From Eledone cirrhosa (taxonomy: Eukaryota): DNA of 64,000 bases. Shown here piece after piece: positions 1-64,000 of this stretch. Where the stretch lies: NCBI GenBank assembly GCA_964016885.1, contig OZ024743.1, forward strand, positions 302,374,001-302,438,000, in the 5' to 3' direction. Each line of letters begins with the position of its first letter. Position 1 is the stretch's first letter. Made by a program: the position numbers and the translations under genes. The notes under the pieces were generated by a model, which ran no database searches, had not been told where the DNA came from, and saw nothing but the letters and a program-made list of their open reading frames with translations.

Positions 1-19
1 TATATATATATGTGTGTGT

Positions 20-372
20 GTGTCGTATGGTTCCTAGGATGCGTCCATAGGCGGTATGCTGGTTGAGCACTCTATGTTCCTACGGAGCAGAGTGTGATAG
101 AATGTATAACGAAGAATCAGTGATGCATCGGGACTCAATGTATTTCATATTACAATTGTTTCTCCGGCGAACAGCTGGAGGTGCGATCTGTTTGTGGATC
201 GAACACGACTTTGGATTCCCAAGTTCCAAGGATACGTCTAGTGATTTCGAAACAAATTTTCATTCTCAGAGTCAGGTTTGATCCAGAACCAGATCGCACC
301 TTGCGTCTTCGTCGGAGAACCAATTGTTATACGTAATAAATTGAGCTCCGATGCATCATTGATTCTTCGTTT
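20..372. repeat. Fold-back repeat, probable PLE pLTR remnant; related to 32790-33170
   Basis: Imperfect inverted arms ~107-200 and ~280-371. Shares CCATAGGCGGTATGC, AGCACTC and CAGTGATGCATC with 32805-32892. Flanked by (TA)n. Confidence 0.6.
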
Positions 373-435
373 TCCATTTTATATATATATATATAAATAT
401 GTATATATGTATATATCTATATCTATATCTATATA

Positions 436-476
<41 letters not shown>

Positions 477-951
477 ACATATATATATATATACATACAA
501 ACACAAAGATCCCGTTAAGTGTGAAAGCAGCGATTCTTTGCTTAAACTTTAATCTGTTATTTTAACAAATAAATATAAATATATATATATGCGTTCTTGG
601 CCAACCCGGTATGAATTTTGTTTCTCTCTCTCTCTCTCGTCTGCGACTTCACGAATTCGCAGACCAGACCTCTTCTTCTTCCCCCCGTTAGACCTGTGCG
701 AAATCCCTTCCTTGCTCACATTTCAACCAGGTTTGATGGTCTTTATTCTCTTGTTTACGATTTCACCGAGTTTATATTCATAGAAATCTGGGACTTATCT
801 CTTTCTTCTCACTTTCTGTTGCTTAAACCATTTTGTTTGTTCACCCTAACGTCCCCTTTATTTACGTGTCCCAACGACTTTTTTTAGCCGTTGATCGCAC
901 CAACCTGAGGTATATGGCCCTTAAAGCGATGAAATGCCTAGGACGGTTGGA

Positions 952-990
952 GGGTCACTGATGAAGGAATTACTTTTTCATATGTAACCC
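952..990 (+). ncRNA. Decayed hammerhead-like motif
   Basis: GGGTCA-CTGATGA-AGGAA...CATATG-TAACCC. Core, stem I and a palindrome are present, but GAAA is missing. Confidence 0.35.
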
Positions 991-1559
991 ATTTGCAACG
1001 CCGCAGCTCCATTATTATCATATTTAAATATATATATATTTATATATATATATACTAATAATATTAATAAATGGAAAATATCTTTATAAAGCCAATTTAT
1101 TTTATTATACGTATTCTATTATACATGTGTTAATCCATCTCGAAACATTGGAGAAAAATAGACCAACCCCGGTGGGGGGGGGGGGGGATTAAAAGGACAA
1201 AAAACGGGTCAGTAGTATACGAACACGTCAGACAAAAACATGACGTTAATATAGGCAACATAGAAATTAAAATAATATCTAAACATAGAAATGACTCAGC
1301 AGGTAGGTAAATCAGAGAAGCTACTGAAATAGAATTTAGAAGACCAAAGTTAAACACAAAAAACGAATGGAATAACAACAACCATAGCCAAACGATCAAT
1401 ACTGACGTAAGGAAAATATATATAAATAAATAAATATATACACACGTACAATAACAACAAACACCTATAAACACACACTAGTAAACAAAGATGGAATACA
1501 AAAACCAAATCACATACATTCAAATGCGAACACACACACAACACATTATACATACATGC

Positions 1560-1999
<440 letters not shown>

Positions 2000-2188
2000 T
2001 GGATTGGCAGTATCAGTAGAGGGTCGGACTCCCTGCTTTGAAGTATAGAGTTACCTCCCTGTATGATCTGAGTTCAAATCCTGCCGAGGTTAACTTCGCC
2101 TTTCTTCCTTACGTGGTCGATACAATAAAGTAGCAGTAATGCACTGGGTAATTGCTGGCCTTCTGCCAAAAAGTAGAAACAATTATTA
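2000..2188 (+). mobile_element. tRNA-derived SINE
   Basis: Box A-like TGGCAGTATCAG and box B GAGTTCAAATCC, then a conserved GCCTTTC.TCCTT...GTCGATA core and an AT tail. Six copies in the window. Confidence 0.85.
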
Positions 2189-2236
2189 CAACAACATGAC
2201 ACTCCCCAAGTATAACAATACATATATATATATATA

Positions 2237-5200
2237 CTAGCAGAAGTACCCGGCGTTATCCGGTTGTATGTCGACCTTTGCTCTGTTGTTAACAAGTGTG
2301 AAAGTTACTTCCCGCGCATCACAGGTGCAAAAATCTTCGAAACTCAAGGAAAAAAACAGAGATTAGTAGACGCAGGTGTGTAATTCAGCATAAATAATGG
2401 ATCAATTATAGGTTCACAGTGTATCGTTAAAAATTTGTCTTTTCACGACTTGACGGAAGTCAAATTCACGTGAAATTAAATTTTCAGTTGATTTTTAAAT
2501 CAGTTATTTTTTTTTTTACAATTTTCGCGCTCACATGTGCAGAAGAAGAAATAAAAGGGACTTTATTTGAACCGCGGCATAATGGCGATTTTTTGCGACA
2601 GTTTTCAAGAAAATCGGACGTTCCTGTAAAAATGTCCCCATGTGCAACATCTTTGCCTTGTTTTTTGAGCAAAGTCAAACACCCGCTTCAGTTTTATTGA
2701 TTTTTTTATTTGAATGCGTGACCTGTGAAGTAGATTTGAGTAGCTGTCCCGATAAATTTGCTATAGGTGAATAAAAGTTGGTCAAAATGGTGTCTAAGGT
2801 TATTGCCCTTTGCAACAGTCTCAACGTGTCTTCAAGTATGGTTTGTTAATTTGTTGTGGAACTAACTTTCGTTAAATCGGACCGAGGAAACAATGTTTCC
2901 ATTGGTCTTTCTAGCTGGTGTACCCGGTTACACTCGGGGATATAATGCGCTGGATTTAAACGGGTCTGCGGTAAATTCCAGCAGGGTGCTTTAACCGAAA
3001 TAAATGAAGAACAAACGTTTCTTTTGTGCTCCAATCTGTGATATTGGCATTTTGATAAAATAGTCCACAAACATCCATGGAGCAAGTGAAATGCATGTAT
3101 ATGAGAGGATTGTTTTCCTTGTGATTCGCGTCTAGCCTACAAAGTGAAGTTAGATGATTGTAGTCGGTGTTGTATCAATAAAAAATAAAAGCATACGGAA
3201 GACTGAACACTTACGAATTATGTGAAAATCATGTTGCTATCGGAGCAACATGTGCCGAGAAACCTGACAGACTGTTGTTTCAATATTGAAGTCGTAGAAA
3301 TTGCGAATCCCCACCTCTAAGATGTAATGGATTGGCCTTGGAGGTGAAGGGGAAGAATTGGTACAATTTTTTGCTGAACATGTTGACCATTAATCTAAAT
3401 AGACTTACGCAGCATCATATTGGCCTAGAATGAAGGTCGGTTAAACGCGGCAGTAAAATAAGCCATGCTGATGATGTTTAGGGGCGTCGCAGGGAATAGA
3501 TGCGGCGTTGTGAGTCAATTGTGAGGACAGTGAAAGGCACGCTGATAGCTTGAGAAGACGCGATGCTATACAGGATGCTTCTCGGCCATAATTGACAGAA
3601 AGGCATTTCATGAGAAATGAAAGAGTTGCTATTCATCCTTTGCTTAGCATGATGAACATGTAATTAAAAAGATTTACCATGGACTATCCTGCACGTTGGT
3701 ACTGTGTTTAGCCTGCGAAAATCGGTGGTGAAATGAGGCAACAATAAGCCAAGCTGATGACACTTAAGCGGGTGTCAAAGAATTGATGCGGCATAGATAG
3801 CCATAGGAGTCCTGAAGGAGCACTGTAGTCAGGCAAAAGAAAGGGCCGAGGATAGGATGCTGTCTGACAGTGCATGGATGCCGCATCCTGAGGCATGATG
3901 ATGCAGTGGGAAGACGGCCAGCATGCAAGGAAGGGGGAAGGGGAGGACGGTGGCAAGGAATCCGCATGGTGAGCCATGGCAGTCTTGAAGGAACACTGTG
4001 TGCAGGCAAAAGAAAGAGCCGAGGAGGGGATGGCGGCTGACAGAGCATTGATGCGGCATGGTGATGCATGACAATGCAGTGGGATGACGGCGTGCAGGGA
4101 ACGGAGAGGGCAGGGGTTGACGGAGGCAGGGATGCGACTTGGTCCCTCAAGACTGCCATGCCTAGGCAGTGGAAAGGTTCGGGGAGTGGATGGCAGCTGA
4201 CAGGGCAGGGATGCAATATGATGAGGCATGATGAAAGCGCAGCGTGCATGACGGCTGAGATGGCGTGGATGCGGCATGCCAATTGGGTTGTACCTCGGGA
4301 ATGTAGAGAGCACCGGGGGACACGATGATTGTTTGTGAAAACTGGGTGCAAGGCAGGATGTTTATCGGCCATACATGACCGGTAGGCTTTGGAGAAGAAA
4401 GGGATGAAATGTTGTTTAATTTTGTTAAATATGGACAAAATAAATGTAAAAAGACTTACACAGGATCGTCTTCATGTTCGGTGCAGTCTCTGGTCTGAGA
4501 TAATGGGCGGTTATGTGCGGCGTAGCAATAAACCATGCTGATGACATTTGAGCAAATTGTTGACAGGGCAGGAATGCCGCATGGTGAGCCATGGCAGTCG
4601 TGAAGGACTAAGTCGTGCGGGCAAGGGAGAGGGCAGGAGTTGACGGTGGCAGGGATGCGGCTTGGTTAGGCATGGCAGTCTTGATAAAGCACGGCGGGCA
4701 GGCAAAATAAAAGGATGAGGAGGGGATGGCGGCTGACAGATCATGGATGCGGCATGGAGAGGCATGACGATGCATGGGTCGACGGCGTGCAGGGAAGCGA
4801 GAGGGCAGGGTTTGACGGTGGCAGGGATGTAGCTTGGTCATGCATGGAAGTATTGAGCTCTCCCGGAGTGTAGGTAGGAAATGGGTAGGGGTGGACGATG
4901 GCAGCGATTCCGTATGTTGAGCCGTGGCAGTCCTTAGGGACCACAGATGGCACGCAATGGAAAGGGCCGGGGAATGAATTGCGGCTGACAAGGCAGAGAT
5001 GCGCATGGTGATGTACAAAATGCAGTGGGTCGACGGCGTGCAGGGAAGGGAGAGGGCAGGGGTTGAAGGATGCCTCATTATGCTACGGCAGTGTGACCAC
5101 GGGAATGAAGAGAGCGCATGGAGTCTCGATTATCGCTTGAGAATACTGTGCGCAATACAGGATGATGCGCGGCAGTATAGTCTTGATAGTCCTTATATAA

Positions 5201-5744
5201 GAAATGGAAGAATCGGCACAACAGGTTTGCTGAATATGGTCAGCATAATTTAAAGAGACTTATGGTGGATAATCCTGATGGATTGAACGTTTTTTGCATG
5301 GCGGGAGTCGCGACAAATAGAAGCAAGTAGTATGGCGTTTTTCGGTTGCCGGATCTTTGCCTCTGGGGGTCCGATTATCGATTCTTTGAAAATTTGAAGT
5401 ACCCCACGTTGAACCCCGCATCAAAATACATACCTACGTTAAATTTCATTGGAATCGGACAAATTTCGTAAATATCCATGTTTGCCTCGGATGATCCAAT
5501 TATCAAAATACACATTAGCGTCTAGTTTCATCGAAATCGGACGATTTCTGAAAATATCGAATTGTAGCTTCTGGGGGAGCCCGATTATTGATTTTTAGAA
5601 AATTTCAAGTAGCCTATTCCAATCTACGCGTCGAGTTCTATATATGTCTCAAGTTTCATGAAAATCGGATGAACGGTGTAGCCTGTAAGTTCGGGACACA
5701 AAACAACCATACAAACAACGCCTAACTTCACTTCGTATATAAGA
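2237..5744 (-). mobile_element. Non-autonomous Helitron (~3.5 kb) with internal tandem repeats
   Basis: On the minus strand: 5' TC (TCTTATATA, 5744), subterminal hairpin CCGG-ATAACG-CCGG and 3' CTAG (2240-2237), inserted between A and T in (TA)n. Typical AAGTTTCAT...AATCGG subterminal repeats at 5370-5700. Confidence 0.75.
3790..5070. repeat. GC-rich diverged minisatellite (~85/173-bp units) inside the Helitron
   Basis: AGGCAAAAGAAAG at 3831 and 4004, with a variant at ~4700. GCCATGGCAGTC, GGCTGACAG and GCAGGGATGCG recur. Confidence 0.8.
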
Positions 5745-5764
5745 TATATATATATATATATATA

Positions 5765-5801
<37 letters not shown>

Positions 5802-5802
<1 letters not shown>

Positions 5803-6551
5803 TAGCTAAAGTACCCTTCCTTTGGACGGTTCAAGTAGCTTTCGATGTCGGTCATTAAACTAAACAAAGTAGATTTGAATACATAGAAGAGAAACGTACT
5901 TTATGTAAACATGAACACCTTAGGCACTATTCTAGCGAAATAATTATTATGTGAGGTCGGTGTCATCCGTTATACCATGGAACAATAGAAATCCAGCCTA
6001 GGTATGAATTTGTTTGACAACAGTAAAAGCGCATCATGAAATAGAGAAGTGAAGTGAATTATAAACACTATTATGTACAAAGCATAATATTGTCAAAGTT
6101 ATTACATCACTTAATGCATGAACATCAAGATTGAAACGCGAAATTATACAATGTCAAATCTATAACTTAACTTAGTAATCTGTTAGAAATTGCTGGCTGT
6201 GAAATATACAAAATGATATTGCTTGTCTCAAGGAAGCGTACCTTTTGTTTCAAGTACAAAGAGTAAATTAAAATCCGAATGAGCCGAATTACGAAAGATA
6301 ACTCTTGTCTTACTTAATCAAGAAAATTTAGACAAGTAACCGAAACTTGTTTAATATCTCCAAAGGCCCCAATATCGATTGTTGAAGGCCTATGTAGATC
6401 ATGTACAGGTTTTGTGCAAGGATAAGCTCTGTAAAAGATTTCAAAGAAATCGCATAAATGGTTTAGAATATATGAGCCCTCATTTAAAATTGTCCGCACA
6501 CACATACCATACATACATATACAGAAAACTTCCTCTTTTTATATATACAGA
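5802..6551 (-). mobile_element. Second non-autonomous Helitron in tandem with the first
   Basis: 3' CTAG at 5805-5802 with an imperfect hairpin (CCCTTCC-TTT-GGACGG on +). 5' TCTGTATATAT at 6551, in (TA)n context. Confidence 0.6.
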
Positions 6552-7321
6552 TATATATAAATGAGGGGCGGCATGTGTGTGAGTATGTGTACGTTTTTGT
6601 TTATGAGTATCTATGTGAGTGTATTGAAATTTCATATTAATGTACCACATTATTATTATTAGAAAAAAGTATCTAGCGAAGGGGACCGTTCAGAAATCTG
6701 TTGATGCAAAAAAAAAGAAACAAAATGATAAGTGATGAGGAGAGATGTTAGCTTTTATTAAACGCCAACGATAGATGATGTGAAGGACAAGTAGATTTAT
6801 GTACGATTCAATAGTCACGTAATAGGAAAGGAGATATGGCCTCGGCCATATAGTTAAACTCAGCTATAGCAGGGAAGTGGGAACCGTGTGTTTAACATTT
6901 GCATGTCTGGCAATTCACATATCTGCCCCAACGGCTGTGGAAAATGACATACGCTGTTTCGATACACACATATACACCCACATACGCACACACGCAATGC
7001 ACACACATACGCACACCAACACACACACATGCACCCATACATATAGGCACACACACACACACACACACAATACAACATAAATAAATAATTAGAGAGAAAA
7101 TCCACTGGAGGAATTGGAAGTTGTCAGCTCATAATTATCGGAATTTTTGCATAGATAGGAAATGTTTTCTAGACCGTTTCATTTATATATCAACATAACT
7201 CATGATTTTCTCAAATCTAAATACCGAAACAAAACGAATGAACACTTCTCCAGACTTGTGTTCCGAACATATCAGTGATTTCAGTCTATATATATTTCTT
7301 TACGTCACCTTATCGATGGAT

Positions 7322-7367
<46 letters not shown>

Positions 7368-7368
<1 letters not shown>

Positions 7369-9056
7369 CTTTAAGTCGTTTGGAAGCCTCGACATTGCAG
7401 ATGGGTAAATCTCCGGGTAACAAGATCCGAGAGAGATGTTAGTGGGTGTACGTTGAGATGCGTGGCGTGTAACGAGTAGAGGAATGAAGGAAAGAGCGTA
7501 AAGGATAAAAATAAAAATAAGAACACGAGAAAGAGTTACCTTGGGAGAGATTTAATTGTCCCTATATATTTAGGATTCACATCCAACAACTGGGTTTTTT
7601 TCCAGGGGGGAGGGGGGGTGATGTCCGTCGGAAAGGTGCGAAACGTATCCTCCGCAGTTCGTTATTTTGAATATCTGAGGTATTCAGCAGAGCGCGCGTG
7701 CGCATGAAATGGAGTCAGTCAGGCAGAGGTCAGCGGCCGAGAGTAGTTTGTGGGAGTGGGGTGGCGCTAGCTGTCAGTCCATACTCTGCCTGTTTCGTGA
7801 ATGTTACTTTGTGTGTGTGTGCGTGTGTTGTTGTCTCGCTTGAGTGTGTGTGCGTGTGTTATTGCCTTGTTCCTCTGTATTGGCAGTGTAGTATGTTCGT
7901 ATGGTGGAATGCTACTGTGCGTGCGTATGCTTGTGTTGCTGACTCGCTTGTGTGTGTGTGTGTTGCTGCATCGTTTGTTAACTTAAACCAAACACCTCAT
8001 TTCACTTCTGTCGGATCGGTTGTTTAATTGTGGCCCTAGGCGTTTGATCCAAAGTGCTTCCTTGATACGTAACGTGCCGACGTTTCTTTCTGTCGCTAGA
8101 ATTGTGACAATGGACCTTCCGTCTTTGTTTCCATATTTGGCTATGTGTTTCCGGAAAGACGAGGCCCTGGTTTTAGTGAGTTCCTTGACCCGGATGTGCA
8201 ACGGCTGGATTGTGCTACCTATAGGGTATTGGTTGCACTTGTTACATTCTATCTCATACACGACGTATGTGCGTAGACAACAGTTCGCATGGCGCATCGG
8301 GCAGTCTCTGATGCAGCACGCGTCAGTTAATTTCCCGGGTTTCCTGGAGAGGCATCTTCGCAGGGAGGGGCTAGAGTGGGCCAGGTGGATATCGAGGCCC
8401 TCCCTCCGTATATCCTTGCGGATAGCATTGGTGGTATTCTTGCCTTGGGTGCCTCTCTGTCTCTTGTGCCTGGTGTCTCCTACACTGTCTGTGAGCGAGG
8501 TAGGGTACCGGTTCGTCTCCAGCACCTCGAGTAATCGCTTGGTATGAGTGACACCACTCGCGTGATCGCTGCATCTGTTTTTGATTCGAGCGATCTCGTT
8601 CGTGATGTATCCTCTTTTGGCACTGTAGGGATGGCGGACTTGTAGTGGACGAACAGGTCCCTGCAGGCTGCCTTTCGGAAGAAGTTGCAGTGGATCCCTC
8701 CTTGTTCCGTGATGTTGATTCGGAAGTCAAGGAGGGCAAGTGATCCGTCGTCGTTAGGTTGTTCAAGACTGAAGTCAATTTTCTCGTCCGTGTTGTTGAA
8801 CGTCTCATAGATTCTGTTCGCCATGTCTTGGGAAGAGGGTGAGGATGAGGATATCGTCCACGTACCTTGAGTAAAAGGTGATGGCACTGGGGTGGCAGGT
8901 GTTGAGTGCCTTGAGCTCGAGGCTGTCTATGTAAGAGATCGCTAGCACACCCGACAGGCTTGATCCCATAGGCAGTCCCTAGGTTTGTCGGTATGTTTGG
9001 TCAAGGAATCGAATCCGACGTAGGTGCTGTGGACGACGATGGAGAGGAGTTGGTGG

Positions 9057-9058
<2 letters not shown>
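7368..9058 (-). mobile_element. 5'-truncated, decayed Penelope-like element (RT C-half, GIY-YIG, 3' pLTR), family C
   Basis: Translates GLPMGSSLSG, SRYVDDI, VVYEIECNKC...IGST and LRIKEALWI with frameshifts. Homologous to the 47.4-50.0 kb ORF. The pLTR at 7368-7700 matches 10115-10480 and 22570-23030. Confidence 0.9.
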
Positions 9059-9108
<50 letters not shown>

Positions 9109-10060
9109 AGGGTGTTAGTTGTGTATTCACATATAAACACTCGCAAGCACACTCACGCACGCGCACACATACACACATACACACACACACACAAACACAA
9201 ACACACACACACACATAGACACACACACATATATATATATATATATTTAATTTGAATGTTAATTAATCTCTAATACATAAACTTCTCAATGAGTGGAATC
9301 AATATTTTATATTAAATCTAAGTGAGAAACAACTCTATTTATTGGAGTATAAGCCAGATAGATGAAACAGATATTCTATCGACACACTTTTGTTAGCATA
9401 TCTCCCTACCATGGCTTTGTTTGCGGAGGACCCTTTATTTTTAAATTTAAAAAAAAGTATCCGCAATATTCTTCAGGGATGTTTTAATTCTTTAAAATTT
9501 AACGGTATAAAAACTAAGAATGTATACATTATTTCTTTGCCGAGGTCTCCTTGTGAACAAAAACAAACGTTATGCAGTTGAATGACTAAATGATTAACAT
9601 TCTATCAATATATTAGGAATATTACTTCTCCAACGGATTCCACTTATTGAAGTGTTTAATTATTAGAGACTAACTAACGTTTAATTAATATTCTTAAATT
9701 CATCGAGTTGTATCAGAAATTGTTTTGGCTGCGATTTACGGCTTCATTATGAGCCTGTTATATAATCCTAATATTTTGATCTTTTAATAGTTCAACTACA
9801 AAACGTGTTTTTTTTTTCCAGTAAGCCAAACAAACTATATATATAATTTCTTGATTTCCATACCCTTATTTTTCTCTCCTGAAGAGTGTTGTGGATTCTT
9901 CAAGACTTGGTGTCTCTAATAATAGTTTTTTCCGCAAACGAATCCATGGTGTGGACATCTTCATACAAGTGACTATGGATTGATTTCTTTTTTGTCCATC
10001 TTGGCTGTTTTCACATAAATAGATTTATTTATATATATATATACATATAACTTTATTGTT

Positions 10061-10475
10061 GTCTGTCGGAAAGGTGCGAAACGCGTCCTCCAATGTTCGT
10101 TGTTTTGAATATCAGATATTCAAAACAACGAACAGCGGAGGACGCGTTTCGCACCTTTCCGACAGACGACCTTTCCCCCACCCCGGAAAAAAAACCCAGT
10201 TGATGGATGTGAATCCGAAATATATAGGGACAATTAAATCTCTCCCAAGGTAACTCTCTCTCGTGTTGTTATTTTATTTAATCCTTTTTTCTGTTTCCTT
10301 CATTCCTCTACACGTCTCATACACGCCACGCATCTCAACGTACACCCACCTACATCTCTCTCTCCAGCACCGGATCTTGTTACCCGGAGATTTACCCATT
10401 TGCATTGTCGAGGCTTCCAAACGACTTAAATAAATTTACCTTATTATTCCACAATGCTTAAAGCAAACTTCAATA

Positions 10476-10480
<5 letters not shown>
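10061..10480 (+). mobile_element. Solo pLTR of family C with a 5' fold-back hairpin
   Basis: Near-perfect palindrome 10061-10167 centred at 10114, then a variant hammerhead and donor AAG|GTAACT (10250). Ends in ATGCTTAAAGCAAACTTCAAT, which resembles the PLE ORF start. Confidence 0.8.
10195..10229 (+). ncRNA. Hammerhead-like motif with atypical CAGUUGA core
   Basis: CC-CAGTTGA-T-GGAT(GTGA)ATCC-GAAA-TATA-TA-GGG. Same position in the pLTR as the CCGAAGA hammerhead at 47.0 kb. Confidence 0.55.
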
Positions 10481-10529
<49 letters not shown>

Positions 10530-10727
10530 TTCCAAATATTAACAAATGAAGATAGTGACATAATCAAAATATATGCTTTATTATATATATATATTCGAAG
10601 GTATTGTGTTGTATTTTCAGTACGCCTCGTCAGATAAGATTCATGATTATATATATGACATACCTCTACGGTCTTGATATTTCAATTCCTAGGAATTGAG
10701 TAATCAATGAATCATATTAATATTTGG

Positions 10728-10801
<74 letters not shown>

Positions 10802-10809
10802 GAAATGAA

Positions 10810-11960
10810 GTATTTTAGATATATCCCACACGAGTAAAATATAGGAAAGCAGATGTTCAAAATGTAAATGCAGGCTTAAAGAACGTTTATTTTCTATATT
10901 TTAAAATTTTACCGGTTGTTAATGATTTTTTCAAAACTTACGAGAGATGGAAAGATATGTGTCTATGCTGAACTCTACCACGCATCTATCTGATGTTGGG
11001 AATTTCTTTCAGTTTTATGTGTAAAATGGCTCAAATTCGCAAATACAATTTGATAAGTTGATCGCATAATTAGGCATAGAAATGTTTGGTAAAAAAAAAA
11101 ACCGGGTGACATGGTTCCTTATGGAGAAAAAGTGGCTCACGTGTAACGTATAATTTGATAGGCTGAGGATGATCACGCGCGTAGGCAGCGAATTTGCCAG
11201 TAAAATCGCGCCATGGGAAAAATTCGTGTTTTAGTCAATATTGATATTAGCAATTCATGCTTGTTTTTCGTTTGTTTAATAGACTAGGAAAGTTGACTAT
11301 TTAAGGTATTGTCCAAACATTTTAAAGTTCAGGAATTGCTATATTAAATGGAATATTTGTCTTCTTGTCTTTCGGTTGGCTTGAGGTGAATAGTAATTAT
11401 TGTTTGGAATCTGTTGGTTTCAGGTGAATGTCAGTTTTAATATTAATGGTTTTTTTCATGATTAAAATATCCAGAAATGAAATTTGATTTGATTATATTC
11501 CATATTCAAATGGATCTTCTTATTGATCCTGGGAATTTGAGCTCTGATGCCATTGAGTTGTTCAAGTGTGTCTGTCCATATGACATGTCAGCCATCGAAA
11601 TGGCGTTTCTAGCTGTCTAGTAAATATTTGTGGAAATATATGTTATAATTTAATCTGGATTGTTTAAATATCTGGACTTCCAGGTATGCCATGTCAAATT
11701 TGGCGAACGTAGAAGCAACCTTTAAACCCATCGAAATACCCGATATTTGTTTGTAAGTATTGTAAGTCAAATCAAAATCATTGTTTTGAGGAATGAATGT
11801 TAGTCCCTCGTTGATGAACACGTTTTCTATTCTTTATGGGATTGCATTGAATAATTTTTAGGGCCAGAATCATATTTTGTGACGTGTCCGTATTTGTCTC
11901 AGGTTTCTGATGTCAAAAGATTAAATGATGGTATCTTTGTTGACTTGATGGTATCTTTGC
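10810..11960 (-). mobile_element. Decayed, internally deleted copy of the Neptune-like PLE
   Basis: ORF 11609-11821 (FINEGLTFIPQNN...YKQISGISMG) aligns with ORF 43670-44521. Degenerate pLTR with ACCGGTAAAA near 10910. Confidence 0.8.
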
Positions 11961-12061
11961 GTCCGAAACTTTAAGACGCTCTTCCTGGTATTTCAAGCGT
12001 CAAACTATTACATCCCTTCCATATACTATACCGATTGTGTTGTTATTTATATTTACGCTTT

Positions 12062-12152
<91 letters not shown>

Positions 12153-12157
12153 TCTAT

Positions 12158-12191
<34 letters not shown>

Positions 12192-12201
12192 ATGTGTATA
12201 T

Positions 12202-12505
<304 letters not shown>

Positions 12506-12545
12506 TATAAGTATATATATATAATGATATTACCTTCCAGTGTTC

Positions 12546-12737
<192 letters not shown>

Positions 12738-12957
12738 CATATATATATATATCACATCCCTCCACCCACTATCACACCTACAAGCCTCACACCCTTTCAC
12801 CACTTGTTTATTTTTATATTTATTGTTAAATTTACATTTCACAAAATTCCTTTACTCTCTAAAAAAATTGTTTTCCCTCCCTTTCATTCCCCACCCTTTT
12901 TAAATGCACCTCTACTACTCCCCCACAAACCCTCGAAACTCTCTTCCTACCCTCTGT

Positions 12958-12992
12958 TCTCCTCATGAAGTGCTTATGCCCGAAACGTCATC
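12958..12992 (+). ncRNA. Decayed minimal PLE-type hammerhead
   Basis: CTCATGAAGTGCTTATGCCCGAAACGTCA. Two substitutions away from CTGATGA-A-GGGC(TTAT)GCCC-GAAA-CGTC. Confidence 0.5.
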
Positions 12993-13065
12993 CCCCACCC
13001 CTCACTCTCCAGCGTGAAAAACTAAAAACAATATCATGTCTTCTCTGTATATTTATTAAACCATA

Positions 13066-13121
<56 letters not shown>

Positions 13122-13196
13122 TATTGAAATTTCCGTTGAAAACAGAAAAGGTCATAGAAGTGAAGAGAGCTCTATGTAAGTACCACAGCAAAATTT

Positions 13197-13790
13197 AATG
13201 TATAAAAATCAATACAATATAATTACCTCATTACCAGAGGTTTCCCGAATGAGGCGAATACGAAAGAAACGTCTTCATTCGTTCGTCAGACGAGGCAATA
13301 TAAAACATGGGTAAACACTTGGAAAGTCTCATCAAGAAAAGGAAAAAAAATATAGACAAATGAATTAGAATATGAAATATATAAAAATCTTTCAAGAAAT
13401 ATAGTTAGGTGTGTGTATATGTATGTATATACGCTCACAGATGTGCATATATGTGTATGCACATGTGTATACGTATAGTGAAAAAGTGTATATATTTACG
13501 CACACTTTTTCACTATACGTATACATATGTGCATACACATATATGCACATATGTGAGCGTATATACATACATATACACACTCCTAACTATATTTCTTGAA
13601 AGATTTTTATATATTTCATATTCTAATTCATTTGTCTATATGTTTTTCCTTTTCTTGGTGAGACTTTCCAAGTGTTTACCCATGTTTTATATTGCCTCGT
13701 CTGACGAACGAATGAAGACGTTTCTTTCGTATTCGCCTAATTCGGGAAGCCTCTGGTAATGAGGTATTTATATTGTATTGATTTTTATAC

Positions 13791-13793
<3 letters not shown>
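13197..13793. repeat. ~600-bp palindrome made of two inverted hammerhead-bearing pLTR-like arms
   Basis: Near-identical arms ~13197-13492 and ~13502-13793 with a short spacer. Confidence 0.9.
13226..13295 (-). ncRNA. Type I hammerhead ribozyme with long stem II
   Basis: CCTCGT-CTGACGA-A-CGAATGA...TCATTCG-G-GAAA-CC(TCT)GG-TA^ATGAGG. The plus-strand twin at ~13695-13764 has GAAG instead of GAAA. Confidence 0.75.
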
Positions 13794-13852
<59 letters not shown>

Positions 13853-13892
13853 ATGAAATATAAGAATCAAAGAACTGTTCAAAACATTTTTG

Positions 13893-13939
13893 TGCTTACA
13901 ACTGTTTCCTCCAAACCGAGGTTTGGATTCTTCGGAGCA
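13893..13939 (-). ncRNA. Type I hammerhead ribozyme, U4C core
   Basis: TGCT-CCGAAGA-A-TCCAAAC(CTCG)GTTTGGA-G-GAAA-CAGTTG-TA^AGCA. Confidence 0.7.
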
Positions 13940-14821
13940 ATTTATTCATGAATGAACAGTTATATGACCTCCTTTTCACCCAAGAGACATGCAGATACAT
14001 ATGCAAATATTGTGGGTCAACATTCATTACAGCATTTAGAGTGGCAGTACACACTTAGAGATTACATTCATATTAAAAGGTACAATCAAAAATACAGGTT
14101 AAAATACATGAAAATAAGCGGTTATATAGTGCAAATGTTATATGTGTGGCAAGCACGTGCGTCTTGTTTATATAGTGTGGCAAAGAGTTACGTGTAGTAG
14201 AAGAACTTAGGTAGGTAAACAAGAGTGTTAGGTTGGTTGATCTGGTGGCAAGTTCTTTATATGATTGTTATAGTCTGTGTGTGGAGAAATGATATAAGCA
14301 TTAAAAATAGTGCAAGCATTAAAAATATTAAAAGTATTGGAAATGCACAGCAAAGGGATGTTATGGACTTCATGTACTTCGACATTTTCATAGTCATGGC
14401 AGTGTATTTTTCAGATTATATGCCCCTCACATAATCCTCGACAATTCGATATTGAGCGTTTGACAATCCAGTTAGATGATCGTAGTCTGATGTTCTTTAG
14501 TTCAATACAGGAGGCTGTTACGTTTCGAGAATCGACATTGAATACTACCCGGAAGTGTGTGTGTGGCTAAGGGGAGTTAATGCATGAGGGGAGGTAACTC
14601 CGAGGTTTCTATTACTAACTATTGAAATGTGTCTCAAAATAGATCCTAATTTCTATGGTTATGCACAACTTCTAAAAAATTTCTAAAGCATAAAGTGTTG
14701 GTTCTACAGTACTAGAAATGGGTTTTACAGTACTAGAACTGTTTCATTCGGGAGAAATCATCACGAATCCGACTGACTAAGGTGTCTGTGTGTGTGTCTG
14801 TATGTGACTGTGGAGGTGTGG

Positions 14822-14852
<31 letters not shown>

Positions 14853-15010
14853 TCTGTTTGTGATTATAAAGACCTGACAATTCTGTATACCTTAACTCAG
14901 CAAGTTAACACACCCACTTTCCTTTTGTCTGCTTAGTATAATTTATCCTTCAAAAAAAATATACATATATATATATATTTGTGTGTGTATGTATCTATAT
15001 GTATATATAT

Positions 15011-15540
15011 GGTCACCAGTTGGTGCTACTGGTAACATGTTTCCCAGTACAACCTGTCTCATGGTCGGGTCGTTGGCGACTAAACTGGCAACCCCACCAA
15101 GGTTACTTGGTGAGGAGGGTGACTTTGGACATCCTGCAAGACTAAAAACAAAATCTGTCAAAGGGAAAGGAGCTCTTAACAGTCAATGGCCATCCAAAAT
15201 CACCGGGAGAGATGACCCCTTAGCCTTTGTCAAGGCAGAATTCTAGGGGAAGGAAAACTCTGATATAACACCTGCAACTCTGATGGTATCCAATGATGTT
15301 GACTTGTTCTTCATTTTGGTAAATATCATCTTGGTTAAGAGAGTGGGACTGGCTTTATGCAGTGCCTTTGCTCACTACAAAAGCTTCACAGCACAGGAAT
15401 TGCTTTATATCTGGAGATCTATCTGGACTTGTCGTCACATGGTACCATGGGCCCAGCACTATGTGTCAATAATTGTCACAAGTGTTGTGTTTGTACCAGT
15501 GTTTTCAAGTCGCTGCCTGGATAAAAAGTCACACTCGTTC
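15011..15540 (+). mobile_element. RTE-like 5' UTR-derived element
   Basis: Starts directly after (TA)n with a structured 5' end. Contains GGGAAGGAAAACTCTGAT (~15248-15265), which I recall from RTE 5' UTRs. No RT ORF. Confidence 0.45.
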
Positions 15541-15610
15541 AGCGCATAGGTAGGACTTCTCCAACATGGATATAAAGTAGTGGCCGTACTCGAAAATGAG
15601 TTGGCAGCCA

Positions 15611-15684
<74 letters not shown>

Positions 15685-16169
15685 GTGTGTATGTATGCAT
15701 GTATATGTGTATTTATTTGTGTGTGTGTCTGTGTATATATATATATATATATATAAATGAGTGTGTGCGTGTGTGCGTGTGTCTGTGTGTGTGGGCATGA
15801 GGCCCTGTATGTGTGGGGGAGTGTAGATAGCTGACCATTTTGGCATACATCAGTAATGAATAGTTATTGTTTGCTTGAATAAATCAACCTTCAACATCAG
15901 GATTGCCTCTCAGTCTGAGTTTGTCTATAGGTACTTAGCTTCAATTTGTTTCTGCCTTGCTTACTCTAAGTATAGGTTTTAAAGAATTACCTTTTCTTTA
16001 AATCCATCAACTATTGACTTACAATCACGACCCTCTCATACCACCAGAAAATGTATAAATAACACCATATTACTCGGACAGTCGGCCCCCTGGTGTTTTC
16101 TTTCGTATGAAATATGTCTAGTCCTCTAGAAGCCATTTCTATGTTATATATACATATATATATATATGA

Positions 16170-16392
16170 CCAAAAGAAATCGAAAATGCAACTGGAGTCT
16201 ACCTAAGAATATATATTTATTTTCTTTACCGGTTTTATAAGCCTTATGCTTTTGAAATGTAGAATTAAGATGGAGATCTTGTGTTTTTCCTCGGAGAAAG
16301 ACTCCAGTTACATTTTCGATTTATTTTCATTATACTTTCACTCGGGTAGGATATCTCGTTTTTGTTTTCATCTAAATAGATTTCATTTTCTT
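16170..16392. repeat. Rearranged (inverted plus direct) fragment of the Neptune-like pLTR
   Basis: 16170-16290 is the reverse complement of ~41590-41725 (AATCGAAAATGCAACTGGAGTCT, TTTACCGG). 16298-16390 matches AAGACTCCAGTT...CACTCG.GTAGGA directly. Confidence 0.75.
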
Positions 16393-16499
16393 ATTTATAT
16401 ATATGTGTGTGTGTGGGGTGTGGGGTGGGGGCGGGTGTGTGTGTGTGTGTGTGTGCGTGCGCGCGCGTGTGTGTGTGTGTGTGTACACACACACGCAAA

Positions 16500-16835
16500 C
16501 TCATGCGCAGAGACAAAGACAAACATATAAATAAATTAATTAAATAGAAATTATAATGGCGTAGGCATACAATACAACAGGAGGAAACATAATAGTACCA
16601 CTTATGATGTTGTTGATATGCAACGAAATAACTTTGATAGACTATATATATATATATATATATTTATAACTGTATTTTTAACCGCTTCTCAATCAATGAT
16701 AAACATTGATTGCCAAATAAATTATGGAGATATCAAAGATACAGAAGCGAAAACCAACCAAACAGTGAGTGTGTTCTGTTATCAATTCTGGCAATGTTAC
16801 TACAACAATATGACCCTACCCAAGTATATCAACAT
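16500..16835 (+). repeat. pLTR-like repeat, family D copy
   Basis: Collinear with 1560-1999 (ATGGCGTAG, GCAACGAAATAACTTT, GATACAGAAGCGAAAAC). Confidence 0.7.
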
Positions 16836-16847
16836 ATATATATATAA

Positions 16848-17371
<524 letters not shown>

Positions 17372-17577
17372 CATTTATTTTATTCACCCATGTAGAGCCG
17401 AACTTGTCTTATATATATATATATATAAATATTTATATATATATATTTATATATATATATTAAAAGTCAGCTCAAAAGAGAGACAGAGGAGACTGAGGTT
17501 AGCTGGACATGGCACCGATAATGAGCGTCAGAGAGCGCTGGAGAGAACTCATCCATGGATCTCGGGAATTTTACCCG

Positions 17578-17651
<74 letters not shown>

Positions 17652-19752
17652 GTTTGTGTGTATGTGTGAGAGAGTGTGTGTGTGTGTGCGTGTGTGTGGT
17701 GTGTGAGCTGAGAAATACTTAGTGATGAAGCATTTCTCTTTTGCTACTTATCGTTTAAAGTTTCTTTTAGAACAACGATGAAGAGAAACATTAATTTAAA
17801 AGATAGAAATAACGTGTTTACTTAGTTCGTTGGAGGTAAATTGTTTCTATGCGATTGTTTTAACTTTATATGGGAATGCCTTAGTCACAAGGGCTGGTTC
17901 ATCTCGGCTGGCTGTCCCATTTCACGATCAGTTGTAAATTGGTAGAAAATAAACGTAGAATGGGCAAAAGATAATCACGATGATGAGACAAATGGCAATG
18001 ATAACGTTGGTTTACTCTGCAAAGACCTACCACTAATATATTCCGTTATTATTTAATTATAAAGGAATGAAACATTGATATGTGGTTTTAAAAATATTTG
18101 AAATTAATCTGATTGTGTTTCATATATACCAATACTGGCTATGTTGCGTGTAATTGTTTTCGAAGAAGAGAACGCTGTTATATTAAATAGGTCCTATAAA
18201 GATGGAGTCCACCAATGCTCCACCAGGAAGGATTGATTGATATATACTTAATAAACGACCATTAGCGAAAAAATTATTCAACAGATTGCTCACTTTGCCA
18301 CTGTTTTTCTCAACCGAATTCATTTTATGTTTATTACAACACAAGCGCCTGTTTACATAAATTATATTATGAACGCGGGTAGTATAAATATGTTTGTAAA
18401 TATATTACCAAAACTGCCAGCTGCTTGCAAATATGCTACCGTATATTTCTTATTTTTCTTAATATATGAGAGTAATAAAAATGTAACGGTATGCCATGTA
18501 AATAGAAATGTTTATAAACTCACTAATAGCGACCGTATGTATTGAAATAAAATGCAAGACATGTTAACTTCAGATAACCAACCATTTTGCATGCAACTCT
18601 ATATAGGAGACGGAAAATGTATAATGTAAGCCAATGAAACATGCATATTCGTATGTTCCCTTTAATAGCTTCTGGCTGAAAAATTTGAAATTTATACAAA
18701 AGAATGATAGAAATTCAGGCATGCAGAATACAAAACTTAGAAATATGGTGGCAGCATGATATAGAGTAAATGTGTCAAGAATATTAAGCACATATTTTGC
18801 AAGTATTTAACAAAGGACATAAAAAAATTTAATATATACTGATATTTGCAATATTTCGCATGAGACTTACTTCAGATGTGCTTATTTAGAAATTGGAGTT
18901 GAGGAGAACGAAGATAGAAGAAAAAGATATGAAGAATATCTGCCACAGTTAGACGCACTAACAACATTGATTGGTTTACTACATGTAAGAGAAGTAACAA
19001 AAATGGAAAATAATGCTGAGACACAATATTCATATACGAATACCTCCCAAATATATCAAAAGCTTAATATATGCTTGGAATTAGGCACTGCCATAGAAAC
19101 ACACAGGATAGGCACCAATAGGTAAAGAAAGAACATTGCTAAAGCATGCATCAAATAAACAATTTGGATGTTGCCGGGGATTCCTCCATAGATAATTATA
19201 CTTCGTCATAGAACAACCAAATATATTCACAATAAAAAGAAAACATTTTTATAAAGTGTTATCCTCCCATGGATTAAAGACATATTGAAAAAATATATTT
19301 TTCAAAGTGATTCAGCGCCGGAGGTAAGCAAGTCTAAGGAAACATATTTTTCGCAAAAACCGATGATTGATGGCATAAGCTTGATTAATCTACTACAATT
19401 AATTGGGCCCCGTCACGAAAGTCTGAGTATTGAGAATAACATAACCATAGACGCCATTTATATTAAATAATGTTTAAATAAACGGAAAATATGAAACGAA
19501 ATTTCATTACTCACTCTTAGTACGGCTGTTACGTAAATATAAGTATGTATATGTATATACATATATGTATACAGACGTACAGTAGTATGTATATATATAT
19601 ATATACATACATGCACACATATATATATATGTACGTATGGATTCACCGAACATTTATTATAATGCTCGGTGTGTTTGTAAACAAAAATCCCGAATCAAGC
19701 CGTACAGTGTCTAGCAACCATCGTTGCTCATTTTTTGAACCCTCACAAAGGA

Positions 19753-19795
19753 ACGCTGTACTAGTTTCAAGCTTATTAGCTATCGTCAGCAACGT
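19753..19795 (-). ncRNA. Type I hammerhead ribozyme (intact, dimer-type)
   Basis: Reverse complement of the 20197-20239 motif. Confidence 0.85.
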
Positions 19796-19902
19796 ATACC
19801 TTCCTGCCAGATGATTGATCGTCTGAAAGTGTATACTTTCCTTATGCATATAACGGCTGAGCAGCCTAATGTGTATATCGAGTGAGTTAATATATATACA
19901 TG

Positions 19903-19971
<69 letters not shown>

Positions 19972-20196
19972 TACTGTAAGCATGTATACATATATGTATG
20001 TACGTATACATACTTATATTTAAATAACAGCCGTATTAAGAGTGAGAAATGAAATTTCGTTCCATTTTTTCCGTTTATCGTTTTCGGTGCGCCCGGCCGA
20101 TTAACTCACTCGATATGCAAATTAGGCTGCTCAGCCGTTAATATGCATAAGGAAAGTATATACTTTCAGACGTTGAATCATCTGGCAGGAACGTAT

Positions 20197-20239
20197 ACGT
20201 TGCTGACGATAGCTAATAAGCTTGAAACTAGTACAGCGT
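20197..20239 (+). ncRNA. Type I hammerhead ribozyme (intact, dimer-type)
   Basis: ACGTTG-CTGACGA-T-AGCT(AATA)AGCT-T-GAAA-CTAG-TA^CAGCGT. Palindromic stem III ACTAGT and a GUA cleavage triplet. Confidence 0.85.
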
Positions 20240-20564
20240 TCCTTTGTCAGGGTTGAACAAATGAGCAACGATGGTTGCTAGACACTGTACGGCTTAATTC
20301 GGGATGTTTGTTTACAAACACACCGAGCATTATAATAAATGTTCGGTGAATCCATACGTACATATATATATATATATATGCATGTATGTATATATATACA
20401 TATTACTGTACGTCTATACATATATGTATGTACGTATATATACTTATAATGTTTAAATAAATATATATGTAAATGAAAATTAGAGCAGTATTTTGAAGTC
20501 CTTTATATTTCTACCAATTAAACCAATGACGTAATTAAGAAAATTATATATATATATATATATA

Positions 20565-20672
20565 TAATTGTTTCTACTATTGGCACAAGGCCAGCAATTA
20601 CCCAGTACATTACTGGTACTTTATTTTATCGACCCCGTAAGGATGAAAGGCAAAGTTAACCTTAGCGGGATT
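20565..20672 (-). mobile_element. tRNA-derived SINE, 3' half
   Basis: Matches 39551-39660. Confidence 0.85.
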
Positions 20673-21149
20673 ATTGGTTGGTTGTTTGAATCAGAGCAAA
20701 ACTACACACACGGACAATTGTCTAGAATCGTCATAAACTATAGATCAAATTGTCAGTTGAAGGTTTAACAATATTGCAGTAGCTTTTATAAAGACGTTTA
20801 CACCAGTTTTTTGATTTTACCGAAAATAGAAAAATTTGATACTGTTTGAAATTAATCTAGTGTATATATTATTTTAGCTTTTTGAGATATTATCATGTAT
20901 TCACCTAATTCAGATGATAGAGAGTCAACCTATTCTCCACGATTGGTGTTTGCATTTATTTCTATTTTTATTTGTTATTTTTTTCACGATATTTTCCAAG
21001 AAAATCAATTGCATCAAGGCTTCAAAACAGCGCTCATCTATCGGGGAGTTACATTGTCCGCCAAACTACTGAAATCATCAAGCGAAATCGCAGCTCACGA
21101 TCAATAAAAAAAGACTTTGGAACAAAGGTGACAAGTCACGATTGTGGCA

Positions 21150-21600
21150 TCCAGCAGAATATGGGACGGGAATCGGAAATGTTAAGACAACAAGAAAGAG
21201 GATCGCAACTTTCTGAAAGTGTAAAAAACATGAGACAGGAAACAAAAAGATTAAGGCAAGAAGAATGACTATCGCAGCAGACAAAGGTTCAATATGAAAA
21301 TAGCCAAGATGCAAAATTTGACGAGCACAAAGGAATCTTCCAGCTAGAAAAACTCGCTAAGAGTTTGTTTTCAAATTTTCCATTGAATAATTATATGAAT
21401 GATACTAAAGTCCCGAATTTTAGCATGGATATTAAACTTAGCATATGCTGCCTAGGAGGAAAGGCCAGACTTTCGCACACTTCCATGTACTGCTTACAGA
21501 GAGTAAAAAACGAAGCTAATCACTCTAGAAACAATGTTATGTGGTATAATGCTGCGTTTCAGATGACTCCCTTAGAAGCTGAAAAGATCGTACTGACTAT
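21150..21600 (+). pseudogene. Decayed Helitron RepHel N-terminal fragment
   Basis: CCLGGKARL and NNVMWYNAAFQMT resemble the RepHel CCxxGKVxL and NIRxYNSAFQMTS motifs. An R/E/Q-rich stretch lies upstream. Confidence 0.55.
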
Positions 21601-21698
21601 GTTTATTTCACATTTAAAATCTAAGGCCGATGCTGCCACTTAATTGGCAGTTTACACCCCCAGCCTAGTAAGGAAGGTTTTATTATTGTTATTTTTAC

Positions 21699-21767
<69 letters not shown>

Positions 21768-22094
21768 CTGTCTATCTATCTAGCTATCTATCTCTCTCTC
21801 TCACTCTCTCTCTCTCTTTATGTGTGTGTGTCTCTCTCTCTATCTATTTCTCACTCTCTCTCTCTCAGACACACACATTACGGTCGCACATCATACTGTA
21901 AACCACATCCAATACAGTCGTTTTCTCTTTTTTCCGTCTTCTCTTAACTGTTCCGCCGGGTGAAGCCGAGTACGTCAACTAGAATTTATATATATAAGGA
22001 AAATAAGAAAAAAAGTAGAAAATGCTAATTGGACGTTATCATAGTAAACAGAAAAAACAGATATGTAGTGGCCGGATTGTTCTACCGATATATG

Positions 22095-23030
22095 CCGGAT
22101 CAAAGAGCACATCAACACCAGGGCCTCATCTTTCCGGAAACACCTCACTAAATGCAGAAACAAAGACGGATGGCCCATTGTCACTGTGCTAGCAACGAAA
22201 CGCCACATCGGCACGCTACAAATCAAGGAAGCACTTTGGATCAAACGCCTAGGGCCACAAATAAATAACCGATCCGAGAGAAGCGAGATGAGGTGGTGGT
22301 GTGAACTAACGAGGCACGAACACACGCACACACACACACACACAGTGACATTCAAACGGTTGTTTTTGTGTGTGTAACACCGCCACCATCCACCGACCTA
22401 ATATAAAAAAAATAGAAAAGATACCAGGCAGAATACTAATACTACCAGACGCCTATACTACACTGCCTGTTCCAAACACACAACACAGGTAAATAGTACA
22501 ATGGACTGACAGCTAATGCCATCCCACTCCCCAAATTAAGAGAATTACTTCGACTCCTGCTTGACCACACCTATTCCGCGCGCATGCGCGCTCTGCCGAA
22601 TACCTCAATTAGTCACGAACAGCCAACAGCAGAGAACACGTTCCATTCCTCTGCGACAGATAACATTTCCCCTCCGGAAAATCTCCCAGTTGATGGATGC
22701 GAATCCGAATTATAGGCACAATTAAATCTCTCCAAGTTAACTCTATCTCGTGTTATTATTTTTTTATTTTTTAAGGTCTTTCCTACGTTCCTCTACACAC
22801 TTTAATTCTCATTCTACATTCCCTTACATCTTGTGTTATTATTTTTATTTTTGCGCTCTTTCCTACGTTCCTCCACGCACCATACATCACATGTTACACC
22901 CCCTTACATCTCTCCCTTCAACACAGGATCCTGTTACCCGGAGAATTACCCATCTGCATTGTTGACGCTTCCAAAACGACCAAAATATAATAAATGTTAT
23001 TACTTCACAATGCTTCAAGCAAACTTCAAT
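22095..23030 (+). mobile_element. 3' end of a family C PLE (GIY-YIG C-terminus, 3' UTR, pLTR)
   Basis: RIKEHINTRASSFRKHL...IKEALWIKRLGPQINNR. CAGTTGA motif at 22687. Ends in ATGCTTCAAGCAAACTTCAAT (MLQANFN). Confidence 0.9.
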
Positions 23031-23105
23031 ATATATATATATATATAAGGAAATATATAAAGATATATATATATATATATATATATAGATAGATAGATAG
23101 ATATG

Positions 23106-23199
<94 letters not shown>

Positions 23200-23214
23200 T
23201 ATATATACATATAC

Positions 23215-23298
23215 TGCAGATCAGGACCATTGTATCGTGCGTGGAAGGACCGCTCTACAAAATTTCATGGCTCCTAGCCAGAATACTCAAACTCATCT
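23215..23298 (+). mobile_element. ~85-bp PLE RT fragment embedded in (TA)n
   Basis: [25 protein letters not shown] versus QIRPIVSSIEGPLHKISWFLSQVLK in the 48-50 kb ORF. Confidence 0.85.
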
Positions 23299-23454
23299 TA
23301 TATATATATACATACAATATATATACATATATATATACATATATATATATATACATACAATATATATATATACATATATACATATATACATATATACATA
23401 CAATATATATATATATACACAAATACATACATACAATATATATATATAGTTAAA

Positions 23455-23969
23455 AGAATAGAGGTGTAACACACAAGTTATTATAAATTGGTAAACGGAA
23501 TAGAAAATGCTGACAAATTGTTCACAGTTGAAAAATGGTTTAATTAGGAATAAAAGAGTATTAGTGATTGTATGGGTTAGTATTCGGTTGTGGTTTTAAG
23601 TTTTTAAGTTTTTACCGGTTGCGCATTTCTAAATGCTTTTCCAAAATAATTTTGAGATAGAGTGTCCGTGCTGTTTGCTCTGATCTGATTAGTTTTGGGA
23701 ATTCTACCTGTTTTTATGTTAAAAAAATTAGCTCCAGCGTTATTTTTGTGTTTCAAAAATGGTTGTGGTCAAAACAATTTTGATTGGTCGGTAGAAGTCA
23801 TGTGAATGTAAAAAGTTGATTTTGCGCCAAGACTGTTTTTATGTTAAAATGTTAGAAAAGTGGCTCCAGCAAAAATTATTGGTCAAAACAATTTTGATTG
23901 GTCGGTAGAGGTCATGTGGATAAAAAATTGGTTTTGCGCCAAGATTGAGAAATGACTCTTTCACAACAA

Positions 23970-23970
<1 letters not shown>
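23455..23970 (-). repeat. Diverged solo pLTR related to the Neptune-like element
   Basis: Minus strand reads TGGAAAA-GCATTT(AG)AAATGC-GCAA-CCGG-TA-AAAA (decayed hammerhead), TTGGCGCAAAA and ACCAATCAAAA. Internal ~110-bp duplication. Confidence 0.6.
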
Positions 23971-24030
<60 letters not shown>

Positions 24031-24113
24031 TGTGTGTGTAGTAGTAGTAGTAGTAAGGTATTCGATGCTGCGACAATAGCCAGCAGCGATGTGTGTCAAA
24101 TGGCTATTAAGAT

Positions 24114-24166
<53 letters not shown>

Positions 24167-24481
24167 TGTGTGTGTATGTGTGTGTGTGTGTATATATATA
24201 CAGCAGAGTCATTCGAAGGTCAAAGGATATTTTTCAGCTTTTGTCTTATACGGAGAAGTGCGTGTGTGTGTGTGTGTGTGTGTATAAGTATCTTTGTATG
24301 TTGATGTACGCGTGTGTATGTGTTTGTGTATATATGTGTGTGTGTGGGGGGGTGCAGTATTTTTTTCCCCCTGGTAAAATGGTGTACATTATTCGATTTT
24401 TTCAGTAAAATCGGTTCTCTTAATAGAACATCAAAAATCTTAACAATAAAAGGTGTGAAATGATATTCACTATTCCGTTTA

Positions 24482-24523
<42 letters not shown>

Positions 24524-26036
24524 CATACAATATATATATATTGTATTCAGTATATATGTATAAATAAAATACATTTGTTTCCCCAAACCCCAAGGAAAAC
24601 ATCTTAACCTGGCAGCTTATATTATGCATACATTTAAATATATTGAATGAATCATTTCAAAACCTGTGCACTGGACTCACACCGAAGGTGTAAAGTGGAC
24701 AACACACAATTTTCAGTGTCCGGATTTACCACGATACAAAGAATATCCTCTACTCTATTTTTCTTTTGCTTTTTTTTATGCAATATATATTTGCTGAGAG
24801 AGATTTTATTTCCTACTGCCTTTGGTAACCGTAATTTATTTCAACATATATTCTATTGTTACTTAGTGCTAAGAAAATTTAAAAAAAATGGAATATGTTT
24901 CAGAGTGTTTATATATTGGAACATGACCTGGAACAATATGAAATTTTCAATATATTATTCCATGTGTTTTCTTATGTCTATGTACATGTATTACAGCCAA
25001 CACAACGGTCTGAAGAACATCTCAATTATGCATTAATTAGTACCTCGGTTCGCCAAAACCGGGCCTTGAGTTAACGTCATTCTTTATTTAAATCACAATC
25101 ATATTTTGGCCCAGATATACAACTATCCCACAAGAGCAGTAACGTTTCCTTAATATTTATTTAAAGCACTGGCTATAAAATAAGAAAGAACATTTAATCA
25201 TATTAGTAAAATTCACTTAAATAGATTTTTAGTCAAATAGTTTTTTCGGGGTTTTAATACATTATGTCTAAATCCAATTACATGCTTATATATTTTAATC
25301 AAACTAAGACGAGTTTTCTTAGCCTTCTGCTTTTCGGGGGAAAAGTGTTTTGATCGCCACTTCTTACGAACAAATTTCACTTACGACGATAGAAATACTC
25401 AGAAAAGTAATAACGTTAAATATTCTAATATTAAGTCTTTGTAAATATATTGCATTTTCGAACATTAAGCTTTATTTAAAATTCAATTATATTTCAGCAA
25501 GCGATTTTTTCGAGATATTTAGACTTTTATTATGTCATAATATATTAGAAGATATTTTACGTAAACGAAGCAATCTAATTTTAGTCATTGTTCATGATTT
25601 TTACTGTGATCGTTGTGTTTCTACTAGTTTGTGAGAAGAAATACCCTTAGATATGCAGATTATTTCTAAACAATTTAGTGGTAACGAGAGTTGACAGATT
25701 TGCACGGCATGGTGTATCCGAATGAAAGTAGATTATTGATTATGTATATATTCTTGTTAATCTATTGATTGTTTCGTCTCTTTTATAATTATAATGATGG
25801 TTGGAGTTTTCTGTTTTCTTTTGTTATTTTTGTTAATTATTTTCTTTCTGCTAGAATGAACGGACAATGACATCTGAATGATAAATGTAACTAAAGATAT
25901 CAAAACAAATCTATAAATAATGCTAAGTGGTATACTCTCCCTCTCTCTCTCCCTCTCTCCCCCTATCTCTCTCCCTCTCTCCCCCTATCTCTCTCCCTCT
26001 CTCCCCTATCTCTTTCTCCCTCTCTCTCCACACATA

Positions 26037-26137
<101 letters not shown>

Positions 26138-27339
26138 GTATAAATATATATAAAAGATTAATAACTTGTCAAATATTTACGTCATTGCTGTCTGCCATAA
26201 AGCTCATATATATATTTTTTTAACGAAATAAATATTTATTAATCAGCTATAAATTAGATTAAAATAAAAAATAAATAATAATAAAAGCCCAGATGTTCTA
26301 CTACGCCAAATTGTCTAAATAATTGTTCTCTCATAAACTGATTAACGTGATGAGGTGATGTTTATGACTATCGTATGATCGTTAGATTTATTTTCGTGAT
26401 ATTTATAAAGGTAATGAAAAAGGAGATTGCATTATAAATAACACTTATACTTGATTGATATATAAAGCGCAATAGAAGATGACTTGCAATATGTCTTGCC
26501 TCTATGAGAAATATTTGTGTTGAGGAAATAATTTCATTAGTGAGAAAATAATTCTGAAATGTAAAATAAATATATTTATCATTCCAAATCTACACTAAAA
26601 AAAAGATTCACCTCCTGGTTCTAAACAATAATGTATTGAATTAGCGAAATATATGTTAAGATCAAAGTGTTCATTCAATATAAATTACTTCTTATACATG
26701 AACTGATCCATTCTGCCGATTATACAGACCAGTTTTAAACACATATCTAAAATATTGCAGATTGCTGTACGCATATAGTAACCACAAATAAGACTAAGTA
26801 ATTCGTAATAAACAGTAACCTCAACTATATTAAAATATGTACTTCGTTATCAGCTAAGTATATCAAATATATTCATTTCACTTCTAATATCGAATGAGAA
26901 CAAACAGTTGAATCAACCGATTCTCGCTCTACCACATGTTTGTACATTTAAAATTCCCTACAACAATGCAATACTACACATCCGTAGTAATGATCACTGC
27001 GATATGCCCAACTGGCAACTGATTCCGATATACTTCACATTGTATAAGTAATTCGTTATAAGTAATTCGTTACACAATTAATGCCAAAGCAGAAAATACT
27101 AATTTTTCAAGAGGAAATTCAGGAGATATACAGGGGCAGAATAATTTTAGGAATTAAATATGCGCCGTCATCAACAGAAATGCTGTGATATTAACACTAA
27201 ATCAATAATTACAGTTGGCAAATTCTTACGTTTTCCAATTTATCTATTCATATAGTGAATATAACTAAAATATCTTTTAGTACGTAATTTCGTTTATACC
27301 AAAATCAGTATCATTTAGAATTACATTATATTATGATCG

Positions 27340-27530
27340 ATGGACTGGCAGTATCGGTAGAGGGTCGGACGCAATGCTTTGCAGAATAGGGTTACAGCTC
27401 GTTACGGTCTGAGTTCAAATCCCGTCGGGGTTAACTTTCCTTTTATCCTTACATGGTCGATGAAATAAAGTACTAGTAATGCACTGGGATAATGGCTGGC
27501 CTTGTGCCAAATGTAGAAACAATTATATTA
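27340..27530 (+). mobile_element. tRNA-derived SINE
   Basis: TGGCAGTATCGG box A, GAGTTCAAATCC box B and the conserved core. Confidence 0.88.
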
Positions 27531-28197
27531 TGTCATTAAACTCGTGTCGATTCATTGAATCTTCATTTGGTTCAAAGAATATCAAACATTTAAAAACATT
27601 AATATATGAGTGGAGGTTCACTGAAACAGGTGAAGAAGTCCAGTTATCTCGGGGGCGTGTTCCTGATTTGTGGAAGGTAGGAGGCTGAAATAAGTGCTGG
27701 TATTCCAGCAGTTACTCCAAAACCCGGTGAGCCGCAGTATTCGGTGATTTGAAGAGGGAAGGTAGGTGAAATATTTAATCTTATGAATTTTGGGTAATGA
27801 CAAATAGAATACGACACGAATATAAACGACCGAAATGCGGGTTATCCTGAGGGTCCATGACTAAGCCATACTCGACACAGTCTCTGAAAGATCAGAAATT
27901 GCTCCGGCCAAAGAACTACATCTTTGAATTGAGAGATTACAACACCGATACTACAAGCATGTGGCAAGTGTGTCTCAACAAAAATCAATGGACAGCTTTC
28001 GCAGGCAGAATGAACCGGCAGGAGAAGCGGCAGACTTCGAGCAAGATATTTAGACAAAATTGAATAGATCGGCTGGTCTCGTTTGGAGAGGCAACCACAT
28101 TAATAGGAGACGGTTGCTTCTGACAGGACCCTCCAGGAAGAGTGTTGACGATTCTGCACCCACATAACTCTCCCAGGAATATGCTAGTGGTGGTGGT

Positions 28198-28282
28198 GAA
28201 GAAGAAGAAGAAGAAGAAGAAGAAGAAGAAGAAGAAGAAGAAGAAGAAGAAGAAGAAGAAGAAGAAGAAGAAGAAGAAGAAG

Positions 28283-28323
<41 letters not shown>

Positions 28324-28340
28324 CGACGACAACAACAACA
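28198..28340. repeat. (GAA)n(CAA)n compound microsatellite
   Basis: Read directly from sequence. Confidence 0.95.
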
Positions 28341-28699
28341 AAAGCATATATTGATATTCCACTTTAATGTTGGAAAGTAATTTTATTTCTAGCTTTCTTT
28401 GCTAATGCTTTATCCATTTTACAGTAATAATTTATAATAGATAACTCTGATGTATGTTACTTCAATAAGAGTATTTTCTGAGCTGATAATATAATATATA
28501 TTAGGAATTGTTGCAAATGAGTCCACGAAGATTTGCCGAATGGTAAAATGAAACGCCCTCAGAATTTGTTTAGAGGAGCCATTTCGAAAATTATATTTTG
28601 TATTATAACACCTTAATATTTGCTGACTCCTCATACAGGCCATAAAATGGACATACAGATTTGGTACAGTGAGACTCCAAAAAAGGTCCAGAATGAAGC

Positions 28700-29445
28700 A
28701 AACTAAAGAATATACTTAAGGAGGCCAGATAAACCTGGGTTTCCGCCACCAAATTCCATGACTCTGATATCAAAGATCTGTATGTATGATGGAAACGTTA
28801 CAGAGGTTTGACTGAATTGAACGCATAGGTGTGAGTCAGGTTATTTGCGTTCCCTTGTTTTTGGAATGTATCCAACAGGAAGTTTGTATTGCTCACTGAC
28901 AGAAAGTTGTCTGTGGTTTGCCATATATACTGTCTCAATACACACCCGTCTTTAAAGTATTCACTGCAGATTTAAATGAAGTTAAGACTGAGTCTTATAT
29001 CCTAATTGGTGATCATTGCAAAGTTTAGCACGAATGGACTGCTGTGAAATGGAGCTGTTGAAATGAGCAGTAAATCATATCTAAATGAAAACGAGAGGTA
29101 TCATTAGAGTTTTATACTCGTAAAGGCCATTGTATAATTTCTTCCACTACAAAGTTAGCCATAAATATAACAAAAATCAGGGACAACATTTCAGAAATCC
29201 TTTTTATTGTCCCTGATCTCGTCGATTCTGTGTTCAATGCTGCTGTTAAGCGAGGGATTGAGGTGTCAACTCATCACCATCTAGTTATTTGCAACCTGAA
29301 ACTATCTAATATAAAGAAAACCAAACGTTCTGGTGTATTCAGCTCAGCGTATATGAGAAAGTGGGAGGCGCCGGCAAATGAGGAGGCCAGGACAAAGTAT
29401 TTGGATACTATTGCATCCATATTCAAAGAACCTCCTGAATAACGT
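28700..29445 (+). pseudogene. Highly decayed RTE-type APE endonuclease fragment
   Basis: VKRGIEVSTHHHLVICNLKL resembles the RTE KRGAExSTDHHLV motif. Boundaries are approximate. Confidence 0.5.
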
Positions 29446-29557
29446 CCCTGAGCTTCGCTTATCTTGTTTGAGGATCCGACCGAATCAATCGATGACATGG
29501 TTCTGATAGGACGTGCTGGAAGGCGCACTGAAAAACTCTGCCTACGATACCCTCCAA

Positions 29558-29657
29558 AGAAGAAGAAGAAGAAGAAGAAGAAGAAGAAGAAGAAGAAGAA
29601 GAAGAAGAAGAAGAAGAAGAAGAAGAAGAAGAAGAAGAAGAAGAAGAAGAAGAAGAA
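29558..29657. repeat. (GAA)n microsatellite
   Basis: Read directly from sequence. Confidence 0.95.
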
Positions 29658-30299
29658 AGACAGGCACGCAGATAAACACATCTTGTGAAGTACATGATCC
29701 CTTAACTCCACGTATGTACTTCAATCCTGCTTACTTTATTCGTCTCGAATAAATAAATGATAAATGGAAAACTAGAATGAAGAGGGGAGTAACAGATATA
29801 ACTTATAGAAAATGATAAAAACCCATGACAACAGTTATCAACGCAATGAGAAAAAAATATATCTAAACCAAAATTAGAATAGATCAGCAATTCACAGAGA
29901 TGTGAAAATCTAAGCATTACCCTATGCCAACGGCTACATAGTTAACTGAAACACTTACGTATGTTGATTACATCCCTTCCTGTTTCCGGACATCAGTTTA
30001 ACCTTTGACACTTCCTAGAGCAGCCTAATTCAAACCAATTAGGGATACAATTGAAGTAATCTTTCATTTACCGAAGTGGTTATGTATGTATGCGTGTATG
30101 TATGTATGGGTTCTATGTATATGTGCATGGTCGTACATGTTCATACATGCATTCTTCTCTCTATACATATGAAGATATATGTGTGTTTATATACCTGGTA
30201 TAAAGTGCGTATGTACGCAGTGTGTCGATATATGATTGTATGTACACCGACACGGATATATACATGTTTACATATATGTTATGTATATGTAAATGTATA

Positions 30300-30572
<273 letters not shown>

Positions 30573-30801
30573 GTAAAGGATTACAGTGTCGGGTTAGATA
30601 GATACAGATCGAACCTTCAGCTGATGAGTGGCGAAACGTGCATCACCAACTATTAAGCGTAATGAAGGAGTAACCAATCGTCCATGTTATTTTATTTCAC
30701 TACAATAAATTCTGCCTAGCTTTACACCTCGACATTAAAGTGAATCTAAACATCGAGTGCTCACCCGGGTGAACCTACAGTAACTCCAAGTTACACTCCC
30801 T

Positions 30802-30896
<95 letters not shown>

Positions 30897-30996
30897 TATA
30901 TAAACATACAGTATATTGACAACCATACTACTCATACATTCATATATATATATATATATATATATATTTGTATCTATATGTGTATACACACTATTG

Positions 30997-31032
<36 letters not shown>

Positions 31033-31249
31033 AATGGGTAGGTTACACTACTCAAGGTATAGAGGAATTCACGGCCGTTTCGCGTGTATTAAGGACATTC
31101 ATTTTCAATGTTTCGTTTGTGTTCCCCCGGAACAAGTGTACTTATATAAATTGCTGCCATGCACTATTTGGCAGGAGTTTTCCTAGTGCATGACGGAGAT
31201 CACTTTAATACGAATTAACACATAGCCTCACCTCTACAAATTTCAGCAA

Positions 31250-31283
<34 letters not shown>

Positions 31284-32789
31284 GTGTGGGGGTGGGGGTG
31301 GGGGGTGTTACGTGCGTGTGTGTGTATGTGTGTGTGTGTGGGTGTGGGTGTGTGTGTGTGTGTGTGTATCGGTGTATGCGAATGTGTTCGTATGTTGTTT
31401 GTGAATATGTGTGCATTTGCATCTATGTAGTTATATATGAATGTTCGTATGTGTGTACAGATAAATGCAACACCCACACATATTAATGTGTACCCTGTTT
31501 TGTCGCTATGCCTTAGGCGACAGGATATGCTGACAGTAAGTTGTTTGAATGATACAATCATGCAGGCATTAGATCAGTATACGGGACTGATTTGTCACTT
31601 AAGATTTATATGAAAAATCCTTTGCTGTCTTCGTGATATTCCCTCCAATTAACACCAATGTTACATGTCATAGTTGATAATGGGAACTTAGCGTAAACAC
31701 TGTTAGCTCAGGCATAAAACTTCACACGGTTCTTTCTATATATTATGAGTTGATTAAAATTGCTTTCACGTGTAAAATTATACTGCTGACCTAAACTCTG
31801 ATACTAACATATTTAGAAATATAGATATTACTCGTTCTGGTATATACGTATGATTTCATGTGATTGTGCTTGTAACTGCGTACATATGTGCGTATGCAAG
31901 TATACATATATTTATATGTGTATGTATTCTAATTGAGCGAATAATGATATTATTTTCTTTAGATTTTGCTGTATAATCAATGATGATTTCAATGATTTTA
32001 CCAAATATAAAATAGTGAAATTACAGACTGACGATATTTTTCATCGAATCTTCACAGTATATTGTCAAGTTTTCTTTTTTTTCAGTTATTACTTGAGGCT
32101 CATCAAGCACGCTGTTCTGCGGATCCTATTAAGAGCAGCCATCTCAAAGGCCGATGGCCTTGGAGTCCTGTGTCTTTCGCCGTCTGTTATTTTTCATTTT
32201 AATGATTTTTAAGATTTCCCCTCAAAAATTTATTTTTCGCCTTGCTTTATTTTCATTCGTTGTCTTGTCCTCCGTTTGTTAATTTTCCTTAAGTTTAAGA
32301 AGAACCTGTCAATGTGGTTTCTCCCCCATTAATTTCAATGGTGTACATTTTCTAACTCAATATCTTACTTTCTTATTATTATTTTCTTGCTTTTTTTTCT
32401 AATTTTCCTTTTCTTCTTCTTTATTTTCTTTGTTTCATTCCTGGAACTTTCGTGCAATAAGAAGATCCAAATGTTTCTTGACATCACATAAAATTAAATG
32501 GGTACTTCTTATAGCTTAATTCTGATATGTTAATGTTTTGGCTCTCGTTACTTAATCCACTAAATAGCATTTCGATTGTCTCAGACGCTGTCACCCAAAG
32601 TGGACCAGTAGTAACGCTGGAAAGGGTCGAACCTAGCAAAGTCCATCTCAACAGCCGATGAATCTGGAGGTATGTGTCTTTCGTTTGTATTTTTATTTTT
32701 TAAATGGTTCCTCTTACCCCCTCCCTCTCTCTCTCTCTCTCTCTCTCTGTATATATATATATATACATATATATAGTTGTGTATAGTGG

Positions 32790-33161
32790 TAGCTATGGTG
32801 TTTCCATAGGCGGTATGCCAAAATTAGCACTCGCTATTCATCAGAGTAGAGTGTAGATATTATAAAGGAAACGAAATATCAGTGATGCATCTGGACTTAG
32901 TTTATTTCGTGTTACACATGTTTCGCCGGCATGTAGCTCGAGTCATGGTCCTTGTATGGATCTGGCTGATTCTACTTCTGCGGGTTCTTTCAGACAAGGG
33001 CGTTACGTCCGAAGCAAATGTTATCACCTGTGTCTGAAAGAACCCGCAGAAGTAGAATCAGCCAGATCCATACAAGGACCATGACTCGAACTACATGCCG
33101 GCGAAACATGTGTAACACGAAATAAACTAAGTCCAGATGCATCACTCATTTTTCATTTCCT

Positions 33162-33170
<9 letters not shown>
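32790..33170. repeat. Fold-back repeat with ~140-bp near-perfect arms
   Basis: Arms ~32857-32996 and ~33030-33170 with a ~35-bp spacer. Contains CTGAAAGA...GAAACATGT and is related to 20-372. Confidence 0.85.
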
Positions 33171-33202
<32 letters not shown>

Positions 33203-33206
<4 letters not shown>

Positions 33207-33402
33207 CGAAGGAAATGTGGTAAGGAACCAGGTGGACCATAACGCACCAAAGTACTCAATACTTAGGGTAGTAGAGTGGGTAATAGGAACAAGTAAGAGC
33301 CCGACGGCTGAACTCACGCCGTTTCGACGGTTAATTCTGGACTGCATTAGTCCAGAATTAGCCGTCGAGACGGCTTGAGCTCAGCCGTCGGGGTCTTACT
33401 TG

Positions 33403-33407
<5 letters not shown>
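33203..33407 (-). repeat. Family F repeat with fold-back
   Basis: Reverse complement of 12375-12505. Palindrome 33287-33407 centred on GGACT-GCATT-AGTCC. Confidence 0.8.
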
Positions 33408-33437
<30 letters not shown>

Positions 33438-33683
33438 CCACATCATGGATAACTGAACACACGAGTGTTTTTCTCCATTTTTCTCTGGTTCTTTCTCTTC
33501 TGACTCTCCGTCTTACTATTTCATCATGTATTTCAAATTCTAAATTTGTATGTCCAGTGTCTGAATCGTAAAGTCTCTATTCCTACGGTATCAATCGTTA
33601 ACTTCTATATTACTTCATTTTACTGAGTGGTTCTCTTTGACGTTACCGTTTACACACACACAATCACACAAGTATACCCTCAC

Positions 33684-33720
<37 letters not shown>

Positions 33721-33783
33721 TATATATATACGATATTAATAAATGGAAACTATATTTATAAAACCATATTTAAATAGAACTTT

Positions 33784-33850
<67 letters not shown>

Positions 33851-33968
33851 ATAAATGTTGTAGTCCCGTAGAAATCATTTCTATTACATGATAAAAATAC
33901 CTATAATCTACCAATGTATTCATTAAATTTTTAACTGTGGCGTGTATGGACACCACTCGTGATCCCAG

Positions 33969-34032
<64 letters not shown>

Positions 34033-34348
34033 AGAAGTTCTATTTAAATTGTTAGGATAGAACAAGGAAATATTTTTATAACTGATATAAAGCACTCAAC
34101 AAATTATTTGAGTAAAATACGATATATTAACAAATGGAAACTATATTTATAAAACCATATTTATTTCATTATACATATTTCAACGACACCAATTTAAATT
34201 ATGGTGTGCTTTCACAAGATAAAATATAATATATATCAGTGTTTTAAATATTGACATACCCTTAAATAATGCAACCATTTCTGTTGGAAGCTCCCGGATA
34301 TATATAAATATGTTTTTATAAATATAGTTTCCATTTGTTAATATATCG

Positions 34349-34566
<218 letters not shown>

Positions 34567-34574
34567 AATATATG

Positions 34575-34665
<91 letters not shown>

Positions 34666-35299
34666 GTATGTATGTACGTATTTATATGTATATATATAGT
34701 TGAGAATAATGGTAAAGCTCCATACAAATGGAGGATAATTATGTGATGCGTGAAAATAGAAAATCGTGAGTGTATATGTAACTGTTATTTCTTTTTTTAG
34801 TCCCACAGAATATTATTTTTTTTAATAATTGTAACATTAAATAGATTTATTTTTATCAGATATTTCTGCTTTCGTTTGGTACATTCTCTAGGCAGTTAAA
34901 ACGTGAGAATTTATTTCTCAAATTATTTTTTCATATATATGGACATTTAAGAAGGCGGGGTGGTACATCTTTAAGTGGATTTCAACAGGTCAGAATGATT
35001 CGGTCGATCATTCACTTTATTTTTAATAGAAACATCTTTTCCTATTTACATGAAACTGCAAATTGGAATTTGGTTGTTCTGAAATGTGTGTGTGCTTGTG
35101 TATGTGTATGTGTGCGTTTGTGTGTATATATATGTGTGTGTGTACGTGTGTGTGTTTGTGTGTCTATATGGGTATGTGTGTGCGTGTAGTTAGGATTCAA
35201 TTGTGTTAAGAATTCTAGTTGTTTCACGGTTTGTAAAAATAATTAAAAAGTGACATATGTGGATATAAAGATGAATAAAGGCTCTATTGCAAAGAGAGG

Positions 35300-36000
35300 T
35301 ATGCTCATAAAAGGAGAAATAACCTTTTCAATCATGAAGAATTGTTTTCTGGCGAGGTGATGCTTTGTGGAAGGTTTTAGTTTTTCTTATGTCTTGTGGT
35401 GCGTGAGTGTGTGGAGGTGCTCTATTTGGGGTTCCATTGTGTCAAGTGTTCATGTTATATTATACGGTTTGCAGATTACAAGAATAAATAAATGCAGGGA
35501 AGTAAATAAAAGAAGAAATATAGATATAAACATGATTGAGAGGGATCCGTTGGAGAGGAGTGTTATATTTATCAAACGAGAGATTTCTCGAAGAATTGAT
35601 ATATAAATCGAAATAAAAAAATATTTTTTTTGGAAGTTGCTTTCGAGATATGATATGAACTTGTATCTTCTGGTGTGGGCTTCTCCCCCACTCTCCCCTC
35701 TTAGATTGTTATTTATTGTCTAATGGAAGAGAATTATATATTTAATTATGGCTTATACTTGTTAATGAATATATTTTCTTTTCTTATCTTAGTAAGATTG
35801 TCTCATCAATTGCTCAGTTGGAAAATGTTTAAGTTTTTTATGTCAAATATTGTATATATTACAATGGTATAGCTCAAGATTATTTCATTCGATTTTTCAT
35901 CATGGACACTTTGTATGTGTATTGCCATTCATTTGCGTGGTGATTCCTTCTATGTATATACGTAAAAGATAATAATTGCTCATTTAGTACGATAGGGAAT
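35300..36000 (-). pseudogene. Very decayed PLE RT thumb-region remnant
   Basis: Traces of KPT and NG(Y)P-like motifs on the minus strand. Weak support. Confidence 0.3.
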
Positions 36001-36486
36001 AAGAAATGGCCGTTTAGGGATTAGGCACAATTGTTTATCGAGTAGGGTGTTCAGAAAAAAAGTGTTTCATTTCATAACCCTAAAAATATTAATTTGTTTG
36101 CTTACATAAATCTTCCTTCACGCGTGAAATTTAATTCTGATGAACGTTGAACTTCCTTTGTTTACAACAGCTTCACATAACATCTCCCTTCTCTTTCACT
36201 GACGCTATTTTACATGTTACAGATTTAGAAAGCTTTTAAAATTTGAAAACAAAACAACCCGAAACGAGATAATATTTTATGCGTACATTTAAGTTAATTA
36301 ATAAGCATACATTCCTTTCGATATTGGAAACTTAATCTGTATAACTATTATATTTAATGGGACAGTTTCGTGGAAATCGCTATGAGTTCTTACATTCATT
36401 CATTCATACATACATACTTACATACATACATACATAAACTTACATGCGTCCATGCATACATGGACGTGCATAAAGACATAAATACA

Positions 36487-36520
<34 letters not shown>

Positions 36521-36730
36521 TGCATACATGCTGATTAATACTTCTTGTCAGAAGAAGGCCATACATACATTGAAATTTGTACGAGCATGTGCATGCATGT
36601 AACATATCAGAACCACTTTTTTGCTGGGAGGGTCACAGATGTAAAACCTATACCCTCTATATCTTCGCAATACCGACTGGGATTTGTCCTCATGTATTTG
36701 TGTGTGTGTTTGTGTGTATATATATATATA

Positions 36731-36792
36731 TAGGAACAAGTATGAACCCGACGGCAGAGCTCAAGCCGTTTCGACGGCAATTTCTGGACTAA
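36731..36792 (-). repeat. Family F fragment
   Basis: AGTCCAGAAATTGCCGTC-GAAA-CGGC-TTGAGCTCT-GCCGTC-GGG on the minus strand. Confidence 0.75.
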
Positions 36793-37049
36793 ACAAGAAT
36801 TTTTAGCCTGGTAAATAAATACCCGAACTTCTCAGGGGGGTATTTCCTTATTTGGGAAGATAGTAATTGTCGAGAGGATTTGTCAAAAGTTTGTTGTAAA
36901 TACAGATGAATGTATCATGGCATTTGGTGGGAGGGGTGGTTGAACTTGCCGGTAGAACAAAGAGGTAGTTGGGGAAACCTAGTCATTATTATTTTTACCG
37001 GTCCTGATATAATAGCGGAATTAAACAGAATCAAACACTACTCAGCTGT

Positions 37050-38340
37050 ATGCCAAATTGGTTATCCGTTAGTGACCTGAAGAATTCTTGACAACAACCT
37101 GCTATTCTTTGGAGAAATGTGCTGGATGTAGGCTATATCGCTGAACATTTTCTGTCCCATTATATGGCCTCCGGCATCAAACATATAAAGAATCACACTC
37201 ACTTCAAGATGGTGGTGGATTCACGAATAACAACATTCCTTGAAAGCAACAAACTGCAGAATTCCAAGCAGCAAGGGTTCCGTGAGGGCAGGGACTGAGT
37301 GACGAAGTTCCTGCAGCACGTTGATCACATCCTGAAATGCTTTGGGATATGGTTCCAACACACTTTTTATTTACCTTGCTTTCATCATTGGCCTTTCACG
37401 GCATCGATCACGTTATCCTGTTGAAGAAATTATGCAATATTGGAGTCTGGGGAAAGCTACAATGGTGAGGAAAATATTTCTAGACAAACAGATCCCACCA
37501 TTTTATGAAAATTGCCTTCAAGGTCACTCAAATCCGTAGTGGAATTTCTCAAGAGTTTGTGAGGTGAAATCCTTTCCTTATTTACGAAGTCAAATTATAG
37601 ACGTCATTAAGAAAAATAAAATAATGAATATCGCACATGATTCCAAGCACCAGAAGGTCGTCATCCGAATGTGAGGCTGGGCTTGCATTTAATTGTATCT
37701 TCTCGCTGTTATCAAATGGTTGACAAAACAAATATGCTGCCGTATGAGGATAAGTTTGAATTATTCGTACTATTAAAATAGTACGCATTGAAATTATCAT
37801 ATGCTCTTCCCTCACGTAAAACCCTCGTGGCATTAAAAGAAAACCCCGGAGACTTTGGGATAATCGTCGTCCAACTTAAGTTGAGTACTTACATAAACCA
37901 CTAAGTTGACTTGTTCCGCAGGATGTGTTCACGGATTCTCTGAACTTTCCGTTCTAGAACCATTTATAGAATCTTCCTAGAATACCCAACATTTGCCTGA
38001 TTCCACCTTGAATATTCTCGTCTACTGTGGTCTTCTCACATGAAGTAAAGGGCAATTGCAAATGAATTAGGCGGATGGACAGTGTTTGACTATCGGGGCC
38101 AACCAAACAAAACTACGCTCTTCAACGCCATTCAACGATACGACAAACAATACTTCACATCAACTGGCGTCATTCGTTTTAATTTTAGACCGAAATGGGA
38201 AATAGATTCCCTAATATGTAAAGTTTTCCCGGATAAACTCCTCCGAGAAATAACGGATGAAGCCCGTACTTCTCTCAAAAACCAACAATACTTAACTAGT
38301 GTCCCCACATAACTTTTAACCCATCATCTGTAAGACCTCA
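37050..38340 (+). pseudogene. Decayed CR1-type LINE RT
   Basis: QQGFREGRD, SGISQ, RMCSRIL*TFRSR and HLEYSRLLWS remnants in the order expected for CR1 ORF2. Confidence 0.65.
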
Positions 38341-38409
38341 CCACTTAATGCTCCTAACTTGAACATGGCCTGTATCAACACTGTTGTAAACCTATTAAGT
38401 TATCAATGT

Positions 38410-39052
<643 letters not shown>

Positions 39053-39550
39053 ATATCCATATATATATTCGATCTGTATCTGTAGAAAGGAATTATGGAT
39101 TCATGAAAATTATAGAGTTATAATTTGTAAATGTGCTACAATATCACGAATTAACCAGGCATCAACACCTCCATTAAGTAATATTATAACCATCACATAA
39201 TAACAGATCCATAAACAACACTTAACGATACCAACAAATTTGACAAACACGAAAGGAACAAAAGAGAGAGAACAAATGAATCATTAACGTAATTTTCAAA
39301 CTATAAATCTTCTAGAATTAAAAACGAATTCAGAAGTCTTTAACAAAGTATATTCGTGTCTTACACGATTCAGTAAGAGTGCAAACACGGAAAACGTTGA
39401 CTTAACAGAAATAACAAGACATAAATTGTTAGTATGTCATTTTTTGATTATGCAAGTTATGACAACATAATAATAAACTCAAAATTATTAAAAATTATGA
39501 AATAATGTATAAGAAAAAATAAATTTCAACTAAAACAATATTGGAAATAA

Positions 39551-39740
39551 ATAATTGTTTCTACTTTTGGCACAAGGCCAGCAAATATCCAGTACATTAC
39601 TGGTACTTTATTTTATCGACCCCGTAAGGATGAAAGGCAAAGTTAACCTCGGCGGGATTTGAACTCAGACTGTAAAGGGACGTAACTATGCTAGAAAGCA
39701 TGGCGTCCGACCCTCTACCGATACTGCCAATCCACCGCCC
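39551..39740 (-). mobile_element. Full-length tRNA-derived SINE
   Basis: 5' GGGCGGTGGATTGGCAGTATCGG with boxes A and B. Flanked by a GGAAATAAATAAT / GGGAATAAATAAT TSD-like repeat. Confidence 0.9.
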
Positions 39741-40301
39741 TTGGGAATAAATAATATTTAAAAATATGATTGAAATATTTGTGAAGTGTTTTGCATGATA
39801 CTGTCTAATTTTCTATCGCAATAGAATCTAAAATTGTGTCACATTAATAAGGCAGATTATTCTCGTGTCTTTATAGTGAATGGTTTCACAGTCAACTGTA
39901 TGCTTCAATTAACTCATAACACCAAAATGTGTGATGCATTTATGTCGGAATATTTTACTACGTAAAATAGTAATAAAAATATGATTAACAAATTTCAAAA
40001 ACAATATATATAAAATAAAGCTAAACAAAATGAAGATGATGATGATGATTATGATGAAGATGAAGATATCGATGTGAAAAAGCTAATAAGAGTAATGAAA
40101 CGAAATAATATGATCAAAACATGATTTTACAAAACACACGATGTAAATGTGCGTCGCGTGTCAGAATAAAACTGCCAATTAGCTTAAGTGTATTAAAAGC
40201 TAATTTCTATACATTTTAGAGGGACATAAAAGCCTCTCCTATATAAATGATATTACTCACGCAGGTTAATATTACACACACTCTCTCACACCCTCAAGCG
40301 C

Positions 40302-40400
<99 letters not shown>

Positions 40401-41621
40401 GGGGAAGTCGCTGTGTGTGTGTGTATGGTATGTTAGTGTTCATCAATTCGTAATTGCTTCTCAATTGTATGTATTGTTGAACCAAAACTTGTTTACGCAG
40501 GATTTAGCACTCCACGAATTATATTTCCAGACTGTGAAGTAATTCCGCAGGTTTAGGTACGAGGGGGATTTCGTATAATAATGAATTATTAAGTAGTGTG
40601 TTAGTATCTTACCTCATTTTATTAATTTCGTCATTGCTGCGATATACATTTCTCTGTTGTTAATTATATAATAGATATGTCCTTCTCATATACATTTTAT
40701 GTAATTTTTTATGCTGTTGAGGTTTTGTAGAAGCAATAAATGTTTAACCCATATATATTGAAGAGCATTCTGGAAAATTATTTAACCATTTTCGGAGACA
40801 ACATTTTTACAATCTCAAGTGAAGCTTAATGAATAAGGCAGTGGATCTCCTCCTGCTATATTCTGACACCAACGAAAATGGATTAATCCTGGAAACCGAG
40901 TCTCAGGAGAATGTTGAACGTCATTTCGTCAATTGAAGTTTTGAAATATGCAAAGCGAAGTAACTCTGCGTGACCATCATCTTGATACTGGCGGGGGTAT
41001 TTGCTGGAGAAGGGATATTGTTGTCGCTTCAATGCAACATAGACAACGAAAACATTGTGATAGATGTTTAAACCAAAACTAAACATAAAACATGAATAGA
41101 GTAGCAACAACATAACAACTAGTAACGACTGACATGATAAAGACATACAGATACATAATAGAAACAAACTAATAAAACAAACTAGACAATCAACGATATA
41201 ATGACAAGGAAATAAGCGTATAAATAAATAAACACACAGACGCAAAAACGCTGGGTATTACGCATGTGCAGCCCAGGCCCATAGCACAGAGTTCCACAAA
41301 ACAGGATGTAGAACAGAAAAGAAAGACCCAAAATTATAACTTTGTAACTGAGGTGGTAACAAAATGAGTGCTGAAAGAACTTTGAAAATGAAAAAAATAA
41401 CCACCATCCGGTTATTAAACTAACCAGCTGGAGGTTTATAACAAATTGAAGTGAAACTATTGTAACGCGAACTGGCGCGAAATTTATTATAATTATTGAC
41501 AAACCAATCAAATTACTTCTCGAAAAACCTGGCATTTCGAGCCACTTTTTCCATATAAAACAAGTAACATTCAGAGACCAACCAGATGTGAGAAAAACCA
41601 CAGACCCTCCATCTCAACTCA

Positions 41622-41659
41622 CCTTTTGAAAAGCAGAAGAACTGCGAAACCGGTAAAGG
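41622..41659 (+). ncRNA. Minimal hammerhead ribozyme, U3-A8 variant, in the 5' pLTR
   Basis: CCTT-TTGAAAA-GCAG(AAGAA)CTGC-GAAA-CCGG-TA^AAGG, with palindromic ACCGGT. Confidence 0.75.
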
Positions 41660-41823
41660 AACCAAATAAATATATATATTTAAAAAAAAAATAAGACTCC
41701 AGTTGCATTTTCGATTTCATCTCTTTTGCTTTATACTTTCACTCGTGTAGGACACCTCGGTTATTTTTCATTTTGTAAAAAAAACCTCACTTTCTATATA
41801 TACCCACCACACGAAGACCGTAA

Positions 41824-43026
41824 ATGCCACCAAAGTCTCAACAAAACAACAACTCACTGAACCAGGACATCTTAAATGAACTCAAAGAGATTTCCTCTAA
41901 ACTCTCAATCTTGACCAACAAAGTTGACCAAATACACATCTATAAAAAAGGACCCCACGAAGAAACAGAAAATATCCAAGAGACGAATATTACTCCAGTA
42001 TTAACTAAGCTAATCAAAACCATTGAAACAGCAATGCTCCAAAAGCTGGAACAACCGTTAGAACCCAATCTTCGAGATGTCCACTCAGTGAAAAACACCC
42101 TAATCAACATATGGACTCAAAAGCTCACAGCCCGCAAATTCGCCCTTTCGAATCTCAAAAAAAATAATGGCAAGGCAGACATATATGAAAAGTGGCTAAA
42201 CTCTACCCCAATCATCCTCCCCAAAAAACTCCAAATAAAACCCATCCCGAATGAACCAGAAAACCAACAAAGACTTAGGGAAAAGATGGCATTGGAAAAA
42301 TGTAAAACAGAAATAGAACTGTTGCGATTAAGAGCCAACTCCAACGAAGAAAAGTTCAAGTCACTCGACCAACAGATGGACACAGAAATCAGAAAGCACT
42401 CTGAAGGCCTACTCTACAAAAAAACCCTAAAACTTTGGAAAGAAAACGGTGAGGATGAAGAACTAACATCCCACCAGCGATGGGAAAAAAACGCCACCTG
42501 GTTCAACAACTACGAAATGGACTTCAAAAATGAACAACATACATGTAACCCATTTTTAAAACAAACTAAAACTCACACACCACATGCACAACAAATAACA
42601 AAAAAAGTAACAAAACGTCCAACATACCCCCAGCAAAACTATAACGATAATCCCAGAAACCATACACAAAAATATAACCCTACTAACAAAAACCAAAGAT
42701 CCCCGAACACAAGGCAGGACCTGATCCGCAGATCACAACCCACACAAAACCTATTCAAAAACCGTAGACCCCTGCCCACACAGAGCCTGTTCCAAAACCG
42801 TAGATCCCAACCCACACAAAGGAACCAAATCTACAACCCGGACTATCAACAAACCGAACCTCAATACGTCCGAAACTTCTATACAAGACCACACAACTAC
42901 AGGGGAAATACCATTAGATATAATAATACCAATGAAAAAACATTCCCGAAAAATCATTTTTTAGACCAAGGCTACAGGACTCACGGCACCCGGTGGCACA
43001 AACCGATGTTGAAAAACCGAAAATAA
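41824..43026 (+). CDS. PLE ORF1, 400 aa: predicted coiled-coil N-half and N/Q/R-rich low-complexity tail
   Basis: Uninterrupted ORF starting just after the 5' pLTR. Heptad-like segments and RRSQPTQ-like repeats. Confidence 0.8.
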   Translation: MPPKSQQNNNSLNQDILNELKEISSKLSILTNKVDQIHIYKKGPHEETENIQETNITPVLTKLIKTIETAMLQKLEQPLEPNLRDVHSVKNTLINIWTQKLTARKFALSNLKKNNGKADIYEKWLNSTPIILPKKLQIKPIPNEPENQQRLREKMALEKCKTEIELLRLRANSNEEKFKSLDQQMDTEIRKHSEGLLYKKTLKLWKENGEDEELTSHQRWEKNATWFNNYEMDFKNEQHTCNPFLKQTKTHTPHAQQITKKVTKRPTYPQQNYNDNPRNHTQKYNPTNKNQRSPNTRQDLIRRSQPTQNLFKNRRPLPTQSLFQNRRSQPTQRNQIYNPDYQQTEPQYVRNFYTRPHNYRGNTIRYNNTNEKTFPKNHFLDQGYRTHGTRWHKPMLKNRK

Positions 43027-45249
43027 TTAACATTTCAAATAAAATCCTCTCAGCCCAACAAGTAAAAATTCTCTCCAAAGTTCTGAAATTCACACCAACA
43101 CACGAACGAGATAAATGACGATATCTCACACTTCTGTAGAAAATTACGTCTCACAGAGGAATTCTTTGACAAGGAGAATAACGACGAATCAATTGTACGG
43201 AATAAAAGCAGCTACAACCCAACAAAAGGTAGAAACAGAGTTCTGGACAAATGTTGTGACTATATAGCTACCTTCCCATACCATGAACTACCGCAACCTA
43301 AACCCAAACCCAACACGAGTCGAAGGGAATGGGAGATTATCCATTAACTAAAAAACAATACGGACATTATAATTAAGGAAGCGGACAAGGGAAGTACTGT
43401 TGTCATTATGGAGGCTGAAAAATATAAAAATTCTATGTTCTCTCTCTTACAAAATACTAATTGCTATGAAAGAGTAAAAAACTACCAGCAATCAAAACTA
43501 ATACACAATATAAAAAACACTGATTTATCGATACCAGGAAGACCTAACTAAAAAGGAACGCGATTATTTAACAAATTTTGAATACAAAACCAGCAACATT
43601 TACGGACTTCCGAAGATCCACAAGTGTGAAATAATCAACGATGCCTGTAAACAATCCACCTCAGCCTGCGTGAACACACAATACCCCACAGACCTTAAAT
43701 TAAGACCAATTGTAGCGGGCCCACAATGTGAAACACACAGATTGAGCAACTTTATAGACATACTACTGAAACCAATACTGAAACACATAACAAGCCTTGT
43801 AAGAGACGATCTGGACCTCCTAAACCACCTCCCCAAACATGTCAACAACGACACTATTAGTGTGTCTTTCGATGTAGTGAATCTCTACACAGCGATACCA
43901 CACCAATACGGACTAGAAGCAATAGGATTCTGGCTAGAGAAATATCCCAATGAGATACCTGACAGAATAGAAAAAAGCTTCATCACCGAGGGATTAACAT
44001 TCATCCTACAGAACAACTTTTTTGATTTCGAAGGCAATACTTACAAGCAAATATCGGGGACTGCGATGGGTACAAAAGCCGCTCCAACTTATGCCAACTT
44101 AGTCATGGCATACTTAGCAGTCCAGATATATGAACAGTCCAAATCAAAATACGGATTGAACTTCCACAAATATTTATCAGAGAATTGGAAACGCTACTTG
44201 AATGATTGCCTCATTATTTGGTCCCACACACTCGACCAACTGAAGGATTTCAAAAACTTAATAAACGGCATCAATAACCACTTTAAATTCACAATGGAAT
44301 ACAGCCAAGATCAACTCCCCTTTCTGGACATCTTAATCTTAAAAAAAGACACAAATATCGAAACTGACATACACTACAAACCAACAAATTCCAAACAATA
44401 TCTGCTATTCACCTCCAACCATCCAAAGCACACGAAGACGAACATTCCTTTTAACCTAGCAAAAGAATTTGCACAATTGTCTCCAATTATGAAACGCGAA
44501 ATAAAAGACTTCAAGAATTAAAGGAAATTCTACTTGAGAGAGAGTACCCACTAGTACTAATAAATAATGGAATAGAAAGGGCTAAAGCAATAGGCATTGA
44601 TGAATTACGGAAACAGAAACAAATTCAAGGTACGTCCAATATTCTATCATATATCTCAACACACATCCCAAGAAATGCGGAAGCTTACAACACTATTCAC
44701 AATAACATTCCACTACTAAAACAAAACCCAAGAATGAAAAAAGCCCTTGAAAGACACAAAATAATCAAAAGCAAAAGACAACCAAAATCACTGAAAACAT
44801 TACTCACCAATGCCAAATTACCTACCACAAACCCAACACCAAGTATCAAAAAATGTGGTCGCTCTAATTGTGGAATCTGCATTCACCTCATTGAAGGCAA
44901 CACGTATACATTTAAATCAGGACAACATTTTACTGTAAAAAATCACTTCACTTGCTCATCAAAAAATCTAGTTTATGCCATTAAATGTAAAGGATGCAAT
45001 GAAGATTATATAGGACAAACTAAACTCACACTCAGAAACAGAATGACAGTTCATCGCCAACAATTACGAGATCCAACCACGAGACAGATACCACTAAGTG
45101 CACATCTAGACATTTGCGCAAGTAATAAGACGCCCAAATTCCAAGTCTTCCCATTTTACCTTTGCGCTAACAATACAACAGAACAAATGCGAATAAATAA
45201 GGAAAATATGTTTATTCAAAAATATAGACCAACATTAAATAAGGTTTAA
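42957..45249 (+). pseudogene. PLE ORF2: RT, Cys linker and GIY-YIG endonuclease, disrupted
   Basis: IINISNKILS...LKFTPT, EADKG, YGLPKIHK, RPIVAG, FDVVNLYT, QISGTAMGT, RYLND (YxDD mutated), CGRSNCGIC, LVYAIKC...YIGQT. Several frameshifts and a stop. Confidence 0.92.
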
Positions 45250-45429
45250 TATACATTATGTCAACACCATAATATGACATACACACACACACATAACACC
45301 TTCTACTTTAGAAAATAAAAACCCGAACTAAATAAACCTTAACATACGTTTGCACTGACAATACAACAGCAAAGACGAATAATTAAGGAAAATATGTTAA
45401 TTCAAAAATATTCCTACTAAAGGAATCAC

Positions 45430-45736
45430 TTTCCTACACACATACATACACACACGCACAATATATATATATATATATTCTCTTCATCTTAACATGCTAA
45501 CCATACTCCCACACACATAACACCCATACATACACATAACAACCCCCACACCCACAACTCCCTCCCCATTTCTACTAATAGAACCACTTTCCTACACACA
45601 TATATATACACACACACAAAATATATATTCTCTCCATCTTAACATACTCGCACACACACACATAACACCCATATACACACACACACAACTCCCTCCCCCA
45701 TTTCTACTAATAGAATTATCTTCCAATACACACATA

Positions 45737-45768
<32 letters not shown>

Positions 45769-46068
45769 TACACACACACAAGCACACAAATAACCATACA
45801 TATCTTCACTTCAATAGAAAATCTGAGCTCTGACACCGCAGCGAACTAACCATATTCACTGAACCAGAACAATCCCTTTTCTCTTGACCACTATCTTTCC
45901 ATTGTCATAACATTCTCTATGAAGGCTACAGAATAGATTTCCAAATAAGGGCGCAAAAATGTAATGAAAACCTGTTCACGTGACAGCCAAATTTCATTTA
46001 TAACCAATCAAATTACGTTTATTAAAAAAAAGCCTTCGTGAGCCACCTTTTTTTAAAGTAAAGAAAGT

Positions 46069-46108
<40 letters not shown>

Positions 46109-46420
46109 CACACAGATACACACACCAAGCACACAAATAAACACACATATCTTTACTTTCTATATTCAATAGAAAATCTGAATTTTGACACCCCAGCGAA
46201 CTAACCATATTCACTGAACCAGAACAATTCTCCCATCCCTTTCTCTTGACCATTATCTTTTTATCAAAAAAATTCCCTAAAAAGGCTACAGAATGGATTT
46301 CCAAATAAGGGCACAGAAATTTAATGAAAATTTGTTCACGTGACAGCCATAATTTCATTTATAACCAACCAAAAAAAAGCTCTCGTTAGCCTCCTTTTTT
46401 CAAGTAAAAAGAAATTCAAA
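45430..46420 (+). repeat. Tandem duplications in the PLE 3' UTR
   Basis: ~160-bp pair (45430-45590 / 45587-45730) and ~290-bp pair (45780-46065 / 46125-46415). Confidence 0.8.
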
Positions 46421-46645
46421 CACTCATATATGAAAAAAACAACCTGTGACAATCCCCCCCCCCCCCTCATATTTGAAGAACTATTGTAACGCGAACTGGC
46501 GCGAAATTTATTATAATTATTGACAAACCAATCAAATTACTTCTCGAAAAACCTGGCATTTCGAGCCACTTTTTCCATATAAAACAAGTAACATTCAGAG
46601 ACTAACCAGATGTGAGAAAAACCACAGACCCTCCATCTCAACTCA

Positions 46646-46683
46646 CCTTTTAAAAAGCAGAAGAACTGCGAAACCGGTAAAGG
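46646..46683 (+). ncRNA. 3' pLTR hammerhead copy with G5A change
   Basis: Identical to 41622-41659 except the core reads TTAAAAA. Confidence 0.65.
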
Positions 46684-46821
46684 AACCAAATAAATATATA
46701 TATTTTTTTTAAAAATAAGACTCCAGTTGCATTTTCGATTTCATCTCTTTTTCTTTATACTTTCACCCGTGTAGGACACCTCGGTTATTTTTCATTTTGT
46801 AAAAAAAAAACCTCACTTTCT

Positions 46822-46893
<72 letters not shown>

Positions 46894-47000
46894 TATGTGT
46901 AATAAAGCCAAAACAATGCAGGTATGGACATTGAAAAAAGAATGCAATTGTAAAAGATGTTGTTGACAATTCGCCCTTTACCTTGAATTTATTTAAATGT

Positions 47001-47035
47001 CCTTAATTTTCGAGATAATATCTCTTCTTCGGAGG
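47001..47035 (-). ncRNA. Minimal hammerhead, U4C core
   Basis: CCT-CCGAAGA-A-GAGAT(ATT)ATCTC-GAAA-AT-TA^AGG. Confidence 0.65.
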
Positions 47036-47442
47036 GGAATAAACGTCTCAAACCAGCGCTTTAAATATCTAGCCAAGCCATGCTGACAGGACATAATATA
47101 GAGTATCTGTTATATATCTAATATCAAAGAATTAAAATTAGGTGGATAAAGAGTAGTCTCCCTTTAAAAGGGGTTTGTTTAGGGTTTTTTTTGTTTTTAT
47201 ATTATATACATGCTTGTATAAGTGTGTGGGAGAATGCATGAAGGTGTAGGTATGTGGGTGTGTGTGTGTGTGAGTGTGAGAAGATAGGTCTATTCGTAAA
47301 TGTGGGGGGTAGGTGTTATCTGGTGTTAGAACTGGTTTTGTGTGTGTATGTGTGAGAGAGAATAAGTGGATGTGTAAGCGTGTGTGTGTGCGCGTGCGTG
47401 TGTGTGTGTGTGGGGTGTGTAAATATGGGGCTAGGGGCCCTA

Positions 47443-50027
47443 TCAGGTTATAAATTGGGTGTTGAGTTCTAGTCTATTATTGATTGGTGGTTGTGTTTTA
47501 TCTATAATTAGTGCTTCCTTAATTCTAAGATTGCCGAGATTTCTTTCCTTAGTTTCTATCATAACTGTTATGGTTTTGTCGGTGTTTTTGCATTTAACTA
47601 GGTGTTTCTTAAATGAGGAAGCGTTAGTATTGAGGTGTTCTTTTATTCTTATGTGGAGTGGTCTGGTGGTGCTACCTACGTAGAAGTTGTTGCATTTGTC
47701 ACACTCTAGTCTGTATACTACGTAAGCCTGGTGACATAGGTCTGTGTCGTTGATGTGGCAGTTGGCTAGTCTGCAGCAGTTGTCATGTCTGGTGGAGTGT
47801 CTCTTGGCCAGCCGTCCGCGCAGAGAAGGACCCGAGTGGGCCAGTTGGATATCCAGTCCCTCTCGTCTGATGGCTCTGCGGATGGCTGTTGTTGTTTCTT
47901 CACTGAAGTGTGGGAGCTTCAGGAAGCATGTGTTAGTGCCTCGGGTGTGGTGTCCTCTGTTCTTTCTGGAACGGTTTGTGGTGGATGTCGTGTATCCGTT
48001 CAGTTTGAGTACTTCCAGGAAATGTGTGGTGTGTGTGTGTCTCGGTCTCTAGCGTCGGTGCATTTTTTCCTGATACGTGCCAGTTCGTTCCTTAAGTATC
48101 CGAACTTGGCACCGAGTGGGAGGGCCGATCTGAAATGTACGAACAGGTCCCTGCTGGCGGATTTTTTATAGAAGCAGGTGTGGTAGTTGCCTTCCTCTGT
48201 TACCCTGAGTTGGAAGTCCAGTAGGGATAGGGATCCGCGGTCATCGGGTGGTTCCATGCTGAACTTTATACTGGCGTCCATGCTGGAGAATGTTGTGTAT
48301 ATTTTCTCTGCCTCCTCACGGGATGATGTAAGGATGAGTATGTCATCTACATATCGGGTGAAGAAGGCATGGAAATGGCAGGTGTTGAGGGCCCGGCATT
48401 CTAGCTGGTTCATGTAGGTGATGGCCAGCAGGCCCGATAGGCTGGATCCCATGGGTAATCCTGTTGTCTGTCTGTATGTGTGGTGGTGGAAGGTGAAGTA
48501 CGTGTTGTCTACTGTGAAGGACAAAAGCTGGTGTATGTCCGTCGGGTGGAGGCCGTAGCAGTGGATGTCCTCTGCGACCACGCAGTCCGTCAATAAATCG
48601 ACAGCTGGATGAGCGGGGACTGTAGTGTAGAGGGAGACAACGTCGAGGCTAAAAGCGTATTTATTTAGTTTAAGTTGTCGTGGCTGGAGGTGGTGTAGTC
48701 TACGTATAACTTGGTCGGAGCTACTGACATGCCCGGGGAAGGTGGAGAGTAGAGGCTTGAGGACCTGGGAGAGAAACCAGGAAATTTTGTGTAGAGGTCC
48801 TTCTATGCTAGAGACGATGGGTCTTATTTGCGTCTTAGTACTATTCCTGTGGGTCTTGATGAGGTGGTAGAAAGTGGGCAGTCTGCTATTTCTAGTGGTG
48901 TAGTTGAGCTTAACTTTATTCGGGAGTTGTCTTCTCCTACAGATATCGAACCAAATGGAGTTGGTCTGTTTTTCGATCTGGGCTGCAGTCATGTCCGGGA
49001 TCACTGTGTATAATTCACTGTCGCTTAGGTGTTCGAAGGCTAGGTTATTGTATGTGGCTTGAGAGATGACGCAAAACTCTTTACCTTTGTCGGCTGGTAA
49101 GTAAATAAGTTCCCTATTCCGTATGTTCTTCAGAGTGAGTTGTTGTGTCCTGGAGAGGTTTGGGGCCATCTTCTTCTGTTTCCGTAAGATGTTAAATACG
49201 GAATGTTTTAGTCTCGAGAGTTTTTCTTCCAGCTCGCGGTTGGCAGGCGGTGGATAGAGTGGGCGATCTGGTTGGTATATCGGGAATCTGGGTGTGATGG
49301 ATTCCGTGGTGTTGTTGTCGAGAGTCGATATCCATTTCAGTTGGTAGGCAGCCCGACAGAAATTCGTTTCTATGTCGAGCCATAGTCTGTCGTCCAGTCT
49401 CTGTTTCAATATGAACTTGGGGCCCAGGCTGAGGAGGTCTAATTCCTCTCGGGAGAGGGATCCTGTCAAGTCTGTGCCGAGGTGTTTTGCGTCAGGTGTG
49501 TTGTTGGTCGGGGCGCCGCTAGGTTCGGTGTTGGTAACGTCTTGTTCGCCTCTGTTGTTGTTTAGCGTTGGGATGTTGTTAAGACAGTTGGCCGTCCTGA
49601 GTTTGAGAAATGTTTGCGTTAGACGTATTTTCTCGTAGTCTCGGCCGTGGTGGTATGACCTGTCTATAGTGGCGGAGATGACTCTGGACAGAGGTTCTGG
49701 GGTTTCAGCGAGTTGTGGTACAAGGCTGCAAATAGTCCGTATGTGATGTTGTAGCGTGCGGTGTAGGTGTTGTATGAGTTTCCTTAGGCAGAATTTGTGT
49801 ATGTAACTAAGTGATCGTTTGAAGCCTGGCGATTTAAAGCATGTTGGTAGGTGCAAATTTTTGATAGTTTTGGGGATGATGTTGTTATTCAGGCATCGTT
49901 TTAGGAAGTTTATTTGGCAGCCGGATTTGGCGCGCTTTTCAGATAGCTGGAAGAGTTTCTTTACAGTTGTGAACTGAGCCTGGCTCAGGCATAATGAAAG
50001 GAGGAGGTTATAGTTCACTTGAAGCAT
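47443..50027 (-). CDS. PLE RT-GIY-YIG polyprotein (~860 aa) with one frameshift at ~48035
   Basis: LSLGPKF, PADKG, FYHLIKTH, RPIVSS, SLDVVSLYT, QTTGLPMGS, RYVDD. After the frameshift: LKLNGY, CCRLANC, VVYRLECDKC, YVGSTTRPLHIRIKEH, stop at 47443. Confidence 0.92.
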
Positions 50028-50715
50028 TGAGTAATTATTTTTATTTTATTTTTTTTCCCTTCGCTTTAACAACTTTCTTCAATTACATCTAACTCTTATA
50101 TATCATATCTATATGAATTAATATAAATTTATCAATATGAATATACCTATCAATTAAATTAATTTATTTTATGTTTATAGATGTAAATTCCTTATGTTTT
50201 AAATAAGATTGATATTTTTCACTAACACATTTATCATAAAATGTTATTCTCCTTAGATTTTAACACTAGCATTATTCTTTTATAACATCAGATGGTCGTG
50301 TATCTTTCACCGGCTTGACCTATTTTCATCCCAAAAGTAATCTTTTCATTCAAAATACTCTTTCCATTCAAAACTAAAGTCTGCTTTCCTCTACCCCTAA
50401 ATTAAATTTCAATTACTACTATTCTATCATCTTTACCACTTACTACCTTTCTATTGGTCAATCCAAAACCTGTTCCCAAACAGACCTATTATATGAAATC
50501 TTTGTTGGGTTTTTTTCAATAAACAAATATCATTATTTCTGAAGAGAGCATATATATGTGTAGGTATGTATATTCCCTCTGATAGTTTGTAAACAAATGT
50601 TACATAGATCTATATAATAAACATACCAACACAACCATATATATCCTAGAAATGATCGAAAAATGATGAAATGTTTAATATAAGGTTTCTTTGTTTTTAT
50701 TCATTATTTTTATTA

Positions 50716-50756
<41 letters not shown>

Positions 50757-50776
50757 TATATATATATATATATATA

Positions 50777-50822
<46 letters not shown>

Positions 50823-50866
50823 TATATATATATATATATATATATATTAATATATATATATATATA

Positions 50867-50900
<34 letters not shown>

Positions 50901-50948
50901 TATATATATATATATATATATATTAATATATATATATATATATATATA

Positions 50949-50986
<38 letters not shown>

Positions 50987-51008
50987 TATATATATATATG
51001 TATATATA

Positions 51009-51046
<38 letters not shown>

Positions 51047-51086
51047 TATATATATATATATTAATATATATATATATGTATATATA

Positions 51087-51159
<73 letters not shown>

Positions 51160-51385
51160 TTTATTACACCGTTATCGAAGCTTTAGTTCGCGTCCAAGCT
51201 AACGAATGCAAATTCGGTGTCTAGCTTTAGCAAAAGTACCCCAGTGTAATAACAATACGTTTGGACAGCTTAGCAAATCAAATATAGCGATCGGTAGTCC
51301 AGCCGCATCACCAGAGTAACGAAAATACAGGACTCAGGAAAAGATTTAATATATATATATATATATATATATGTGTGAAAAAAAT

Positions 51386-51429
<44 letters not shown>

Positions 51430-51619
51430 TTATATATATATATAAACATAAGTATACGGGATAACAAGTTATCGTTATAGGCAATCCACTTACAGGTAGT
51501 CCAGTTAGAGTACTCCGTGTTGTGGATGGTATTAACGTATGGCTTATTTTGACTCAACAATACGCTTCCATAATGATGCAGGAAGTTCACGGTGATTTTT
51601 ATGTAGGTTATACTTGGAG

Positions 51620-53153
51620 TAATAATAATTCAAGAAATAAGAGTAACATGGTTGTCTGTACAATAAGGGCTTTATTCTGAGTGCTGACAATTGTTTCTTT
51701 GATCCGGTAGCTCTAGAGTTCGCTAATCGCTAGATGTTGCGTCAATAGATCTCAAATACTTCGTTTTAACTAGTTAATTCATCAGAACAAGCGAATGTGA
51801 GGATAATATACAAGGTATGGCTTTTATAGAGGAGTGGTATTAGACCAGAACAATAATTTCAATAACAAAATAACTAGATACTGAATAGTTAAATTAATAA
51901 CTTCAACTGCAATTGCCACCTACCAAATAAGTGCACATGAACCAATAGATGCATGGATTCTAGCTTAGTGTACATGTGTACTGTAATCTCGGGCAACTTC
52001 ACCTGGCACTATATTGGATCCACCGCGGGTGTTTTTCAAAAAACATGGTATGTACACAGACATTCAATGAAGAACCGTGCACTGGTGAATTCCACATGTA
52101 ATATCTACAAACATCTACCAATTATCATGTCAGCCTTTAAATCAATCTAGCCTTTGCTGTTGTTTATTCTTTCGGACCAAACAATTATATCTACACATCT
52201 CATGTTAGCACCCATGATTTCTAACAGATGAATTAATTCTAAGTACATTATCTTAATACCCTTACACTCCTTGAAACTCTTATTTTCTTATTTTCTTCTT
52301 ATTACTATTATGATCATCTCAATGTACCCTAACCCTAATTTTATTCATTATGTTCTCTATCTAATTACAATGCATTTTTTGTTGTTCATTTATTGTCTTA
52401 ATTATACGCTATTTGTCATCGGAGTTGTGAAAACTAAACCTCCATGATTAGAACTAGAAATCTCAACATTTAGAATAAGCCACCTAAACCTTAAAATACT
52501 GAATCTACAATTTCACTTAATACTACCTAATAACCATATATCTTTATACACTCACTCTATCAATATAACTAAGTTGATACAACGAAAATACGTATCTCTC
52601 AGACCATAAATCAATCTCCGGTTTATTGCTAGTGTGCCTTTAGACCCACATCACACTTGTATCTAGATCACTCATAATTGCACTTAAAGGGGCAGATTCC
52701 AAAAATCTGACTCTGGGTACATTTTATTAGTTATTTCTTCATCCCTCAAAATCTACATCTAAAGTAACCTATAGTAGTTTTAATATGTCAACTTCATACA
52801 TCTGTATCATATCAGTTCGGTCACCATGCTAGTTTTATCATTTTATCATTTTATTCTATTTCTCACTTATATTGATGTTATTAATTTAACTATTCAGTAT
52901 CTAGTTATTTTGTAATTGTTATTATTGTTCTGGTCTAATACCACTCCTCTATAAAAGCCATGCCCTGTATATTATCCTCACATTGGCTCGCTCTGATGAA
53001 TTAACTGGTTATAAACAAAGTATTGGAGATCGATTGACGAAACATTTAGCGATTGGCGAACTCTAGACCTACCAGATCAGAGAAACAATTGTCAGCACTG
53101 TGAATAAAGCCCTTATTGTACAGACAACCATTTTACTCTTATTTCTTGAATTA
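51620..53153 (+). mobile_element. 5'-truncated PLE with inverted pLTR: inverted pLTR, GIY-YIG remnant, 3' UTR, pLTR
   Basis: Inverted arms ~51625-51885 and ~52898-53153. LVYMCTV...HYIGST...HRHSMKN at 51965-52090 resembles the 63.7 kb endonuclease. Confidence 0.8.
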
Positions 53154-53311
53154 TAAATATAAGTATATATATATATATATATAGAAATACACCGACGCAT
53201 ATATATATATGTATATGTATACATAGATATAATATATATATATATCACACCATTATTATTAAAAGACTTGAATTAGAAATATAAGTATATATATAGAGAA
53301 ATACACCCACG

Positions 53312-53395
<84 letters not shown>

Positions 53396-53779
53396 TATAT
53401 CTTGTTTTGAGACATAGGAGAAAGTATACAGGTAAAGAATTATTGAGTGGCACGGCTAAGATGAAACCGCCGTCTTACTCTAGAGGTCTTCATTCTTTAG
53501 ACGTGATAAAAACAACGCCAACAACATCATCAACGTCAAAATTAATTTCAACAACACCAGCAACAAAAGGATGAAACACGGTGACAAGAACAACGCCACC
53601 AGCAACAGCAGCATAAAGCCACCGCTGCCACCACCACCACCAACAGCAACATAATGGCCAATAACAAGAGAACATTCGCTGCCGCAGCTACAAGCTCAAG
53701 ACAATCCTTTCAAATAGACATTTCAAACAAGAAAGAGCGTTTTGTCCAGGTATGGAGACTAATTAAGAAATAAGAAATC

Positions 53780-55585
53780 TGAATCAACCTAATCATCTCA
53801 GCAGAAGCAATGGTAGCAAAGCAAAAAAGGACACTATTTTACAGATGCATTTCAGATCTAAACTATAAAGTGGAACTGCCCTATTCAATATCATGTGAAT
53901 GTCGCTGGGTACCTACAGACATATTAGCGAGAGATTTCCTCGTGGAAACCCCTAATATAAAAACAAAGAGGAAGTGTTTAAAGGGGTTCTCAGTAAAACC
54001 CCAACAATCTTAGATGTGGAATCATCTAACCCCCACGAACACCTGGAGCGTAAGTTAACCTTCTACTTCTTGAAAAACCAGCCAACATGGCTAATATTGG
54101 GTAAGATTGGCATCTCCCTGGAAGCAAAATTGCTTCCCGAACGACCGCAATTCACTAGACATAACACACTCCACCGCGTTTGATACGGTAAGGAGTAAAC
54201 CTGGCTTTGGAGGGGATATGATCAAGTTAGATCAATCGCATGCTGTCGATACGATCGAACATCTATACCTTGGAGGCTAACTTCAAGGCAGTTGGCTTCG
54301 GTCCTGTTTTCAGAGAGGGTTCATGAAACGTTTAAGATCCCGTCATCTGTCCTTCAAAGGTACCGTATCTCCAACCTTTTCTATCTATTGATTCTCGAAC
54401 CATTACTACGGAAACCGGAGCTTTGGAAAATATCCCACTCGAATCAGCACGTGGAACGACTGTCTCAGCGTATACAGACAAATAACCGTGATGGTGTCAA
54501 ATATCTCGCAAAATCGAGTTGGTCGTCGGGTTCTTAGACGAATACGAAAGGTTAAGGGGAGGAAAACTGAACCCGGAACCGTCGGAGGATTTGCAGCCGC
54601 GCACCTGGATATCGATGTCTTTAATCAGCTTTATCGGCTGATTGACAGGCGGGTCGCTAAAGTTGATTCGAGTCAAACCTCATAGTATATGAGAACCAGG
54701 ACGCAGTAACCAGCAGTTTAGCCACTCTCATCTAGAAATGGATCGAGAGAAAGCTACCTCTTAAAAGTTGGGCATATTTGGCGAAGGCGTTCATTGCGAG
54801 CGTATTTATTTACCCCCATATCGTAGTTCGCACCGCAACAAATTGGGACCGCTACAATTCTACATCTGGAAGGGACACGTTCCATTGGTGAGGTTGTCTA
54901 TCTTCTGCCAGTACCCTCATCGTGGAGTGCTGGACATCCCGTGGTTGAATAGATGCAAACATGCGCTGAGGCCTGACATATTCAGATGTTCTTAAACGGA
55001 GAATAGACGTCGTCGGCGTTTGTGAGGCTGTTCTTCCTGCTGTTCACCTCATTGACTGACCTGAGACCTAGGTCAGGACGAGTCCGAGACCAAGACCAAA
55101 CAGTAACGGTCAGGCAGACCTCCTTTGCCTGAAGGCTGTAGCGAAATAGCTTGTGTGAGGCCTGAAGACAGCAACTTTTTTCTGCGGCCAATCACTCACC
55201 AACATTTTCAAATGTCACTTGGAAACGAAGCTGAGAGTGGAGAGGGAAGTGCCAAAAAAAACCATTAGCTAAATGCGCTGTGTTTGTTTCTAGGATGACC
55301 CGTGTGATTGGACTTACTGAGACCGTGCACCTGTAGGCTGGCTGATTTGGAAAAGGATGGGAGACCCTCCTCTGGTTCTCTCGGAGCATCAGATGGTTCA
55401 GAATTTAGGGTTCCTTTGTCGCCGCCGTGTGGCCCGCCACCATATCTTGTAATTTCCATTGTTTGGATTATTTTGTTTATTCTTATTTGTTAATTTCTTT
55501 ATACACAATTTAATTTTAAACCTCCACTGTTACTGTCTCTAGTATTGGCCATTTCTGTTATCTTATACCCAACATTGTGGACGAT
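53780..55585 (+). pseudogene. Decayed Tx1/L1-like LINE
   Basis: LFYLLILEPLLRK and YIWKGHVPLVRLSIFCQYPHRGVLDIP match the Tx1-type RT and post-RT pattern. T-rich 3' UTR. Confidence 0.6.
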
Positions 55586-55589
55586 TAAC

Positions 55590-56115
55590 AACTATTATTA
55601 TCATTATGTTCTTGGAGTCTCAGTCATTGTTGCTATTTAACTGATAAGTTTGTTCAAATGAATATGAAGCCGCTACCCACAGCCTCATATATTCAGGACG
55701 TATCCGAGTGTTCTTGTTGTTCCCAGCAACCATGCCTCTTGAATTTTTCCAAAAAAAGATGCTGGACTACTGTTCTATAACTATCCTTGAAAACTCTTTC
55801 AGATTGAACCTATTGATACTATTACAGTCGGGACGACCTTGATTTCATGACATTCCCACATCATTTTTAATTCCCGCTTTAAATCCTGATATCGGTTAAT
55901 TTTCTCCTCTTTTTATTACATTCTTGTGCCAAAGGGGCACACTAGATCTATAAACAGACACGATTTTTTTTCCCTTGTCACCAGCCACCAGGTCAGGCGT
56001 AATGTCATTTTATCTTGTGTTTGTCTGTATCGTGAAATCCTCTAATACCTTCACTCGATCGTATACTTTCGCCGTCTATGGCTTATCTTCATACCACTTC
56101 TCAGAATATGGTACA
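55590..56115 (-). pseudogene. 3' fragment of a Dong/R4-clade retrotransposon (restriction-like endonuclease)
   Basis: EKWYEDKP, DFTIQTN, PDLV..DK, CLFIDLVCP, EEKINRYQDLKREL, VVPTVI, followed by a (TAA)-like tail. Confidence 0.8.
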
Positions 56116-56879
56116 TTATTTATATTTGCTGTTGTTGCAGCTTCTGTTCGTATTGTTCTTGTGTTTTTAATTGTTATTGCTATTATATTATAATTGTTGT
56201 TCTTCTTTTCCACATGAATATGAACTATTTTCTTATTATATAAACCTCCTTAACAATAATAGTTTTATCGCTACCCAATTTAACTCATATTCACTGTGCT
56301 AATACAATTTGTAAATTGTTGTTTACAAATCCTTTCACATAATGTATTCTGCAATTCATAGTATAGTGATAGAGACACTTTCCGCATAGATCACAAATGA
56401 AGGTATAGTTAATGCTCTCGCATTTTTACCCCATCATATCCAGCAGATTAGTAGGAATTGAACACTGAAAATAAGCACTAACTGCGAAGCATAATTAATG
56501 TTCAATTTGGATAGAATCGTGCACCGCATTTCTGCTTAATTACTATGAGGAAGACGCCAACTTATATGTAGATAGCAATTGATATTAACAACATTTTTCA
56601 CGATGTTTGAAATAGCATCAACTAAACTTTTTCACAGAAGCTGTTGATAAAGTCTGACTCATCATAGATACGCATACGAAATTCCGTTAATTTTTCGAAA
56701 GTCAGAGTAAATTTATCCCTATTTGCATCGGTTCCGTGTTTATCTGTTAGACACGTAGTGAGTAACAACAGAATGTTTTAACTCTGCGTGTCTGGCATAT
56801 ATGCGTAGCTTGTAAATAAAAAAAATGTCAAGGGGTGTCGCTGGCCGTAGTAATCGCTGCCAAACATGTTTTGTAATGT

Positions 56880-57050
56880 ATCGACTTATTGGCTAATTTC
56901 ATCGTCTTATTGGTTAATCAACCAACGAGAGTAATTGTTGCTCAAAAGCATCCGCCATTTTGTGTGTACGTTTATTTATTATTTCGCTTTCGAATCTTCC
57001 TCCTGTATTTCGTCGTTTATCATCAACATATTTTTTCTCATTTTGGTAAG
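56880..57050 (+). promoter_or_regulatory. Candidate host Pol II promoter and non-coding first exon
   Basis: ATTGG (inverted CCAAT) at 56888 and 56909, YY1-type CCGCCATTTTG at 56952-56962, pyrimidine-rich leader and donor G|GTAAG at 57046. Confidence 0.5.
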
Positions 57051-57319
57051 ATATATCGTTAATTTATATATGAATTTTTAAATTTCTATTAACTATCTTT
57101 TTTCCAGTTCGTTATAACATGCTTATAATATTGATTGTATCATATTTACTTGTATATTTGTCCATATTATTGTTCGTTTTATGTTAGATTATTTTATTAT
57201 TATTATGTTAGACTAGTTGTATGTAATATTTCATTTTTATTAATTCAACTATAGCAATTATTATGTAAAATATATTTATTTAATATTGATTGTTTTTTGT
57301 AGTTGTTTGTATTAAAAGT

Positions 57320-57940
57320 CTGAAAATATTTGTATACATCTTACAGTTATATTTATAAGATCATTTATAAAATAACAATTATATAATCTAATTACATTAC
57401 AACGATAATGTATTATTAATATATATCATGTTTAACTAGAGTTATTACAAGCGTTGCCTTAACAAATATTGTAATCATTATCTTTCGTACACTCTGTGGC
57501 ATCCTTTTATAAAAAAGAGACTCATAACGAACTCAAGACGACACGAAAATTATTTAAGTGAATTTATAATATAGAATTCGATTTAAGTGCATTTCGTATT
57601 AATCATTACTAAACATCGAATATGATATATTGAATATTAGCTTAAACAATTATCATGACGTCTTGAGTTCGTTATGAGTCTCATGTTTATAAAAGGATGC
57701 CACAGACTGTACGATAGATAATGATTATAATAATTTTGATCAACAACTCTAGACCCACACTTTTGAAGGTTTATTATAACATTCTGTGGCTCTTTAAAAT
57801 GTTTTAAGGCAACGCTTGTAATAACTCTAGTTAAACATGATATACATTAATAATAAATGATCGTTGTAAAGATTATATAATTATTATTTTATAAATGATC
57901 TTATAAATATCATTGTAAGATGTATAAAAACATTTTTCAG
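57320..57940. mobile_element. ~620-bp imperfect fold-back (MITE-like) element
   Basis: CTGAAAA...TTTTCAG ends. Arms pair over ~250 bp, with a ~70-bp insertion in the right arm. Confidence 0.75.
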
Positions 57941-60900
57941 GTCTAGTATAAAATGTGTCTTTCATACGTTCGTGTTCAACGAAAGTATGAACCGGTCCAG
58001 AGGAATTAAATTGTCGGCATTTTTTTACAGCGCTGGACAGATACTTTGCGGAAACTCTTCCGCCGTGTGCATTCTGAATTCAAATTACGCATAAAATTAC
58101 CTGGACTAAATATAGAAGTTCCCATGACATACCTATTTATATGCATCATATCAATCATAGCACCACACTACACATATTTTGTTGACATTAAATGTTCCTG
58201 TTTCTAGAGAATAATTCAAGCCTTCGTGTGGGCTTGTTGTGTTAAGATTTTGTCATGCACCTAAGATTTTCAGTCAATTTCTACTTTTCTTCAGTGTGAT
58301 ACATGTATATTCATTAACGTAATATTGCGGTTTCCAAAATTGTGACAACTACCACAACAATTTATAATTTCATTACAATTATTTTCCCATGCATTACCCA
58401 ACTTATCATTCTGACAGCAATTGTATTTATATTAATTAGTTTACCCTTCATTTTTTGCGCAAAAACTTTGTTTTTTAAGTATAATCTCTTCCTATTCATA
58501 TATTCGTGAATATTTTATAACTTTCCTTTCTCCAGTTTGGAATATATAGTCGTTCTTCAATTCTTTGTATTTTTTGCACTTGTTTTCAATCATCCACTTC
58601 TGATGGTTCCCTTGGCACATTTCTAAAATGTGTCAAGTTGTGAATAAAAGGCTGAAACGTTTAAGATTAATAAATCAAGCTGGAAATTGCATTTTATTGT
58701 TTGTGCTGCATAGGCATATAAATATATTTACATCATTATTTAATTAGAAAACTGTCATGTTACATTTCATGATGTGACCGTCATAGTTATTTCTACTCAT
58801 TTTTTAACAGTAAAGTATTGATATTTTGTGATATTCGTTTAAATGTTATTTTGCTATATTGCGACGCTGTTATATCCATGTTATTTTCTCCACGAAACTA
58901 TTTTGATGATCGAGTAATGTTTAGCTACCAAATATTAAACAAATGTATAATTCATTGTTATGTTCATTGAAGTTGAATGAATGCAAGTTTTACTATTATT
59001 GCAACTTATATAATGAACGATATTCCACAACTGCCAGGACAATAATTATCACCTCATCAAAACGGACGTTAATGTAAAAAAATATGAAGAAGGAATGAAA
59101 TATCTAGACATAGAGAATATATGGATTTAAACCGGAAGGTTTAGGTAAACTAATATGTTCATTGAGAATGAAAAACTGCACAAACACAACCTAAACAGAA
59201 AGGATTACTAATACGCTCAACATGCAGACCATAGCAATATTAAACTCTACACATGTTACGTTTATTCTTTGTAGAGTAATAGAAACACAAAGCAAACCAA
59301 CCAATTGAACGCGTCCTGATCGGGTGAAGTGTTGTTCTGTACTGCACGCAATACTAGTAAAATGTATTTAAAGTTAAAATTAAACCCGATTCTTACTTGT
59401 CCAAAATGTATTAATAACAAATTGTGTGAGTGAATAACGTAAGCGTTTAGTAGTATTGGAGATATTATGAATAAATAAATCACCTTCAATAATTCCATAG
59501 TATATTTAAAAAGCATTCCAAGATGAGAAATAATCATATCACTATTGGCATACAATAGGTTGCAAGTTAGCTCTACACAAATAAGAAGATGAAGTTTTGA
59601 GAAATAAATATCATCTTTCCTTCTCTACGAGTTTAACATAACGGATTGGCTGAATTAAAATTATAATGTCATTAAATGTTAGGGATATTCAATTAACCTT
59701 CTCGATGTGGATGAATAACACAATTTACAACGGAAAATGCACTGCTGGGAAACATATTGTCCATGAAATCTGCGGGAAAACAACGATGCTTACTATTTAG
59801 AAAGGTATACCAATGCTACTTAATCTGGAAAGATCTTTTTAACTAAAAACATTAAATTCCATCCAGGTACAAGAATCAATTTATTAGAATAAAGTCCCAA
59901 AACCATATACTTAGAACCATCCAAAATTCAAAGAATCCATAAATGAACAAAACTTTACAGAAAACAGCTACAGAAGAGTAAGACTATCATAAAAAAAACA
60001 GACGTCAATGCTAGACATAAAATAGCAGTTATAAGCATTTGGGAGCGCTCGCAAAATGAGTTCCTCGAATTGAACACATCACGTACCATGTTAGGCAGTT
60101 TTCATGAACCACAGCCTCGCATGGGTGGACACTATTTGTCTTTATATATTGTACCTGTAACTTGAAGGGAACGCTCTAACACAATGTCCCCAGTGAATTA
60201 CTTAGGAAATCTTGTAGAAGGTATCAGTTTAGGTGGAAAGTTCATCCACATGCATGTTGATGTCGAAAGCAGCACGTTTCTTTAATAAAACAACTGGGAC
60301 AATCATTCTTGAAGCCACCAGAGATGCATCTCATTACAATTATAAATTAGATTGTCACCTCCAGCTACAACATAATGAGTTGTACGTTACAAAAGGGAAA
60401 ATCTGAATACTAACAAAAATAGAATATACACAATAGACGGGAAATATAGAGGCTATGAAGAAGTTTGTAAAATATAATTTATCATTTACATTCGCATTAT
60501 TGTATATTGTGGATGATGTATAAATGTATAATGAGATATGTTAACAAAATGTATGCATACTCGGTTCAACATCTGCCGTTGTCGATATGGTTCTTTATCC
60601 TTCTCGTTTTTATAAATCACAAACCGATTATCTCAAAACTAATACATAGCTTACAGAAAACGTGCAAATTTGTATCAATCATCGCAATCGAATATAGAGT
60701 TTGTTGTGTTGTACAAATGTTAGAACAATGAACGAAATTGTTTGACATATTAGATACTACTTTTCATGAATTTTAGTCGTATTATAAACTCTTTACTTTA
60801 CAATTTTCAACTGAAGATAGCAAGACACCAGTTATATAATACGGTCGAGTACATCTGTCATATATTTTACTGTAGCACGTCTTCCATTGTGAATCTCTGT

Positions 60901-61079
60901 TGAGAGATTGCATATATGCAGTCGCAGAATCTGTATAACTTTCGAACACAACTTAGCATAAATAGTTTTTATCTGTTATATAATAAATCAGTATAACTTA
61001 ATATATAGATATATGCAATTACTCAAATGAAGATATGTATTTATTATTAATAATAATTTCTAAAGTAGAAACAATTATT

Positions 61080-61271
61080 AATAATAATTTCTACTTTAGG
61101 CACAAGGCCAGCAATTACCCAGTGCATTACTGGTACTTTATTTTATAGACCCCATAAGGATGAAAGGCAAAGTCAACCTCGGCGGGATTTGAACTCAGAT
61201 CGTAAAGGGACGTAAATTATGCTGGAAAGCATGGCGTCCGACCCTCTACCGATACTGCCAATCCACCGCCC
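61080..61271 (-). mobile_element. Full-length tRNA-derived SINE
   Basis: Near-identical to 39551-39740, with TTATTAATAAT on both flanks. Confidence 0.9.
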
Positions 61272-61282
61272 TTATTATTAAT

Positions 61283-61393
61283 AATCCCGCCGAGGTTAAC
61301 TTTGCCTTTCATCATTACGGGGTCGATAAAATAAAGAACCAGTAGTGCACTGGGTAATTGCAGGCTTTGTGCCCAGGAGTAGAAACAATTATT
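61283..61393 (+). mobile_element. SINE 3' half, inverted relative to its neighbour
   Basis: AATCCCGCCGAGGTTAACTTTGCC...GTAGAAACAATTATT. Confidence 0.88.
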
Positions 61394-61898
61394 AATGTCT
61401 TAATTAGCTAGATCTATTGATGTAATTCAGATGTGTTTGCGGTGGTGTTTAGAAAAAAAATACTTTGTTGTATAATCAGCCTCCAATTGAAGCTCTCTCT
61501 TTCATCATTGTAACTGTTATATGAAAATTTGAATAACCATCCACGATATTTCTCATAAATGCTTTTCATTTCGAAACTATGAGCAATATTGTTAAGCAAA
61601 TACATGCCTACGAATATATTCATGACTCATTGCTGAATGATTCAGCTCGTTTTGAAGGTGACAACGTTAATGCTATTATCCCAACGATCATCCCCAATTC
61701 GCGTAGCGTTTAAGTACAAATGTTTCTAAATGATCTCCTTGATGTATGGCAATTATATAAAGAATTACATATCATTTTTTTTTATGTGCATAATCATATT
61801 TTTCCTTTCGCCATGAAACAATGGTGCTCTATTTAGATAACATTAATATATCATAAGAATAAAAGTTTATATCGTCACAATATATATATATATATATA

Positions 61899-62190
61899 TA
61901 TTGTTATACTTTGGGAAGGTCATGTTGCCAATAAGAAACACACACACCAGTTGCTTTCACTTCAATTTATTATAATAAATTTATAAATTAAGGAATTTAT
62001 AAATCTCTGGTTGGTTGGTTGGTTCCACAACCAGATAGTTGTTTATATATATTGTCAAAGTTCTTTCGTCACACGTTCCGTGACCTCTTCAGTGACTGGG
62101 GATTATTTTCTTTGTTTTTGTGCCTCTCCTTTGTTCTGTCCTACGCCATTTTCTTATTGGCAACATGACCCTCCCAAAGTATAACAATAT
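61899..62190 (-). mobile_element. Solo pLTR (family D-related) with ~40-bp inverted end
   Basis: Inverted repeats 61899-61938 and 62151-62190. Contains a hammerhead. Confidence 0.8.
62054..62096 (-). ncRNA. Type I minimal hammerhead ribozyme
   Basis: GTCA-CTGAAGA-G-GTCAC(GGAACGT)GTGAC-GAAA-GAAC-TT^TGAC. Confidence 0.78.
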
Positions 62191-62244
62191 CGGTTTCAAC
62201 ACACGATTTCAGATAAATAATCTTGCTAAACAAATTCAGAAACG

Positions 62245-62298
<54 letters not shown>

Positions 62299-62679
62299 TT
62301 AAATTAAATAATAATAATAATAATGCATGTTAGTTTTGTATATCGAATACTATACATGTTTACGAATACACATTTAACATTTACATCTACAGGCCTTTGG
62401 AGAGGAAATTTAAATGTGATGGCTGACGTGATCTACCTTGTTCCAGAAGAAGCACGAGGAGGCAACCAAAATCACTTTTTTCGGCTATTTGGCCATTGTC
62501 AAGGTGACGTGTTGGACATAACAATTTTCTGTATGGTATATGTGTGGGATGGCAAACCCCACAGAGCATAGGTAAAAAATATTTGGACATCGGTGGTGTC
62601 ATTTGTTATTGTATGAGACGACCGAATGTGAATTTAATGCAAAAGTAAGGAACCGAGTTGTTTCTCTAGCGTAAGGACA

Positions 62680-62853
62680 AAGAAGAAGAAGAAGAAGAAA
62701 AAGAAGAAACAGAAGAAGAAGAAGAAGAAGAAGAAGAAGAAGAAGAAGAAGAAGAAGAAGAAGAAGAAGAAGAAGAAGAAGAAGAAGAAGAAGAAGAAGA
62801 AGAAGAAGAAGAAGAAGAAGAAGAAGAAGAAGAAGAAGAAGAAGAAGAAGAAG
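62680..62853. repeat. (GAA)n microsatellite
   Basis: Read directly from sequence. Confidence 0.95.
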
Positions 62854-63067
62854 ATGGAGGAAATTTACCTAGGAGTTACTCGAAATCATAGGCAGAAAGC
62901 AACAAGAAAAAAACATAATGCATTTCAGCCGACGCATTTACTTATACCACTGCCTATATACTCGTTCATTTATATATTTTTTTCTAATTTGAATGTGGTA
63001 AAATAAACTAATATTAGGGATGCTGGATGAATTATTATTGCTGTTTTTGCTTTCATATACACATCCT

Positions 63068-64000
63068 AGTAAAGATTTAATTAGTACCTTTGCTAATCTT
63101 AACCTTAAAATTACTATAGATACGAACCTTACTAATGCTAACTTTCTTGATATTAATCTTGATCTACTTACTGCCTCTTTTAAACCCTATCATAAACCTA
63201 ATGAACATCTTAGGTATATACACAAAGAGTCTTGCCATCCCCCTATAGTTTTTAATAATCTTATTCCTAACATTAGCCGTAGGATTTCTACCTTATCTTC
63301 GTCTATAGACATTTTTAATAAAGCCAGCCCTTATTATAATAAAGCCCTTAAGAACAGCGGTTTTACAGAAAATATTTCTTATTTACCTACTCCCCCCCCC
63401 CCCTAAAACTAACCATAATAACAGGAAAAGGAAGATTATTTGGTTCACACCCCCCTTCTCTCTAAATGTCAAAACTAATGTAGGAAGGAAATTCCTTGAA
63501 CTATTAGACAAACATTTTCCTCCTATTCATAGATATTATAAGATTTTTAATAGGAATGTAGTTAAGATCAGCTACTCTTGTTGCCCATCCATGAAGTCCA
63601 AAATCACCAGTTCAAACCGTACGAGGATAAATCCAGGATGCAGTTGCAAGAAGCCGGATGAATGCCCATTGCAGGGTAAATGTAACACAAAATCTGTCGT
63701 TTATGAGGCTAAGATAACGCCAGTTATCAACAACCAGCCAGCCAGAAGTGAGCGATATGTCGGTATGACCCAGGACAGGTTTAAAACCAGATTTTACTCA
63801 CATGTCGCTTCTTTTAAACACTCAGATAAACGAACATCAACGGCCCTCGCAAGTAAGGTATGGGATCTCAAGGATAGTAATATCCCGTACTCTATTGATT
63901 GGTCTATATTAGACCATTCGAGGGAGTACCAAAGGGGCACAAAGAATTGTTCTTTGTGTACCACAGAAAAGTATAGGATTTTGCTAAACTTGAGAGCCAC
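63068..64000 (+). mobile_element. 5'-truncated PLE of a third type (RT thumb and GIY-YIG with CxCx5Cx5C), running off the window
   Basis: NFLDINLDL, PYHKPN, SCHPP, frameshift in poly-C at ~63400, IIWFTPPFS, CSCKKPDECPLQGKC, VVYEA...YVGMT, CSLCTTEK. Confidence 0.9.

Follow-up and report, generated by a model that had tools for sequence, protein, structure and literature searches.

A hammerhead ribozyme homolog with altered U-turn positions 4 and 6 is a fixed feature of a high-copy Penelope-like element family in Eledone cirrhosa

The minimal hammerhead ribozymes found in metazoan Penelope-like elements (PLEs) are marked by an extra nucleotide, a G10.1-C11.1 pair and a palindromic helix III, and the core change named in the available text of their description is U3-A8 (Cervera and de la Pena 2014, PMC4209133). 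Natural core variants from other sources, so far as the accessible part of Perreault et al. 2011 (PMC3088659) presents them, include an A6C hammerhead of phage Bcep176 that cleaves at <0.1/min, a U4C change that leaves a viroid infectious, and again U3-A8. According to the portion available of a pairwise mutational scan conducted on a type III scaffold, both single and double mutants of the U-turn have low activity, the C3-G8 swap excepted (PMC9901934). Our literature search returned no report of a natural U4A/A6U hammerhead in the text it reached, although Lunse 2017 and the supplements of Cervera 2014 may contain such variants.

The role of PLE hammerheads is in question, with low in vitro activity among the reasons. 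The hammerhead of the green anole element PAc, a member of the Poseidon group, cuts only together with the element's own protein, and in the sections of the report available to us its cleavage is dispensable for insertion in vitro and 0 RNA-seq reads end at the site in vivo (Frangieh et al. 2024, PMC11167929). Naiad and Chlamys elements, which have no canonical hammerhead, are described, in the accessible part of their report, as proliferating well (Craig et al. 2021, PMC8557442). Cleavage within the 5' UTRs of viruses can initiate translation, as the excerpt of another report states (PMC13725137), and it is a speculative thought that a cut upstream of a PLE open reading frame (ORF) is used in the same way.

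The motif considered here lies at positions 10195..10229 on the forward strand of a 64,000-nucleotide stretch of the Eledone cirrhosa genome, hereafter the window. It is a homolog of the minimal type I hammerhead and belongs to subfamily C1 of a family that we call C. Core positions 3-9 occupy 10197..10203 (C3=10197, A4=10198, G5, U6=10200, U7, G8=10202, A9) and carry U4A and A6U, with the C3-G8 pair, G5 and A9 retained. A single extra U (9a) at 10204, between positions 9 and 10.1, precedes stem II and loop II (10205..10216), which consist of 4 bp including G10.1-C11.1 and a GNRA loop. The stretch 10217..10226 then holds the 3' core G12-A13-A14 (10217-10219), a self-complementary helix III formed by a 6-nt palindrome (10220-10225) and A17 (10226), and the predicted cut falls between 10226 and 10227. 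The strands of stem I, 10195-96 paired with 10227-29, flank the core.

Because A4 and U6 are fixed, the motif departs from the canonical core C3-U4-G5-A6-N7-G8-A9. The other core features are nevertheless present (G12-A13-A14, A15.1-U16.1, a non-G N17 and the C3-G8 pair), as are the marks of PLE minimal hammerheads, namely nucleotide 9a, G10.1-C11.1, a palindromic helix III and a location in the pLTR. The likeness to the elements covered in the available text of PMC4209133 extends to a short helix I, thousands of solo copies and a host that encodes reverse transcriptase (RT) and GIY-YIG domains; the difference lies in the fixed U4A plus A6U, where the core change named there is U3-A8. Folded as a monomer, the 10195 motif has ordinary stability (z -0.42).

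There are two further C-type motifs in the window. A decayed C2 copy at 22685..22717 (+; C3=22687) has the same core letters as the 10195 copy, and a decayed C1 copy at 7560..7594 (-; C3=7592) has a private A9U in the core as well as a private G12U; the first-pass annotation had given the core letters of both copies correctly. A sister family, D, is represented by a hammerhead at 47001..47035 (-; predicted cut 47004/47003) that keeps A6. The annotation had given its core as CCGAAGA, which holds for A6 but not as a fixed C at position 4, where family D is polymorphic for U and C. Likewise, the 4-bp stem II that it reported stands, but the GNRA loop is not conserved, and loops of 5 nt are found in subfamilies C3 and C4 and in a further family, K. 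Another canonical-core hammerhead is located at 62092 (-) of the window, in an unrelated repeat family, and a tandem repeat array elsewhere (G000:C1:2624893-2639846; L225-L229) matches the hammerhead pattern by chance and has no stem II. The window also includes a different PLE family (41626(+), the 46652 area and 41824-45249(+)), which has an upstream ORF, a linker of the form CxxxxCxxC and a hammerhead carrying the known U3-A8 covariation.

Rfam models give 0 hammerhead matches in the window and in full-length C and E elements, E being a second relative introduced below. This result is uninformative because family D is missed as well, the models having no coverage of the minimal form. A structural scan of 225 sequences found no second canonical hammerhead within C or E elements. 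One could argue from the Rfam result, and from the fact that the letters past position 5 are readable as a shifted core, that the motif is not a hammerhead homolog or that it is one to be read in another register, in which a U3-U4-G5-A6 core follows an insertion. This proposal is scarcely credible, since it is refuted by family K, an old group (copies 69-84% alike to the query) that keeps A6 and has C or U at position 4. Its stem II and downstream sequence are as in C, and the two align without a gap and differ in the core only at positions 4, 6 and 7. Homology of the C motif to the hammerhead is fixed by this close, older family that retains A6.

The earlier claim that the 10195 motif is homologous in position to the hammerhead at 47.0 kb is confirmed. 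The shared downstream sequence includes a motif at 10247..10254 (+), 20-35 nt past the cut site, that is conserved in all related families. It ends in AG/GT and looks like a splice donor rather than a part of the ribozyme, so that the 5' UTR may contain an intron, as that of Penelope does. In C, K and E the letters at positions 9, 9a and 10.1 (10203-10205) are AUG, from which short upstream ORFs of differing lengths start, and the ORF of the anole PLE begins at the corresponding place; we considered and rejected this AUG as the main start, the frames to the donor varying among subfamilies.

The host of the C motif is confirmed as an EN+ PLE with the motif in its pLTR, in agreement with the setting first annotated. 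The assignment draws on the RT and GIY-YIG sequences upstream of the motif, two 3' ends, (TA)n flanks and inverted 5' pieces. The upstream coding sequences are 55-60% identical to those of a family D element at 47443..50045 (-), whose ORF has Pfam RVT_1 and GIY-YIG matches and one frameshift. They include a broken RT-GIY-YIG remnant at 7983..9008 (-), upstream of the 7560 pLTR, and a C2 GIY-YIG fragment at 22069..22377 (+), upstream of the 22685 pLTR. C copies terminate 200-250 nt downstream of the motif at two sites, the second of which contains the first ORF codons, and they adjoin (TA)n, frequently with inverted 5' pieces. The window copy itself is a 5'-truncated solo pLTR at 10106..10480 (+) that ends in the tail with the first codons of the ORF (ATG at 10454); it abuts (TA)n and carries an inverted 5' piece at 10058..10110 (-), a typical PLE inverted end. 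The features of EN+ PLEs are thus all observed: a single ORF coding for RT and, at its C-terminal end, GIY-YIG, tandem or inverted pLTRs, a tail, and AT-rich targets. A short motif at ~10400-10420, common to all ten related families and just upstream of both 3' insertion ends, is a candidate protein-binding or RT-start element.

There is no fully intact ORF among the fetched C copies. A family E copy has a stop-free frame of 1,027 codons (L175:558-3641, +) that crosses the pLTR and the hammerhead and continues into an intact RT-EN ORF, and its protein matches Pfam RVT_1 and GIY-YIG, the latter at 21.2 bits, just below the cut-off. This protein has a visible Cys-rich linker and a CCHH-like pattern, which is unlike the description of Poseidon and Hydra in the accessible part of PMC8557442. 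These elements resemble PAc, as presented in the available text of PMC11167929, in having two 3' ends, a 30-40 nt tail, AT-rich targets and an AUG where stem II begins, but the PAc ORF begins inside the ribozyme, whereas the main ATG here is ~230 nt past the cut. They resemble the Naiad and Chlamys elements, so far as the excerpt of PMC8557442 goes, in reaching high copy number without a canonical core and in targeting (TA)n, and differ in that the EN is C-terminal and the entire fold is retained.

Pattern searches across the 3.0 Gb animal genome confirm that U4A+A6U is the fixed state of the C family. A pattern that leaves positions 4, 6 and 7 free on the C1 stem has 2,976 exact matches (reversed-pattern control, 0), and 99 of the first 100 listed carry A4/U6, the remaining one being G4/U6. 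The core at 10195 is therefore neither a chance occurrence nor a product of decay. Canonical Y4/A6 on the 4-nt-loop stem of C1 has 0 matches genome-wide. The complete C1 motif with <=1 mismatch is matched 3,204 times. Selection by downstream sequence alone yielded 40 sequences, 7 of them lacking a homologous upstream part and one being the window's own copy; among the 33 that remain to be compared, the exact core is present in 26, U6 in all 33 and a canonical core in none. In Logan contigs from 3 DNA runs, no alternative letter reaches >=5% anywhere across 10195-10257. Several statements of the first-pass annotation are thereby upheld, including the reading of CAGTTGA as U4A plus A6U with C3-G8 retained and the view that the variant predates the insertions of its copies, while the genome-wide state for which it had asked proves to be non-canonical. 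The variants in the part of Perreault et al. 2011 (PMC3088659) available to us are also changed at position 4 or 6 and have low but detectable activity. They differ in being rare single cases, whereas >3,000 copies of C are changed at both positions and two lineages have U6 fixed.

The second of these lineages is family E, one of ten related pLTR families that were found by pattern and DNA searches. It has ~1,591 matches (control, 4), of which 97 of the first 100 listed are E-type, with C at position 4, U6, two compensated stem II pairs and U17. Family D has 3,268 matches with A6 and U or C at position 4, and families H and J have a mostly canonical core. In the D-related family D2 (L238, L249, L338-L345), A4 is fixed, A6 is kept and position 17 is C; its position-4 change is independent of that in C. 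Within the C series, subfamily C4 (43 matches) has U6 throughout and U (34), C (6) or G (3) at position 4, and C3, C2 and C1 have A4+U6, an order of subfamilies from which U6 appears to have preceded A4. Helix III is 6 nt long in C1 and 4 nt long in C2-C4, K and E. The 73 non-U6 matches on a C-type stem comprise 48 with A4 (C6, G6 or A6), 19 with Y4+A6 that represent family K, and 6 others. We rejected an A4+A6 intermediate subfamily, as the A4 rows split into 26 C6, 11 G6 and 11 A6 in the manner of single-copy mutations. What had looked like an A6G subfamily within a separate PLE group was also dismissed as noise, given that 95 of the first 100 listed of 3,585 matches there carry A6.

In a protein tree of 31 rows, K groups with C and E lies outside (UFBoot 88/89), and a C+E clade that excludes K is rejected (AU p 0.014; 20 rows; the 5,000 replicates were flagged as too few). 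This points tentatively to two gains of U6 or to a reversion in K; the history is kept tentative because attraction between decayed copies of K and of C4 may affect the trees. Such recurrence is among the observations that would fit a fully active new core, in which the scaffold (9a, dimer, protein) makes U4 and A6 unneeded and C and E cut like D. The separate origin of A4 in D2, the common occurrence of C at position 4 in D, K and E, and the youth and abundance of both U6 lineages, E having an intact ORF, agree with the same idea, but it is opposed by the pairwise mutagenesis in the available part of PMC9901934 and by the insertion junctions discussed below, and we regard it as unlikely.

Core variation among the ten families is confined to positions 4, 6 and 7, with C3, G5, A9, G8, G10.1 and G12-A14 invariant and the helix III palindrome kept, and N17 is A, U or C but never G. 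Across 13 real copies, 94.5% of 91 stem cells are paired (slid controls, 25-56%) and 13 cells have double-sided changes, a number matched by 0/500 shuffles, although relatedness of the copies inflates these statistics and the row for C1 sits one column out of register. A three-way junction is recognizable, in which stems I and II covary; the count of covarying pairs is 3, which is not above shuffles (163/500). The 2-nt gain in helix III of C1 preserves the palindrome. Fourfold sites compared between C1 and E (n=168) are near-saturated, with 56% differing and 43.5% agreeing, and yet each of the 11 core and closing positions is identical in the two (0.435^11 = 1e-4). From this pattern we infer that selection has kept the fold.

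A neutral relic, in which A6U killed the ribozyme and the remainder has not yet decayed, would leave such conservation to be explained by time. Should C and E have gained U6 independently, the time since each change would be shorter than that since the C-E split, and conservation is a weaker test of the relic on this account. However, after U6 was acquired, the passage from C4 to C1 altered position 4, the lengths of the loop and of helix III, and the flanks, and no catalytic or pairing position; C1 and C2 copies, moreover, are 83% identical in protein. We consider the relic improbable.

Selection on the fold could also act through something other than cleavage. Perhaps, in line with the annotation's second proposal of a fold retained without catalysis, the motif is a catalytically dead pseudo-ribozyme whose fold is kept as a protein-binding, dimerization or 5' UTR signal, a possibility to be taken seriously, though not the probable one. 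It would account for the fact that C1 is about as numerous as D (3,204 versus 3,268), and it accords with the low activity of U-turn double mutants (PMC9901934), the proliferation of hammerhead-less Naiad elements (PMC8557442) and the dispensability of cleavage in vitro (PMC11167929), each as given in the accessible text of those papers. The retention of G5, G8, G12 and a non-G N17 despite near-saturated synonymous divergence speaks against it, but weakly, because the same positions are also structural.

Indirect evidence comes from insertion junctions. Copying of cut RNA should yield 5'-truncated copies that start at the cut. Junction patterns in which -2 and -1 had to be mismatched and the anchor was fixed from +10 returned 107 rows for D, of which 100 were listed, and 95 and 46 for C and E, respectively. 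Flanking DNA was checked for all +1 starts and most +2..+5 starts, the tally was made by eye, rows with upstream ribozyme present were dropped, and fold-back arms were merged. In family D, 35 of the 5' ends are at +1, versus 2, 6, 3 and 11 at +2..+5 (mean 5.5; 6.4x; binomial p 1e-11; the 100 listed of 107 rows). The corresponding counts are 8 versus 1, 4, 3 and 7 in family C (mean 3.75; 2.1x; p 0.07, not significant) and 6 versus 4, 5, 6 and 2 in family E (mean 4.25; 1.4x; p 0.31, not significant). Fisher tests of the cut-site share give 0.047 for D vs C, 0.006 for D vs E and 0.003 for D vs C+E.

A design that looks upstream places 31 D events at the site versus 10, 3, 9, 5, 5, 1 and 4 at -1..-7 (first 100 of 115), 9 E events versus 7, 4, 3, 2, 6, 2 and 5, and ~7 C events versus 5, 2 and 5 at -1..-3. 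The cut-site peak in E that this upstream design suggested (9 vs ~3.7) did not hold in the better-controlled design described before it. Counts fall away on either side of the D peak, a shape that would not be expected from microhomology alone, and cut-site junctions in both D and C include fold-backs, perfect ones in D. Six D cut-site events occur in the subtype that, among the copies examined, has C at position 4, on which basis U4C in family D appears to be active in vivo. Unlike PAc, whose described RNA-seq reads do not end at its site (PMC11167929, as available), family D has DNA junctions at its own. Our literature search, within the text it reached, returned no report of such an insertion-junction footprint at a PLE hammerhead cut site.

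The contrast between D and the U6 families is possibly overstated. The +1 base of D is A, mostly with T before the junction, which favours joining to AT-rich flanks and hence capture, and the AT palindrome of C hides half of its junctions into (TA)n (one parity). In addition, G-rich ends may be captured less well. Under-capture of C and E junctions would favour a fully active core, but the shares below D weigh against it. The absence of a significant cut-site peak in C and E is what a dead fold would produce; 8 exact cut-site junctions in C, fold-backs included, count against this. Accordingly, of the annotation's proposal of a new active core variant, the variant is real and fixed, but full-strength activity is unsupported, there being no significant cut-site excess and the mutants in the available part of PMC9901934 having low activity.

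Our preferred explanation, to which we give about an even chance, is that C carries an attenuated hammerhead within a high-copy PLE family, with U-turn positions 4 and 6 changed, the fold and catalytic nucleotides kept, and few transcripts cut. The retention of G5, G8, G12 and non-G N17, together with the weak two-fold excess in C, makes such a slow ribozyme somewhat likelier; the reading is weakened by the lack of significance in C and E and by the low activity of U-turn mutants on the type III scaffold. Under attenuation, two motifs would pair via the palindrome to fold, and the hammerhead would cut a small share of transcripts, probably aided by the element's own protein. Most copies would be made from uncut RNA, residual cleavage would persist, and selection would presumably retain the fold.

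Whatever its activity, the clade provides core alleles in a natural series, among them a double U-turn change, predicted to be poor by pairwise mutagenesis, that is fixed in thousands of recent insertions, and standard hammerhead descriptors would miss the U4A/A6U variant. The junctions offer a readout of cleavage from sequence alone, piling up at the D cut site and being far fewer in the U6 families. A bolder proposal, which we advance with considerable reserve, is that hammerheads free of the U-turn, with positions 4 and 6 released, evolved twice independently with protein supplying the fold, and that the in vivo cleavage of the clade can be read from its junctions, which would show PLE hammerheads to cleave in vivo and the cut RNA to be retrotransposed. 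If the footprint holds, it would constitute in vivo evidence of PLE hammerhead cleavage, and it would mean that the activity of these ribozymes can be lowered without loss of mobility.
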